Part shown: in pieces, positions 1-64,000 of the stretch
Numbering within the stretch: the stretch's first letter is position 1
How the letters are laid out: each line of letters opens with the position of its first letter
Assembly: GCA_937625935.1 (NCBI GenBank)
Contig: OW569351.1
Coordinates: 580,260-644,259, forward strand
Length of the DNA: 64,000 bases
DNA from: Tetramitus jugosus
Taxonomy: Eukaryota > Protista > Heterolobosea
Reading direction: 5' to 3'
The notes under the pieces: generated by a model
The model's input: only the letters and a program-made list of their open reading frames with translations
What the model was told of the DNA's origin: nothing
The model's database searches: none
Position numbers and translations under genes: made by a program

Positions 1-983
1 AAAGTTGTACTCGCTCCTGATTTCTTCTGTTCACTCTGATCAGAATCGTTATTTGATTCACTCGTGCTATTGTTTAACTGATCACCAGTCGCAGTACTGT
101 CATCCTCTGTTTGGTCAGTAGTGGGAGAATGACCCAACACTCCACGTATGCACACTCCAACAGATCGACTCGTTTTTTTTGATCTCTTCACATCTTCTTC
201 TGCTTGTGCAATGGCATTTGCAAAATCAGTGATTGATTTAACAATGATTTGTGGTCCACCTTTTTGAACACCTCCACTTGTTGTTGCTGTTGCTGGTTGT
301 TGTAATGTACCATCACCAACAACACCATTACAGTCATTATTATCATTACTAGATGTGTCATTATCAACAACACTAGTCACAGGATCCGTACCAGTCACCC
401 CTCCACTATTGTTATTCACCTCAACAGTAGCAGCAGCAGCATCAGAAGAAGAAGAAACAGAAGAATTCACCGCAGCAATCTTAACTTTCAATTCTTGACC
501 ATCATACAGTGATAAACTATCAAAATGAGACATTGAATTGATGGATAAGAGTTCATTGACATCCATTCCGAACCGAAGAGCAATCGATGCGATACTATCT
601 CCACTCTGTACCAAATATTTTTGAATCATTGATTTTGTTGTTGTTGTTGTTGCTGCTGCTGCGTTATTATTATTCGTGTTAGTAGTAGTAGTGTTTTGAG
701 AAGGAGTAGTAGTAGCGGTGGTAGTAGCGGTAGTGGACACTGGAGGATTCACAATAGTGGTTGATAGAGTAGTGGTTTCAACGGGTGGTGGAACAGATGC
801 ATTCGATGTCAATGATGATGATGATGATTCACTTTTGTTTGTAGTTACATTTTCGTCATTTGTCGAATTGATTATGTGATTTTCGGGGAGTACTACTGTA
901 GTTGTTGTGTGATTGGTATTATTGTTATTGTTGTTGTTTTGTGTGACGGACAAAGTGGTTGTCTCGTTACTGTTCTGATCCAT
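1..983 (-). CDS. LysM-domain protein (possibly OXR1/TLDc-like), runs off the window start
   Basis: Hand translation from ATG at 983 (minus): low-complexity N/T-rich N-terminus, then QKYLVQSGDSIASIALRFGMDVNELLSINSM...LYDGQELKV (LysM consensus). Not in the ORF track, consistent with its stop lying outside the window. Confidence 0.7.
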   Translation of the reverse strand, partial: MDQNSNETTTLSVTQNNNNNNNTNHTTTTVVLPENHIINSTNDENVTTNKSESSSSSLTSNASVPPPVETTTLSTTIVNPPVSTTATTTATTTPSQNTTTTNTNNNNAAAATTTTTKSMIQKYLVQSGDSIASIALRFGMDVNELLSINSMSHFDSLSLYDGQELKVKIAAVNSSVSSSSDAAAATVEVNNNSGGVTGTDPVTSVVDNDTSSNDNNDCNGVVGDGTLQQPATATTSGGVQKGGPQIIVKSITDFANAIAQAEEDVKRSKKTSRSVGVCIRGVLGHSPTTDQTEDDSTATGDQLNNSTSESNNDSDQSEQKKSGASTT

Positions 984-1537
984 TCAATAGTTGTGGACAA
1001 ATACAATTATTATTATTATTCTTTGTGTGTTTGATTGGTTCTAAACAACCAGTGTCCTTTTGTTTTTTGGTGTCGTCGTTGATAGTGAGTATTGATGGTC
1101 CGAATCGCAAATATGAATCAAATTGGAGTTGATTGATGAGATTTATATCATATGATTGTTTTTGTGCAAAAGAGTTGTGTTGTTTGAAACTATCGATATC
1201 AGCTGTTTTTTGTTTTTGGGCGTTTTTTTGGACAGCAGGGCTATTTTGTCTTTGTTTGGGGATGTTCTCTTTGCTTGTGTGTTTCAGTTTGAATGTTTTT
1301 GATGTGGGGTTGCGTGTTTTTTTTTGTGCCTAGGGATGACCTCCCAAGGTAAACGTGTGCGTGTCATTGCGGACCAAGTCACTGTCACACTACGGAAACC
1401 AATCATCTGAGCACAGGGATAGGCAGAAAAAAGAAGGTAAATGAGAAACAACCACAACGAATGAGGAGCTCCCACGTAAAACAAAAAATTTCATTTATGT
1501 TCTCTATCTTTATATTAAATTGTAGGTTGTTGTTTGT

Positions 1538-2434
1538 TTAGATATCTGGATCATCATCTGGTTCAGCAATCTTAGTCTTTGCCAAAAACTCTTGCAGCTT
1601 CTTCTCATACACCTCATCTTCCAACATTTCAGCATGTGCCAACTTCTCCATTGTTTGAGAAACGACAGCCATTTGATGTTTCACGTGTTCATTGATCAAT
1701 TCGTGCTCCTTTGTAGCGAATGCTGGGAACGGAATCAAGTGTGGATCCTTCTTTTCGGTTCTTGTCGCCGCATCAAATTTCACTTGTTCAAACTTTCTTC
1801 TCGCTTGATTCGACAATTCGACCACTGATCTCATGGACAATGGTTCAGTCTGAGCCAATTCTGACAACATTTTTCTGTTCAATTGACAACCTGAGAGAGC
1901 CAATCCGTACATGAATTGATGATACTTGATACCAAATTCCTGTGTAGAGGCCTTAATGTTCTGTATCCACAGTGCTCTATAATCACGCTTCTTTTGCTTT
2001 CTGCCCTTGTATGCATGTTGAAGACCGTGTTCAACTATTATTATTATTATTATTATTGTTTTGACATCAATCATTCATATAATTATCATCATCATCATCA
2101 TCACACCAATGGGAATGCAATATTTTTTGTCGTGTGGTCGGTCATTTTGTTTCAGTCATTCCACATTGCAATTGTTGACATGATGTTCGTTTGCGCGAAT
2201 GTATGGTTGTTGAGAGTAAATTCGTTTGATGTTCAACAGTAAATCACATATCATGGATGATAGATAATAGAGCAAAAACAACGAAATGATAAGTTTTACC
2301 GTCGTGTGTGAAAAATGCGAGTGATGGAAAAAAGAAAGTGACGTACCTCTGTTGGCGGCTAGTCGGTAGCTACTCTTGCTTCTGCCATAGAAACCCTTGG
2401 CCAATTCGAAAATTTTGCTTCTTCTGTTGGTCAT
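1538..2434 (-). CDS. MRPL20: Mitochondrial ribosomal protein bL20m, 2 exons (2434-2347, 2034-1538; intron 2035-2346)
   Basis: Exon 1 MTNRRSKIFELAKGFYGRSKSSYRLAANR joins through a GT(ACGT)...(AAT)AG intron to VEHGLQHAYKGRKQKKRDYRALWIQNI...LNRKMLSELA, matching the L20 signature. Confidence 0.9.
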
Positions 2435-2564
2435 TTTTCGAAGTTTTAGTTTGTGGGTGTTGCACAATCAAAGAGAAAAATGTTTTGCGTTCTTTGTAAT
2501 GTGAAAAAGAATCGGCGACAACTATTCCCCGACTATTGATTTTGTATTGGGTTGGTATTGGCCT

Positions 2565-4376
2565 TTAGCTGACCATCACATGGACCATGCTCTTGTGTAC
2601 TTCTCCAAATATCGTGCTTTTCATATCCAACATTGATTCTCCATCGACTGAAATATTTTGAGGGAGCTTCTCAGGGTCGAGAAATTCAATTTTGTAAGCT
2701 CTTGTCTTCACTCTGGATATTTGCAGACGAGTGTCATTGGAAAACTCTCCCTTTCGACTCCAGTTGAAAGCTCCACGAAGGAGAACAACTCTTGGAAGTG
2801 GTACTGCATCGTTTGACAAATTTGATTCATGTTTTGAGCACTTTGACACCCACAAGAGCTCGACTTCACCGTCATTGAGAACGTTCTGCTCTATTTTCTT
2901 ATGACTTGCCGCAAATCGATCCAAATGATTGTTATTTACCGTCGCTATAAAGAGAAATTCTCCCTCAATCACCTTAACTCGATCCGATGGACTGTGTCGT
3001 CCCGTGGAATGCTCCTCGGTTTTATACTCTGGGAAGTACTTGTCGAGCAGTCTATGTTCCGTGTTTCCTTCGATGTACTGAATCCGTGCTCGAAAGTAAT
3101 GGTTTTTCGCGATGGCTTTCAGGGCTCCCAATAAGTAACGTGTGTCCCCATGAAGTCGATATCTCTTGAATTTGTCACTAAAGTGAACAATATCAGAAAA
3201 GAAACCCACTATCGACGTACACACAGCATATTGCTTCTCTCTGTTCTGATGGTACTCCAATACATCCATTGGTAGTGACTGTCCCTTGGCGATCATTGCA
3301 AAATAGAGACTGGCAAGTTGTCTATATTGAATGCTGGGAGTGTGGTGGTCAATGTCTGTCGGCACTGGATATCGATCTGCATTGAGAGTCATTGCTAATG
3401 AATTATTGGTTCCGGCAGGGATCACTGCAATGGATAACTTTCTATAAACCTCCTGTGCATCCGAGCGATTGCGTAACGCATTGACAATCTCGTGCACTAA
3501 GCCATCACCCCCAATGGCAACTATCACGTTATAGTCATAGATAAAATCACCTTCTGATATCAATGCAAAAGCATGATTGTAATACTTGGTTTCGAAGTGA
3601 GTGAAGGAGAAGAGATGTGGCATATTGTTTGAAGTGTTGCGGAACAGTGGGAATAGAACCTTGTTATACAACTTGTCACCACGAGAACCAGATTTGGGAT
3701 TCACGAATATCAATGCCTTCCCCGGTGTCTCAGATGTCCAGTGAGTAATCCTTTTCGTGAGAGCACTAATCCATCGATTACAAGCAGACATGTTGTCACA
3801 CAATATGGTGATGTAGCTCTCCTCTGGTGTCAATAGATGGCTCGTGTTGGGTATGGGAAGCACCATGATCTTGAACTGTTCGGGTAAACCGGATCGAAAC
3901 ACAGCGTAAATATCACTGTATGGAATGCTAAAGTACGGTATCGATTGTGTCACAGGTAGATGATCTGGATGAAAATTCAATTGACTCTCACCCAACTTCA
4001 ATTTGACTAGAACTGGATGTTTTGCGACATTCTCGACTTTTTCACTGTGAACCAAGTACCGAAAATCATAGGTCACCGTCAGTATCATTTCTGACAGGCT
4101 ATCACCCTCGATTTGCCTTTCGCGTAGATCAATATCGTCTAATCTGGCTTCCCTTCTTCTAAGGTTCTGCTGAGGTTCTGGCGATTGTCTTGGATTTTCA
4201 GGGACAGAATAGATCACATTGTTATTGTTGAGGGAGGTGCATTGATGATTGTTGATGGGCCACGAATGGACAGCGAGATACTCCTCAAGTTGAGGAAGAT
4301 GAGTATTAATGTATGAAAGGGAGTCATCGGGTGGAATTGTAGCTGGGCTTTGTGGTTGCTGGGGATATGAATTCAT
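2565..4376 (-). CDS. Sphingosine/ceramide kinase-like lipid kinase (DAGK catalytic family) with a possible PH-like N-terminal region
   Basis: Motifs FVNPKSG, AIGGDGLVHEIVN, IPAGTNNSLA, SVDGE. First ATG at 4376. Confidence 0.85.
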   Translation of the reverse strand: MNSYPQQPQSPATIPPDDSLSYINTHLPQLEEYLAVHSWPINNHQCTSLNNNNVIYSVPENPRQSPEPQQNLRRREARLDDIDLRERQIEGDSLSEMILTVTYDFRYLVHSEKVENVAKHPVLVKLKLGESQLNFHPDHLPVTQSIPYFSIPYSDIYAVFRSGLPEQFKIMVLPIPNTSHLLTPEESYITILCDNMSACNRWISALTKRITHWTSETPGKALIFVNPKSGSRGDKLYNKVLFPLFRNTSNNMPHLFSFTHFETKYYNHAFALISEGDFIYDYNVIVAIGGDGLVHEIVNALRNRSDAQEVYRKLSIAVIPAGTNNSLAMTLNADRYPVPTDIDHHTPSIQYRQLASLYFAMIAKGQSLPMDVLEYHQNREKQYAVCTSIVGFFSDIVHFSDKFKRYRLHGDTRYLLGALKAIAKNHYFRARIQYIEGNTEHRLLDKYFPEYKTEEHSTGRHSPSDRVKVIEGEFLFIATVNNNHLDRFAASHKKIEQNVLNDGEVELLWVSKCSKHESNLSNDAVPLPRVVLLRGAFNWSRKGEFSNDTRLQISRVKTRAYKIEFLDPEKLPQNISVDGESMLDMKSTIFGEVHKSMVHVMVS

Positions 4377-4742
4377 TTGTTTCAAGTTATCTGAATGTAT
4401 GATTTGGTTGTATTCCAGAAGTTTTAATCCCAAAAAAGAAATGCCATATTTTTATCGTCAAAATTGGCAGATTCTCGCTACAATTTCTTTGCATAAAATT
4501 GCATCAAACACGCTTCCATGGAGTTCTTGGAGTTTATTCGACACGTTGTAATTCTCCGATGAGATAAGCTTCACCGAGCTTGAAGAAAACACGTTGTACG
4601 GAGCGATGTTCAAACCACCGGAGACAGCACTACGTGTTTTTGTTTCTTCTTGTCAACCATGCTACACCTTTATAAACAAGTTATTCCATCGGCATGACTT
4701 TTGTTCTCTCTCATAAAAACAAAAAACAATTAATTAAGAATT

Positions 4743-5678
4743 ATGAGAGCTATCACTATTGCTTTGCTTGTAGCCATGTTTGTAGCATGTGCTTCTGCTT
4801 ACACCTTGATCAACGATGTCAACATGATTGACAGAGTTAACTCCAACCCAAAGGCTTCCTGGAAGGCAAAGGCCCACAAGAAGTTCGAAGGTATGACCAT
4901 GGAACAAATGAAGAAGACTCTTGGTAACTTTATGCCAGTCCAAGAAACTTTGCACATTGAGAGACACAACCCTGTTGTCAAGTCCAACATCCCTGACGAG
5001 TTCGACGGTAGAAAGGCTTTCGGTAACTGCATTGGTCCAATCAGAGATCAAGCTCACTGCGGTTCCTGCTGGGCAATGTCCAGCGCTGCTGCCATGTCCG
5101 ACAGATTCTGCATTGCTTCCAAGAACAACAGCTATGTTGAATTGTCCCCACAATACATTGTTTCCTGCGACTCTAGCAACTATGGTTGCGATGGTGGTTA
5201 TTTGGACTTGGTCTGGAAGTTCTTGGCTACCACTGGTACTGTCTCTGAGAAATGCGACCCATACTCCTCTGGAACTGGTCACGTTGAATCTTGCCCAAGA
5301 ACCTGCAAGGACGGATCCAAGATTGACACCTACAAGATGGACAGAAGCAGCATCAAGCTCTTCGACCCAAAGAACATTGAAGCTATGCAAGAGGACATCA
5401 TGACCTACGGATCTGTCCAAATCGGCTTCAGAGTCTACCAAGATTTCTTCTCCTACAGCTCCGGTGTCTACAGACATTTGCACGGTGGTTTGGCAGGCGG
5501 TCACGCTGTCAAGGTTATCGGCTGGGGTCACGATTCCGCTTCCAACCTCCCATACTGGATTGTTGCCAACTCCTGGGGCGAGTCTTGGGGCATGGACGGC
5601 TTCTTCTGGATCTTGAGAGGCGCAAACGAGTGTGACTTGGAATCTCAAATGTTCTCCGCTAGACCATTGTTGAACTAA
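4743..5678 (+). CDS. Cathepsin B-like cysteine protease (C1A), secreted preproenzyme
   Basis: Signal peptide; DQAHCGSCWA (catalytic C), GGHAVK (H), ANSWG (N). Strong C-ending codon bias. Confidence 0.95.
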   Translation: MRAITIALLVAMFVACASAYTLINDVNMIDRVNSNPKASWKAKAHKKFEGMTMEQMKKTLGNFMPVQETLHIERHNPVVKSNIPDEFDGRKAFGNCIGPIRDQAHCGSCWAMSSAAAMSDRFCIASKNNSYVELSPQYIVSCDSSNYGCDGGYLDLVWKFLATTGTVSEKCDPYSSGTGHVESCPRTCKDGSKIDTYKMDRSSIKLFDPKNIEAMQEDIMTYGSVQIGFRVYQDFFSYSSGVYRHLHGGLAGGHAVKVIGWGHDSASNLPYWIVANSWGESWGMDGFFWILRGANECDLESQMFSARPLLN

Positions 5679-6101
5679 TTCACTGATCGATTGATGTACT
5701 AGTAAATATTTGACATATTATTGCTCAAGCAACTCAACTTGTTTATCACGTCGTCTAAGAAGTTTGATTTTCCTTGTTTCTTCGTTCGAATCTCGTGTGT
5801 TCTTCTTCTTGCTAATCTTGAGGAGTAACTAACATCTTCTTCCACTTCACCTAGGATTCATCTTCATCCTCGAGGATTGCTTCGGTCTTTGCTCAATGAG
5901 AACTGAAGAACATTGTGTTGTTGCTCGTTGCAAGATGGTAGTACTTGACCACTGTTTGGTCCAAGAAATGATCAATAATGTGGATGATCAATCATGTCCG
6001 CCTGTCGTAAATTAACAACTCCAAAAAGATCGTTCAACCAGGATGCAAAAATAAAGTTGTCCCTTGAAAGGAATTGGACCACAAGATCAGAAAAGCTGAA
6101 A

Positions 6102-8027
6102 ATGAGCAAAAAGAACAGATCATCCTCGAGTCACACCAACAAGAAGAAGAACCAAGCACCAAAATCCATGTCTTCATCATCAGAGCCTCCCTTGGATAAA
6201 ATATCTGTTCTCCAGAGCGACGACAAGCACAATCTCGATCAGAATGCAACAGTTGCGTCTGGAGAACTGAAGAATCAGAGCTCCATGGTCATAATGAGAG
6301 CGAATGGTGAAAACAACAATCGTAGCGGTGATAACGATGAGATCATTGTTCCCAATGTGATTCAATTACAACAAGTGCAGCAGGACGAAGATGTGAACGA
6401 GATGCTCTTGAATGCACCTTCCATAGCAAACACCTCTACTCTCACTGATGCGGGTGCAGAGAAATTGTTGGAAGAGAAGCTCCATGAGATCAAAAATGAT
6501 CAACAGCAGTCTACGAGTGTCAATGCAGAGCATAAGGCAGATGAAATGAATAGTGATGTGGAGAGTGATGCAGAGGTTGAATCTCCGGAAGATCATGACG
6601 ATGAAGATGAACACAAGTCAGCCACCATGAGACGATCCATGAGTCACATGGGCAAATTTATGATTATTACAGAGTTGCCTACGAACAAGATGATAAGCAC
6701 AGGTGTTTTACTGTTTGAACACAATCCACAAAAGATGAATCAAGAAGTGTTCAAGAGACTGTTGTTTGAACGAGTCATTCGCAAGTACACGCGTTTTCGA
6801 AGCCTTGTAAACGAAGACACCAATGAGTTTGAAGAAATGTGCGATGACTCGTTCAATATTGACAATCATTTCCACACTGAGAGCATTCGTTTCACTCGCA
6901 AAAGAAGGTACAGTCCAGAGAAGAATGCCCAGTTGGAAGAAAGATGTCTGAGGCGATTGATGAGTCGTGTAATTACGAGGCCATTCAACAAGAGTCTACC
7001 ATTGTGGGATGTCATTACAGTTGACGACTATTCAAAGGGATTTCTAGTCATGTGGCGAATTCATCACTGCATAGGTGATGGAACATCGTTGGCCATGGTC
7101 GTAGCCGAGATGGGTGACAATTCTCATGTACCTGAACAATTCAAGAGCTTGAAAGAAAAGTATACTCCGAGTGAGACTCATCACTGGTTCTTGAGTCGGA
7201 AGCTCATTCGTTTGGTGCACTCTATATTGTTGGTGCTATTGTTCTTGCTTGGATGTATCCGTATTTTGATCAAATGGACATTTATGGCTTTAAGTGGACC
7301 AGATCCACCTACCAGATTCAAGGGGCAACTAACCGAGGAGAAAATTGTTGGATTCAAGAGCAAGAAAATAAAGTTGACACAGGTAAAGGAGGTGGGTAAA
7401 GTGCTCAAGACCACAGTGAATGATGTCGTCATGTCATGTTTCGCTGGAGCACTAGACAGATATTGTAAGGAAAAGGGAGATGAAGTAACTCAGAGAATGG
7501 TCCGATTGAGTATTCCTGTCAACATTAGAACTGACTTGCATGAGATGCTCACTCCTTCTAACAAGTTTGGTTTCATTGTTTGTAAGTTGCCGCTCGGTAT
7601 CAACGACACACTCATGAGACTAAAGCAAGTGAAGAAGGAGATGGATTATAACAAGAGACTGCCTGAACAGGTGTTCTCATACTATGTGGGATTGGTGACT
7701 GGTTATCTACCAAAATCATTCGTGAGACATAGTTTCAATCTATTGTCGTCCTATCAGACAGCAGTGTTGACAAACATTAGAGGACCGACTGAGGAGATCG
7801 CCATGAATGGTGTCAAAGTCTTGGATATAACGGCATTTGCTCCTCAACCTGGTGGGGTTGGTGTAGGAGCATTGGCCCTCAGCTACAATGGCTATTTGAA
7901 TATCACTGTAGTTGGCGATCAACATCTGTTGCCTGATGCGCATGTGATTGCTGATTATATTATCGAGGAATTTCAAGTATTGTATCAAATTATCAAGGCT
8001 GACACACTGGATAAGTGCTGGGAATAA
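6102..8027 (+). CDS. Wax ester synthase/diacylglycerol acyltransferase (WS/DGAT)
   Basis: HHCIGDG active-site motif, PLW, TVNDV, IPVNIR, TNIRGP, SYNG. Start may be 5994 or 6102. Confidence 0.9.
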   Translation: MSKKNRSSSSHTNKKKNQAPKSMSSSSEPPLDKISVLQSDDKHNLDQNATVASGELKNQSSMVIMRANGENNNRSGDNDEIIVPNVIQLQQVQQDEDVNEMLLNAPSIANTSTLTDAGAEKLLEEKLHEIKNDQQQSTSVNAEHKADEMNSDVESDAEVESPEDHDDEDEHKSATMRRSMSHMGKFMIITELPTNKMISTGVLLFEHNPQKMNQEVFKRLLFERVIRKYTRFRSLVNEDTNEFEEMCDDSFNIDNHFHTESIRFTRKRRYSPEKNAQLEERCLRRLMSRVITRPFNKSLPLWDVITVDDYSKGFLVMWRIHHCIGDGTSLAMVVAEMGDNSHVPEQFKSLKEKYTPSETHHWFLSRKLIRLVHSILLVLLFLLGCIRILIKWTFMALSGPDPPTRFKGQLTEEKIVGFKSKKIKLTQVKEVGKVLKTTVNDVVMSCFAGALDRYCKEKGDEVTQRMVRLSIPVNIRTDLHEMLTPSNKFGFIVCKLPLGINDTLMRLKQVKKEMDYNKRLPEQVFSYYVGLVTGYLPKSFVRHSFNLLSSYQTAVLTNIRGPTEEIAMNGVKVLDITAFAPQPGGVGVGALALSYNGYLNITVVGDQHLLPDAHVIADYIIEEFQVLYQIIKADTLDKCWE

Positions 8028-8408
8028 GAAAACGGAAATGTCGGATGAGCGATTGTTCCAGAATACAGCCATGTTCTGTCCTTCATCTTTCCTAAACATG
8101 AACGGTACGACATGCAACCGGAAGAACAACAATAAAGGAGGAGTGGCAATTTCCATTCGATTATCAACACACATACAACCAATTGATGAGGGTTTGACAG
8201 TGGTGGTGGGTGGGGGATTGGATGGGGAATATTGGGTGTTGATTGGATCGTGGAGGACAAAGTGACGATTTTTGTTTTTTGTGTAATGTGAAAGTCCGTA
8301 CGTGAGAAAAACGCGGGAGAAAACAAGTCAGTTCATCTGTTGTCAACTTCAGATGTTGGCCGGCAAATTTTCAAGTAATTGCAACAATTCACATTCCAAA
8401 AACAAAGA

Positions 8409-8756
8409 ATGCTCGTCAATGATTTAAACACGATACCAGTGTCCTATCTCTCCCATGATCAAGACGTAGAGAAGAGAGTCATTTTGAAGAATGGAGACGT
8501 CCCGAACATCACCCAATTTGCACAAGCAATCCTCCAGCCAGGTCAAGTGGTTACGAGGCACAAACACAGTGATATGAACGAAGTATTCCTGGTCCAGAGT
8601 GGATCCGCTGAGATGGAAGTGGATGGTAGAGTGTTTGAAATTCGTAGAGGAATGGTCGTGACTGTTCAACCTGGAGAGTTCCATTCGATCGTCAACAATA
8701 ATCCAAAGGAAGAATTGGTTTTATTGTACTTTGGAGTGTTGCAGAACGCTGAGTGA
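8409..8756 (+). CDS. Cupin-2 domain protein
   Basis: PGQVVTRHKHSDMNEVFLVQSG...VQPGEFHSIVN (HxH..E / H cupin motifs). Confidence 0.85.
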   Translation: MLVNDLNTIPVSYLSHDQDVEKRVILKNGDVPNITQFAQAILQPGQVVTRHKHSDMNEVFLVQSGSAEMEVDGRVFEIRRGMVVTVQPGEFHSIVNNNPKEELVLLYFGVLQNAE

Positions 8757-8820
8757 AGAAGAAGAAGTTTACATGATAACCTACTACGACGACAATAAGG
8801 GATGAGTTAGAATCTCAACT

Positions 8821-11061
8821 TTAGATGGTTACATTTGGGTTGATCATATCCTTGATCAATGTGGAATAGTATGGAGGGATGACTGCTGTTGGATTCGATG
8901 CCTTCACTCTGTCAAAGTACTTCTTGTACACTTGGCCGTCATAGCAACCCAATGGTGAATTAATAATAAAATCTGAAAGATTGAAACTGTCGACAATGCT
9001 GATACTATCGCGTCTAATTTCCTTCATTAGTTCACGCACTCTTTGTCCAAGCATCTTGTACTGCTTGGATGACATGTAATCTTCTGACAATAGAATGGTT
9101 GCGTCCTGTTCGAGACACATGTGACAAACGAACAAATCGCAAATGTTCTTAAGGACGCGATGAACGGAGGCATCAGAGGTATTCTCAGCCACTGCTTCCA
9201 TGAAAGACTCTGCCATATAGAGATAGCAGTGAGCCTTGGCACAGGACAACAGGTCAACTTGACATTCGTTCCATGCAATCGGCATATTCTTTTTTCTGTC
9301 TTTTCCAATGATTTTTTGAGCGCGAAGACCAGTGTTGGACAACAGTTTAGCACTCTTGAATCTTAGGGCATGCAATTGAACTTTGACATCACTAAAGTCC
9401 TCTGGTGATTTAGCTTCACACTTTTCTGTCAATAAGGTCATCAGATCTGTGAGATAAGCGACAGATGTATTGGAAATATCGGACTTTGTTCTACCAGTTG
9501 TCACAGCAATAATAGTTTTCAACAAATAGCGAGACGTCTGTTGAGCTAGTACTGAGTTCTGCCCATCCCAAGTTTGCTGCACAGCAGAATCGGCCAACAT
9601 TTGTGGGAATCCACTATACGCACTATAGCCATGTCCCCCACAAGCTTGTCTACATGATTCAATACCTTCATAGGTGATCCATGTGGTGTATGCCTTCAGA
9701 CCAGCACTCAGATTGTGCAAATCTGGTAAAATAGAGGACACAATGCCCTTCTCTTGATCATGAAGGGCTCTGTTGTGCACATTATTGAGTTTTGCAGCAG
9801 AAAAATGCATGGCAAAGGCTGCACTCACGTATGGGAACAAGCGATATTGGTGACTCTGGTAGTCCATAATCTTCTGCTCAGCATCCAAGCTAGTCGTATG
9901 GAACTGGCGTCTCACACATCCATATCTAATAGCAATCGTCAATGCTCTTTGGAGATCGACTGAGGATTGACCAGCAATATCGATTCTGGCAGGCACTACA
10001 GCACCGTATGCCAACTGTGGCAGAGGAGGTGGAGTGTACTTTCCTTCTCTTGATACTTGAGCCCATTTCATCAACATGTGGCCTCTAGGGATACGCACGC
10101 GTGTAAACTGAATCCAACCATTATCGATTGTATCCCGACCCATCTTTTTTCCGATATCTCCGAACGCGACTCCCATCATTGGCTCATGCGTTCTCAAGTC
10201 ACGCAACTGAACCAAGAACGAGTGAGGTCCATAACTCTTTCCAGCAATGCACAGTTGGGCAAATACAACAGCATGAGTAGCCGTGGATCCAGCACCGCCA
10301 ATCCACCACTTGGTCGACGTGTCAGTAGGAGAATGAATCACGAATTCATCGCGATCCGCATCAAATGTCGCAGTGGTCTCTAATCCTCTCAAGTAACTTC
10401 CATGACCCAGTTCTGTCATTGCGAACACACCGTAAATCTGCAAGGATTCAGCCAATGGAACCACCTTGTTCCTCAACTCATCATGTCCCTGTCCCTTGAT
10501 TGCATTCATAAACAGACCACAATGAACTCCGAATCGAGTAAATGAACCGGGATCAGATACAGACAACAGACTCCATACGTGACGATTGGCAATACCAATC
10601 ATTCTCTCTCTTTCACTTGCATCCATATTCTTATCCTTGTTCAGAAGCAACTTGTCCATCTCTAATGCAATGTTTTTAAAAAACATGGGTCCCTTTCTCG
10701 CCTTTTTCATACTAATCTCTCTCAATTCCTCCAGATTCTTATCATAATTATCAACCTGTCCAAACACTACATCTCTCTCCATCAATTGCATTGCATATTC
10801 CTTGATCAGTGTCACGTCTTCACCTTCACTCAGAATGTGAGTCAATGCACGAATGGATTGAGGGTTCAAAATGGATTGACGTCGTTCCTCTTCCAGTGGA
10901 GATGACAATGATTGGACAGTAGCAGCAGCGTCAGCAGCAGCAGAAGTATGATTCAGTTGAATCGCTTGGGCCGAGTGGTTGTTATGGATTGATACTTCAT
11001 CAGCAGGTGTCAAGTGAGCCTGCAAAACTTGTAATCGGTTACGAATCTGTTGAGTGGACAT
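8821..11061 (-). CDS. ACOX: Peroxisomal acyl-CoA oxidase with N-terminal PTS2
   Basis: FAMTELGHGS, KWWIGG, DNGWIQF, CRQACGGHGY; PTS2 nonapeptide RLQVLQAHL. Confidence 0.92.
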   Translation of the reverse strand: MSTQQIRNRLQVLQAHLTPADEVSIHNNHSAQAIQLNHTSAAADAAATVQSLSSPLEEERRQSILNPQSIRALTHILSEGEDVTLIKEYAMQLMERDVVFGQVDNYDKNLEELREISMKKARKGPMFFKNIALEMDKLLLNKDKNMDASERERMIGIANRHVWSLLSVSDPGSFTRFGVHCGLFMNAIKGQGHDELRNKVVPLAESLQIYGVFAMTELGHGSYLRGLETTATFDADRDEFVIHSPTDTSTKWWIGGAGSTATHAVVFAQLCIAGKSYGPHSFLVQLRDLRTHEPMMGVAFGDIGKKMGRDTIDNGWIQFTRVRIPRGHMLMKWAQVSREGKYTPPPLPQLAYGAVVPARIDIAGQSSVDLQRALTIAIRYGCVRRQFHTTSLDAEQKIMDYQSHQYRLFPYVSAAFAMHFSAAKLNNVHNRALHDQEKGIVSSILPDLHNLSAGLKAYTTWITYEGIESCRQACGGHGYSAYSGFPQMLADSAVQQTWDGQNSVLAQQTSRYLLKTIIAVTTGRTKSDISNTSVAYLTDLMTLLTEKCEAKSPEDFSDVKVQLHALRFKSAKLLSNTGLRAQKIIGKDRKKNMPIAWNECQVDLLSCAKAHCYLYMAESFMEAVAENTSDASVHRVLKNICDLFVCHMCLEQDATILLSEDYMSSKQYKMLGQRVRELMKEIRRDSISIVDSFNLSDFIINSPLGCYDGQVYKKYFDRVKASNPTAVIPPYYSTLIKDMINPNVTI

Positions 11062-11449
11062 TCTGAACAAGCAATTAATGGCACTAGTGTGATTGGATTG
11101 TTGTTGTCAGGTTTTTTTTTCCGGACAATATCCGCTTTGATCATCTTGTTCCGATATTCTCCATGAGACAATTTACTCCGTTGGCCGATGATGACAGCAA
11201 AAAAAAAAAAAAACAAGTTCGCCCACAAAAGAAGAACGAATTTTCTGCCTTGTTTCTTCACCAGTTCCACCACTCACCTTCCTCGAACCCCTATTACTTT
11301 CGTTAGACAGTTTGTTGCCTCTCAATACTACAGTGAAAAAAAATCATCTGAAGAATCATTTTTTTTTTGTTGCCACCATTGATTGATTTGAGCGAGAGCT
11401 AAAAAAGAATACATTTTTCACTCAGCAGCAGCAGCACACAGTGATAATA

Positions 11450-13798
11450 ATGATGACAAATATGCCATCATCTCCACTCTCCTCTCCAACAACCATGTTA
11501 ACCATTAAAACAACACTTTTACAGGAGAAACGACGATTTCAAATACCACTTGCGACACCATCAGATGACAACAATAATCAGATTGACAACAACAACAACA
11601 ATACGATGTATGATATGATTCGAAAAAAAATTGTTCAACTGTATCAATTGAACCCTGATTACGACACATTTCTGATACAGTACAAGGACGATGACGATGA
11701 TGATATAATAGTGACGAGTGACGATGATTTGCATGTTGCGATTCGATGCATGAACAGAACATTGACTAAAAAATTGTCGTCATTGGAAAATCAAATGATG
11801 GGTAGTAGTAGTGGTAGTGGTAGTGGTAGTAGTGGTGATATTGTGCTTCATTTATCAGTGGCAAAAACATTGAATCATCATAGTCAGAGTGCAGTAGATG
11901 GTAGCAGTGTTGGTATTGGTGCTATTGTGGATCGCATAGTAGAAGATCAATCTTCATCTTCTTCGAGTCATGGTGTCAACGTCATTGCTGCTGATACTGC
12001 TGATGGTAATGGTGATCCTAGGAATAATCATAATGATGATGTGAATAAGCGTGGTAATCGATCGTCGAGCAACCTTCTCGGTCGCATCTCGCGTATACTA
12101 AAGGATAAGAATCGTAGACGTCGTCATCGTCATCATGGTGGTAGTAGTAGCAACAATGACAATAATGACGATGAAAATGATAACAATACGGATCATGTGG
12201 TGAATGAAGAGGGATTGGATGATAATGGTGACGATGGAGATGATGTGGACGATGATGTTGATGATGCAGATTTGGATGATTTGGGTGCTGATTCCGGTAC
12301 GAGCTTTGATGAAGAGGAAAGCGAGCACAATACGCGGTCTATATCGAACGTACTGACAGCTCATACATCGACCGAGTATTTGGAAAATGAGATTACGAGC
12401 ACGAGTTTCTATTTCCCGCATGCCCTGCAACAGCACCATCACCAACAACAACACCGTCAAAACAATAGTGACGTTGTTGTGAGTTCGAAATTGGCTCCCA
12501 AGGAGAATCAACAACCCACGACAACAGGCAGAAGTTCTCCTGTTCCCATGGCTACGTTGCATCCCAGCAACTACCAAGGCATAATACCGCCTACTTCTCC
12601 TTCGTCGACTCCACCTCCCCTGGTTCCCTCTCAATACTACATCTCCATGTATCAACAACAGAGTAATGGTGGATCGAATATGGTGTATCCTCAGCAGGGA
12701 TATTATCACGTGCCCTATGGTAATTTGGTTGGTGCTGCGAGTCATGTTGACTCTCCTCTCCCTAGTCATCCGCATCATCCATACTTTACTCATCCACAAG
12801 TGGCTGCTTATCATCTGGGAGCTACAGGCAATACCACAGCCAACAATCGTTCCTATTCTCCTTCGGCTCAGTTCATGCAACAACAAAATGCAGCACTGGG
12901 ATTGGTGAGTGCCAGTAGTGGTGATATGGGAGTAGGATCTCATCGTATACCATTTCTACACGAATTGCCTCCTGTTCCATCACTAGCTCAAACGATGGCT
13001 CTCTATGAGGAACCTATTCCATTGAAACTACAACTTAAATTATTGAAATTAGAGTTCCAATTCAAGAGGCAACTTCTGATGAATGAATACAAGCAACAAT
13101 TTCTGCAATTGAAGCGAGACAATGCGAAACCAAATTCTCGGCTGGACAAAAAATTGCAGGTTCAGATGACGAATATCAGATTAACTGCCCAAAAGCAGCG
13201 ACTCTTGATCACGCATCAACAAGAAAAAGTACTCAACAGTTTCGAAAAGCTGAGGCTAAAGAGAAAAAATGTGGCCGTGGATGACGTAGATTTGTCATCT
13301 CGGTTGATGTGGCCCAACAACTTGGAGAAAGTCTATGTTCATGGAAATAACATGTTTGCCTTCAATCCGCTGAAGAAGTATGCAAAAAAGGATCGAGACT
13401 TTGCCAATAAGATTGTGATTGATCTGTGCTCAGCATTCTTTGGAGAGATGCAAAATTTGTCTCTAGTGCATGTTGTGTTTGACAACACTGGTCGTGTGGT
13501 CGAGACTGTAGATCCAAATCACGCCAATCGATCCTTCACAGTGAGTAGTGCTGCGTCGCAACAAAAGGATGCCGATGATGTTATTATTGACTTTGCAATG
13601 TACAGTAGAAAGAATACGGGAGTTGGCATACCTGAATCTTCAGTGTTTGTCACCTGCGATAGAGATTTACGACAAGTGTTGAAACAATTTGGATGCAAGT
13701 GTATTCATCCACAAAGATTTCTTGAATTTATTTACATCATTCTGGATGGTCATGACCGGACATTCGATGACTGGTTGACGCAGGATTTTATTCACTAA
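11450..13798 (+). CDS. PB1-domain protein with low-complexity middle, coiled coil and C-terminal NYN/PIN (YacP-like) domain
   Basis: N-term IKTTLLQEKRRF...IQYKDDDDDDIIVTSDDDLHVAI (PB1 OPCA motif); C-term VYVHGNNMF...VVFD...DADDVII...VFVTCDRDLR. Confidence 0.65.
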   Translation: MMTNMPSSPLSSPTTMLTIKTTLLQEKRRFQIPLATPSDDNNNQIDNNNNNTMYDMIRKKIVQLYQLNPDYDTFLIQYKDDDDDDIIVTSDDDLHVAIRCMNRTLTKKLSSLENQMMGSSSGSGSGSSGDIVLHLSVAKTLNHHSQSAVDGSSVGIGAIVDRIVEDQSSSSSSHGVNVIAADTADGNGDPRNNHNDDVNKRGNRSSSNLLGRISRILKDKNRRRRHRHHGGSSSNNDNNDDENDNNTDHVVNEEGLDDNGDDGDDVDDDVDDADLDDLGADSGTSFDEEESEHNTRSISNVLTAHTSTEYLENEITSTSFYFPHALQQHHHQQQHRQNNSDVVVSSKLAPKENQQPTTTGRSSPVPMATLHPSNYQGIIPPTSPSSTPPPLVPSQYYISMYQQQSNGGSNMVYPQQGYYHVPYGNLVGAASHVDSPLPSHPHHPYFTHPQVAAYHLGATGNTTANNRSYSPSAQFMQQQNAALGLVSASSGDMGVGSHRIPFLHELPPVPSLAQTMALYEEPIPLKLQLKLLKLEFQFKRQLLMNEYKQQFLQLKRDNAKPNSRLDKKLQVQMTNIRLTAQKQRLLITHQQEKVLNSFEKLRLKRKNVAVDDVDLSSRLMWPNNLEKVYVHGNNMFAFNPLKKYAKKDRDFANKIVIDLCSAFFGEMQNLSLVHVVFDNTGRVVETVDPNHANRSFTVSSAASQQKDADDVIIDFAMYSRKNTGVGIPESSVFVTCDRDLRQVLKQFGCKCIHPQRFLEFIYIILDGHDRTFDDWLTQDFIH

Positions 13799-13804
13799 AT
13801 TAAA

Positions 13805-16800
13805 TCAAAACGTGCATACTGGAACAAACAGCTTGCTCAAATCAGATCCAATCTTTTGCTCATTAGTTTCTCTTTCCTTTTCATCTATTGGTGCGTTGGC
13901 ACTTGAAGCCACAGAATCAACCATCCGTGCCAATGGGGAAGTGAGCAGAGGTCCCGATAACTTTTGAATGACATCTTCAGCTAATTTGGAGAGCAATGAA
14001 AAGTCATACTGTCGCACATACTCTTCTGCTGTGTCTTGTGATGGAACAAGACAATCTTGGCAATGAGCTTCTGCCATCTTGGCTGCTTGAAGCTCAAGCA
14101 ACATTGTGAGTCGTTTGGGTCGAAGAGCACCGATCGCTTTCTTGCAAACGTATTCTCTGAGTTGATCCATCGATTTATGGGCGATCGGATTTTCAGGATC
14201 GAATCCAGGCAATCGTCTGTAGTTGACCAGTTTTTCCACAATGCGTGGAAGAAGCTCGTCCTTGAACCGAACTAGTCTCGCTGCCAAGTCTAACAGATCT
14301 TCTTCTCCATAGGGGCCAGTGATTGAGGACTCAATCTGCTCCAGATGGTTAGGTTTGGCGATTCCCTTGAGTTTGAGAGCAGTGAGCACTGTCTGCGTCT
14401 TTTGTGTTTGGCTGTTCTGCTGCTGAGACATGCTCTTTCGTGTTTGTTTCACTACTTCGATATGAAATCCATTTTGCTTGAGAATCGCGTCAAAACATGG
14501 AGCTACAAGGGCATGCAATATTTTCTGATTCTGCTTGAATTTGGGTATCGCTAGGAGATTGACTGGATTGTCCAGCGGAACAATATTCGTTTCATAATTA
14601 GCATTATACTTGAGTGTGTTAAGTTGGACTAGTCGGTCAGACTCGAACACTGACATGATGAGTATCGTACAATCAGCAGTTCGATATCTGTCCGATTTTT
14701 TAGATCCACTACTAGCTCGCTTATTCATCTTGAGTAAGATAGGAGCGAATGCAAAGTCTAGAGGAGTTTCATACGGAGAAGGTCCCAGTACCGAGACACG
14801 GGATAGATCTGATCTTCTTATTGTCCAATTTTTGTCTTCGAAGCACTTGAAAAATTTTGTGCTCATGGGAGGCAAGGTGTTCCTCATTTTTAAGTCCATA
14901 AACTTTGTACAAACGTCGTCAGTATTCAATTTGGCAACTACCACGGCCGTGTCACTCTCTTGTTCATTGCTCGTAATGAGCCTCTGCTTTTTGGCACCAG
15001 AAGATAGATCGAGTATCTGAATCTCACTTTCCTGTTTTCTCTTACGTTTTTGGGTTGTTTTTGTTGCAGCAGAGAGAGACACACTTCGAGCTTTTTGCTT
15101 TTGAGAGTCCGAGCCAAAGAATTCTATGATGGATCTATTAGTCGGTACTTCGTCTTCCTCACTATCTTCGTCGTCAATCTCCATGCTCTTCCTTGGATGA
15201 GGAGGATTATACTTGCTAGCTGCAAAAAATGTAGCATCCTGTGTCGTTGAATGAACTGGATTGGCATCATTGGCAGGAGGTGATACTCTTTTGTTCGTTA
15301 GATTGAGAGGAGGAGAGCGAGAAGGAGTAAGGTTGTTGTCTTCAATTTCTGCACGATCTTCAAAGTCAGCTTTGCTGCTCGATGATTTGCGGTAGTGATG
15401 CTGGAATTGTATCGGTTCCATTCGTTCTAGTACTCCTTCACTATTACGAAGCACAGGAATTGAACCTTTGTTCGGTGAAATTTCTCTAGATGCCGGTACA
15501 ATCTTTGCCACGATGGGAGATCTACTAGCAGGTGTCGTTTGCTCTACCGACGTCTTTGAGTTCAGTAAAAGCTCAATCTGAGTCGCGAGAGGAGCTCTCT
15601 GGGTATTACTTGATGCTAAAAGCACATCCATAGCTGTGGAAGTGCTGCAATTGGCTTGTCTCGCTCGATCTTCTTGAATTATACTGACGGTTTCGGGTGA
15701 TACTTGAGTGGATTTTACAGGCTTCAACAACTCAAGAATATCTCTTATGATTCTAATGATTTGAGTCTCCTGAGTGAATCGAACCTCTCGTTTGTTGGGA
15801 GCAAGGAAAATATCCACATGCTCATTCAAGGATTCAACAGATTCATACTCGATACAACAGATACCCAGGAACAGAATGGATGATATTTCCCTATAAAAGT
15901 TCTTCAGGGCAACCTTGATTCCAAAGTGGTCAATAGGTCGACCATTAAGAAAGATAAACAACTTGGTTTTCTTGGGTGTGTTGGGTAGGAGATCACCATT
16001 GTTCATTTTTGGTACATGCAATGCAATCTTAAACGCCACTCTCTTTGCCAATAAGTTATCTTCAGGTAGGCTATCAGAAGTGAGCATCACCATTTGAGGG
16101 AGGAGTTGTCGCGAGAATACGTTGCAAATGGCCTCACCCATATTGCTATGCTTTTGCTTTACGTACAATGGAGATGGATCTTGCTTATTCTTAACAGTGA
16201 TAATCGTACTACAATTCATTGGAGAAAGACAATACTCATGTATGACATCCATCATCGCATTAAACTCTTTTTGTAAATCATCGAGAAGTCTCTTTCTTCG
16301 AACGGGCAATCCCCGACCAAATATATTCCGTACAACTACGGTTGTGCCTCTCACACAACTAATTTTTTGCTCGTTGATAATGTTTCCATCGGAATCGAAC
16401 ACGACCTTTGTACCCAAATCATCATTCTCAGTCTTCGTAATGAGATGCACCTCTTCACAATTGGTACATAGGGAATGCATGGCTTCTCCTCTGAATCCCA
16501 ATGAACAAGAAAGATCTTCTCCGCTATCATTATCATCACTTGTGCTTGGTTGATCCTCATGATGACTACTCGACAACACAAACATGGACTCGTACTTTGA
16601 AGTATAAAATCGCTTAGCCACAAATGGTAAGTCCTCATATTTGATACCTGTACCATCATCTCTCACTGTGATACTATCATAACCTTGTCTCTCCAATGTG
16701 ATATCAACTCGTGTCGGTTTGGCATCTAAACTGTTCTCCAATAGTTCTTTGACGCATGTGGCCAATGAGTTGATTGTGAAACCGGAGCGGATTTGTTTAG

Positions 16801-16852
16801 ATACCTGATCAGGCAACAGGACAATCTTACCAGAAGGTATTGTTGTTGACAT
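13805..16852 (-). CDS. PMS1: MutL-family mismatch repair protein, PMS1(human)/Mlh2-like
   Basis: GHKL motifs VKELLENSLDA, DDGTGI, SLGFRGEAM, GTTV; transducer FIFLNGRP and VDIFLAPNKREV; no DQHA endonuclease motif seen. Confidence 0.8.
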   Translation of the reverse strand: MSTTIPSGKIVLLPDQVSKQIRSGFTINSLATCVKELLENSLDAKPTRVDITLERQGYDSITVRDDGTGIKYEDLPFVAKRFYTSKYESMFVLSSSHHEDQPSTSDDNDSGEDLSCSLGFRGEAMHSLCTNCEEVHLITKTENDDLGTKVVFDSDGNIINEQKISCVRGTTVVVRNIFGRGLPVRRKRLLDDLQKEFNAMMDVIHEYCLSPMNCSTIITVKNKQDPSPLYVKQKHSNMGEAICNVFSRQLLPQMVMLTSDSLPEDNLLAKRVAFKIALHVPKMNNGDLLPNTPKKTKLFIFLNGRPIDHFGIKVALKNFYREISSILFLGICCIEYESVESLNEHVDIFLAPNKREVRFTQETQIIRIIRDILELLKPVKSTQVSPETVSIIQEDRARQANCSTSTAMDVLLASSNTQRAPLATQIELLLNSKTSVEQTTPASRSPIVAKIVPASREISPNKGSIPVLRNSEGVLERMEPIQFQHHYRKSSSSKADFEDRAEIEDNNLTPSRSPPLNLTNKRVSPPANDANPVHSTTQDATFFAASKYNPPHPRKSMEIDDEDSEEDEVPTNRSIIEFFGSDSQKQKARSVSLSAATKTTQKRKRKQESEIQILDLSSGAKKQRLITSNEQESDTAVVVAKLNTDDVCTKFMDLKMRNTLPPMSTKFFKCFEDKNWTIRRSDLSRVSVLGPSPYETPLDFAFAPILLKMNKRASSGSKKSDRYRTADCTILIMSVFESDRLVQLNTLKYNANYETNIVPLDNPVNLLAIPKFKQNQKILHALVAPCFDAILKQNGFHIEVVKQTRKSMSQQQNSQTQKTQTVLTALKLKGIAKPNHLEQIESSITGPYGEEDLLDLAARLVRFKDELLPRIVEKLVNYRRLPGFDPENPIAHKSMDQLREYVCKKAIGALRPKRLTMLLELQAAKMAEAHCQDCLVPSQDTAEEYVRQYDFSLLSKLAEDVIQKLSGPLLTSPLARMVDSVASSANAPIDEKERETNEQKIGSDLSKLFVPVCTF

Positions 16853-16983
16853 GTTGTTGGATTTTTGGTGCTTTGTTTTGTTTTCGATTTTGGATCGAAT
16901 TCCAGAAAAACCAGGACCTTTTTATTGAGCGCTGTGGTAAATTCCAAGAAAAACGAGCAGCGAGTGAATCCGGTCAGCGAGTT

Positions 16984-19344
16984 TTATTTAAATGATAACC
17001 TTGTGACAGGAAGGTTGAGTAAAATGTTCAATGACAATGAGTAGCCTCTTGCTTCGTGAGCGATTTGATTCGAGCCAATGGATGGGAGAATCACTTTTGT
17101 GACAAAACTCCACAAATCAACCTTTGTTCCAGTGTAATCCTTTCTCCAAAGAAGGTGGTCTCGAATACATGGCTCAACAAGTGGTAACAAGTCTGACACA
17201 CCTACCGAATCAGAAGATACAATCGCACAATTATCCATCACAACCCGCTCAACATCTGGAAATAATAATAATATCATGAGCCACATGCCCAAATCCATGT
17301 GCAGATTGTGAAACTCGAGCCTTCTCACGGATTCACTGACATAAAATTGATCGTACGACCGTAATTTTAAGTCATCCAAACTATCCAGATAAACTTCTTT
17401 CAAACCCCTGCAATATGATAGCGCAATTGCGAGAACAGTGAGACCATCAGGTCCACTATTCTCTATTCGCAGTTGCTTTAGCATGGGGCAACTGTGATAG
17501 TTCGGTTCCAAATAGTATGGAACCTTCATTTTCGAACACTCAGAAATGCTATCCAAATGCAAGTATTCTAGACCAGAAAATACATCCAATAAACCACTAA
17601 ACTGCCGATAATTACAGAACTGGATGTCATCGATCCTTAACAATTTACAACTACTCATACAACCCGATTCATAAACAAGAGATGTCTCCTGAGAGTGAAC
17701 TTCGAGCACCAATTTTTCAATTCTGAAATGCAGAGCATTAGCTACTAAGGATCTTACTATTTGATTGGTGCACACCACTGGTACCTGTAGACTATTGACT
17801 TCGGAGCAGATACTGTGTTGAAATAGGGAATCGAGTAAAATGTCACTAGCAAAGTACTCATCGCTTATGGTTATTTCTTTGAGAGGAGCAACTTGCACGT
17901 ATTGTAAGAAGAAGATTAAACTATTAATATCCATCTGTAGCTTATTCAATCTCTCATATTGATTGTATCTATCGAACATTTGATCGTCTGATTGTTCGTG
18001 TAAAGTCTGTATAAACTCATCAAATATAAAATCTGAATTTTCGTAGCATAGTGATTCAATGTGGAGATACTTTGCGAATTGTAAGATGCATATTGGTGTG
18101 GTAGATGGACATTGCACAATGGACACAGATTGCAATGTCGCTGTATAACCTCTCTCTGTGCCAGTCCAAAAATGTTGATCAGTTATTGATCTACAATTCA
18201 TTAGCTGAAGTGTCTCTAGTGCTGTACTCGATAATAGACTCTGCAAATCATCACCAGATAACATTAATTCATTTGACTCATAAAACTTAAATCTTCGCAA
18301 TTTCAATTTGGATCGCTCAATCAATTGAGACACAAAGCATGTTTGAATGTGACGCCTCGCGCTTTGTACTCTTATTAAACATAAACTCTCTAGATTCTCC
18401 AGACCAAACTCGGAAAATTGAACCTCTCTCAGATCATTACTCATAACGATCACATCGCACAACTCCAACGTCCTCAACGATCTACAATAATTTAATAGAG
18501 ACACGAGCCAGGGATGAGATATGGAGACCGATTTGAAAGATAGTGTTGTTATATTGGTGCTAGGGTAACAAAACTGCAGTATTTGATAACTTAGATCAAT
18601 CTTGCACTTTGAACTGACACTCTGTACAATACGAAGATGATTGAACTTGCAAACTTCGTGAATATTCGTCCTTTCAGCCATGATTGAAATTTGATAGGGA
18701 GATATGTGCAATACTGAGCTTCTCCACAAGATGGAACTGTAGAGAGCTTCATGAAAAGATTGACAAACGAGACCCAATTGACAAAATAATTCATTCTGTA
18801 AGTGGATCATGCCTTGATAATCATATGACTCCTCTTCTATTGATGATAACTCATATGAAGAGGAATAGCTGTTTTCTCTGTAGAGACGTTCCTTGTTCAT
18901 ATCGTCTATAAGATCAGAGTTGTCACCACAGTACAAATCATTGAAATCATGATCATTGTCATCGTCACGATGATACCAAGACTTTTCCGTGTTTACAAAG
19001 AAGGAATAAATGACTTGAATCAGCTCTATCGGTAGTTGACTAAGCGACATGGGAGGAGTTTGCGAAGATGGGATCATAATCATGGAACGCTTGGTTGGAC
19101 GACACGTACCACCACCTGTTGTTGAAACGAGCCACAATTTGTCCTCTATTGTTGTAGTTTCCAACTGTGTTTCCCCTCCAACTGAGACACAGGTCGTCAG
19201 CATTTGTTGTTGCTGTTGTCGGTGATTATGACAGTGCTGTTTTTTAGTAGTATCCTCTTCAGTCTCCCAAACACCATACCCGCTCTTGCTCATTGCATGC
19301 GATCGTCTTCCTCGAGATATCGGTTGTTTTCTCTTTCGAAACAT
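16984..19344 (-). CDS. F-box/LRR protein (start uncertain)
   Basis: SLSQLPIELIQVIYSF...LVCQSFH...ILWR (split F-box), followed by many LxxLxL repeats. Confidence 0.7.
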   Translation of the reverse strand: MFRKRKQPISRGRRSHAMSKSGYGVWETEEDTTKKQHCHNHRQQQQQMLTTCVSVGGETQLETTTIEDKLWLVSTTGGGTCRPTKRSMIMIPSSQTPPMSLSQLPIELIQVIYSFFVNTEKSWYHRDDDNDHDFNDLYCGDNSDLIDDMNKERLYRENSYSSSYELSSIEEESYDYQGMIHLQNELFCQLGLVCQSFHEALYSSILWRSSVLHISPYQISIMAERTNIHEVCKFNHLRIVQSVSSKCKIDLSYQILQFCYPSTNITTLSFKSVSISHPWLVSLLNYCRSLRTLELCDVIVMSNDLREVQFSEFGLENLESLCLIRVQSARRHIQTCFVSQLIERSKLKLRRFKFYESNELMLSGDDLQSLLSSTALETLQLMNCRSITDQHFWTGTERGYTATLQSVSIVQCPSTTPICILQFAKYLHIESLCYENSDFIFDEFIQTLHEQSDDQMFDRYNQYERLNKLQMDINSLIFFLQYVQVAPLKEITISDEYFASDILLDSLFQHSICSEVNSLQVPVVCTNQIVRSLVANALHFRIEKLVLEVHSQETSLVYESGCMSSCKLLRIDDIQFCNYRQFSGLLDVFSGLEYLHLDSISECSKMKVPYYLEPNYHSCPMLKQLRIENSGPDGLTVLAIALSYCRGLKEVYLDSLDDLKLRSYDQFYVSESVRRLEFHNLHMDLGMWLMILLLFPDVERVVMDNCAIVSSDSVGVSDLLPLVEPCIRDHLLWRKDYTGTKVDLWSFVTKVILPSIGSNQIAHEARGYSLSLNILLNLPVTRLSFK

Positions 19345-19537
19345 AACCAAACGACGAATGTGTGTGGAGGGTGAAACGAACGTTCGCTGATGTGCTTTGA
19401 GTTTTCGAATTGGGGCGCAATCCAATTTTAATTTACCAAAGGAGAGCAGCCCAAAAATTCCTCCGCTTCACGACGTCAACAACGTTTGCCAATTGTGAAA
19501 AAAATTGCGCGTTTATTCATTTGATTCTTTCGGTGCG

Positions 19538-21007
19538 ATGCTGTTTTGGGTTCAACTTTGTGTGCTTGTCGTCTTCTTCCTAGGAGTGTCGCCAACGAAT
19601 TGGTACTCCTCCACCGTGCATGGATACCGCTCTCGAACGCCAGTCGTTAGAGAAGCATCAACAAACACTTCCAGTTTGTTTTGTGGTGGAATTGTGCGGA
19701 TTAACATGAGAGAGCTCAACTATGTGTTTGATGGTCAATTTTCATCATTGGCAAAAATGATTTCTCCAGCTTCGCTCGACACTGATCAACAATTGCATTC
19801 GCTCATTCGATCAGAAATTGAACGAATTGAATTCCTCACCACCAAGAATGATGATTCCAGTGGTGGAGATGATGGACAGTGCGCAATACATGCAAGAGCT
19901 TTATCTCTTCCGAATTCACTGATCGAACAACAATATGTCCTAATGATGACATCAGATCAGAGTGATCCATTGGTTATGAGCATGTGGGATCATCGTACAA
20001 GATCTTTTTCACAGGAGCCTGTTGTCATGGGAATGAACTATCACATATCTGCACTCAACCATTCTCATGAACTAGTGGTACAACGAACATTGAATAATGA
20101 ACTATTTGTCACGCAGCATATTGTGCATAAGGATCAATTACGCATGGAGGAGTCATGCTTTGGACATGCACGTCGTTCTGTTAAAGTTCGATTTATGAGC
20201 ATGAATATTCAAAATTTTTTCAAGAGTTGGAGGATCAGAAGTAGAATGATTAGAAATATTGTAGAGAGTAACAACTCTCCCCGAGTGGATGTCATTGGAA
20301 TTCAAGAGGTTCGCCTAGATGAGTCTCGCTTGTTTGACAAGCATCAGATGGATCTCCTGAAGAAAGAATTGCGCGATCTTGGCTTTTATCATTATGTATT
20401 TCAACCAGCAATGAGCTATATTAGTAGTAGACCATTCAATGGAGTACATCGGCATGAAGAGGGACTGGCAATCTTTTCTCGATACGAGATTTTATCTACA
20501 GACACGCTTTTACTCGCTCGTAACCTATCAGACCATCTATCACATCAAAGAGTAGCTCTTAGAGCCCGCATACGTATATACAATGGTTTGGATATTGATT
20601 TTATTACGACTCACTCCTCTCTAAGTGAATCGGAGCGTGACATTAATGTCAATGATGTCGAGAATCATTTTAATACTTTTGGGCTTGTTCCTCAGGTGAT
20701 TGTAGGGGATTTTAACGCAGAACCATTTGAACAAAGTGTCAAATCCATGTTATCACACAAAATGAAATGGAAAGATAGTTATATTGAGGCAGTTGATCGT
20801 GGACAAACCGTGTTCAACAAAACATTCAGTATTGACACGAAGTATGATAAGAGAATTGATTACATCATGCACAGAGGCTCAAATAGCGTGGAAACAAAAG
20901 GTACCAACTACAATGTATTGCATGAGAAGCTCGATATGGGCCACAGCATCCTAAATATGAGTGATCACTACTTTATCCTGTCAGACATTGAATTTTCCGA
21001 ATCGTAG
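19538..21007 (+). CDS. Secreted endonuclease/exonuclease/phosphatase (EEP) family hydrolase
   Basis: Signal peptide; SMNIQN, IGIQEV, VGDFNA, RIDYI, SDHY motifs. Confidence 0.85.
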   Translation: MLFWVQLCVLVVFFLGVSPTNWYSSTVHGYRSRTPVVREASTNTSSLFCGGIVRINMRELNYVFDGQFSSLAKMISPASLDTDQQLHSLIRSEIERIEFLTTKNDDSSGGDDGQCAIHARALSLPNSLIEQQYVLMMTSDQSDPLVMSMWDHRTRSFSQEPVVMGMNYHISALNHSHELVVQRTLNNELFVTQHIVHKDQLRMEESCFGHARRSVKVRFMSMNIQNFFKSWRIRSRMIRNIVESNNSPRVDVIGIQEVRLDESRLFDKHQMDLLKKELRDLGFYHYVFQPAMSYISSRPFNGVHRHEEGLAIFSRYEILSTDTLLLARNLSDHLSHQRVALRARIRIYNGLDIDFITTHSSLSESERDINVNDVENHFNTFGLVPQVIVGDFNAEPFEQSVKSMLSHKMKWKDSYIEAVDRGQTVFNKTFSIDTKYDKRIDYIMHRGSNSVETKGTNYNVLHEKLDMGHSILNMSDHYFILSDIEFSES

Positions 21008-21083
21008 TGCGGAGTATTCACAATTTATGACGGGTGACGTCGTGTCACTGGAATCCAAAACACAAAAAGCACACTGAACAAAT

Positions 21084-22433
21084 ATGACAACACGCAACGA
21101 CGATGGAGATGACAGCAAAATGTATGGTTCTCTGACTAGAGACCAAAAGAAGGAAGCTGATGCAAAGTTATTGGCCAGATTAAAGGGCATGGGTTTCATC
21201 GGCAAGAAACCAGCAGCACCCGTGACTCGCTCCGATCACTCATGGCTCAAGAAGGATGACACAGCAACGACGACAAGTTCTTTCACCACTACCACCACCA
21301 CCAATAATACCATACCGACAAGTAGTAGTAGCAGTAGTTCTATCAGTCAAGGACGCCGCAACACTGTGATGGGCACGAGTAGCAGTAGCAGTAGTAGTCA
21401 ATTCATGAAACCGAGCAACACAACAACTACGACAACAACAACCGGTAGCAACAGAAACAGTACTCCATATAACAGCACCATTACCGGTGCAGGAGTAGTC
21501 AATAAGGAGAGATCTGCCTCTGTGCGACTGTCAAGTACAAGTGTCGCCTCATTTAATAATACTGTCAATCAAGCAAAACCAACAACGAGTACACTCGGCA
21601 ACTCTTCATCGCTCACTAAAACCATTGAACCGAGTACAAGTCCTGTATCAAGTAACAGACATAGTGTTGGTAGTACTTACAAGACCATGGGCTCAACAAC
21701 AACTACTACTACACCGGCATCATATGTTAGAAATAGCACTACTACCTCTCAGAGTAGTGTAACTCCCTCCTCGATATCGAGTACATCTTCTTCACCTTAC
21801 TCTAGCACCAAATTTGGTGCAAAGCAATCAAGTGTTGAAACTGCACCTAAACCTCAGTTGACTGCAACTGACAATACAACCAGTGTAAAAATCAACACCT
21901 ATACGACACCATCAGACACCAACTCGACAAGCAATGTAATTGTGTTGAACACAGCTCCACCCTCGGACAATCCAAACAGCAAATATACTGCTGAAATTGT
22001 TGCCAAGGTCTATTTGGGCAATGTTTCCGTAGCTAATGATGTTCAATTATTGAAAGGCATGTCCATTTCAGATGTAATAGTCCTGGGCAAAATTCCATCT
22101 CTCGTGCAACATGCTGGACTCAATTACACTCGCTTTGAACAAGCTGAAGATAGCACCGATTTTGAACTATTTGATCTATTTGATGATATTGCGGACGCCA
22201 TTCGTGCTGTTACCAAGAAGAGAAGAAGTAGAGTGATAGTTGTTGACTCGTCCGGTATATCAATGAGTCCTGCAGCCTTGATGGCATATTTGATGAGAGA
22301 ACACGAACAAACCTTAAAGCAAGCAACTGCCACTGTGCAGAGTAAGCTGAACTTTGCACAACCAAACTCTAGTTTTTTGGAACAACTTCTTGATTATGAT
22401 CTGGAGCTACAAGATGAAAGAAATGGAAAGTGA
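21084..22433 (+). CDS. Dual-specificity phosphatase-like pseudophosphatase with S/T-rich N-terminus
   Basis: EIVAKVYLGN...RVIVVDSSGISMSPAALMAYLM...AQPNSSFLEQL; the HCxxGxxR loop is replaced by VDSSGISM. Confidence 0.8.
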   Translation: MTTRNDDGDDSKMYGSLTRDQKKEADAKLLARLKGMGFIGKKPAAPVTRSDHSWLKKDDTATTTSSFTTTTTTNNTIPTSSSSSSSISQGRRNTVMGTSSSSSSSQFMKPSNTTTTTTTTGSNRNSTPYNSTITGAGVVNKERSASVRLSSTSVASFNNTVNQAKPTTSTLGNSSSLTKTIEPSTSPVSSNRHSVGSTYKTMGSTTTTTTPASYVRNSTTTSQSSVTPSSISSTSSSPYSSTKFGAKQSSVETAPKPQLTATDNTTSVKINTYTTPSDTNSTSNVIVLNTAPPSDNPNSKYTAEIVAKVYLGNVSVANDVQLLKGMSISDVIVLGKIPSLVQHAGLNYTRFEQAEDSTDFELFDLFDDIADAIRAVTKKRRSRVIVVDSSGISMSPAALMAYLMREHEQTLKQATATVQSKLNFAQPNSSFLEQLLDYDLELQDERNGK

Positions 22434-22457
22434 GGATCATCATACATATAAAATGAT

Positions 22458-25006
22458 TTATATATCCAACAGTTCTCCATCCATCAAAAGGTATTCATCA
22501 TCTGCCTCGATCACTGAGAGAGGTGTTTGATTCTTTGTCCTCATCTTCATGTTCTTCCATGTTTTCAAGCGCTCAATGATCAAAGACTTGCCTTCTTCGT
22601 TCTTCACAACGTTGAGAATAGCAAATCGAACAGGCATTCTGTCCAAGTTCTTGTAGTCCTCCATGGTCTTCATCATGATTTGCTTTTGTTCTGCCTCCAA
22701 CATTACTAGGGCCTTATTGTATCGTGATTTGAACACGGGGCTGTTCATTGCTAACACACCATTGTTGAAGAAGGATATTAACTGTGGAATCAAGGGCATG
22801 ATAGCTATGGATAATCAGTTGATTCATTCGCAAGTAAACTGAAGTTTAGTTTCCATTTGGTCCACATGAACAATAATAAAGTACAACTACTTACTTCCAG
22901 TCACAATACCAAACAGGACATTATTGGATTTGCTGCTAAATAAATCAGAATTGAATGTCTGAGCAGCAAGATAGAACAAACAAATGACGAACAGAGTTAT
23001 AAAACCCTGGAGTAAACTGCCGTTAGTAATTTGGTTGATGTGAGACATCTTAGCCAATCGTGTAAACTGAGTCCAAGAAATAGGAGAGTAATAGAAATCG
23101 GCAGGAACCAGTTTAAGTTCCTCCTCTGTCAATTGACTCAATCGATTATTGTTCTTCTCAATATCTGCAGCGTTCATTGTGGGTCGATCAGTAAAGACGA
23201 ATTCTCTCATGGTGGCATAGGGCATCTCAATATCATTACTGAATTTGTATACTGTTGCAGCCAATGAGACAAGGTAGCCATAAGTCTTTTGATTGAAAAT
23301 ACATAAAGTTGAAGTTAGCATTGTATACACTCTTAGATAGTTGAAGTCATCAAGATGCAACATACCTTTACACTATCGCTGTTCAACAAAAAGTTAGACA
23401 CGGTACTCCAGGCAAATCGTCCAACAACCCCTCCAGCATTGAAGGCAACAACCACGCAACTCATAAACCAAAAGATATCCAGTGTATACGAACACATCAA
23501 ATAAAAGTAGTACTGGAACATGTCCAAAGCTTTCTCCTTTCGTTGAGAAGAACGGCAGCACAACTTCTCCAACACTGTCACAACGAATGCGTTTAGCTTA
23601 TAAACAGGAGATCTGTGAAGAGTGATGACCAATGAAATAATGATAACGACAGCTGCTGTCACATGAATCGCAATCTTTTCAATGATCAAATCAGACTCTG
23701 AGAAATAGGCATAAGTCAACCAGCCGATTCCAGCCAACGAACTAATGAACAGAGCAAATAGTACTTTGAAAGCTCTGGCAAAAAGGTTCTGAGCCTTGGT
23801 TTCATAGGTTTGTGTTTGTTTTCTAGCAGCCAATAACAACTTTAAAACTGCACACCAAAAGTTGATTGCAATTACCGGTATTGTCAACGAGAGAAACTTC
23901 AACCTCTCAGTCGTATATATTTTAGCAAATGATTTCTCGGGCCAATCATTTGGCACGATAACTGAAATCACCATCAAAGTATAGAGGAGAGCGAACACAC
24001 ACAGAAGCCATAGGCCCTCCCATATTCTGAAATTAGAAACCGTCTTGGCAGGTACACCACTGAGCAAGTTTTGCCAAAATGGTGGTCTATACAAAGAGTT
24101 GCTCATGTTCTTTGTCTTGGAGGCTCTCTGAATGACTCTCAACTTTCTCGTCAAATACTTGATCATGAAGAAAATGACCAAATATCTCAACACTTCAAAC
24201 GCATACTCAACAATCATACTGTCTCTAGGAGACTCTACAGACTCAATAGACTCCATTAGAGAAGCAGGATCCAATGGATCAGATCTCGATATAGTCAAAC
24301 AGTTGTAAATATTGCTCAATGAGAACTGATATTTGCTATAGGTGTTTCTATTGGTCACAAAACACACATAGTACTGAGACTTTTTCAACAAATCATTCAT
24401 CACTGACTCTCTCATGAAAACATCTCTCAAAAAAGTCATATTCATTCGCTGTTGCAAATCCTGTGACGTTCCATGCTCTGAAAACGTGAGTGAATCATAA
24501 AAAAATGATTCTGATATCGTTCTTTGAGTAAAGAATCGAGAGTATGGTTGCAAGAAGAGCAAACCCTTTGAGTCAACCACATAAATTGACCTTTTTCCAT
24601 TCTTAAATGTTGGTTTCAGAGCATTGTTCCCATCGACTTGAGTTGTTGATTTTTCTTCTTCGGCTGATAGTTTTGGTAAATGAATAACAATCATCTTTGC
24701 TGATGAAATTAAGAGTCTGGAGTTGATCACTTCCATGCTCTTTTTTGTAAAAATGAGCTCACTGTTCGTGTTGTTGTTATTGTCTGCTGCTGCCTCATTG
24801 TTCATATTATTATTGTGCATTGATAATGGAGACCAATCATTATCATCGTCATCATTGTCGTTGAACGAAGCTTCTTGTTGTTGCTCGTTTGTCAACAAGT
24901 GATTTTTGTGGTTGTTGAGAGCGTGCACTCTTGACTCCAAAAAGAGGAAAAGAATGGCTGCACACAACAGGAGCACAGATATGGTTCGCCCCAATCGAGA
25001 AACCAT
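22458..25006 (-). CDS. Multi-pass membrane protein of unknown function, 3 exons (introns ~23286-23365 and 22805-22894)
   Basis: Three collinear ORFs join in frame through GTATGT...GCTAAC...AAAAG and GTAAGT...CTGAT...CATAG introns. Signal peptide plus many hydrophobic segments. Confidence 0.65.
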
Positions 25007-25575
25007 CAGTAATGTTCGACTCGTCTAAGTGTGTTGTAGTGTCTTGGTAATTTTTTGTTGTGGACAAAAACTACGACAAAAGAATTCGTCCGACAGATGT
25101 CATTTCGGAACTGGGCAACTACAAATTTAAGGTGTGAATCCACAGATCCGCAAACCAACGGCAACTACAATCCTTTGTTTCAGAAGCAACAAAAAATTCA
25201 CACATAAAGATGAAAATGGTGAAAGAACGATTGCCATCTTTTATCCTTGTGTGTGGCGTCTCTGTGTGAATCTTACCAGAGTAGCGCGCACAACGGTCAA
25301 AAAAACCAATATTGTGTTAATCTGGACTTCTGCGAACTTTTCCACCTTATTTTTAGCTGCGCTGTTCGGGACGTCATCCAGATATCAATCGTCATTGGTC
25401 GCAAAAGTAGTTCTGTCGTTTTTTTTCACCCAATTTAGAACTTTGTCATTACCACCTATGGTGGAAAAGCGAAGAAGGCAAATTCCTGCTGGAAAACAAA
25501 GACCTTCAAAATCCACAGAGCACATCACACAACATCACAGAGAAAAACAAAAGAAGATACCCGTAACACACAACG

Positions 25576-27315
25576 ATGAAGTTTTTTGGTACACTCAAGA
25601 GACAGCTCTCCCCAAGCAATGAAAGCCTCACCAATAATGGCACGACAGCAAACAAGTACGACAGAGGAAGCAATGGCCTTAAGAGAAGCAAGAGTCACTT
25701 TGACAAGCAGTCTATTGTTGATATTGCTGATGATTGGATCAATCATATCTCATTGAACACACCACGGTACTCCCAATACACTCGATCCCAATACAAGAGT
25801 TTGTCAATAAGTCATTTCAAGAACATGAATGATCTGAGAGTCACCGAATTTCCAATGATCAGTTCCTCTCCAGCCTCTTTTGCTTGCTCCCTCTCAGCAA
25901 TCTCTCAACCTCTGGAAGTTTCCATCAACAACAAGTGCACCTCTACTCCAAGCACCACTACACTCGATGGGCATTGCAATGAAATGAATGAAATGGGAGA
26001 AGAGAAATTGTGGGACGAGGTGATAACGGATGAAGATGAACTCTCTACAAGCACTGGTGTATTCATGGAAGACACTGAAAACTATTGTGGAACGAACACT
26101 GATGAGCTCTTTGATTCACGGACAACTAGCATGTACTGTTTCACACCACAGAGTCCTCAATCTGATGCAGAAAGAACCAACAGTCAACAAACGTCTGTCA
26201 TTGAGCAAATGGCAACTTGTTGTATGATGCCTAATGATTCTGGATATGGAATGTTGAGAATGTTGATTGAACAACATGTTGGCGACACAGTGAGCATTAA
26301 TTCTGTGAGAGATAAAACGAGAAACAATTGCACGCTGTTGCACTTGGCTGCAAAGCACGACAATATTGAGTGCATGTCTTTCTTGATCAATAATCAAGAA
26401 GCAGATGTGAATGTTGATGATTGGTGTGGCAGTAGTCCACTGCACTATTCTGTTTCAGGAAACGCAAGAGATGCCACAATTCTTCTCTTGAGCAGCAAAG
26501 CAAATCTTAACAAGAAGGATCACTATGGCAGTTCCCCTCTTCAAATTGCTCTATACAATAATAATCTCGACATTATGAGAGATTTGATTCTTTGGGGAGC
26601 AGATGTTCATCTGAGAGGCAAAAGAGGTGATACTGTGCTCCATCAAGCATGTAAGGGCGGCTTCTTGAAGCGTGTGAAGTTTCTGATTGAAAGCTGCAAT
26701 GCCTCTATTCTCAGAATGAACACCAACAATGAGCATGCTTTGTTCTCTGCTTTGGCTTATCCATCAGTTCTACAATACTTGTGTGATCACATCGAAACAA
26801 GTCAACAGTTTGTTAAACTGATATCATCAACGAACACATATGGAAAAACAGTGTTTCATGTTGCTGCTGAAAGAGGATACTTGGAGGGGTTACTAGTCCT
26901 CATAAGAGAGGTAAAGAAATGGGCAGACGAAGGAGAACAAGATTTGATTGAACAAATACTAGTTCAACGACTAAATGAATATGAGAATGAGAAGGGTTTG
27001 ACTCCATTGCATTTGGCAGTCTCACATGGGAGAGAAGAAGTCACCAAGTTTCTTGCAATGAGTCTTCAAGTTGATGTGAACAAAAAGTGTAGAGCACGCG
27101 GTGAATCTCCAATCCAGCTCGCTATTCGCAAGTGCAATAAATCAATATGCGAGATATTGATTGACCATGGAAAGGTTGAAGTGGCCAAGAATGAACTTGT
27201 CGCTTTCCAACTGTTGGGAGTAGATCCACAGTTGAATGAGATCAAGAAAAGACAATCCGTTGGTAGTGTAGCACTGACATCGATCAAAAAGAAAGCGAGC
27301 TCACTTTTCGTATAA
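25576..27315 (+). CDS. Ankyrin-repeat protein
   Basis: Repeated TLLHLAA / SPLHYSV / TVLHQAC / TPLHLAV motifs. Confidence 0.9.
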   Translation: MKFFGTLKRQLSPSNESLTNNGTTANKYDRGSNGLKRSKSHFDKQSIVDIADDWINHISLNTPRYSQYTRSQYKSLSISHFKNMNDLRVTEFPMISSSPASFACSLSAISQPLEVSINNKCTSTPSTTTLDGHCNEMNEMGEEKLWDEVITDEDELSTSTGVFMEDTENYCGTNTDELFDSRTTSMYCFTPQSPQSDAERTNSQQTSVIEQMATCCMMPNDSGYGMLRMLIEQHVGDTVSINSVRDKTRNNCTLLHLAAKHDNIECMSFLINNQEADVNVDDWCGSSPLHYSVSGNARDATILLLSSKANLNKKDHYGSSPLQIALYNNNLDIMRDLILWGADVHLRGKRGDTVLHQACKGGFLKRVKFLIESCNASILRMNTNNEHALFSALAYPSVLQYLCDHIETSQQFVKLISSTNTYGKTVFHVAAERGYLEGLLVLIREVKKWADEGEQDLIEQILVQRLNEYENEKGLTPLHLAVSHGREEVTKFLAMSLQVDVNKKCRARGESPIQLAIRKCNKSICEILIDHGKVEVAKNELVAFQLLGVDPQLNEIKKRQSVGSVALTSIKKKASSLFV

Positions 27316-27338
27316 ATATAGTTCATGTTTATATTCAA

Positions 27339-28634
27339 TTATTCTTTGCCACAATGTGATTTGTGGTGAGTCCAATTATTCTTTTGACAATCAGTGCTGC
27401 AATACTCAATCGACTTGCATCGCCCACATCGCTTGAGAGTTTTGTGTCCTTCACCACACTCTGCACAAACACCAGCAGCTTTCCCTAATAAAATTACCTG
27501 CTTATCTGACTTGCCAAAGTATGCTCTCCAATACTTGTAAACTTGTGTTGCTATCTTCATGAGTATGTCGTTTCCTTGAGCGGATAGTTTCATCGTACTC
27601 AGATGCATACACCATGTCACAAGTTGATCCAAGAAAATTGTTGTACCGATTGTGGCTTTGTCCAGGTAGTCCAAGTAGAGTTGTAATTTGTCGAATTGAA
27701 TCATGTCTGGTGATTTCATATACAATGCAAAGTAGAGACTCTTCTCGAATTGCATTTGCCTCGTTAATCCAATAATCCAATGCTGTTCATCAACAATGGC
27801 CAGAGCTGAAGATACAAAACCATCTAGATCTACATCTCTAGTCTCTAGAGCTTCTTGATTTTTCTTTACTAATTCTTCCAATATTTCTTCTCTTGAAAGC
27901 ATCATCTCATTATCCCTAAATTCTCTTGAAGTACAAGTGTTGCATTTCCAAGTTGACGTCGATGGATTTCTTATCGCTCTTCCATTCTTGCATTGAATAC
28001 ATTTCAATACTCGACTTAAGTCTGGAGAATTGCATCTGTCACAGGCACACTTGTACAATCTCCGTGGCATGATGTACTCATCTCGGTTTTTGGCAGATTG
28101 AAACCGAATAGAGTCTGGAATATAGGAAGCACAGATTACTTCTCCTTTTTCAATGTTTCGTTGGGCAACAAAGACCAAATTTTGTTCTTCAGTTATGTGA
28201 TACGCAACATTTGGTGAACAAGAGTGAGACGCTTTGGCTCCAATCCTAAACAAGGCAACATTACAGTCTCGAACTCCATAGCTGTTAATTCTACATATTG
28301 CAATGATTTTAGCAAGTGTAGTCTTATTACTCTTGAATGAAGCTGCTATCTCCTCTATTTCTTCTTCGACGCTACTGACGAGATCACTTGGAGCAAAACA
28401 GCTTTGTGCTTCAGATTGTATCTCTAACGAACAATTGTCAAAAGCGGAGCAGATGTTGGTCATGTATTGTTTCTCATCTTCAGATTCTTTCCAAAGAAAA
28501 AGTGGTCGGTCTGTAGCAACAGTAGTACCAAAAGGTATAAATTTTGCAGCTGCGAGAGTCTCTCCATATCGTTCATTGTAGCTCAGCACAACATGCTCCA
28601 TTTGCTCATCGATCCTTGTAGCTGCCATTTCCAT
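27339..28634 (-). CDS. SET-domain lysine methyltransferase with C-terminal MYND finger (SMYD-like)
   Basis: ASHSCSPN, GEVICASY, post-SET CACDRC, MYND CAEC...CGRC...YCSTDCQKNNWTHHKSHC. Confidence 0.88.
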   Translation of the reverse strand: MEMAATRIDEQMEHVVLSYNERYGETLAAAKFIPFGTTVATDRPLFLWKESEDEKQYMTNICSAFDNCSLEIQSEAQSCFAPSDLVSSVEEEIEEIAASFKSNKTTLAKIIAICRINSYGVRDCNVALFRIGAKASHSCSPNVAYHITEEQNLVFVAQRNIEKGEVICASYIPDSIRFQSAKNRDEYIMPRRLYKCACDRCNSPDLSRVLKCIQCKNGRAIRNPSTSTWKCNTCTSREFRDNEMMLSREEILEELVKKNQEALETRDVDLDGFVSSALAIVDEQHWIIGLTRQMQFEKSLYFALYMKSPDMIQFDKLQLYLDYLDKATIGTTIFLDQLVTWCMHLSTMKLSAQGNDILMKIATQVYKYWRAYFGKSDKQVILLGKAAGVCAECGEGHKTLKRCGRCKSIEYCSTDCQKNNWTHHKSHCGKE

Positions 28635-28916
28635 AAGTTTCTGTGGTCTGTTGTTGAATGAGAGTGTACTTACTCATCGTAGGGAGCGATTCATCTCGAG
28701 ATATCGTGCATTCCACCGTGTATTCGAAACGTGTCTTGATAAAACGTGTGCGAAAGTCCACCCGATTCGTGCGCGAAAAAAATCCGACGAACAAATATGG
28801 TTGTATTGTCCACCAATGAGTGGGCTAGTTCTTGGCCAAAGCGCCAAAGAACAGGCACACCGATGATCGACAGGCAGTAAGAAGCATATGAAGGCGATGT
28901 TTATTCACAATAAGAT

Positions 28917-30218
28917 TTACGCAAATACAAAATCGATATCTGTCCATCGCTTCAATTGTCTTGCCATTGTTAGTTTTTTCAAGAAAAGGATACTATCTGC
29001 TGAAGTATCATTCAAGGTGAAGACAATCGTATGGTGCTCACCACAAGCAATTGCTAAGCGTTGAGATGAGTTTGGAGTAATTGGACATCCGAAAGAAGAT
29101 CGAGCAACAGATCCATCTATCAGATCATCTTCATTCAACCCAGAGGAACTGAGGTTCAGTTCACCATCTTCATTTGTACCAGCTGAAAAGATCTCTTCAC
29201 GTGTCACGACATGGATAGAATCACGTCCCATCACTACATCGATCACTGGCGGTAAAGGCCGATTATTTGGCAATATGAATCGATATACTCCGCTGAAACC
29301 ATCAATATTGACTTCATCACAGTATTTCTTCTTCTTTGTCGATATTATGAACAGGTATACTTCATTGTCACACGTTACAATCACACTCGCATCACATTTA
29401 CATCGAACTAACTTTGCTCGTTTCTCTCCTAAAGCTGTTACAAGCCTAAAGCCATCAAACGTTCCACAATTGGAAGGCTGTGCCAATTTTGAAGAATTTT
29501 CTCCACCACTAAAAACTCGACCCATATTGGTCAATAACATACAATGAAAACTTCCTGCACTCAATCGAACGATATACTCTCCATGCATTAGATCATTGAA
29601 TGGTAGTAGGACTCTGGATGCTGAAAGACGATTGCTATTAAGCCAATTCTGACCCGAGACAAATACATACTTGTTGTTGCACACAAATGTCGTAAATGAA
29701 TAAGAACATGCTATATGAGTCACACTCAAGTCGTCATCAACACTATCAGAGAGACGGAAAGGCGGCAATAATTGTACGTCCCTGTAATCTGTCGGTTCTG
29801 TCAATCCCAATTGATAATACGTGTTAGATCCAACACCATACACACTTTTACCCTGATCTGAAACAAAGAAGGATCTGAGGGCGCCACATGAGATCCATTC
29901 GATCTTCTTGTTTTCGATGAGACTTCTGACACGCTGAAATTTGTGATGATGCCTTTCACTATTATTGTTGGATGCTTGTTGGTCATCAATGGCAATCTGT
30001 TGTGACACGGGTGTGACACCTGTTTGACCCTTGGTTTCAGCTCCTGAAGCAAACACTTGACCATCCTTTGTCAAAATAGTTGTAAAAGTGTAACCACAGT
30101 CAATTTGACGGATGGAAAAAGGGAAAAAGGTTGTAATCATTTGTTTAACACTGTGTGCGCCCGAAGAGACGCCACATTGAAGCTCACCATTTCGTCCAAC
30201 AACTCCGATCAAGCTCAT
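28917..30218 (-). CDS. RCC1-repeat beta-propeller protein
   Basis: Repeated IDCGYTFT...VFASG, ISCG...YGVGSNTYYQLG, LSAGSFHCMLL, IACGEHHT. Confidence 0.88.
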   Translation of the reverse strand: MSLIGVVGRNGELQCGVSSGAHSVKQMITTFFPFSIRQIDCGYTFTTILTKDGQVFASGAETKGQTGVTPVSQQIAIDDQQASNNNSERHHHKFQRVRSLIENKKIEWISCGALRSFFVSDQGKSVYGVGSNTYYQLGLTEPTDYRDVQLLPPFRLSDSVDDDLSVTHIACSYSFTTFVCNNKYVFVSGQNWLNSNRLSASRVLLPFNDLMHGEYIVRLSAGSFHCMLLTNMGRVFSGGENSSKLAQPSNCGTFDGFRLVTALGEKRAKLVRCKCDASVIVTCDNEVYLFIISTKKKKYCDEVNIDGFSGVYRFILPNNRPLPPVIDVVMGRDSIHVVTREEIFSAGTNEDGELNLSSSGLNEDDLIDGSVARSSFGCPITPNSSQRLAIACGEHHTIVFTLNDTSADSILFLKKLTMARQLKRWTDIDFVFA

Positions 30219-30247
30219 GGGTGTGATTCAGTTTTGTTTTTTTTTAA

Positions 30248-30259
30248 GGATGTAGTTCG
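30248..30259 (+). repeat. Left terminal inverted repeat GGATGTAGTTCG
   Basis: Perfect reverse complement of 33908-33919; 15/17 match if extended inward. Confidence 0.9.
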
Positions 30260-30340
30260 TTGGACCTCAACGTATAAATAGAACTCTACCTATAAATTTT
30301 TTTGGGCACGACACCCAATCACAAACACAAACTTACGATC

Positions 30341-30511
30341 ATGGTTGCCACATCTCATCAATGGTTCTGTTCCGGCTGTGGTTCCGTCTCAGCCAAGAGT
30401 ATTATAATGAATACTGCCTCATGGTTCTGCCCAGGATGCGGTCAAGTACTGGTTGATTCAACAAGCAATCAAAACAGGCACAAAAAATTTCCTTTGCAAT
30501 TTGCACGGTAA
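30341..30511 (+). CDS. 56-aa double-CxxC (zinc-ribbon-like) micro-ORF inside the transposon
   Basis: MVATSHQWFCSGCG...WFCPGCGQ; TATAAAT boxes at 30273 and 30291. Confidence 0.45.
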   Translation: MVATSHQWFCSGCGSVSAKSIIMNTASWFCPGCGQVLVDSTSNQNRHKKFPLQFAR

Positions 30512-30799
30512 GCCTGACTTGCAAACGGCCAAACAGTGTGAGTACAAATTGTCCATATAAGACCTTATTGTTGATAGATTATTGACTATCGAAGATCGAA
30601 AATCCCGACACGTCAATACCAAATTCAACACATCTTCTACACCAAGGAACGAACCAACTAGATACACAAATAAATCAATATGTATATCGGTTATTCTTAC
30701 TTTTCTTTTGACTCCAAACTTTACCAATTGTTGGTGTTGGTTATGTCTTCTTTTGGCGCCTTTTCCTTGTTTTCCCATTTGTTCATTGATTTTTTTCAT
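30458..30799 (-). CDS. Small F-box-like ORF inside the transposon
   Basis: RITDIHIDLFVYLVGSFLGVEDVLNLVLTCRDFR resembles the F-box consensus; basic NLS-like N-terminus. Confidence 0.45.
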   Translation of the reverse strand: MKKINEQMGKQGKGAKRRHNQHQQLVKFGVKRKVRITDIHIDLFVYLVGSFLGVEDVLNLVLTCRDFRSSIVNNLSTIRSYMDNLYSHCLAVCKSGLPCKLQRKFFVPVLIAC

Positions 30800-30879
30800 C
30801 ACTTGCAAAAAACAGAAAACAAATACTCTGAAGGACATCGTGAATGCGAGTGACCTGATGATGAGTATGAGTTTTCTGA

Positions 30880-31564
30880 TGTTTGTCAAATTCTGTCCTA
30901 CTATTGATACCATTAGAGAGGTGTTGAATTGTCCGATAACTTGAGTATTCAGATCTCATTGATGACACTTGCTCTTCAAACATATCCTGATAACACTGAC
31001 TATGTCAACAAGATTATTAATAACATTGCTAGTCAATTGAATAGCACTGCACTTGCTTCAGATGAAATTGTAGAGATGTTGAAGCGATTGTTGTTGGTGC
31101 CACTCGAGTCATACAACAATGTGCTAACAGTTTTGAAGTTGGAGAAGTATGGTGATATTATTCATTCTCTTGGATATGAACAGAGAAAGTTTATTGCACT
31201 GAGCATTGTGAGATGCGCACTTGACAATGGACACAAGATTTCAACATTTGAACAAGTGAACAAACTGTTTGATTTGATTCGTCCACTGTTGAAGGATGAG
31301 GAAGACCAAACAACATTCTCACCTTCTGACGACTCACCAATAGCTGCAACATTGCTCGAAGATTTCGAAGAAGAACAGAACTTGATTGCCAGATTGGTTC
31401 ATTTGTTTGATAATAGCGATACTGATCAATTGTTTAAAGTTTTGGCCGCAGCCAGAAAGCACTTTGGTCAGGGTGGTGTCAAGAGAATTCAATACACATT
31501 GGTACCGCTTGTATTCTCCTACTTGAAACTTGCTCAGAGAATCTACAATGCACACTGCAAATAG
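30880..31564 (+). pseudogene. VPS35: Internal fragment of retromer subunit VPS35 captured in the transposon
   Basis: ISLMTLALQTYPDNTDYVNKI...LLLVPLESY...EDFEEEQNLIARLVHLF...ARKHFGQGGVKRIQYTLVPLVF is typical Vps35 mid-region. No N- or C-terminus; apparent frameshift near 30920. Confidence 0.88.
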
Positions 31565-31920
31565 ACACCTCTTGTCGACTCTCCATCTTTTTTGATTGAT
31601 TTGGTTGTTGTTGTTGTTGTTGATGTTCGTTGTGCGACTTGTGTTTTTCGTTGTTGTTGTTGTCGTGTCAGAGAGAAAGTTTTTCGTTGTCTTTCGTTTG
31701 GTTCAAGATTGGATAGATAGGTGGATATATTATAAAAAAATACAATAAATGTTGTATCAGTTTCCTCTAAGCTGCGGAATTGGTGCAGTTGTAAAAATTT
31801 CCGTTGAGACTGTCTTTACAACGACAACGGCCATCTACCTCGGTTTAAAAAGCGCTGTCTTTTTCGCTGTTTGATTCAACTCACACAACAAACACAACAC
31901 ACAACAAATACAATAACATT

Positions 31921-33834
31921 ATGCCACGAGGCGTGCCTAAGGACGGCAAGAGAAAGAGAAAGAGAGAGACTGTCAAAAAGAATGAATACTCATCACATTA
32001 CGTGGTCAAGGTCGGTCTGAAGTCTCTGTTGTTGCATCATCCAACTCTGTTACCAATCATACAGACTCAAGCTCTGGAGATTACAAGGATTGCTCTTCGA
32101 CTCACAAGATTTATAAACATATTCGTTTTGAGGCACTTGGAGTCTGACTATCAAATCCCTTTATTAGATCAAGTGTTTCTTCAAAGATTAGGTTCTGTGT
32201 TGTTTGGACGCAATTCAAAACCAAGAGACAATAACTTAAGTCTCATCAACGAGTCTGTCAACATGGACGATGTAGTAGTCAAACTCAGAAAGATTTATCA
32301 GAGTTTTGCCACGTCCATCAATTATGTTGCCAGGTCTCTCAATGTCAACATCTCCAACATGCTCAAGTTCACATTGGAACCAAGACTGAGGAAGTATCTG
32401 AGGGTCAGAATGAATCAACTACACAGTGACTCATCTATTCCAAAGTCAGAACAAAGAAGGGTTGTTGAATACATTATCAGAAGGTTGACATTTAGCACTC
32501 CTGTCCACGATTTTATCAAATTGCCTCCAAAAGAGTTGATAGAGACGATTCCTGTGTTGATCCGAGAGGTTCGAACACTTGTTGATGCTAAAACTGATGA
32601 AGTAATTGATGAATCATTTGTGAAGAACAACACCAATAACATGCTGAAGTTTTACTGGCATGTTCAACAATTTCTGATCAACAATGATATGAAATCGTTT
32701 GCACTACTTCCTTTGTCTCATTTCAAGTGCAGGTGTATGGAGATTGGCACAAAGGAATTAGTTGATATGCTTAAACAGAAGAAACAAGGAAGACAAAAGA
32801 AGGGCGAGGAGTCAACTGAATTGAAGTGTAATCTCAAGTGTTTGAATGTTGGAACAAAGAAGATTCAAATCGACTCTATCAGAACTGACGGTATTCAGGC
32901 CTCTGTTGTTCTCAGACATCAACTCATTGGCAATCACAAGAACAATAAGGCAAAGGAATCCAAGGGCCAGAAAGAAGCAAAGAAGAGAAAGAAAGAAACA
33001 AGTATGAACGAAGGTGCTGAATATTTGGTTGGGATTGACCCGGGTATTGTTACGTTGGTGAGTTGTGCAGATTCAGATGGCAAGAAGTGGGAGTTTTCTA
33101 ACAAAACATATAGACATCTGTCCCACCATTCAAAAAACTCCAAGCGATTGCTGAAATACAAAGCAGAATGGAACGAAATGAATGAGAAGAACTTGGATGA
33201 ACTCCAAAACTCAATCAAACAGGCCGGTGTACCAACAAGTGGTCTGTTCCTTGAACACATCAATTCTGTGTTGAAAGTCGAGGATGATTTGTTGAATTTT
33301 TATTGCACCCCAAAGGTGAAGAGACTGAATTGGGATAGCTATATAATGAGAGATAAGACGATTGCCAATGTTATGAATGACTTTCGAAAGAGAGCAAATG
33401 GAAGAAGCATGTTAATTGGGATGGGCAATGCTGGTTTTGGTCATTGTTACAAAGGACATGCTCCAACACCAAAAGGAAAGCTATTGAAAAAGTTGAATGA
33501 GCACTTCAAAGTGAAAATGATCGACGAGTTCATGACAAGTCAGAAATGTCATCATTGCCATTCTCACATGAAGCCAGTCAAGCATAAGAGAATAGACAAG
33601 AATGGAACGTTGAATGTCTCTGTCGTCCGAGGAGTTAAACAGTGTGCAACCACTAAATGTTTAGTGACTCACAACAGAGACATCAATGCGGCCAAGAACA
33701 TGCTCCATCTACTGAGAACAGAAATGGATGGACAGTCACGTCCCGATGCCTTCAAGAGGAAGAAAAAGGTCGCAAAAGAATTAATCAAAATGGTGGAACA
33801 CCTCCAAGGCTCACTCCATCAAGCTGCTATGTAA
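31921..33834 (+). CDS. Fanzor1-type RNA-guided DNA endonuclease (TnpB/Cas12 homolog), 637 aa, apparently intact
   Basis: RuvC-I LVGIDPG (D373); GNAGFG...HAPTP; rearranged RuvC-II IDEFMTSQKCHHC (E536); Zn finger CHHC...CATTKC; RuvC-III HNRDINAAKNM (D587); N-terminal KRKRKR NLS. Confidence 0.93.
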   Translation: MPRGVPKDGKRKRKRETVKKNEYSSHYVVKVGLKSLLLHHPTLLPIIQTQALEITRIALRLTRFINIFVLRHLESDYQIPLLDQVFLQRLGSVLFGRNSKPRDNNLSLINESVNMDDVVVKLRKIYQSFATSINYVARSLNVNISNMLKFTLEPRLRKYLRVRMNQLHSDSSIPKSEQRRVVEYIIRRLTFSTPVHDFIKLPPKELIETIPVLIREVRTLVDAKTDEVIDESFVKNNTNNMLKFYWHVQQFLINNDMKSFALLPLSHFKCRCMEIGTKELVDMLKQKKQGRQKKGEESTELKCNLKCLNVGTKKIQIDSIRTDGIQASVVLRHQLIGNHKNNKAKESKGQKEAKKRKKETSMNEGAEYLVGIDPGIVTLVSCADSDGKKWEFSNKTYRHLSHHSKNSKRLLKYKAEWNEMNEKNLDELQNSIKQAGVPTSGLFLEHINSVLKVEDDLLNFYCTPKVKRLNWDSYIMRDKTIANVMNDFRKRANGRSMLIGMGNAGFGHCYKGHAPTPKGKLLKKLNEHFKVKMIDEFMTSQKCHHCHSHMKPVKHKRIDKNGTLNVSVVRGVKQCATTKCLVTHNRDINAAKNMLHLLRTEMDGQSRPDAFKRKKKVAKELIKMVEHLQGSLHQAAM

Positions 33835-33938
33835 GTCCCGATTATGTAGGAGCGTTAAGGTGTCTTCTCGGGAAATCATAATTTTTTTATTATGGGTTTT
33901 ATTTCACCGAACTACATCCTTAAGGTGTGATGTGTTCA
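33835..33938 (+). ncRNA. Predicted Fanzor omegaRNA (scaffold ~33835-33919/23 plus ~15-nt flank-derived guide)
   Basis: Stem TCCCGA(33836-41)/TCGGGA(33868-73); stem CATAAT(33877-82)/ATTATG(33889-94); pseudoknot ATGTAG(33844-49)/CTACAT(33912-17); located between the Fanzor stop and the right end. Confidence 0.7.
33908..33919 (+). repeat. Right terminal inverted repeat CGAACTACATCC
   Basis: Reverse complement of 30248-30259, followed by TTAA. Confidence 0.9.
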
Positions 33939-34009
33939 TTTTATCGGCTTTGTAGCCAACCAGTGGTCAAAAAGCGGAACAACAGGAAACATTCACGAGT
34001 TCGATCATT

Positions 34010-34489
34010 GTGGATGCAAGGAGGTTAGTGATCAAGTGGCTACTTGACAGTTGCTTTGAATTGTCTGTTCCGTGTCTAAAGAGCACAAAATCAGAGCATG
34101 ACGAGGATGGTAGTGAGGATGGTGAGGAGGAGAATCATCGTGGAGATGCCTTCCCATCGAAAAAGCAAAAAAGAAGTGAAGAGATTGAGTTTGCCAGTGG
34201 TCCTGATGCGTTGCAAGTGATTGGTGAGATGGAACGTGACATGTTTTGTCAAAATTTACTCGCCTTGTTGAAATTGTCAGTGTCGGATCAATTGAGTACC
34301 AATACGTTTGTTATCGATGGTGTAAATCAGATTCAGATGCTTCAAGTGGGAGAAACGAAACAAGAAGAAACATTCAACTCGGACGAGTCGTTGTTTGCGG
34401 TTTTCCTGGAGCTTTGGCACTGCATTTCTTTTCACAATCTTAGCTCATGGCTAGTGGAAAGGAACTCTGGTGATTGTTGTGAATCATAA
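34010..34489 (+). pseudogene. Hypothetical protein fragment
   Basis: 159-aa ORF with GTG start and an acidic/basic patch; no recognisable domain. Confidence 0.3.
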
Positions 34490-34524
34490 GGAGAAGCAGG
34501 ATCATTTCATTTTGATATACAACC

Positions 34525-35592
34525 TCACTCAGCAGCTCTATTTACTATTAGTAGATCAGAAGCACCATCTCCACCTCCACCCCACCCAAATTTTTGAGTA
34601 ATATCGGACAAGGGTGTTCTCTCTTTTGAAGGTTGTACAGTCGACCTTCTAATCTCTTTGTTAATATTCTGAAGATGCTTCCATGCATCACTCATGTACA
34701 TTCTCTGACGCCAATCAGTAATCATACAGCCTCCAATTATCGCTTTTAGGTGATTGAAGCAAGGAGCATATTCTTCACCAAAAACTGAACTAAAGGTTTC
34801 GTATGCCTCATTCATGTATTTGGATATCATACTATGGCACTTTTGGTTTTCGATAGTGTTTGTGACAGGCTGAATGAAGCATTCATCCCCTGTCAACATC
34901 AATTTTAGATAATGGGCAAATAAAACACCAATCGAAAAGATATCCATGGCTGTATTGATAAGAAAATCGTCCCCACATACAAATGGTCGTGTTCTTCCAA
35001 TAGTACCCGTTATTGAATGAGTCAATGAGTAGCTGCAATTCATATCGATAATAACAGCATCATGCAATTCAAAGTCATTTTCCACAACTATGTTCGATTT
35101 TCTGAACATGACGTTCCAAATCGATAGGTCACCATGAATAATAGTCTTCCTATGCAATTCCTTTACACCTTTCATTATTCCAATCATTAGGTGACAAAGG
35201 ATTTTCAATTTAGATCCCCCTGAAAGTTTTTGAATCTTACTGTAACTCAAATATTGGTCAAAGGGTACAAGTGTTTCTGTAACTGTTAAGTAGCACATTT
35301 TCCAGTATTTCACTTGTATTTCACTCTCCATTTTAGTTTTCCACTCAATAGGTGCCTTATTCACTCGTTCATGTTTCAAAATTTGAACCAAATTCATATG
35401 TTTCGGCACTTCACTCATTACTTTCTCTTCATCAACTGTTCCAATTGAAAGTTTCACAAACACTGGATATTGTGTTGATTGTGATTTTTGAGAGATAAAA
35501 GCAAAGCATTTGCTATTGTGCATCAACTCTCTGTTAATCGTAAATCCTAGCTCCAGTACAATCTCTGCCATTGATGAACAGTAATTCGTCAT
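34525..35592 (-). CDS. Divergent protein kinase (FunK1/Crinkler-kinase-like)
   Basis: PVFVKL, IHGDLSIWNVMF, VIIDMN, MDIFSIGVLF. Confidence 0.75.
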   Translation of the reverse strand: MTNYCSSMAEIVLELGFTINRELMHNSKCFAFISQKSQSTQYPVFVKLSIGTVDEEKVMSEVPKHMNLVQILKHERVNKAPIEWKTKMESEIQVKYWKMCYLTVTETLVPFDQYLSYSKIQKLSGGSKLKILCHLMIGIMKGVKELHRKTIIHGDLSIWNVMFRKSNIVVENDFELHDAVIIDMNCSYSLTHSITGTIGRTRPFVCGDDFLINTAMDIFSIGVLFAHYLKLMLTGDECFIQPVTNTIENQKCHSMISKYMNEAYETFSSVFGEEYAPCFNHLKAIIGGCMITDWRQRMYMSDAWKHLQNINKEIRRSTVQPSKERTPLSDITQKFGWGGGGDGASDLLIVNRAAE

Positions 35593-36924
35593 GAGATTTC
35601 TTGAGGAGCTTGAGGACGATGTAGAACCCCTATCTCTTTGCCCTTATATCCCTTGTTGTTACGACTGGAAGAATTATCTTTGTTGTTCTTTCGTTGACGA
35701 TAGTCATTGTTGTCATTTTCATCATTATTTTCATTATTGTTGTCATCACTATCATCATTATTGAGGTAATCCTGCTTGTTGTACGTTAATTCAAATCTTT
35801 TTTCAAAGATTCCGTGCCTAAGAGTTCCTTTTCTAACATGACAGCCATACTGGTCTCTCCAAATGAGATCAACTTCACAATTTCTTGCTCCCGAGAGAAT
35901 ATGCAATTGACTGTCTTGTTGGATAAAACCTAGAGAGCGTTTCGCTATTACTAGGGAAGTCAATAATCTATCTTGCAACTGTTGACTCATTTCCTCAGTT
36001 GTCATATCGACATCTAGTTGTCTCATAATTCTATGAACATTCGAAAATATCTTCATATCAATTTCTGGTAACTCTACACAGCATTTTTTGAGAGCAGCAC
36101 CACAAGCGAACATGTCGGTCACTATTTCACACTTTACAACAGATGTGGTAAGCTTCAGTTTTTTGGGTGTTTCTTGGATGAGTGTCTCTTCTTTTTTCTT
36201 TGGTTCCGGTGTTCTTGGGATCAAATCATCTGATGATCGCTCGGATGTTTCCTCTTGTTTCTTGAGAGGTGTATCATCATACTTAATCAACCAAGAATTT
36301 AGAAATTGTTCTAATGGTTGTGGCAAGGCAGGAATGTCAGCATTATGAACGACAACATCATTCTTGTGTTTCCCCCAAATTGGTTTGTTCAGTCGAAATT
36401 GCAGTTCAGCTGCCAAACCTCTTATCAATTCCACTTCATCAGAAAGTGTTCCTTGTGTCTCTAGCTTTTTAGTTACTTGGTTAATCTTTCTTAACAGCCT
36501 GGAGACCTCCTCGCTGTTGATCGTCCCACTTGATGAAACATGTTCTTGGATCCTATTGTTGATGTACTCTTCTTCATCTTCACTGCCACCACTGGGCTGA
36601 TAATTTTGGTCCTTCGAATCATCTGCTGGTTCTTCCTCTCTTTCATCTTCAGTCTTGTTCTTCTTGTTTGGATGACCTGAAGTACGTATTAGATGGCAGA
36701 GCACAGAGAAAAAAAACTGAACAATTCATACCATTTGCTTCAGCATCACGAACCCTCTTTCCATTCCTCAGCATTTTTTTCTTGTCCGTTAGGTCTTTTC
36801 GCGGGAAGGAAACAGCATCAAGCGAACCCATGAACCATTGATGAACAATAATTCGTCATGAGATTTCTTGAGGAGCTTGAGGACGATGTAGAACCCCATC
36901 TCTCTCTTTGCCCTTATATCCCTT
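35568..36924 (+). repeat. ~90-bp imperfect direct repeat (35568-35654 and 36835-36924)
   Basis: CCATTGATGAACA(G/A)TAATTCGTCATGAGATTTCTTGAGGAGCTTGAGGACGATGTAGAACCCC...CTTTGCCCTTATATCCCTT present twice. Confidence 0.9.
35589..36704 (-). pseudogene. Upstream partner ORF of the kinase; probable N-terminal/REase-like part of a disrupted Crinkler-like gene
   Basis: 371-aa ORF whose TGA overlaps the kinase ATG; weak E...VD...GIFEKR pattern. Confidence 0.4.
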
Positions 36925-37275
36925 CTTTCTTTGAAGGCTGGTCATGCACAACGGCCTTCTAGCATGGAGGACGAATCCATTTGTCAACAAGAGTTCTTGG
37001 ATGATTCCAGACTTGAATGGCCAACCATTCCATGGATTAGGATTATGGGATGTTCCGCCGGAGTATTGCGATTACAACAAAATTCAGTCACTTCAAAATC
37101 CACCCACAGCTGAAGCGTCAAAAGTACCCGTTGTTCGTTGTATAGTTTGTAGAGTTCTTCAATGGTTGTTGCATGAACAGTGAATCCTTGAGATTATTTT
37201 GATACAACCGCTTGTTCTTAAGGTGGCGGTTTGACTCGGCCAAGAAGACTCTCGTCGTATTTAAACCTTAAGTGA

Positions 37276-38584
37276 TTGTCATGGGAAAATGCTCTTTCTT
37301 ACGACAAGAAGCAAGATAATTTCAAAATTGCTGCTAGAGTTCTGAAACTTATACACTCTTTACAAACCATTGTAGAAAGCTTCTTGGTCCAACATACCTA
37401 CAGTCCCAAACCTAAGAGAGCTAAGAGGACTACAGAATCTGAGGAAGAGGGTGAGAATTTCCAACAATTGTGTTTTTCATTACTTTATCGGCTCACTACC
37501 TTCCATAGATCTTTGCCTTATCGTGTTGAAAGCCTTTCACAAAGACTAACGTCGCTGTGATCAAGTACATACATGGGAACTTCAACCATAGTGATTCTTT
37601 TTTATGCTGTTTTAGGAAATTCCCTGAGCCACAGTTTAGACTGTTCGAGAGAAAGATTATTAGTGGAATGCCCAGGCTAACTCTAGGTCCCACAACAAGG
37701 CGAAGTCGAGTGAAAGAAAAAACATAAGCCATCTATTCGAAAGTAGATTGAAGGGCAATGTACGCAGTGTGAAGGAGGTAATCCCCTCATACAGAGTGGC
37801 TAGGAATCAAGTCAAGGAGTTCATTTTCAAATTTCTATCTACAATGTATGATGATAATGAAGGTACGGAAAATAATTTGAACTCTAAAGTTGAAGATGAT
37901 GATTGGGTGAAGTTGAGGACTGAGTTGTGCAAGTATCAATGGGCAAAGAAAGGAGAGAACACATATGTGATCTATCAACTTTTGGCTATTTACTGTTCTG
38001 TGGCTAACTTTTTTTCGATCGATTTGCATAATGACCAACAAGGGGGGAACAGGATGTTCTTGTGGACCAAAATTTTATTCACATTGTTTGACTTGAACTT
38101 AATAGAGAGAGCTTCTCTAGACCGAATAACATTCGGAGGACTTCTCGAGTTTTGGATCCTAATTGTATCCGGTCATTGGATTCAGGAGCTTTGGGAGTTC
38201 ATCGATGATGAAGAAAATGCATGGCATGAACTTCAATCTTGTCCAAACCACAGGACATGTGTCTTATCTGGTCCTAATATGGATGAAACAGGGGATTATT
38301 TTATGTCCATGTTACAGCAAGGGGTGTACAGAGTATCTCACGATGAAGACGTAAAAATTCTGGACGAGGAGCAGGATTCATCTTCATTCCTGGATAAGGA
38401 AGAACTTCAATATTTGTTCGAGGGACTTAGATCCTCAACTGATGAGGATGAGGAGGTTTCAACTGTATCAAAGAAAGTAACACCCAAGAAGACCTCCAAG
38501 GCCTCCAAGAAACCTGATACTATTGACCAGGTCACAGTACTAACCAAACCAAGAAGTTCTTCAAGAAGAATTTCATCACCTTAA
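37276..38584 (+). pseudogene. Hypothetical protein, fragmented or frameshifted
   Basis: Collinear 94-aa and 278-aa ORFs without ATG starts; no recognisable domain. Confidence 0.35.
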
Positions 38585-38975
38585 TTGATTTTAGTATAAA
38601 AAAATAAAGATGTCACTTTTGGCTTATGAAAGAAGTAACTCATCTCCTTCATTTACCAGAGCTGTTTCGTACATACACTGTTAATGTTGACTATTCGAAT
38701 CAGAACATTCCCAAAGCATCGCACCATCTCCTGACGCTCCAACGACGTTCTTAGATGCAAACCAATTTGAAACTCGATCTACACTAGGATCATGAATACG
38801 TATCGGGTGGCATACGCAGTTGGAATCACAACTACTGAAGTTCAACCGAACGTATTCAATGAACCGATTCTACCGAATACACAAGAACAAAAAGTCATTC
38901 CAATATTCAACTAAATCGGGGCAATTATCATGTTCGCCAAGTCGTGTTATTTTCTAGGCTTTTGCCCGCCGCCCG

Positions 38976-41123
38976 ATGCATCCTTTTTCAAAAGGACAAG
39001 AGATGAGCAATTATCAAACCGGTCATCAGTCTTGGAACATTATTAATCAGCCACTTAAGAATCCGAACAATGGATTCCAGCTCGGACCTTCAGATAAAGA
39101 AGTTGTCACACCTGCCGTTGTTGTTAAAGACAAAAGAATGGTGGCTAAGAAGATGCAGGAAGCCAATTGGGAACCAATACTTTTTAAGGATGGTGCTACC
39201 TCTCTCTCAGTCCATAGTATTGATTCTGTTGATGATCTTGATTTTTCTGCTGTTTCTTCTTCGAAGATCCGTTCGAAGACCAGTTCCAAATCGAAGAAAC
39301 GTGGGACAAAATCGCATCGTGTTCTGTTGGATCAATTGAGAATCGAAGACAGTCTTCCAGTCGACCAAACCAAAATGGACGAAAGCATGTCGTATGTAGA
39401 ATTGGGTGTCGAGAGGGGTGACACGTTGGAACATGTTTATGATGAGCATATGAGAGTGGGAAACTACGCATATGATATCATTGTCCCTCATCATATTCTT
39501 GAGCCATTTCGACAGTTTGTACCCGCAGAATTGCAACCGGAGTATAGATACAATATATTTTCTCAAGAAAAGGAGCTGAAGACGCACTATGCCTACTTGG
39601 GCTGCCATGGAACTGGCACAGGCATTCACTGGGACATCTTTTCCTCCATTGGAATCAATCAAATGGTAGGTATCTACTACCCGGACAAGAAAGCAGATGT
39701 CTGTATCATCGGTTCCAAGGATAAAGATATCAAGGCTCAAAAAGACTCGATGTATGCTATATGGGTGTTTGGGGCTCCCCAACACCGTGAGGCTCTTCTC
39801 TCAAAGGTCCACAACTTGGCTACTGGTAAGAGATTCCTGCATTGGAGAAAGATATCAGATCTGGGATTGCCTTGTGTTTTTTTGAAGCAAAGTATTGGTG
39901 ATATCGTCATCATACCTCCTGGTTGGTTGCATCAGGTTTCCAACGTCAGTCATGACATGGATAAGGATGAGCGAGCCTGCTTAAAGATAGCATGGAACGT
40001 ACTGCATGTCAAGGATTTACCACTTACAAATGCAGAGTACGAAGTCCATCGAGCATATCACAGGGATACTACCTATGTGGTCCGCGCGTCTGCGTTTAGG
40101 TGTCTTTCTAATTTGCTAAACATGCATAAGCATAGTGATAAGGATAAGGAAGTCGTTCGAACGCTTTACAGTACCTTATCGCACTGGTTTGATGAGATAA
40201 GGCTTGATATTGATGTCATTCCCAGTTTGACACCAAACAAGGATTGTCTCACCTCCTATATGTGCTCTAGATGTGCCACTGATTTATTTGTCTTTGGATT
40301 CAACTGTTCTAGTTGTTACTCATTTCTCATTTGCCACAAGTGTGTCCTGATGAATGATACTTTGTGTCATCCTGAGAATTACAAGGTAGTTAGAACGAAC
40401 GATGTAGCATTCGAGGACGTCGACAAAACTCTGTCCAAAGCTCGAAGTCATCTGGAACAGTGGAATATTCAAATTGAACCAAATGAAGTCCCAAAGTTCA
40501 CTTGTGCCATGGCTCTTCAAAAGATTGAATATGAAAGAAGCAAGATGATGCTCCAGAAATTTCAACAATTGCTATTGAACGATAACGAACTGAAAGGCAA
40601 GTTGAAGAAATGTCACTTTTTTGAAGATGAAGAAAATGGCCTGGTTATCAGAGAGCTCACTCAACTGGAACTAATAATTGAAGCAACAAAGGTCGAACAA
40701 CATTACCTCTGGAAATTCAACTCTCGAAACATCTTACGTTTCGCAATCAAGGCCATAACTCCCGAGGATGTGATAGTGTTGAATATTCATCAAAACTTTC
40801 TATCCGATAATCACAAAGTCCAGATGGAGATTCTTTTGGGTCCAATGAAACCGTTGGTGTCAATATTGAATTTATTGAATGATAAACCTGAGGATGATCG
40901 AGAAGGTGCCATCATTGCTCTGACCGGCATTTTGCAATCAATCACGGATATAGGAAACAAGGCAATTAAGAGCAAAGGAGATGTACAAGAACCACCAAGA
41001 AAGAAACAAAGACTTCCAGCTGAAGGCTTCTGTTTGTCAATTGGAAAGCTGGTTCGAGTATGTGATAGTATTGATCAATGGTACTACCACAACGAACAAA
41101 AGAATATTATTTTCATGATTTAA
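38976..41123 (+). CDS. JmjC-domain protein with Cys-rich (C5HC2-like) zinc finger
   Basis: GTGIHWDIFSS (HxD), QSIGDIVIIPPGWLHQVSN (H), KIAWN; CSRC...CSSC...CHKC. Confidence 0.85.
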   Translation: MHPFSKGQEMSNYQTGHQSWNIINQPLKNPNNGFQLGPSDKEVVTPAVVVKDKRMVAKKMQEANWEPILFKDGATSLSVHSIDSVDDLDFSAVSSSKIRSKTSSKSKKRGTKSHRVLLDQLRIEDSLPVDQTKMDESMSYVELGVERGDTLEHVYDEHMRVGNYAYDIIVPHHILEPFRQFVPAELQPEYRYNIFSQEKELKTHYAYLGCHGTGTGIHWDIFSSIGINQMVGIYYPDKKADVCIIGSKDKDIKAQKDSMYAIWVFGAPQHREALLSKVHNLATGKRFLHWRKISDLGLPCVFLKQSIGDIVIIPPGWLHQVSNVSHDMDKDERACLKIAWNVLHVKDLPLTNAEYEVHRAYHRDTTYVVRASAFRCLSNLLNMHKHSDKDKEVVRTLYSTLSHWFDEIRLDIDVIPSLTPNKDCLTSYMCSRCATDLFVFGFNCSSCYSFLICHKCVLMNDTLCHPENYKVVRTNDVAFEDVDKTLSKARSHLEQWNIQIEPNEVPKFTCAMALQKIEYERSKMMLQKFQQLLLNDNELKGKLKKCHFFEDEENGLVIRELTQLELIIEATKVEQHYLWKFNSRNILRFAIKAITPEDVIVLNIHQNFLSDNHKVQMEILLGPMKPLVSILNLLNDKPEDDREGAIIALTGILQSITDIGNKAIKSKGDVQEPPRKKQRLPAEGFCLSIGKLVRVCDSIDQWYYHNEQKNIIFMI

Positions 41124-41522
41124 TACAAGCAGAAGATAGACAGAGAGGGTACCGACTACATTGTAGATAATAAAGAGGTTTGAAAGTTGCCATACCTAGA
41201 AATTCATTTGCGGTATCTTCACTCCTTGATCCTATCCCTCGAACAGAGATACGTTTATCATCTCAAACATAGATGGAAGTGCAACTACGGACGATATTGA
41301 ACCAGGATACGTTTGTGATAGCAAACGTCTGTGAGTTCACAACTACGGTTGTTCAACTTTCCAACATGGACAAAACAGACAATGACAAGTTGATTTCAAA
41401 CAAATAACTAAAGAAATAAAATGAATCCCTGTAGTGACATCATCCTCTATTTATTCGACCAGTATATCGACACGCGTCAATACTTTTTCCATACAACCAT
41501 GACTGGATTGAAGTGCTACACA

Positions 41523-41618
41523 CCAATCACGATTCCTGTTGGTCGCACTAATAAGGGCAATCCCCTCAGTCAAGGTCAAGAAGAATATAATGCCAAACAG
41601 AGAAGTGCGAGAGCTCGA
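41523..41618 (+). pseudogene. Remnant of a PIF/Harbinger-ISL2EU (DDE_Tnp_4) transposase
   Basis: PITIPVGRTNKGNPLSQGQEEYNAKQRSAR matches the P..K...L...Q..YN.....R motif that precedes the catalytic E; truncated there. Confidence 0.5.
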
Positions 41619-42489
41619 CCTATTTTTCGGTTGTAAAACCAAAATCCCGCGCCACCTTCGGGGAAATTAAAACAAAGTTGAAGAGTTTCACCACAGCATG
41701 GGCTGAAAGTGAACACCAACAAGATTACCTGTTTTCCATTGCTTGTGGAATCAGTTGTTGTTGTTGTATGAAAAGAATTGAAAAGATGTGCCACTTTTCG
41801 CATGTGTAACATGGTCAACCGAAAAAAAAACACCGACAACAAAAAATTGTTGAAAAAAAAACATCCAATCAAGCACAACCATCACAACAACTCAACAACA
41901 CTCTCTTGTTTTTTTTGAATCATGAAGTCAATGTTTGTGAGGCTTGCTTTGGTGCGACTCCACAGAGTACATCAAAGCACGAAGATTGAACATTGATGAC
42001 ATGAAGCCAAAATAACAAGTTGATATCATTGAGTCGTGTGCAAAGAGGCTGACTTTGGGAGATTGCTAAAGCTCTCTCTCAAGGTATGAAGATTGCACAT
42101 TGACTCAATAGATAGAACAAGTAATAATGTTGTTGCTGCTGTGAAGAGTGAAAATGATGATTGTTGTCTTGTTTAGGCATCTTTTTTCTGTCAAAACAAT
42201 CTTTTATTTGTGTTTGTCTCCCTCCCTCTTTTTTTTTGAATTACAACCAGAGTGGTTGCGCTGTAGATTTCGTAAAATGCCGTCACTTTGTTTGTTGTCA
42301 GTCAGAGCATTAACAACCATCTAGCTCCTTCGAGCTTGTGAAGAGGCGATGCATCACCTCAACACATCTCCGTTTCGTGTGGTGCACAAACAGATTTGCC
42401 TGCACCTTTTTGTGACCTCCTTCTGCACTGACTTCTTTGGTCACTTGCTTTGTCGCTCCTTTTCTCTTCACCAACCTTGTCTCTATGTT

Positions 42490-43834
42490 TTCTGGCCTTT
42501 CATAGTTGTTGTTTTCTTCGATCTCGAAGTTGTCCTTGCACATGAGGTGTGACTGGTGTTGTGTCGTGACTACACGGCGGAAGATCATCTTGAGTATATT
42601 TCTTTATCTCACTACACTCACTCCAAAGCTACTATACCTCTTGGTCAAATCAGAATTCTTTAACCCCTTGTTATTGGCGCCCAAAATATTTCGCTCTTGT
42701 GAGATTCCCTCTCCACCATAACTTTCCTTTTTATTTGTTTGATTGATATTTGACAGCCAGTAAAATTATAGTGTAGTCATATCGTTTGATGTTCGTGTTC
42801 TTGTAATTCGCACTCCTGAAACAACTTTCCCAATCCATCACATACTATGTGACACATCTCTCCTTCAACAACTGAGACTCTCTGTCTTCATATAAATTCT
42901 TCAGAATTCTACTAAATGCATTCTTTGGTGTACCAACTATCTCTGTCACTGCATTCTCATAGTTCTCTGATGATCTTTAGTGTAGGATGCATTCATCAAA
43001 AAGCACTTCAATTTGAACCTCTTATTATCTGCTGTTCCAGATCTGGACATCTCATACTGCTTCAAGTAGGTATCTAGATTCTTACCTTTGAGTAGAGCTA
43101 CTTCCTTCGTAGTTATAGCACGTAATACTATCTGTTGTTGCTTCTGCTGTTGTGTTGTATCTGCTGAGGTGGATGCCGATGTTCCAGAGTTAATCTGCTG
43201 CTGTGATTCTCTGATGAGGTCTGGCAGAGCTGTATTTTCAACATCTTCCTTCTGAGTCTGTTGTATCTCTTCTGGTTTCTTCTGCTCATACTCTCGAATG
43301 GCTTTCATCTGTATATACTTTGGATCAAAGATCTGGCAGTCATTGTCATAGAAAAAGCTCTCTCTAATCACATGTATAGTTCTATATCTGTTTGAGTCCA
43401 TAGATACGCTTTAGATCGCAAACGTAGGTGGAACTTCACCTACAGTTCCGCAAATTGAAATATCACTTGAGACAAGATATAGAACTATACATGTGATTAG
43501 AATATCATCTAAGTGTATAGAGGAATTCTTGCTGCACATGTATCTTGTGTCACATACCTTTTTACCACGTACTACAAGTTTATCGAGTGATATCAGCCAT
43601 TGAGACATGTCGTTATCTTGGTCTGATAAACATAAGGTGATGATAAGAAGTATTTTGTATTTGATATGGATGTAGGAAGAAGCTGTGAGATCCGAAATGC
43701 AATATCATAGACGTTGAGACATCAATAGAATTTAACGATTTAATGAGTTTTGATACCCTCGGAAGAACTAAATCATTGGATGTCCTTTCTCCAAAAGAGC
43801 CAAAATCACCCACGATGAAAATCAAAGCCACCAT
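42490..43834 (-). pseudogene. Decayed gene with a SAP-like motif; possible tyrosine-recombinase remnant downstream
   Basis: LLKGKNLDTYLKQYEMSRSGTADNKRFKL (SAP-like); fragmented downstream frames include FRRVVTT...HLMC...NYERP. Confidence 0.3.
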
Positions 43835-45560
43835 ACATCTGCTTCTGGTGCTAATGACAATTTCTAAGCATTGTCCTTTGGGACCAAGACTGTATTCAAA
43901 AAAATCATCATTTCATTTCTGAACACGTTTCCTATCTGGTACGTCGTGACAATGATATGACAGTAAGAATATAAAGGTTACAAATAGTCACGAGATGGTA
44001 CGTGGATACGAAGAATGAGAAATCACACAAAAAGTAAAGTTGCATAGCTGTTCAAATTTATTGAGGATGAGTTGGAGGGGATGAAAGTAAGTAGTGGTAA
44101 TTATGACAGTGTGGTTGTTGATGTAGAAGAGGTGGTGTTCTGGTGTTGTGTGAACTGAAGAAGAGAAGCAGTGCATGGATACGAAGAATGAGAAGTGAGA
44201 AGCAATGCTATTGATGATGCGTTGGAGAGGATGAGAGCAGTGATAATTGTACATGTTCTGGGTGTGGTGTTGTGTGAACTGTTGAACAAAGGTGTTCAAC
44301 AAGTTGACAATCGAGAAGTCTCAACTTACCCCAGGCAATTTGATATGAAAAGTGCAGAGGAGACAGCCAAGCAATTATTTGATGACTATAAATTGAAATG
44401 ATTACATCAAACAACGGTTCTTCAACAATTGAAGAAGGAAGATAAAAATTTGATGCAAGGTGAAGTGGGTAAGAAAAAGAGGAAAGCATGTAGTCAGTCT
44501 ATCTCGTCTGCAATGGAGATGGAGTCACCAACGAAAAAGGTTCAAGCTTCATCATTTGTTTCTGGTATCTCGTCAGAGCAGAGATATCTACAATTGGTAG
44601 AAAATGGTACCAAGTTAACAATTAATGATGTAGATTGGATACCGCATTTTGAGAAAAGAATGTTCCAAGAACAACTTGGGAGGTATCGGTTCGGCTGAAA
44701 CTCTTCGAACTCGATTATTTCAACAACTGTTCACACTGATCATCCTGAATTGGATGTGATTCAGTCAGTGGAATCAGCTTTGATAAGAATGGAAGCCAAG
44801 AAAAACGCGGATGAAACAGATAGAATATTAAATGAGCGTTTAGCTCAACTGGATGAAATCGACAGGAGAGAGATTGAACAATATTCACCGGTTTATCCAT
44901 CTCATTCGTCAGATTTTGTTGATATTGAAAACTGAAGAGTGCATGTGTGTTCTTGGTGGAATTGATGAAAGATGTTTATCTTGGAGTTTGAGTTGTGTCA
45001 CTGTATCCATCACTTGTTTGGTTGTTGTTACAAATGTCAGGTGTGAATGTTTCAATGAGGAGGCACTAGTTCAACATTGGGTCACGTTTTTCATCTGGGT
45101 CCTCATGGGTCCGGGAGTTTGGTGGCAAATATAACTGTTCAAAGCAGTTGGTTTCGTATTGATGAGTGTCATGGTCTGAGATGGATGTGAGACCCAGTTA
45201 GGAGTGTCATTGTCCTACAACACTTGATGTGCACAACAGGCCAATAAGGCATATGCAACAGCTCATGAAGCTCTCGTTTTCCGAAATTCAATCATTTTTC
45301 CACAGTACAAAGAGTGATGCATCACCATTGCGTGTTGAACCATTAGAACCATATGTCATTGGTGGTGGTAGTGGTGGTAGTGGTGGTAGTACCAATATGT
45401 CTTTTGGTTCCACCTCTTCCACGACACCGCATCATTTGGAAGCTCGGTCAGTAGTCCAAGTGTTGAGTACAATGCATCTCCTCCAATTTTTAACCCAATA
45501 CTTCCACCTGATGTCGTTCTAGTTTCAAGCACTGGTAGTGCATCATCAGGTATTGAGAAG

Positions 45561-45671
45561 GTGAAGACCCTATCTGATCCAACGGAGCAAGGTGAACTTG
45601 CATTCAAAGAGAACGATATCTTGACCGTGTTGGAAAAGAATCCTGATTGTTGGTGGTTTGGTGTTCTGTGA
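45561..45671 (+). pseudogene. SH3-domain fragment
   Basis: Hand translation VKTLSDPTEQGELAFKENDILTVLEKNPDCWWFGVL* (ELxF..GD.I.V...WW.G consensus, with deletions). Confidence 0.7.
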
Positions 45672-46255
45672 CTTTTTCCCATCAAACTTTGTTGAGTCAT
45701 CGACCAGTGTTGACCCGCGAACCCTGCTCTGATGTCATTCCTCTACCGAAACAACTACTGCCCATCTCAGACAGTACAAAATCATGTACAAAATTGAAAT
45801 TGTACATATTACACAGTGGGAAGTCCAATTTTTCGTAAATACCTCCCAATATCCATTCAATTGGTCATTCTTGTATCAGGTGAAACTCATCACAATGTTT
45901 TCTCTCTAACGACCACTGAGTTGCTGCACGTTGTATTGGTCGGAAAAACAATTGATGCAGAACAACGTGTTGGAAATTGGCGCACTGTACTGTGGGACAA
46001 GCAAAGCACCAAAACACTCAAATCGCCTGATCCAGATGCTGAGAAGCAAGAGGAAAAGCAAGGCGAAAGTTCAGCTCTTCCATCCCGAGGTCATCACCAT
46101 CATCATATGTAATGCAATATAATGTTCTACGGCTCGGTTTGGGGTCTGATTTTGCGCTGCCACGGAAGTTTTATCCGATTGTAACAATTTCGCGAAACCT
46201 TTTGCGATTTTTTGCGGTTGAGACCAACAAACATTCAACAAAAAAACAATCAATA

Positions 46256-47833
46256 ATGGAACAGCAAGACATCATCCAAGTTTTAGCGAACATCGCCAGT
46301 GAACGGGAGAAAACAAAACGAGAACAGGAGAAAACAAAACGAGAAATAGAACAGGAGAAAACAAAACGAGAACAGGAGAAAACAAAACAAATTGATATTG
46401 TAGAACGACAAAAGACCAGGAGAGCAGAACTAGAATTTCAGAGTGACAACAAAAGATACAAGTTGGATTCAACCACTTATGCATCGTATTATAGTAGGAT
46501 CAAACCCTTCGAGACTATCGTCCTTCCTGGGAGCCTTTGGAAACCAAAAACTTTGAACTATGACTTTCCTTCTCAAACCAGCACCAATGAGGTGTTTGTT
46601 CAAGAAACATTTGGGGAAATCTTTAAAGTGCTTGAAGTTGATTCCTCTCTCAAAGTTCATGACACGCACTCCAAAAACTGGCTAAAAGGCGAGGAGGAAC
46701 AGCTATTATCACCGGATTTTGCAATTACTCTGAGAAAATTTGAAATTGACTTGAAGGACAAGAATATCGGTCCATTACTGTCGAAGATTGTGATCGGTGT
46801 AGGTGATGTCAAAGCACCTCATGTCAATATTGAAACAGACACAATGCTTGGACAAATAACCTTCTATATGCGAACGATCCTAGAACTACATCAGACGAGA
46901 AGGTACGCAATCTATGGATTTTTATCCAATTACAATTCGATTATCCTCTTGAGAGCAGATAGAAACATGGATGGGAGAACTATACAAATTACACGAACAA
47001 AATCCCTACTCTTTGCTCCAACTGATGGATCACAGAGCACTATTGGTCTAGATATGTTGTCAGGACTATTGAACATGAAGTCTGACGAGTTAGATTCTAT
47101 AAATGCAATCATCGAACCAAATGAAAGTATGGCCCTTAGAAAATTCTTAGGAGAAGGTTTGACATCTTGTGTTTTTCAGAACCGTGACAACCAAGCAGTG
47201 AAGGTATGTCAAGAAGAAAAATTCTTAGCCTGTTTTGAAAATGAGGCTCGCATCCTCGAACATCTGCATGCTCATCTAGGGGAGTATAGTGCAAATATTC
47301 CCAAAATGATTCATCACTCTCGAGGATACATCACATTGGGGATACTGGCACCACTTGAGGTACTTACGAAGGAAAAAGGCTTGATATTAATTGACCTATT
47401 GAAGAAACTGCACTCGCTTTCTTTTGGTCATAGAGATATAAGACCAGATAATATTTTATTAGACAGTATTGGGCGTCCAGTTTTGATTGACTGGGGTTTT
47501 GCTCACAAATTGAATGAAGAATGTGTGTTTGCGGGAACTATTACCTTTTGTGCGAATGACTACCTGAGAGAGAAGCAAAATCGAACGATCAGTTTACGAG
47601 AGTACAAGGCTGTGTATGATTGTGAATCACTATTGAAAACATTCTGTTTTTTAAAAGATGATGACAAGTCTGTCTATCAATTTACTGGAACTGATGAAGA
47701 ACGATTCCGGCAATCCTACAACTTCTGGCATGACTATGACAGGTACAATTTTCAGGAGATTGCGACCAAATTGAAGTCGAGTGATATGTATGATGCTCTT
47801 ACTTCATTCTTCGATGAAGGACATTCACAATGA
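46256..47833 (+). CDS. Crinkler-like effector: coiled-coil repeat + PD-(D/E)xK restriction-endonuclease fold + FunK1-like kinase
   Basis: EQEKTKR repeats; NEVFVQ...SPDFAI...VGDVK...LGQITFY; kinase FLGEGLTSCVF, AVKV, ENE, HRDIRPDNIL, LIDWGFA. Confidence 0.8.
   Translation: MEQQDIIQVLANIASEREKTKREQEKTKREIEQEKTKREQEKTKQIDIVERQKTRRAELEFQSDNKRYKLDSTTYASYYSRIKPFETIVLPGSLWKPKTLNYDFPSQTSTNEVFVQETFGEIFKVLEVDSSLKVHDTHSKNWLKGEEEQLLSPDFAITLRKFEIDLKDKNIGPLLSKIVIGVGDVKAPHVNIETDTMLGQITFYMRTILELHQTRRYAIYGFLSNYNSIILLRADRNMDGRTIQITRTKSLLFAPTDGSQSTIGLDMLSGLLNMKSDELDSINAIIEPNESMALRKFLGEGLTSCVFQNRDNQAVKVCQEEKFLACFENEARILEHLHAHLGEYSANIPKMIHHSRGYITLGILAPLEVLTKEKGLILIDLLKKLHSLSFGHRDIRPDNILLDSIGRPVLIDWGFAHKLNEECVFAGTITFCANDYLREKQNRTISLREYKAVYDCESLLKTFCFLKDDDKSVYQFTGTDEERFRQSYNFWHDYDRYNFQEIATKLKSSDMYDALTSFFDEGHSQ
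46301..46390 (+). repeat. Coding 21-bp tandem repeat GAACAGGAGAAAACAAAACGA x4
   Basis: Read directly; encodes (EQEKTKR)n. Confidence 0.9.
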
Positions 47834-49929
47834 ACCTTGTAGTTGTTTATGCGAAATGAACAAGATAAGAGTTGCTAGGTGAATGAAGACTCTCTCCGGG
47901 ACTACCATCAGTGAGGTGCGTCAGTGTGTCATGTGTCATTTTGTAAAATTTTTGTTGCCATCGTCTTCAAAACACTCTTCTTGGCAATGCTTGGTCAATT
48001 CTGTTGTTTCTGGCTGCTCGGCCTTGTCTTCCAAAGAGCACAATAGCATATAGTGTGCAACCACAATCACAACATTAAATGACTCATTCTTCAGATACTC
48101 TAAAGAGACTGGTCCTGATTCTACTTGTGCTATCAAGGATAAGAATATTGCTTGTTGGGGAGGCTTGATGTACATTTCACCTACTTCTATTCCAGGAGGT
48201 AATGCAAACTTTACTCAAATTGTTTCTGGTGGAGGAGCGAGTGCTGGTGGAAGTTACATGCTTGACACTTGGATTTTGGCCGAAGGATTTGTTGGCGCAA
48301 AGATCGGAAGTTAGACATTCCATCAAACACCGCTCAGGGCTAAACTCTGTCATTGGGCCTCTTCTACAGGTAGTGCCTACGATGATCCGTTTGTTGTGAA
48401 AAATTCAATGCTCTCGACATCCGTAGTCGATGATGGTATAATCGAAAGGATGCAAAGATCTTTGAACTAAACAATAAGTGACTAATTCAGCTGATATTGA
48501 TATGACTCGGGTTGTCTTCTTTCGCAGTCATCATTCACCATTGATTCATCGTGCTGAGATGAACGAGTCAAGTCAGTAGATGGAACCTCTGTCTCTTTGG
48601 CAGAGGACGCGTTGGATGCGGATCTCAGTGTCACCATCAGATGTAGATGGAGGGTTATGAGTCACAGTAGTTGGAACCTCAACTACCCCTCTGTTCACTG
48701 TTGATTCATCTTGCTGAGATGAACAAATTAACTGGGTTTCAGCTTGAGGTGGATTTGGTTTAACAAAGGTGCCTCTTTCCATGATTCCTACCATACGTGT
48801 TAATTGATGGTTTGACATCAAGGAAAAAGAATATTTACAACAATACATCCTGTATCCACAGACGCATCCATGGCCAACACAATGGCCAACTCGTCTTTGC
48901 TAAAACCATGAACAATATATTGCCTGGTTTCAACTGACTTGACAATGAAAACATCTTTACTGGGAAATTATTATTATAATTGATGTAGAATAGAAGTATC
49001 TATCAACAATAATCGCACCTCCACGGGTTGAACCAAAGAGAGAAATCAGTTCTTCATTCCCGTTACCACCAATCACACGAACAATTGAACGGTCAGGGAA
49101 GGAAAAGCAGAGCAAGAAAATATCTGATGTTGAGCCTGAACTATCCTTGTTTTGAAATGCGATGTTTGAAAATATGCTTAATTCTGATTGGTGACTTGAA
49201 ATTTCCTGCACGGAAAAATTGCCCAAACTCACCCACCAACCTGAAACCATAAAGATACTGAAAAGAAGGAGTAATAGTTCAAATGGAGATCACTTGTCTG
49301 AAGAGATGGAACAAAGTGGATTCACAACACACACATCATTTGTGTTCGATGGACCCTTGTTCTTCAACAAAGAAGCAGCTCCCACATTCAATGAACCAGA
49401 GTTAAATTCTCCCAGAACAATCACCTCTCTCTTTACTTGGTGAAGCAACAATTGCTTCACATTTTCATTTAAATCTCCACTCAAGTGAGTGGAAGTGATA
49501 TTTGGGCCATACTGAGCTCGAATACAACTCACAGGGTGATCCTAATTTGTGGAATGGAATTCTATGGAATCACAGCTAACAACACGAACCAACACAATAA
49601 ATAGACAAGTTTCATGATGCTACGGTGATTGTTAAATTTTGTTATTTTCTTCTTGTTTCCAAACCCAAGCCCAAATGAACCGAGAGGTTTTGGATGAATT
49701 CGGAACTTTTGGTACATACAAAGAGTGTTATGCAGCAAAACCTCCTGACAAGGGCACGTAATAAAATCGATAAACGCTCCCTTTAGGTGCCATTGTTCTC
49801 ATTGTCGAACCAAACATGATCTACACGAACCTTCAATTGTAACATTTCTGCACTTTCCTGGTAGATTGCAAAAAGAACCACAAAAACCTTCCCGGCACTG
49901 GATATCCCATTTGTGCATTTCAAGAAGAA

Positions 49930-51675
49930 GTGAACAACTCTTCTCACGTATTCATCAGTGCCAATGCACTTTTTGTTGTAATGAGTTACTTTATTAGTGT
50001 TTTGGGCTCATTTACCGCCTTCCAAAGGAATTTGATCCATGAAACAAGGTATGCCGTCTCAAGGATCAAGAGACTGATATTCGTCATTTGTGCCTCCATC
50101 TCCATGAGTCTGTGTGCTATTTGGTCCATGCACTTTGTGGGTACTGTCTGTTTCAGCCATCGAAACAATGGGCAACGATTGAACATTACTTATAACGTTG
50201 CACTTACTGTCACGAGTGCCATTGTGCCATTTGTGGCCTGTTTTTTTGGATTCATCTGCACTACGATTCAATTATTCGTTCCAAAGTTTCGAATGTTGGC
50301 ATGGTTTCCATTCTCCTTGTGTTGGCCTGAGAATTCCTCTCATGACTCCGCAATCATAGAGAATATAGAGGAGCGTATGCGAAGAAAAAAGGAAGGCCGA
50401 CTCCGTAGACTAAAAAGATTTATGATTGCCAGTGTGATTGGTGATGAGTTCAGACCACATATTGCTCAGATTTTAATTGGAGCCCTGTTCGCAGCTGCCG
50501 GTATTTGTACGATGCATTACATTGGAATGCTTGCTACTCAAATTGAAGGCACAGTTCGAGTGTGGCATCCTGGTGTTATTGTTGCATCAGTTATCATTGC
50601 TTACTTGGCGTCCTGTGCAGCTCTGTGGATCGCTTTTGCTGTGAGAAAAGAGTATCAGCAAATTCTGAGTTCATTGGTTGCTGGTGTGGCTGTTTCTGGA
50701 ATGCACTACACTGGAATGGCTTCCGTCACTTACCATCATGTGGCTATAAAGAAGGGTAAACCTGGAGTTAGCATGTCTAACTATGATATGACGATGGTAG
50801 TTTCGATGCTTACATCTGCTACTTGCTTCCTCATGCTTATCATTGCATCATTCTCCAGTAGGAAACGATCTGGTGACTTGCGCAAATCAATGATGCAAAT
50901 AGAACAAGAGAAGAGAAAGGTACAATCCTCGGTAGATCAATTGAATGATATGTTCAGTCGAATGGCATCAGAGGAGCACTTAACTCGTCGTATTCTCAAT
51001 CTCATATCAGATGGAGTATGTGTAATTAACAGAAGAGGTCAAATCATGAAGGCGAATCAAGTGTTCGATCGTATCTGTGCTATCACAGATTCTGACTCTC
51101 GGGGAGAAGTTCAGCAGTATCTAGTGGGCGTGATGGACGTGGAGAGAGTTTTTCAAAGGCGAGCAAGATCAATCTCAAGTTACTATACGTCACCCATTCT
51201 CACAGTCTGAAAAGAAATTGCAAATAAGGAGTACTGTGGCAAATGATGATGGTCAGTACTGCATTCTCGTTTTCTAGGAGAACTCAGAAAAAGATTCATC
51301 CAACCAACAACCATTCTCCTCTGTGGAAGCAGATTATAACCGAGTATCACTGCTCGACCAAAGTTTGATGGATCCAGAATTTCTCTCTCGTTTCAAATCC
51401 TTTTGTGAATTGGAGATGTGTGGCGAAAATAATAGGTTCGCCAAAAGTACAAGAAGTGCCCGAATGTCTTGGATCGGATCGAAATTCAACGAGAAATCCT
51501 GAGTAATTTCGTGGAGCCAGGCTCTAAGAAACAGTTGAACTTGCCACTCAACATCCTCAGTCAATCATCCAGTCAAATAGAGCAGGCATACGGACAACTG
51601 GACTTGTTTGATTCCTTGGAGAAGCAAGTCAAAGTTATTCTTTCTGACAGTTACTTCCGGTTTACAAAATTGTGA
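49930..51675 (+). pseudogene. MHYT membrane sensor - PAS - RGS protein, frameshifted in the 3' part
   Basis: MHFVG, MHYIG, MHYTG motifs in TM region; PAS-like ILNLISDGVCVINRRGQIMKAN; RGS-like FKSFCELEMCGEN and FVEPGSKKQLNL...DSYFRF in shifted frames. Confidence 0.8.
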
Positions 51676-51741
51676 GAGCAACCATTTTTCATAAAGATAT
51701 TGTTTGTTCCTGTACATGAAATTGTTGCTTCTTGAATGCTT

Positions 51742-53488
51742 TCAATATTCGTTGAGTGAGTAGATTCCATTCAAACATTTAAAAAGATTTGGTTTGTAGC
51801 AAGCATTTCCACAAGTTTGTTGTCCTAATGGACAGAGCTGTTCATCAATACACGAGTAGATTTGGGATGAATAGCATGCAGTTCCACATCTGAGCTGGTT
51901 GACAGGACAGAGGAAATTTCCACTCAAACATGTATGAATAGATGGATTGTAGCAAGACGGTCCACATGATAAGGTCCCTGATGGACAGAGAACTCCCTGA
52001 CTAGTGCAAGCGTACACCGAAGTGCTGTAGCATATTCCATTTCCATTTGCTAAATTGCAGCAGTTATTGTTAGGAGCTATGCACAATGGACATCTATTGC
52101 TCGGTAAATTTCAACACAAAATTATTAGTTGCAGCAGCAGTCAAAATGACGAAATTAAGTGTTCCAAAATTGAGTTGACCTCTGAGACCTCCCCCAACAA
52201 CTATGGCGCCAGCTGTGTCCAGATTAAGAGAAATACCATAACTCAGACCACCAAGATCTGGACTATCACCGTTCACAATAAAATCTACACCACCCGAGGG
52301 ATTAAACCTAACCACCATTACCACGAAAAGTCCTGAACCAACATAGTGATAAATAAAGCTGCCAAATTGGAATGTTCCTCCACTTGCTGCAGATGAATCT
52401 ATCAGTGCTGTCATGTAGCATGTGCCCGCACTATTACAATCAATATCAGTACTTACTTGGACACTGACGCCTTGGGATGTAGTCATAAACAAGGGGGTGC
52501 CTGCTGAATTAAGCTTTGAAAAATAGTATGAAAATCCAGTTGCAGATGTGGCCACGAAAGGATAGAGAATTCTGAAAACTTCCAGATATGTAGCAGTTTC
52601 CAGCAGTATCAATATGAACTCCTCCTCCTCTGACTAAATTGGTGGAGCTAATTAATCTTAAATACTGAGGGACTTGAGCCGAATTGTATTTTACAACAAA
52701 AGCAGAAACTGTTCCAGATGAAACGATGGTAGGCAATGCATCAACTTTCAAACTTCTTCTGAATGTACCAACACATGATTCTCCATTTGTATTGGTATCA
52801 ATATTCACATCTGACAAGAATGTAGTACTATCATCCGAAGAAGTTCCAGACAAAAAGCCAAGTGTAGACGTAAACTTGTAGAGGTAGAATGCTGATAAGC
52901 TAGCAGTCAAAGTGGTAGTATCCACTCCAAAACTGACTGAATCAGCGAACGGTCCAGCAGCATAGATAGTATTCAATGAATCAATGCTGAGCTTTGGTGG
53001 AGATGCAGTTCCAATTCTCTTAGATACAGGTACTCCACTGGGATTAAGCTTAACTAAAAAGGTTGAACCCCCAGTCAATGGACCAACTGTATTTGGATCA
53101 TAGGAGAAAATAGCGCTACCAGTGATAAATCCTGAGATAAATACATTTTGATTGTTATCAACAACAACTGATGATCCAATTACATTATCATCTGGGGCCG
53201 CTGTGATATACAGAGTCCACAAAAAGGCTCCAGCAGAACTAATTTTAACCACATACACACCAAAATGACCTCCGGAGAGAGGAGGTGATGCAGATCCAAA
53301 GTTGATAGAACTAGTATAGTGGCCAATGATATTATATATTTCCTGAACGATCCACAGTTTGATCGTCTTGAGTAGCAGGAATTTCAAAGTTTGGTAAGTT
53401 ACCTGTGATGGTAACTCGAGGGATATGGTGCACTACTAACACACCAAATAATAATAATCAAATAGAATGCAATGAAAATTGATTTCAT
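51742..53488 (-). pseudogene. Secreted SBBP-type beta-propeller protein with C-terminal Cys-rich (CBM52-like) repeats, multiply frameshifted
   Basis: Signal peptide MKSIFIAFYLIIIWCVSS from 53488; repeats VDNNQNVFISGF...FLVKLNPSG; C-term CGTACYSSQIYSC..LCP repeats; split over three or more ORFs. Confidence 0.7.
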
Positions 53489-53712
53489 TTTGTTTGTTGG
53501 GATGTTGCTAGTAAATGAAAAAAGTATACTGTCAGCACCTATCTACATGGTGTTACGTGAATACAATTTTTGTAACTTGGATGACCTAAAAAGGTTGTTT
53601 GGGTGCTAAAACAAGATTACCTTGATTTATTCTCTGTGTATGTCTGGCCTGGATCATTGGCAAGTAATTGACCAAAGACTGTTCATGATTGTCCACCGAT
53701 AGAATGTTTATT

Positions 53713-55293
53713 TTATCCCACCATTTCGATACCCTTCTCCAAGTCAACTTTCTTTACTGGCTTCTTCTTCTTGTTCTTGACCACACACAAACCCATTAAT
53801 GCAACAGTGACAGCAACACAACAGCTTAGTGCAAGACAGCCACCAACACCACCAACTACTCCACCGATGATGGCACTTTTTTTGCGGACCGAATTCTCTG
53901 TAGTTGGTAAGTCAAAAGACACGGTTACAGTGTACTCTGATGATTGATATGGACCATTGCTCACCCATGCAATAAAGCTTGGATTTTCTTGACTTCCATC
54001 ATGTACAAACTGTATTTCACCCTTGTCAATCTGCAGGTGAGTAAATTGAGTGATAACGATATTGAGATCACTCGTCAACACAAATCTTCCATGCTGCACT
54101 TGACTGACCATATAGACCAACTCACCAGGTGATGTGTCTCCATAACTGGCTTGGAAATGTGAGGAACCAAGCACTACCTTTTTTCCTGGTTTTACCGATA
54201 GCTGAAGAGTAACCAACCACGGCACTATGCGAAAATAAATGGTAGCTTCTTGTGGCGTTGTGCTCAAATAGCCATTGCTCACACTCACTTGATAGCTTGG
54301 TGCATTAAAACTACCTCATGTACCAACTGTATCTCTCCTACAATCACTTCTTGCTGAGTAAAGTTGGATATAGCAATGCCAGGTTGTGCAACTCGTTCAA
54401 ACTGACAATAGTCAACATTATTGACCATGAATAACAAGGTGTTGTTATCTATCATGTTATCTGAAGCATTCAATAAAGTGCTGTTCAGTACAATTGTTTC
54501 ACCCTGATACACAGTTAAAGATTGTTGGTTGAGTGTGGAACCTGGATGCCATACTCCACCAAACATCTGACCATAAAGGCCAGTAGCACTTTGCCAACTG
54601 ATGACAAAATTACCATCTTTTAGACCAGTGATGACAGGAAATTGCTGATTGCCAGTAGTATTCGTATTCACTTGAAGTTCTCTGCCCAGTTTGCTACCAC
54701 TTCGTTGAGCATAAATACCCAAACCATCGCCATCTTGCTTGTTACTCTGCCAAGTGACTACAAAGCCACCATCAGCCACACTTGCAACATTTGGATTCGT
54801 TTGAGCGTCAATGGTAAAAATTTTGACCTGAAATTCGCTTCCTTGTGCGACACCGGATGCAGTATATCGCTGCCCAAAGATACCATCACCATCTCCATCA
54901 TGGATATTACTTTGCCACACAATCACAAATCCACCACCGCTAAGACCAGCAACAACAGGAGAAATTTGATTGCCAGTTGTTCTAGTATTGACCCGAAATT
55001 CACCACCTTGTTCTTGGGCTATTTCATTGAAACGCTTGGCATATATTCCATTTCCATCGCCATCTTGACCAGCACTCTGCCAAACAGCAACATAGCCTCC
55101 ATCACTTAGACTGCAAATGTCTGCATTGGTCTGGTCACCAGCAGTGTAAGTATTAACAGGAATATCTTCCATCAAAGCTACACCACCATTGTCCATCCAG
55201 TGGCTCGCATATATACCATAACCATCTCCATCGTGAATAGTCGTTTCCCAGACAAATAGAAACCGATTGTTGGTCAAACTACCGGCCACGGCT
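53713..55293 (-). pseudogene. Surface protein: bacterial-type VNTYTxGDQ/QDGDGxGIY repeats + cadherin-like CSPG repeats + TM anchor; 5' truncated and frameshifted
   Basis: Four repeats of VNT.T.G.Q..P.VA.L.DGGFV..WQS..DGDG.GIY.QR; two LTV..G...L....L.ASD...FTQ..I..G.I.FVHDGS units; TM IIGGVVGGVGG followed by a basic tail. Confidence 0.75.
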
Positions 55294-55331
55294 GTTTTTC
55301 TCTTGTTGCCACTACTATTCAAACTCACCCT

Positions 55332-58300
55332 ATGGTCGTTCCGGACAGTTCCACCAGTCAACTACTCAAAGGCTCTCTAGTGATTAAGAAGAAGGGTAAA
55401 AAGAATTACGCAATCATTGAACATAGCGAAACTGAATCATTCATCAACACAATTACTACCGAACGTATCAAACGTTATGATGATGACGTAGAGGCAACTT
55501 TTACATTGCATAACGAGCAAGATGATGACGAAGATATATTTACAGTGCAATGTCCCGACTTCCCGAACACTACAACTCATGTATTTGATGTCCAGGACGA
55601 TTCAGATACTAATTCAATGGTACATGATTTGAAAATGGCCCTTCGCAATGGTAGATTACCACCGGATGCAATCATAACACAGTTTCTAGCTTCACAATTG
55701 CGAAATATTAATGTACTGAACAAGCATGCATGGGATCATCCATTGTCACTGCAACTACTGGGCCACAATATCCGCACATACACTAGTCGTCGCAAGTATC
55801 AGTATTTGTTAGGCAAGAGCACTACTGCCAATGATAAGGGACATTATGATGTGAGAGATTTGTTGTTCATACTCCCATCAAACTCTCTTTTAGATCAGCT
55901 CAATCCACCATTGACTAATCAATTCGGTGTCATGAAGGATAACATTGAATTGTTTTCCGAGTTAATGGAGACATTGAAGTTACAGAATTTGTGGTCAATA
56001 ATGATAGATGGTATCCAATTAATGAGTGGGATCACTGTATCTAGAAACACAGGATACATCTATGGTGAATCACAGAAGGTGTATACTATTTCTGATGTTG
56101 ATGATGACGCAATGTTCCAGCATTTACTACATTTAGCAGATAACCAATTAGCCAAGAAAGCTGTTGTCTGCTTGCTTGTCCATGGAACTGGAGAGCCAGC
56201 ACAAATTCTGGGATTCACGTGCACATTCTCAGAGTCGACAGACGTGATTTCAAATTTAGTTACAGCAGGTATCGAATGCTGCAATGAGTATGGTATTAAT
56301 GTTGCTCTACTTGCTGCAGATGGAGGCAATATTGCTGCATTAAAGCTGCTCAAATCTCAAATAATGATACCATTGAAGGATGGATCGAGAATTAACATTC
56401 CAGCAGTGGTTTGTGCATGTCATTTAGTGAAAAGTGACAAGTGCAATATGAAGTTGAAACATATTTTGATTCCAGTTCATGAAAAATCTATTTTACAGAA
56501 TCGAACATTGAAGCCCAAGATGATCATCAAATCTAGGCATGAGGGAATTAACTATTTGCTCGTAACTGGGCAGTATTCGACCACATCATTTCAACTACAG
56601 TTACGAGCGAAGCACCGAGTCTATTATCATGGTATTTACTCTACAAAGAATCAGAATATGATGAACCACTTTGATGAGAAGATTGAGGGTGGTCACAAAT
56701 TTATTGGTAGTAGTTCTCTTCAGATTGGACTTTTGAATCCATATAGTTCATTCGATGAATTTGAGGTTATTTGTGACAGTGAGATTACACTCACAATTGT
56801 TGGATATACAACACATATCGTGGGACTGGACACAGTTGTATACACGTATCAGCAATCAGAATCAGTGAGGAGGGTATTGCAACCAACAGATATACTCACT
56901 ACAGACAAACAGAGTGAGTCTCACATGTCTGCAGTTTGCAGTGATGCATATTTACAAGTTCTGAGCATTGAGTACCCCCAATTCATCGGATTGATTCGTT
57001 TGATAACTCTGATGAATAACACATATCAACGTTGTGTGAAGAATAAGGATATATTGGAGTATTCTCATTGTTTAACTCGTGATTATAGTGATCTGTTACA
57101 GTGGAGCAAAATCTATGGAGTTCTCGACAGCAGCAAATTCAACTTTCCAGCAGCTACTCTAGAATCATATGAATTGAACTCTGAATCGGTCGCAGCATTA
57201 ATCAAAATTCTGAATGATCGAAGTATTATAGAATTTAATCTGCATTTGTTCATGACAAACATGCTGGAAGGATTATTTGGAGATCTCAGAGCTGTTCTAC
57301 GCAGATTCACAGTCTACACATTCTTGATAGTCCTCTCCAAAGTCAATCAGCAGAGAGTTTTGAAGTATCATCCAGAGAGCTTGCAACGAAGGAATAGTAT
57401 TGGTACAGCGAAACACTACGCTAACAGAGATGTCCAGCACACTAGAACAGCAACAGGAACAGTTATTGCTGCTGCGAAGAAGAAGAAGTATCTGAAGAAG
57501 CAGGCATCGTACACACAAGAACAGTTTGGGAAAGCTAAATTGATTGAAAAACAGCAATTGAAGCTCAAAACCAAAGAGAGTCGTGATTATATGATCAGTT
57601 CGTTTGCACAGGAGGCAATTAACTTCATGAAGCTCCGGACAAAGAGTGTCACAGTGGACTCTGCATTGATCAATGCAACAGAGATTGTGGATAAGGAGCC
57701 TGTAACAACAGAATACACTGGTGAGCTATCGACAGGAGTAGTGTATAGTGCCTTGTGGAAACGGCCAAACAGTATAGTAACTAGGCTTGCAGCAGATTAT
57801 GTGTATTGTGATTTTGAGTGGAACGGCAAGAGCCAGATCATATCTGTGTGTTTCTACCATCCCAGGTCAAGTACAGTGTTTTCCAGTTTGGTCAGACAGA
57901 GCAGTGCTGGTCTAGTGAAAGTTCATGGTCTTACAAACCACATGCTGAAGAATTCTCCAATGCCTATGCATGTGTGCTCAGAGATCAGAGCATTCTTCAC
58001 GATGATTAATGCAGAGAAGATTGCCTTGGCAGCATATTATGGTAGGAATCATGATTATCAATTACTGCAAAGAGGAACCCAGACAATCTGTTGTTCACAG
58101 ATATACAATTTGTGATCAAACATATCATTGAGAAGGAGGGAATTGATCCAGATTCATTATCTCTGTCCAGTATTCATTCACACTATTTTGGCAAAGATAT
58201 GTATCAGCAGCATGATGCACACGCAGATACTATTGCCACTCATGATGTTGTTCTCACAGGATGCAAGAACAACAAGATTGATATTTCAACTACTCGGAAG

Positions 58301-58918
58301 CATTTTGATCTGCTTGTGACAACACAGCCTCAATCAGATAGTGAACTCACTGTTGAAGAATATACATTGAAATTAATTGAGAAGCGAGGTGAACCACTGA
58401 AATCAACTGGTAAACGGAAGAAGCGGAAGCCCTCAACAGTCAGTGGTAAACGCAAACGCAGTGGCGACAGTCAACAACAGAAGGCTCAGAAGACATCCAG
58501 TAGAGCTAGTAAGAAGCCCAGTGAACGAAATGCTGATGGTATTGACACTGTCAATATTGTTTCTAACAGACGTCAGCGATCTGCAATAGCGTCATACTCT
58601 CAGTTGCACAATGGTGATTATGGATCAGATACAGAATCAGAATCAGAACCAGATTATGATGGAGAGTATGAATCAGATGACTATGATGACGAGGAGCAAT
58701 CTCACAGAGACTATTGTATGAAATGTCACAAACATGGGGAGTTATTCATGTGTGAAGGTGAAGATTGTGCCAATGTCTGCTGTCCAACATGTGCTGGTTT
58801 CACTGCTCGTCCCAGCTCTGATGCACCAGTTCCACTTGATTGGCCAGACGACTATTATTGTCCACATTGTGAAGAGAAGGAGGATTATAATGAATTTGAT
58901 GATTCAATCCGTCAATAA
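55332..58918 (+). mobile_element. P-element/THAP9-type DDE transposase fused to a DEDDh 3'-5' exonuclease and PHD finger (one frameshift at ~58075)
   Basis: ILPS, IMIDG (D226), AADGG (D330), CHLVK, DKQS, NMLEGLFGDLR (E646); ExoI YCDFEW, VHGLT, ExoII GRNHD; next frame ExoIII HDAHAD; PHD CMKC...LFMCEGEDC...CPTC...YYCPHC. Confidence 0.75.
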
Positions 58919-59053
58919 TGATCAAAGTAAGAGACTTTATCAATTGAGCCACTGTAATGTTGATATAAAGGCTTGATAGATCCCAGGTGTGAAATGCTTT
59001 TTGTTCGAGTGGTCAAAAGCTTCAGTTCGCTACCTGTGGTTCGTGAGTTCGAA

Positions 59054-59876
59054 TCACAGTGAGCGAATGAAATAGGTCCAACTTTTTGACTTGTGAACCC
59101 CTGTAAAATTTCCTGTCGAGGGCCTAAAGCGTTTCGAGTTCCAATGATTGAACGTGTAGGGATGTATGTTGTGCAATGAGGGAGTTTCATACCCATCTCT
59201 TGTCAGAGAGTAGTTTTTCATATGTACAGTATGGATCACCTGAGATATATTAGGGGAGCATGAAAAACCGTCAGTCCAGTAGAAGCTCTCTTGCGCACTT
59301 CGAACCTTATCATAGATATCGGCTCTAATACTGCTAGTAAGTCCAGTTTTAGCAAGTCGATCGGCTGTGTTATTCTGAGTCGAATCGGCATGTCCTTTGA
59401 CCCACTTTAGAGTTGTAATCAAATTCTTTTCTCTCAGAGTCTTGAAACATAGAGAGGCAATGTCAGCATTTTTTGCCCACCTTGGACTACTGTCCATACT
59501 TACCGTTGTTTTGTTATCACACATTGCTAGGATGCTATCCTCGTTTGGTGCTAATAGGGCTGCCACAGTCATCGTTATAGTTTCTGCATGAGTAGAAGAG
59601 TTTGCGTATGGTATATGAAAGTATTGTTCGAGGATTGTGTTATCACTAGAATCAGTCCACACAATACCACCACCTCCTTTACCACTGACAGCGTCGAAGG
59701 AAGCGTCAGTCCAACAGTGTTTGATACTGGGGAGAAGCTCTTGAGGTATGTCTACAATGGTCCATTGATCTCGAGCAAATTCGACCCTTACTGGGTTTAG
59801 GTCATGATTATTCCTTTTGCCTAAGTAGATACCAGCGTTGTTCATTTCTTCAATTGTGGTGAGGTCTCTCCTCCAA
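59054..59876 (-). pseudogene. RNase H domain fragment, non-LTR retrotransposon-like
   Basis: WTDAS...GGGIV, SSTHAE, MCDNK, WVKGHADSTQNNTADRLAK (D-E-D-H-D RNase HI motifs). No RT seen. Confidence 0.8.
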
Positions 59877-60004
59877 GGGTTTGGGTTTGGGGTGCTATTC
59901 GCTGAACAACCCAACCTTTTTCTATAACTCCTTACCCAACCTTTTAATAAGTCTAATCCAACCTTTTACCTGCGTCGTTAGACGCAGGTGTTATATAGTA
60001 GAAA

Positions 60005-60210
60005 ATTGCTTTGCGAGCCTCAGCGAGCAATGCATAACAGGATTAAACTTCATTTTTGATGTTTTGCGAGCTACATGAATATACATTGCTTTGCGAGCAT
60101 AAGCGAGCAATGCATAACATTAGGACTAATGTTCATTTTACTTCGAGCTTTTTGGAAAAGCTCGCTTAGGCTCCTTTCATTTTGCGATCTTCAGCGAGCA
60201 ATACATAACA
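60005..60210 (+). repeat. Three copies of a ~35-bp TTTGCGAG...AGCGAGCAATGCATAACA motif plus a 9-bp hairpin
   Basis: Copies at 60005, 60085 and ~60181; CGAGCTTTT-TGG-AAAAGCTCG at 60144-60164. Confidence 0.8.
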
Positions 60211-61517
60211 TTTATTCTACTTTTCTTACGTTGGCAATTATTCCTAGTAGAATAATGAACAATACAGGATCTTTTCAATAATTTTTCATTGCTCTTGTCA
60301 TTTAATTTATTTTCTCTCTACCTAGGGGTCATTTATCCAAATCAACATGTTTCTTCTTGATACATCGCCTCAGTCATGGACATATTTGAATACATATAAT
60401 ATCTGGCGACTCCTACTATCTTAAAACGTTCTGAATCCAGGCGTTTTACAGTGAGAAGGACCTCACGAATACACCCTTTGTCCCTTGTCTTAACATCGGT
60501 GCAATGGAAAATACATGTCTTCCTTCTGTATTTACTTCCATTCGTTATAAATACAAGTTGCAGGAGAAGAATGTGTGTATTGTAACAATATTCTATCAGC
60601 AATAGGAGCATAAGAACACGAACGAAGAACAAATACAGGCTAGTATGAACAAAAAATTAAACTTAGAAGAAAGGCATAGCGACCTTCTTTTGTAGCGATG
60701 TTTTGAACGAATTATTGATCTGAATGAATAATTTTGAAGTATTCTGACATCTGACCTGGCTCCTTCTTGATATGAAATAAGAATTGCATGAGTGTGTCCT
60801 CAAAGGAGTGTATAAACCCAAACCCAACCAAGCGAGGACGCTTGATGATTAATAAGTGTTTGATTGAAGGAAAGTAATACGAATGTATTGTGGATACATC
60901 CAGGATTCCCCAACCTAAGGAAACGATTTCCTTATATGGTAATTTTTTTTTTGAGATTTTTTATTGCTCTGGGAGGTTCAGCTAGCATAGATGAAGAGAT
61001 TACCGTGGTTTTCAACTCGATTTGAGCTTTATCGGCTCGTAGAGCCGATATATCTGTGCTGTATTTAACATATTTTTATCTGCAACAGTGTTAAAACTGC
61101 AACAGATTTTAGACGACTTTGATTCTATGCTGGGGATAAGACGTACGAGTGAAACATGATTTATTTGTTTTGGATCTGAGTAATGGGACAATATTTGATC
61201 ATTTTTAACATGATTTCCTACTAAATATATTTTTTGACTTGATATCTTATGACTTGTTTTTCTGAAAGTTTGACTGACTTGATTTTGCGTTTATCTGAAT
61301 AGAATCGACAGTTTTTATCAAATAATCACGTTAGAACCAGATATTTTATCTATTAATGAGACTTGTCGATATGAAATTCTGAACGACAGTGAAATAGTGA
61401 AGTTTCAAATTTGAATCGAGTTTATAGTTGAAATGTCAGACTCAACCCGTCAGAAATCCAGAGTACTAGCTTTTGAGAATGGCAATACAGCTTTACGAAT
61501 GTATTAGACTGAAAATC

Positions 61518-61539
61518 TGGGTTGGGTTTGGGTTTGGGT
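61518..61539 (+). repeat. Interstitial telomere-like repeat
   Basis: TGGGTTGGGTTTGGGTTTGGGT. Confidence 0.75.
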
Positions 61540-62278
61540 CTGTCTTGTTGTTAAGGAAAACCCGAGAATTTAGCTGTATTTTGTATCAGAGCGTTGAAAT
61601 TTACAGTTTAGTGTAAAAAAAAATTTAGTTCGGTTGAGTTGTGGCTTATAGGTTGAGGGAGTAAAAAGAAGACATATAGGACAAGAGTTGCATGGATTTT
61701 GGAGTCTATTATCAGATCGGAGATATTGAGGTTCAACGAACAGGGAGGTTCACGGTCCAGGACCGTGAAATGATTTCCTGTATTTCATCTCAGGTCATTT
61801 GTCAGTGGAGCTTTTTGGATCCAGCAAAGAATTTCGACCAACGAGCGAAGTGATTGTAACGGATTAAGAAGGAATACCACACAGCAACATGATGCCAGAA
61901 GACTTGTGAAGGAGTTCAACCTGAAATACAATGGCAGTCAATAGTTAACTATATTTTGTCTTGATCATGATCTGTGACTACTAATTACGATTTATAGATA
62001 CGCCGCAACCTGATTTTTAAGTAGTTTGATTTGATGTCTTTCTGATCTATCTGTACTAAAGTGCAAGTGCTTCTGTTGAAAAGCAGATTTCGGTTGCATC
62101 GACCTCCAACCAGCATATAAACCCAAATCCCACCCTTTTTTACTTTTTGATTTTATCTTCAGAATAGGTCGTAGGGGATCTGTAGTCATTCAATGAATCT
62201 ACAATTTTATCTCTGTTGAATCGCAAATTAATTATGTCAAAAGTACATTTAGGGTTGACTTCTCCTCCAACCAGTATA

Positions 62279-62302
62279 AGGGTTAGGGTTAGGGTTAGGG
62301 TT
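62279..62302 (+). repeat. (AGGGTT)4 TTAGGG-type variant telomeric tract
   Basis: AGGGTTAGGGTTAGGGTTAGGGTT. Confidence 0.85.
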
Positions 62303-62522
62303 GTCACATATCGGCTAGCCAAGACTGGCTGAATACAGTCAACTGTACGTTGTAAAGGTTGTTTTTGTATTCTTTATGGTCTGGAGTGTTCAACTTAAGC
62401 TTTGTGTGAAAAAACTCACTCTTGATTCCGAACTATCCCCCAAACTGTGATATGGAGTTGGGTTTTGAACTCAGAAAACCCAAATCTCTATGAGCTATTG
62501 ACTGATGAGTCGATAAAAAATA

Positions 62523-62882
62523 GGCTGAACCAGCCATTTCGGCCTAGAAAAGCTTTTTTACAGAGGAACTATCTGGTTCCGCCTAAAAGTTGGACTCACA
62601 AGCGGAACCAGCTGGTTCCGCCTAAAAGAGCTTTTTTTCAGAGGAACTATCTGGTTCCGCCTAAAAATTGGACTCACAAGCGGAACTATCTGGTTCCGCC
62701 TAAATTTTCGACTTTACAGAGGAACCAGCTGGTTCCGCCTAAAACTTGACTTTGTCAGTGGAACTATCTGGTTCCGCCTGTAATACGACTTTTTCAGTGG
62801 AACCAGCTGGTTCCGCCTAAATGCACACATGTCTAAGAGGAACCAGATAGTTCCGCATAAAAAGATTTCTACAGAGGAACTT
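62523..62882 (+). repeat. Subtelomeric 39-bp tandem array with palindromic core GGAAC-N6-GTTCC
   Basis: Unit starts at 62523 (degenerate), 62562, 62601, 62640, 62679, 62718, 62757, 62796, 62836, 62873 (partial). Confidence 0.95.
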
Positions 62883-63360
62883 GGAACTGAGATCAGAAAG
62901 GTTCGAACATCTGAAGGAAGATACATTGTGACCGAGACGGTTGAAGTGCAAGATTGAAGTCCTTCATAAATTGTTTGTAATGCTCAGTCGGTGAATACAA
63001 TAGCCTGATGAATGCATTCTCGACTGGGAATGGCATTGTCCAGTAACCGAAACGTGGGAGAAAAGAAAAGACGAAGGACACGGCAGGAAATATTTTGTAA
63101 CAAAGAATGATGAAGGAGCTTAAACTCCTTTGATGAAGGTTCAACATGGATGAAGGAGTGTTGTTAGAATTACAATGAGAGTTTTGACATCGAGTGCAGA
63201 GGTGCATGGAGCGAATGATTGAGTGAGAGGAAGTTGTAACACATGTTAGGAAGAAGTATCAAGGAAGTGAGAACAAGATTACAATGGTGGACATTGAATT
63301 CCTGCATAAAAATTGATTTTGAGATGATTTTGTGATTTTGATGAGAAAATAGATTTTGAC

Positions 63361-64000
63361 TTGGGTTTGGGTTTGGGTTTGGGTTTGGGTTTGGGTTTGG
63401 GTTTGGGTTTGGGTTTGGGTTTGGGTTTGGGTTTGGGTTTGGGTTTGGGTTTGGGTTTGGGTTTGGGTTTGGGTTTGGGTTTGGGTTTGGGTTTGGGTTT
63501 GGGTTTGGGTTTGGGTTTGGGTTTGGGTTTGGGTTTGGGTTTGGGTTTGGGTTTGGGTTTGGGTTTGGGTTTGGGTTTGGGTTTGGGTTTGGGTTTGGGT
63601 TTGGGTTTGGGTTTGGGTTTGGGTTTGGGTTTGGGTTTGGGTTTGGGTTTGGGTTTGGGTTTGGGTTTGGGTTTGGGTTTGGGTTTGGGTTTGGGTTTGG
63701 GTTTGGGTTTGGGTTTGGGTTTGGGTTTGGGTTTGGGTTTGGGTTTGGGTTTGGGTTTGGGTTTGGGTTTGGGTTTGGGTTTGGGTTTGGGTTTGGGTTT
63801 GGGTTTGGGTTTGGGTTTGGGTTTGGGTTTGGGTTTGGGTTTGGGTTTGGGTTTGGGTTTGGGTTTGGGTTTGGGTTTGGGTTTGGGTTTGGGTTTGGGT
63901 TTGGGTTTGGGTTTGGGTTTGGGTTTGGGTTTGGGTTTGGGTTTGGGTTTGGGTTTGGGTTTGGGTTTGGGTTTGGGTTTGGGTTTGGGTTTGGGTTTGG
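63361..64000 (+). repeat. Telomere (TTTGGG)n
   Basis: 640 bp of uninterrupted TTTGGG to the window end, G-rich strand running 5'->3' toward the end. Confidence 0.98.

Follow-up and report, generated by a model that had tools for sequence, protein, structure and literature searches.

A probable young, transposase-less TTAA transposon of Tetramitus jugosus that carries a Fanzor1 gene and a VPS35 fragment

The window analyzed here, a 64,000-nucleotide stretch of contig OW569351.1 of the heterolobosean Tetramitus jugosus, contains what is very probably a young, transposase-less, TTAA-specific TIR cut-and-paste transposon that carries a Fanzor1 gene and a fragment of VPS35 and whose family numbers about 30 copies in this genome. 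The element type is already known; the window copy, as one of ~30 recombining copies, is a well-suited natural instance of it and not a novel type. The family offers a compact natural system for asking what role Fanzor plays in eukaryotic cut-and-paste elements, which in any case leave double-strand breaks and duplicate their target: it combines many young copies, exact ends and flanks, two interchangeable end types, inter-copy recombination and a nuclease under purifying selection, and its strict TTAA target is the TAM shown for another Fanzor1. The window element is also the source of a candidate editor, a 637-aa Fanzor1 that lacks introns and has an NLS-like N-terminus.

The element spans positions 30244–33923 and reads TTAA, GGATGTAGTTCG, an uninterrupted 637-aa ORF, CGAACTACATCC and TTAA, with a distance between the TSDs of 3672 bp (Table 1). 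The TTAA boundaries, 12-bp TIRs, segment length and intact ORF given in the preliminary description were all found again on re-reading the sequence. The 12-bp TIR extends imperfectly to ~17 bp (14/17). The 26.35-Mb genome contains 21 exact occurrences of the 12-mer, compared with a single one of the reversed control, and a genome search arranges the 12-mer into seven inverted pairs spaced 3397–4021 bp apart; this pairing is not due to chance. Among the eight class A copies listed, which share the end type of the window copy, TTAA flanks 15 of 16 ends, the exception being the C24 copy, whose left end has CCAA. When right ends were located via the conserved 3' block, with TTAA not required (n = 27), TTAA came next in all but one, and the sole non-TTAA right end is the same C24 junction seen from the other strand. 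Other genomic copies, visible as inverted pairs and TTAA-flanked ends, do end at the same TIRs, and the Fanzor1 gene resides in a eukaryotic DNA transposon that has TIRs and TSDs and is not of the IS607 type.

The ends had been described as ambiguous between a TTAA and a TA duplication. Both readings parse and predict an identical empty site, but the invariance of the outer T and A makes a 4-bp TTAA TSD the simpler one. The TA parsing would give a Tc1/mariner-type element whose 13-bp TIRs read AGGATGTAGTTCG, and Fanzor1 is known in Mariner elements (PMC3627910); such an element is nonetheless highly improbable. The outer T/A is invariant at 15/16 class A ends, and every class B right end is followed by TTAA, which points to specificity for TTAA; class B would likewise need to begin with A (AGGTGG...), and no mariner-type partner was observed.

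Table 1. Features of the element and its right flank (positions in the window)
Feature	Coordinates	Strand	Basis or remark
Left TTAA TSD	30244..30247	.	TTAA at 15/16 class A ends
Left TIR GGATGTAGTTCG, class A, 5'-GG terminus of Kolobok type	30248..30259	+	
69-aa CxxC...CxxC zinc-ribbon ORF at left end	30302..30511	+	Weak Zn-ribbon matches
Element-specific 5' cargo, without separate host locus	30380..30915	.	31/31 matches inside Fanzor elements
Captured host VPS35 (retromer) fragment, Pack-type transduplication	30915..31564	+	Pfam Vps35
Upstream region of Fanzor gene, presumed promoter and 5' UTR	31565..31920	+	Inferred from position only
Intact Fanzor1 ORF, 637 aa	31921..33834	+	NLS-like KRKRKR, REC/WED N-terminal half, RuvC D373/E536/D587, C4 zinc finger
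Homogenized 3' block, candidate omegaRNA scaffold	33571..33898	+	Near-identical in all subfamilies
Hairpin over stop codon, CUAUGUAA / UUAUGUAG	33827..33849	+	Predicted consensus stem; compensatory changes in L023
Internal TTAAGG, complementary to terminal CC+TTAA	33855..33860	+	Conserved
Pre-TIR hairpin UCAUAAU...AUUAUGG	33876..33895	+	Predicted fold
Right TIR, CGAACTACATCC on + strand, CC-3' terminus	33908..33919	-	
Right TTAA TSD	33920..33923	.	
Flank that would template the guide on omegaRNA read-through	33924..33945	+	Inferred by analogy with Fanzor1 systems (PMC10432273, PMC13565253)

On the basis of full-length profile similarity and the fold of a predicted model, the encoded protein is a Fanzor1, not a Fanzor2. 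KRKRKR lies N-terminally at residues 10–15 and is NLS-like. The ORF has the DPG of RuvC-I (GID373PG), followed by IDE536FMTSQKC543HHC546...C575ATTKC580 and NRD587, which place a Glu six residues before the CxxC of a C4 zinc finger and an RD after it (E536-FMTSQK-C543HHC546...C575ATTKC580...R586D587). In a 36-sequence family alignment, D373, P374, G375 and C575 are invariant, and E536, C543, C546, C580, R586 and D587 are conserved in at least 90%. The three RuvC acidic residues, the zinc finger and the N-terminal KRKRKR noted earlier are all present in the ORF. The ORF matches Pfam Cas12f1-like_TNB (E 7e-10), and its top hit in a PDB sequence search is SpuFz1 (E 1.9e-13). A family profile searched against the PDB finds SpuFz1 at E 4.5e-83 (profile positions 8–596), PpFz1 at 5e-59 and GtFz1 at 3e-51, whereas Fanzor2 reaches just 2e-8, in the zinc-finger region only, and TnpB ~1e-3. 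An AF2 model of the protein (pLDDT 87.6) retrieves SpuFz1 with Foldseek at E 1e-23 and TM 0.68/0.71; TM values are 0.61–0.71 for Fanzor1 versus 0.23 for Fanzor2, and the likeness to solved Fanzor1 is full-length, including the enlarged N-terminal REC/WED half. Comparison with TnpB, Fanzor1 and Fanzor2 by profile and fold thus upholds the Fanzor1 assignment of the preliminary description, but not one of its reasons: the Glu before the zinc finger is no Fanzor1 marker, because Fanzor2 has it too, and both it and DPG are common to the two groups (PMC10711439).

SpuFz1 (Spizellomyces punctatus, PDB 8GKH, 9CEU-9CEZ), the top match by sequence, profile and fold, shares with the window protein the DPG / E-x6-CxxC / RD layout and an extensive helical N-terminal half and is of comparable size, but is only 17–19% identical to it in structural alignment, recognizes a CATA TAM and has another transposon context. 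GtFz1 (Guillardia theta, PDB 9CER), a Fanzor1 farther away than SpuFz1, has a 5'-TTAA TAM, as shown by experiment (PMC10432273, PMC11423790), and this motif forms both TSDs of the window element. TTAA may be the TAM of the window Fanzor1 as well and is a candidate for this role.

Genome-wide, 66 matches to the Fanzor protein were found, 19 of them full-length and without stops and many others fragments, in a family of ~30 element copies that also includes truncated and frameshifted ones. The dN/dS of the ORF core between subfamilies is 0.12–0.17; the nuclease gene is under purifying selection. The claim that the element is young is borne out, the closest copies being 99.1–99.7% identical with a dS of 0.010–0.013. 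Two end classes exist: class A has the 12-bp TIR GGATGTAGTTCG, and class B begins GGTGGCGGT. Both read TTAA, GG...CC, TTAA, each Fanzor subfamily is found with both, and the two end types are interchangeable. Identity between copies is 50–80% in the ORF cores and 95–100% in the 5' cargo and the last 260–330 bp. Diverged ORF cores between near-identical flanking parts point to frequent recombination between copies, and on this pattern of sequence identity the copies are mosaics made by inter-copy recombination. The nuclease and ends of the simple element first described are both there, but ~1.3 kb of 5' cargo, a mosaic family and two end types have to be added. The window also holds a 46-bp TTAA-flanked mini-remnant at 37218–37271.

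The ~1.3-kb cargo occupies the 5' half of the element and includes the VPS35 fragment. The zinc-ribbon ORF at its left is confined, in this genome, to class A Fanzor elements and may be a remnant of a gene of the parental element. RNA-library contigs from a soil metatranscriptome reach a depth of 245–533 at 30406–30801, versus 0–5 over the Fanzor ORF, and leave the element at positions 30915 and 31554. The VPS35 fragment matches the Pfam Vps35 profile at E 1.4e-44 (positions 330–526 of 726), is 97–100% identical in >20 elements, which come from both end classes, and shares 99% identity with the host gene at C22:83284-83910, where the host copy lies inside a 450-aa open frame. A host gene fragment is therefore found between the TIRs and its source gene elsewhere in the genome. 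The arrangement resembles Pack-MULE-type transduplication, in which the host fragment likewise sits between TIRs and is amplified with the element, although the carrier there is a plant MULE and here a Fanzor element in a protist. The region upstream of the Fanzor gene is kept among copies, with small indels.

No transposase ORF is present among the ORFs of any copy, so mobilization must occur in trans, as had been proposed for a non-autonomous element. A search of the genome for an autonomous partner with class A or class B ends found none. The preliminary description had left the mobilizing superfamily open; the ends narrow the choice. Kolobok elements, reported in Naegleria, have a TTAA TSD and 5'-RR/YY-3' termini (PMC9587614). 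The window element has a TTAA-specific 4-bp TSD, and its 5'-RR...YY-3' termini take the form GG...CC in both classes and in the metagenomic relatives L023, L057 and L009. The TTAA TSD and 5'-GG...CC-3' termini somewhat favor a Kolobok-type element, which would resemble Kolobok in its duplication and GG/CC-compatible ends but lacks a linked Kolobok transposase here. An association of Fanzor with Kolobok is not described in the literature examined; a Kolobok transposase as the partner would add one superfamily to the Fanzor carriers.

A non-autonomous piggyBac-superfamily element mobilized by an intact resident transposase is an unlikely alternative to Kolobok, even though a TTAA TSD is the classic mark of piggyBac, PF13843 is matched 12 times in the genome, in several cases within a long open frame, and Repbase lists Fanzor in piggyBac elements according to a 2026 review (PMC13565253). 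GG...CC termini are the feature that parts Kolobok from piggyBac (PMC9587614), and those of the window element are not CC...GG. The two resident piggyBac families with readable ends have unrelated TIRs and non-TTAA flanks, namely CGGCCAGATTTTACC (CGGCCAG...) with AATT/AAAT and CCACCG... with ATAT, and the surroundings of the piggyBac ORFs contain no TIR of the Fanzor type. A P/THAP9-like, transposase-like family is present in the window (55332–58115, a copy without TIRs) and as paralogues, and the only hint of a link is that a distant fragment lies 2.8 kb away from an isolated class B end on C32. Transposase-less Fanzor1 elements are also described in insect-virus genomes: HVav-1, SFav-1, PUgv-1, HAgv-1 and HAmn-1 have 4-bp TTAN TSDs and 13-bp TIRs and were left unclassified (Bao & Jurka 2013, PMC3627910), and the window element is likened to them by this description, with a different host.

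The 3'-terminal block probably encodes the omegaRNA of the nuclease, a candidate assignment drawn from conservation, predicted folding and RNA-library depth. An omegaRNA lies at this position in every characterized Fanzor (PMC10432273, PMC10530073), and solved Fanzor structures place the 3' TSD within the omegaRNA scaffold (PMC13565253). The block begins at 33571 in comparison with the 65% subfamily and at 33640 with the 83% subfamily, and extends to the point at which the two end classes part. Over the last 71 codons, dS is 0–0.07, versus 0.24 to saturated in the core. The internal TTAAGG adjoins the stop codon in lineages of 43–100% protein identity, and TTAAGG...CCTTAA closes a terminal helix in 4/5 lineages. 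Class A/B differences at 33867 and 33876 preserve or improve pairing, and the 3'-end folds are stabler than shuffled sequence (z -2.2 to -6.9); the RNAalifold consensus, from six poorly aligned sequences, adds thin support. RNA-library depth is 35–93 over 33644–33931 versus 0–5 over the ORF, a ratio that is just 2–3 in a DNA run, the reads being assembled contigs blind to RNA ends, strand and level.

Recombination confounds this case. The near-identity of the block is at least partly explained by it, as the start differs among subfamilies; the VPS35 cargo, presumably functionless, is equally homogeneous; and the conservation is absent in L023, an element of a related species (dS 0.73). The block could be a mere gene-conversion tract, its TTAAGG...CCTTAA repeat acting on DNA as a nested MITE-like end or transposase-binding site, with no omegaRNA, and the shifting start and homogeneous cargo fit this reading, as do the similarity of TTAAGG plus GTG to a degenerate class B left end and the TTAA-flanked mini-remnant. 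It is nevertheless improbable given that TTAAGG stays beside the stop codon down to 43% protein identity, that the folds beat shuffled sequence, that RNA libraries are enriched for the block over the ORF and that characterized Fanzors all have their omegaRNA there.

Under the omegaRNA reading, a role for the nuclease can be proposed, to which we give an even chance. Transcription of the RNA would continue through the right-hand TIR and TSD and on beyond the element; Fanzor1 would be loaded with a flank-derived guide from that RNA; with TTAA as TAM, as tested for GtFz1, the complex would cut the vacated or empty TTAA site; and the element would be copied back by homologous repair. If non-allelic copies served as templates, this would account for the mosaic structure. 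The proposal meets a self-targeting problem, because the occupied right junction, CC-TTAA-flank, retains both TTAA and the guide match. A wider scenario, possible but tentative, is a Fanzor1 lineage co-evolving with Kolobok-type TTAA transposons, in which the TSD equals the TAM, the TTAAGG...CC+TTAA helix forms the scaffold/guide boundary, and the mosaic structure, with its old ORF cores inside young backbones common to the copies (~30, two interchangeable end types), is the footprint of Fanzor-triggered homologous repair. In that case the family would be a natural record of "restorative homing" by an OMEGA system borne on a eukaryotic DDE transposon.

An empty-site allele was also looked for, and neither an empty site nor an insertion polymorphism was seen in the metatranscriptome contigs and DNA data examined. 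This result, the missing autonomous partner and the truncated and frameshifted copies would suit a recently silenced fossil, with ends and ORFs intact, no recognizing transposase left, recombination as the only activity and a Fanzor without a present role. Such a fossil is somewhat unlikely: copies 99.1–99.7% identical lie at different loci with different flanks, 19 ORFs are uninterrupted at a dN/dS of 0.12–0.17, and the ORF is seen, at low depth, in metatranscriptome contigs.

The nuclease encoded by the element is a Fanzor1, as whole-length profile and fold similarity show. Its open reading frame (ORF) carries KRKRKR at residues 10–15, the motifs GID373PG, IDE536FMTSQKCHHC and NRD587, and a second cysteine pair, C575/C580. 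Pfam recognized Cas12f1-like_TNB in it (E 7e-10) and, weakly, OrfB_IS605, and a PDB sequence search returned SpuFz1 as the sole significant match. Across 1.8 billion representatives, searched exhaustively, 1749 relatives were found, just 6 of them below 1e-30. A family profile built from 36 full-length relatives matched solved Fanzor1 proteins over almost all of its own length (SpuFz1, 4.5e-83; PpFz1, 5e-59; GtFz1, 3e-51), whereas its matches to Mimivirus Fanzor2 (2e-8) and TnpB (~1e-3) were both limited to the zinc-finger region. With the AlphaFold model of the protein, which is confident (pLDDT 87.6, pTM 0.83), the top Foldseek ranks went to three Fanzor1 structures (E 1e-23 to 4e-16, TM 0.61–0.71), against a TM of 0.23 for Fanzor2. 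The intact Fanzor1 of the preliminary description is thereby upheld, Fanzor1 being by far the best match in the comparison with TnpB and Fanzor2. The glutamate before the zinc finger, which had been taken to mark Fanzor1, does not do so: DPG and a glutamate six residues ahead of the zinc finger are common to Fanzor1 and Fanzor2 (PMC10711439), and the assignment therefore rests on the whole-length evidence. The characterized Naegleria protein NlovFz2 is a Fanzor2 (PMC10432273); we found no published description of a Fanzor1 in this genus or its relatives.

The element measures 3672 bp from one target-site duplication (TSD) to the other. The exact 12-mer of its terminal inverted repeats (TIRs) occurs 21 times in the genome (26.35 Mb, 56 contigs), against once for the reversed control, and forms seven inverted pairs genome-wide at a spacing of 3.4–4.0 kb. 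TTAA flanks 15 of the 16 ends of the eight listed copies with this end type, designated class A. The 12-mer ends are no chance match, and the TTAA duplications around 12-bp TIRs first proposed for the window agree with both the genome counts and the flanks. The other parse entertained initially, a TA duplication with 13-bp TIRs, predicts an identical empty site; comparing the flanks of the copies makes the 4-bp TTAA duplication the simpler reading, given the invariant outer T and A. The genome assembly contains no empty-site allele, and no joint across 30247/33920 is among those listed in four sequencing runs (assembled contigs); the match of one metatranscriptome contig breaks off exactly at 30244, and the contig continues into unrelated sequence, which is uninformative on the empty site. 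The element lies 26 bp upstream of the ATG (at 30218) of an RCC1-repeat protein gene (28917–30218, minus strand), which puts it in the promoter or 5′ UTR of this gene.

Coordinates of the Fanzor element features and of the transposase-like ORFs in the window
Feature	Position	Strand	Remarks
Left TSD TTAA	30244-30247		read from sequence
Left TIR GGATGTAGTTCG	30248-30259		read from sequence
Fanzor1 ORF	31921-33834		637 aa
Right TIR CGAACTACATCC	33908-33919		read from sequence
Right TSD TTAA	33920-33923		read from sequence
P-element/THAP9-like ORF	55332-58115	+	927 aa; RNase H N-terminal domain PF21787, weak, E 1e-4
ORF following the 927-aa ORF	58091-58918		275 aa; faint PHD-finger match

The Fanzor protein has 66 matches in the genome, 19 of them full-length without stops, in subfamilies at about 100, 95, 91, 83 and 65% identity. 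Anchoring on the 3′ end revealed two right-end types, class A (...TTATTTCACCGAACTACATCC followed by TTAA) and class B (...GATCGACAGTAGACCGCCACC followed by TTAA), which diverge exactly past window position 33898. Class B ends start with GGTGGCGGT; the TIR common to their left and right ends is only about 9–11 bp, and the class B 17-mer was found in right ends only in a genome search. Compact class B elements (2.55–2.77 kb) apparently carry Fanzor alone, and longer ones (3.2–4.6 kb) a VPS35 fragment as well. In the window element this fragment is the ORF at 30929–31564 (Pfam E 1.4e-44, profile positions 330–526 of 726); it is 97–100% identical in over 20 elements, class A and class B alike, and 99% identical to C22:83284-83910, a stretch of another contig that lies inside a 450-aa open frame and looks like the host VPS35 gene. 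By genome search, region 30380–30915 is confined to Fanzor elements. Contig depth over 30406–30801 was 245–533 in two soil metatranscriptomes, with 0–5 over the Fanzor ORF and 6–40 over the flanking host genes; an abundant RNA may come from this 5′ cargo.

The Fanzor copies are mosaics. Compared with the copy on contig C1, the 5′ cargo (30437–31637) and the last ~290 bp are 94–100% identical, whereas the ORF core is only 50–78% identical; dS is 0–0.07 in the last 71 codons and from 0.24 to saturated in the core. Where the homogeneous 3′ block begins depends on the subfamily compared: 33571 for the 65% subfamily, 33640 for the 83% subfamily. Both end classes are represented in each subfamily; copies must therefore frequently recombine or undergo gene conversion with one another. 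Between subfamilies, the ORF core has a dN/dS of 0.12–0.17 (Nei–Gojobori), so purifying selection acted on the nuclease as the family diversified. The nearest copies are 99.1–99.7% identical, with dS of 0.010–0.013 and different flanks; amplification was therefore recent, which bears out the young age proposed for the element.

The element was also described as non-autonomous, and no family copy has an ORF encoding a transposase; a genome search for an autonomous partner with Fanzor ends found none. Kolobok elements, reported in Naegleria, are defined by a TTAA TSD and 5′-RR...YY-3′ termini, “unlike piggyBac” (PMC9587614), and both Fanzor end classes fit this definition because they combine GG...CC termini with a TTAA TSD. 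We lean slightly towards a Kolobok-type partner. A piggyBac partner is improbable: piggyBac transposase genes are present in the genome, but the readable ends of two families, one with CGGCCAGATTTTACC TIRs and AATT/AAAT flanks and the other with CCACCG... termini and ATAT flanks, differ from those of the Fanzor element, and nine piggyBac loci hold neither a TTAA-flanked TIR of at least 10 bp nor a Fanzor-type TIR. Both sets of flanks are unusual target sites for piggyBac. Copies with intact ORFs (L017:4592-6524 and L018:4509-6441; L015:3301-6916 and L016:4337-7949, all on retrieved stretches) are without TTAA flanks. A left-end zinc-ribbon ORF (69 aa) was considered as a route to the partner and rejected, as a genome search found it confined to class A Fanzor elements. 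The 927-aa ORF in the window was detected with the P-element-like RNase H family; it has a 62% paralogue on contig C11, several decayed copies in the genome, and THAP9/P-like clusters as its nearest in a protein atlas. Neither a word-based search nor a PDB sequence search returned homologues, and no TIRs were found around it in the window. It could be a domesticated or immobilized transposase of the P/Kolobok/hAT group. On contig C32, a distant transposase fragment and a lone class B end lie 2.8 kb apart, the sole hint of a link to Fanzor ends; no candidate for the absent partner other than the 927-aa ORF was seen.

The 3′ block likely encodes a candidate omegaRNA, as yet unproven. In its favor, synonymous sites are frozen over the last 71 codons, a hairpin over the stop codon shows compensatory changes in the metagenomic relative L023, and a TTAAGG motif adjoins the stop codon in all lineages, even at a protein identity of 43%. 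In the minimum-energy fold of four of five lineages (z −2.2 to −6.9), TTAAGG(UG) pairs with the terminal (CA)CC and UUAA, enclosing a hairpin, in agreement with solved Fanzor structures, whose scaffold includes the 3′ TSD (PMC13565253). Contig depth in two soil metatranscriptomes was 35–93 over 33644–33931 against 0–5 over the ORF, a ratio that is only 2–3 in a DNA run; all read evidence on this block consists of assembled contigs. Against this, the VPS35 cargo is equally homogeneous, the 3′ block is not conserved in L023, and the whole 326-nt 3′ region folds no more stably than shuffled sequence (z −1.3); RNAalifold on six sequences recovered the stop-codon hairpin as the only structure. In one RNA-library contig, position 33736 is followed immediately by a class B end with TTAA and flank; the contig derives from an internally deleted copy and is not assignable as omegaRNA read-through.

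By analogy with TnpB and tested Fanzor1 proteins, transcription of the RNA would run across the right TIR and TSD and on into the flank, and the nuclease would take TTAA as its target-adjacent motif (TAM), as shown for GtFz1 (PMC10432273, PMC11423790). A vacated TTAA site would then be cut and the element restored through homologous repair, which from non-allelic copies would generate the observed mosaics. The occupied right junction also presents TTAA and a guide match; either the TAM would extend upstream, with the invariant CC as a candidate anti-determinant, or there would be another safeguard.

Since 2013, several superfamilies of TIR transposons have been known to include non-autonomous elements with Fanzor1 genes, and unclassified viral Fanzor1 families that pair 13-bp TIRs with TTAN TSDs are also on record (PMC3627910). 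A 2026 review, drawing on Repbase, extends the list to hAT, EnSpm, piggyBac and others, with Kolobok absent (PMC13565253). The present element is genuine and well preserved, a useful model rather than a new category. What adds interest is that its ends are of Kolobok type, that the family has two end classes which are interchangeable, and that VPS35 capture is combined with pervasive recombination.

Metagenomic relatives have class B ends at 75% (L023) and 59% (L057) protein identity, and class A ends at 43% (L009, frameshifted). Two others (L055:2437-4560 and L056:1631-3900; about 61–62% identity) have no TTAA end or TIR and are alike for just ~35 nt past the stop codon (...CTACTCTAT); these genes may be carried by another type of element or by none. 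A metagenome scan for further relatives gave a single 1.2-kb fragment. Solitary class A right ends of 35 bp, with TTAA, occur at C47:119538-119572 (L013:3997-4031) and C52:91097-91131, with no partner end within 4 kb; they are truncated remnants, not MITEs. In the window, a 46-bp segment at 37218–37271 starts with GGTGGCGGTTTGACTCGG, ends with AAACC and has TTAA on both sides; its start matches the class B left end (compare L023), and the segment resembles a class B element that has been internally deleted or reduced to a remnant. Finally, 30–70% of sampled 31-mers of the window are present in runs X5–X20 (soil, groundwater, freshwater and rhizosphere metagenomes and soil metatranscriptomes from 11 studies), and the organism or close relatives, with the Fanzor element family, are therefore environmentally widespread.
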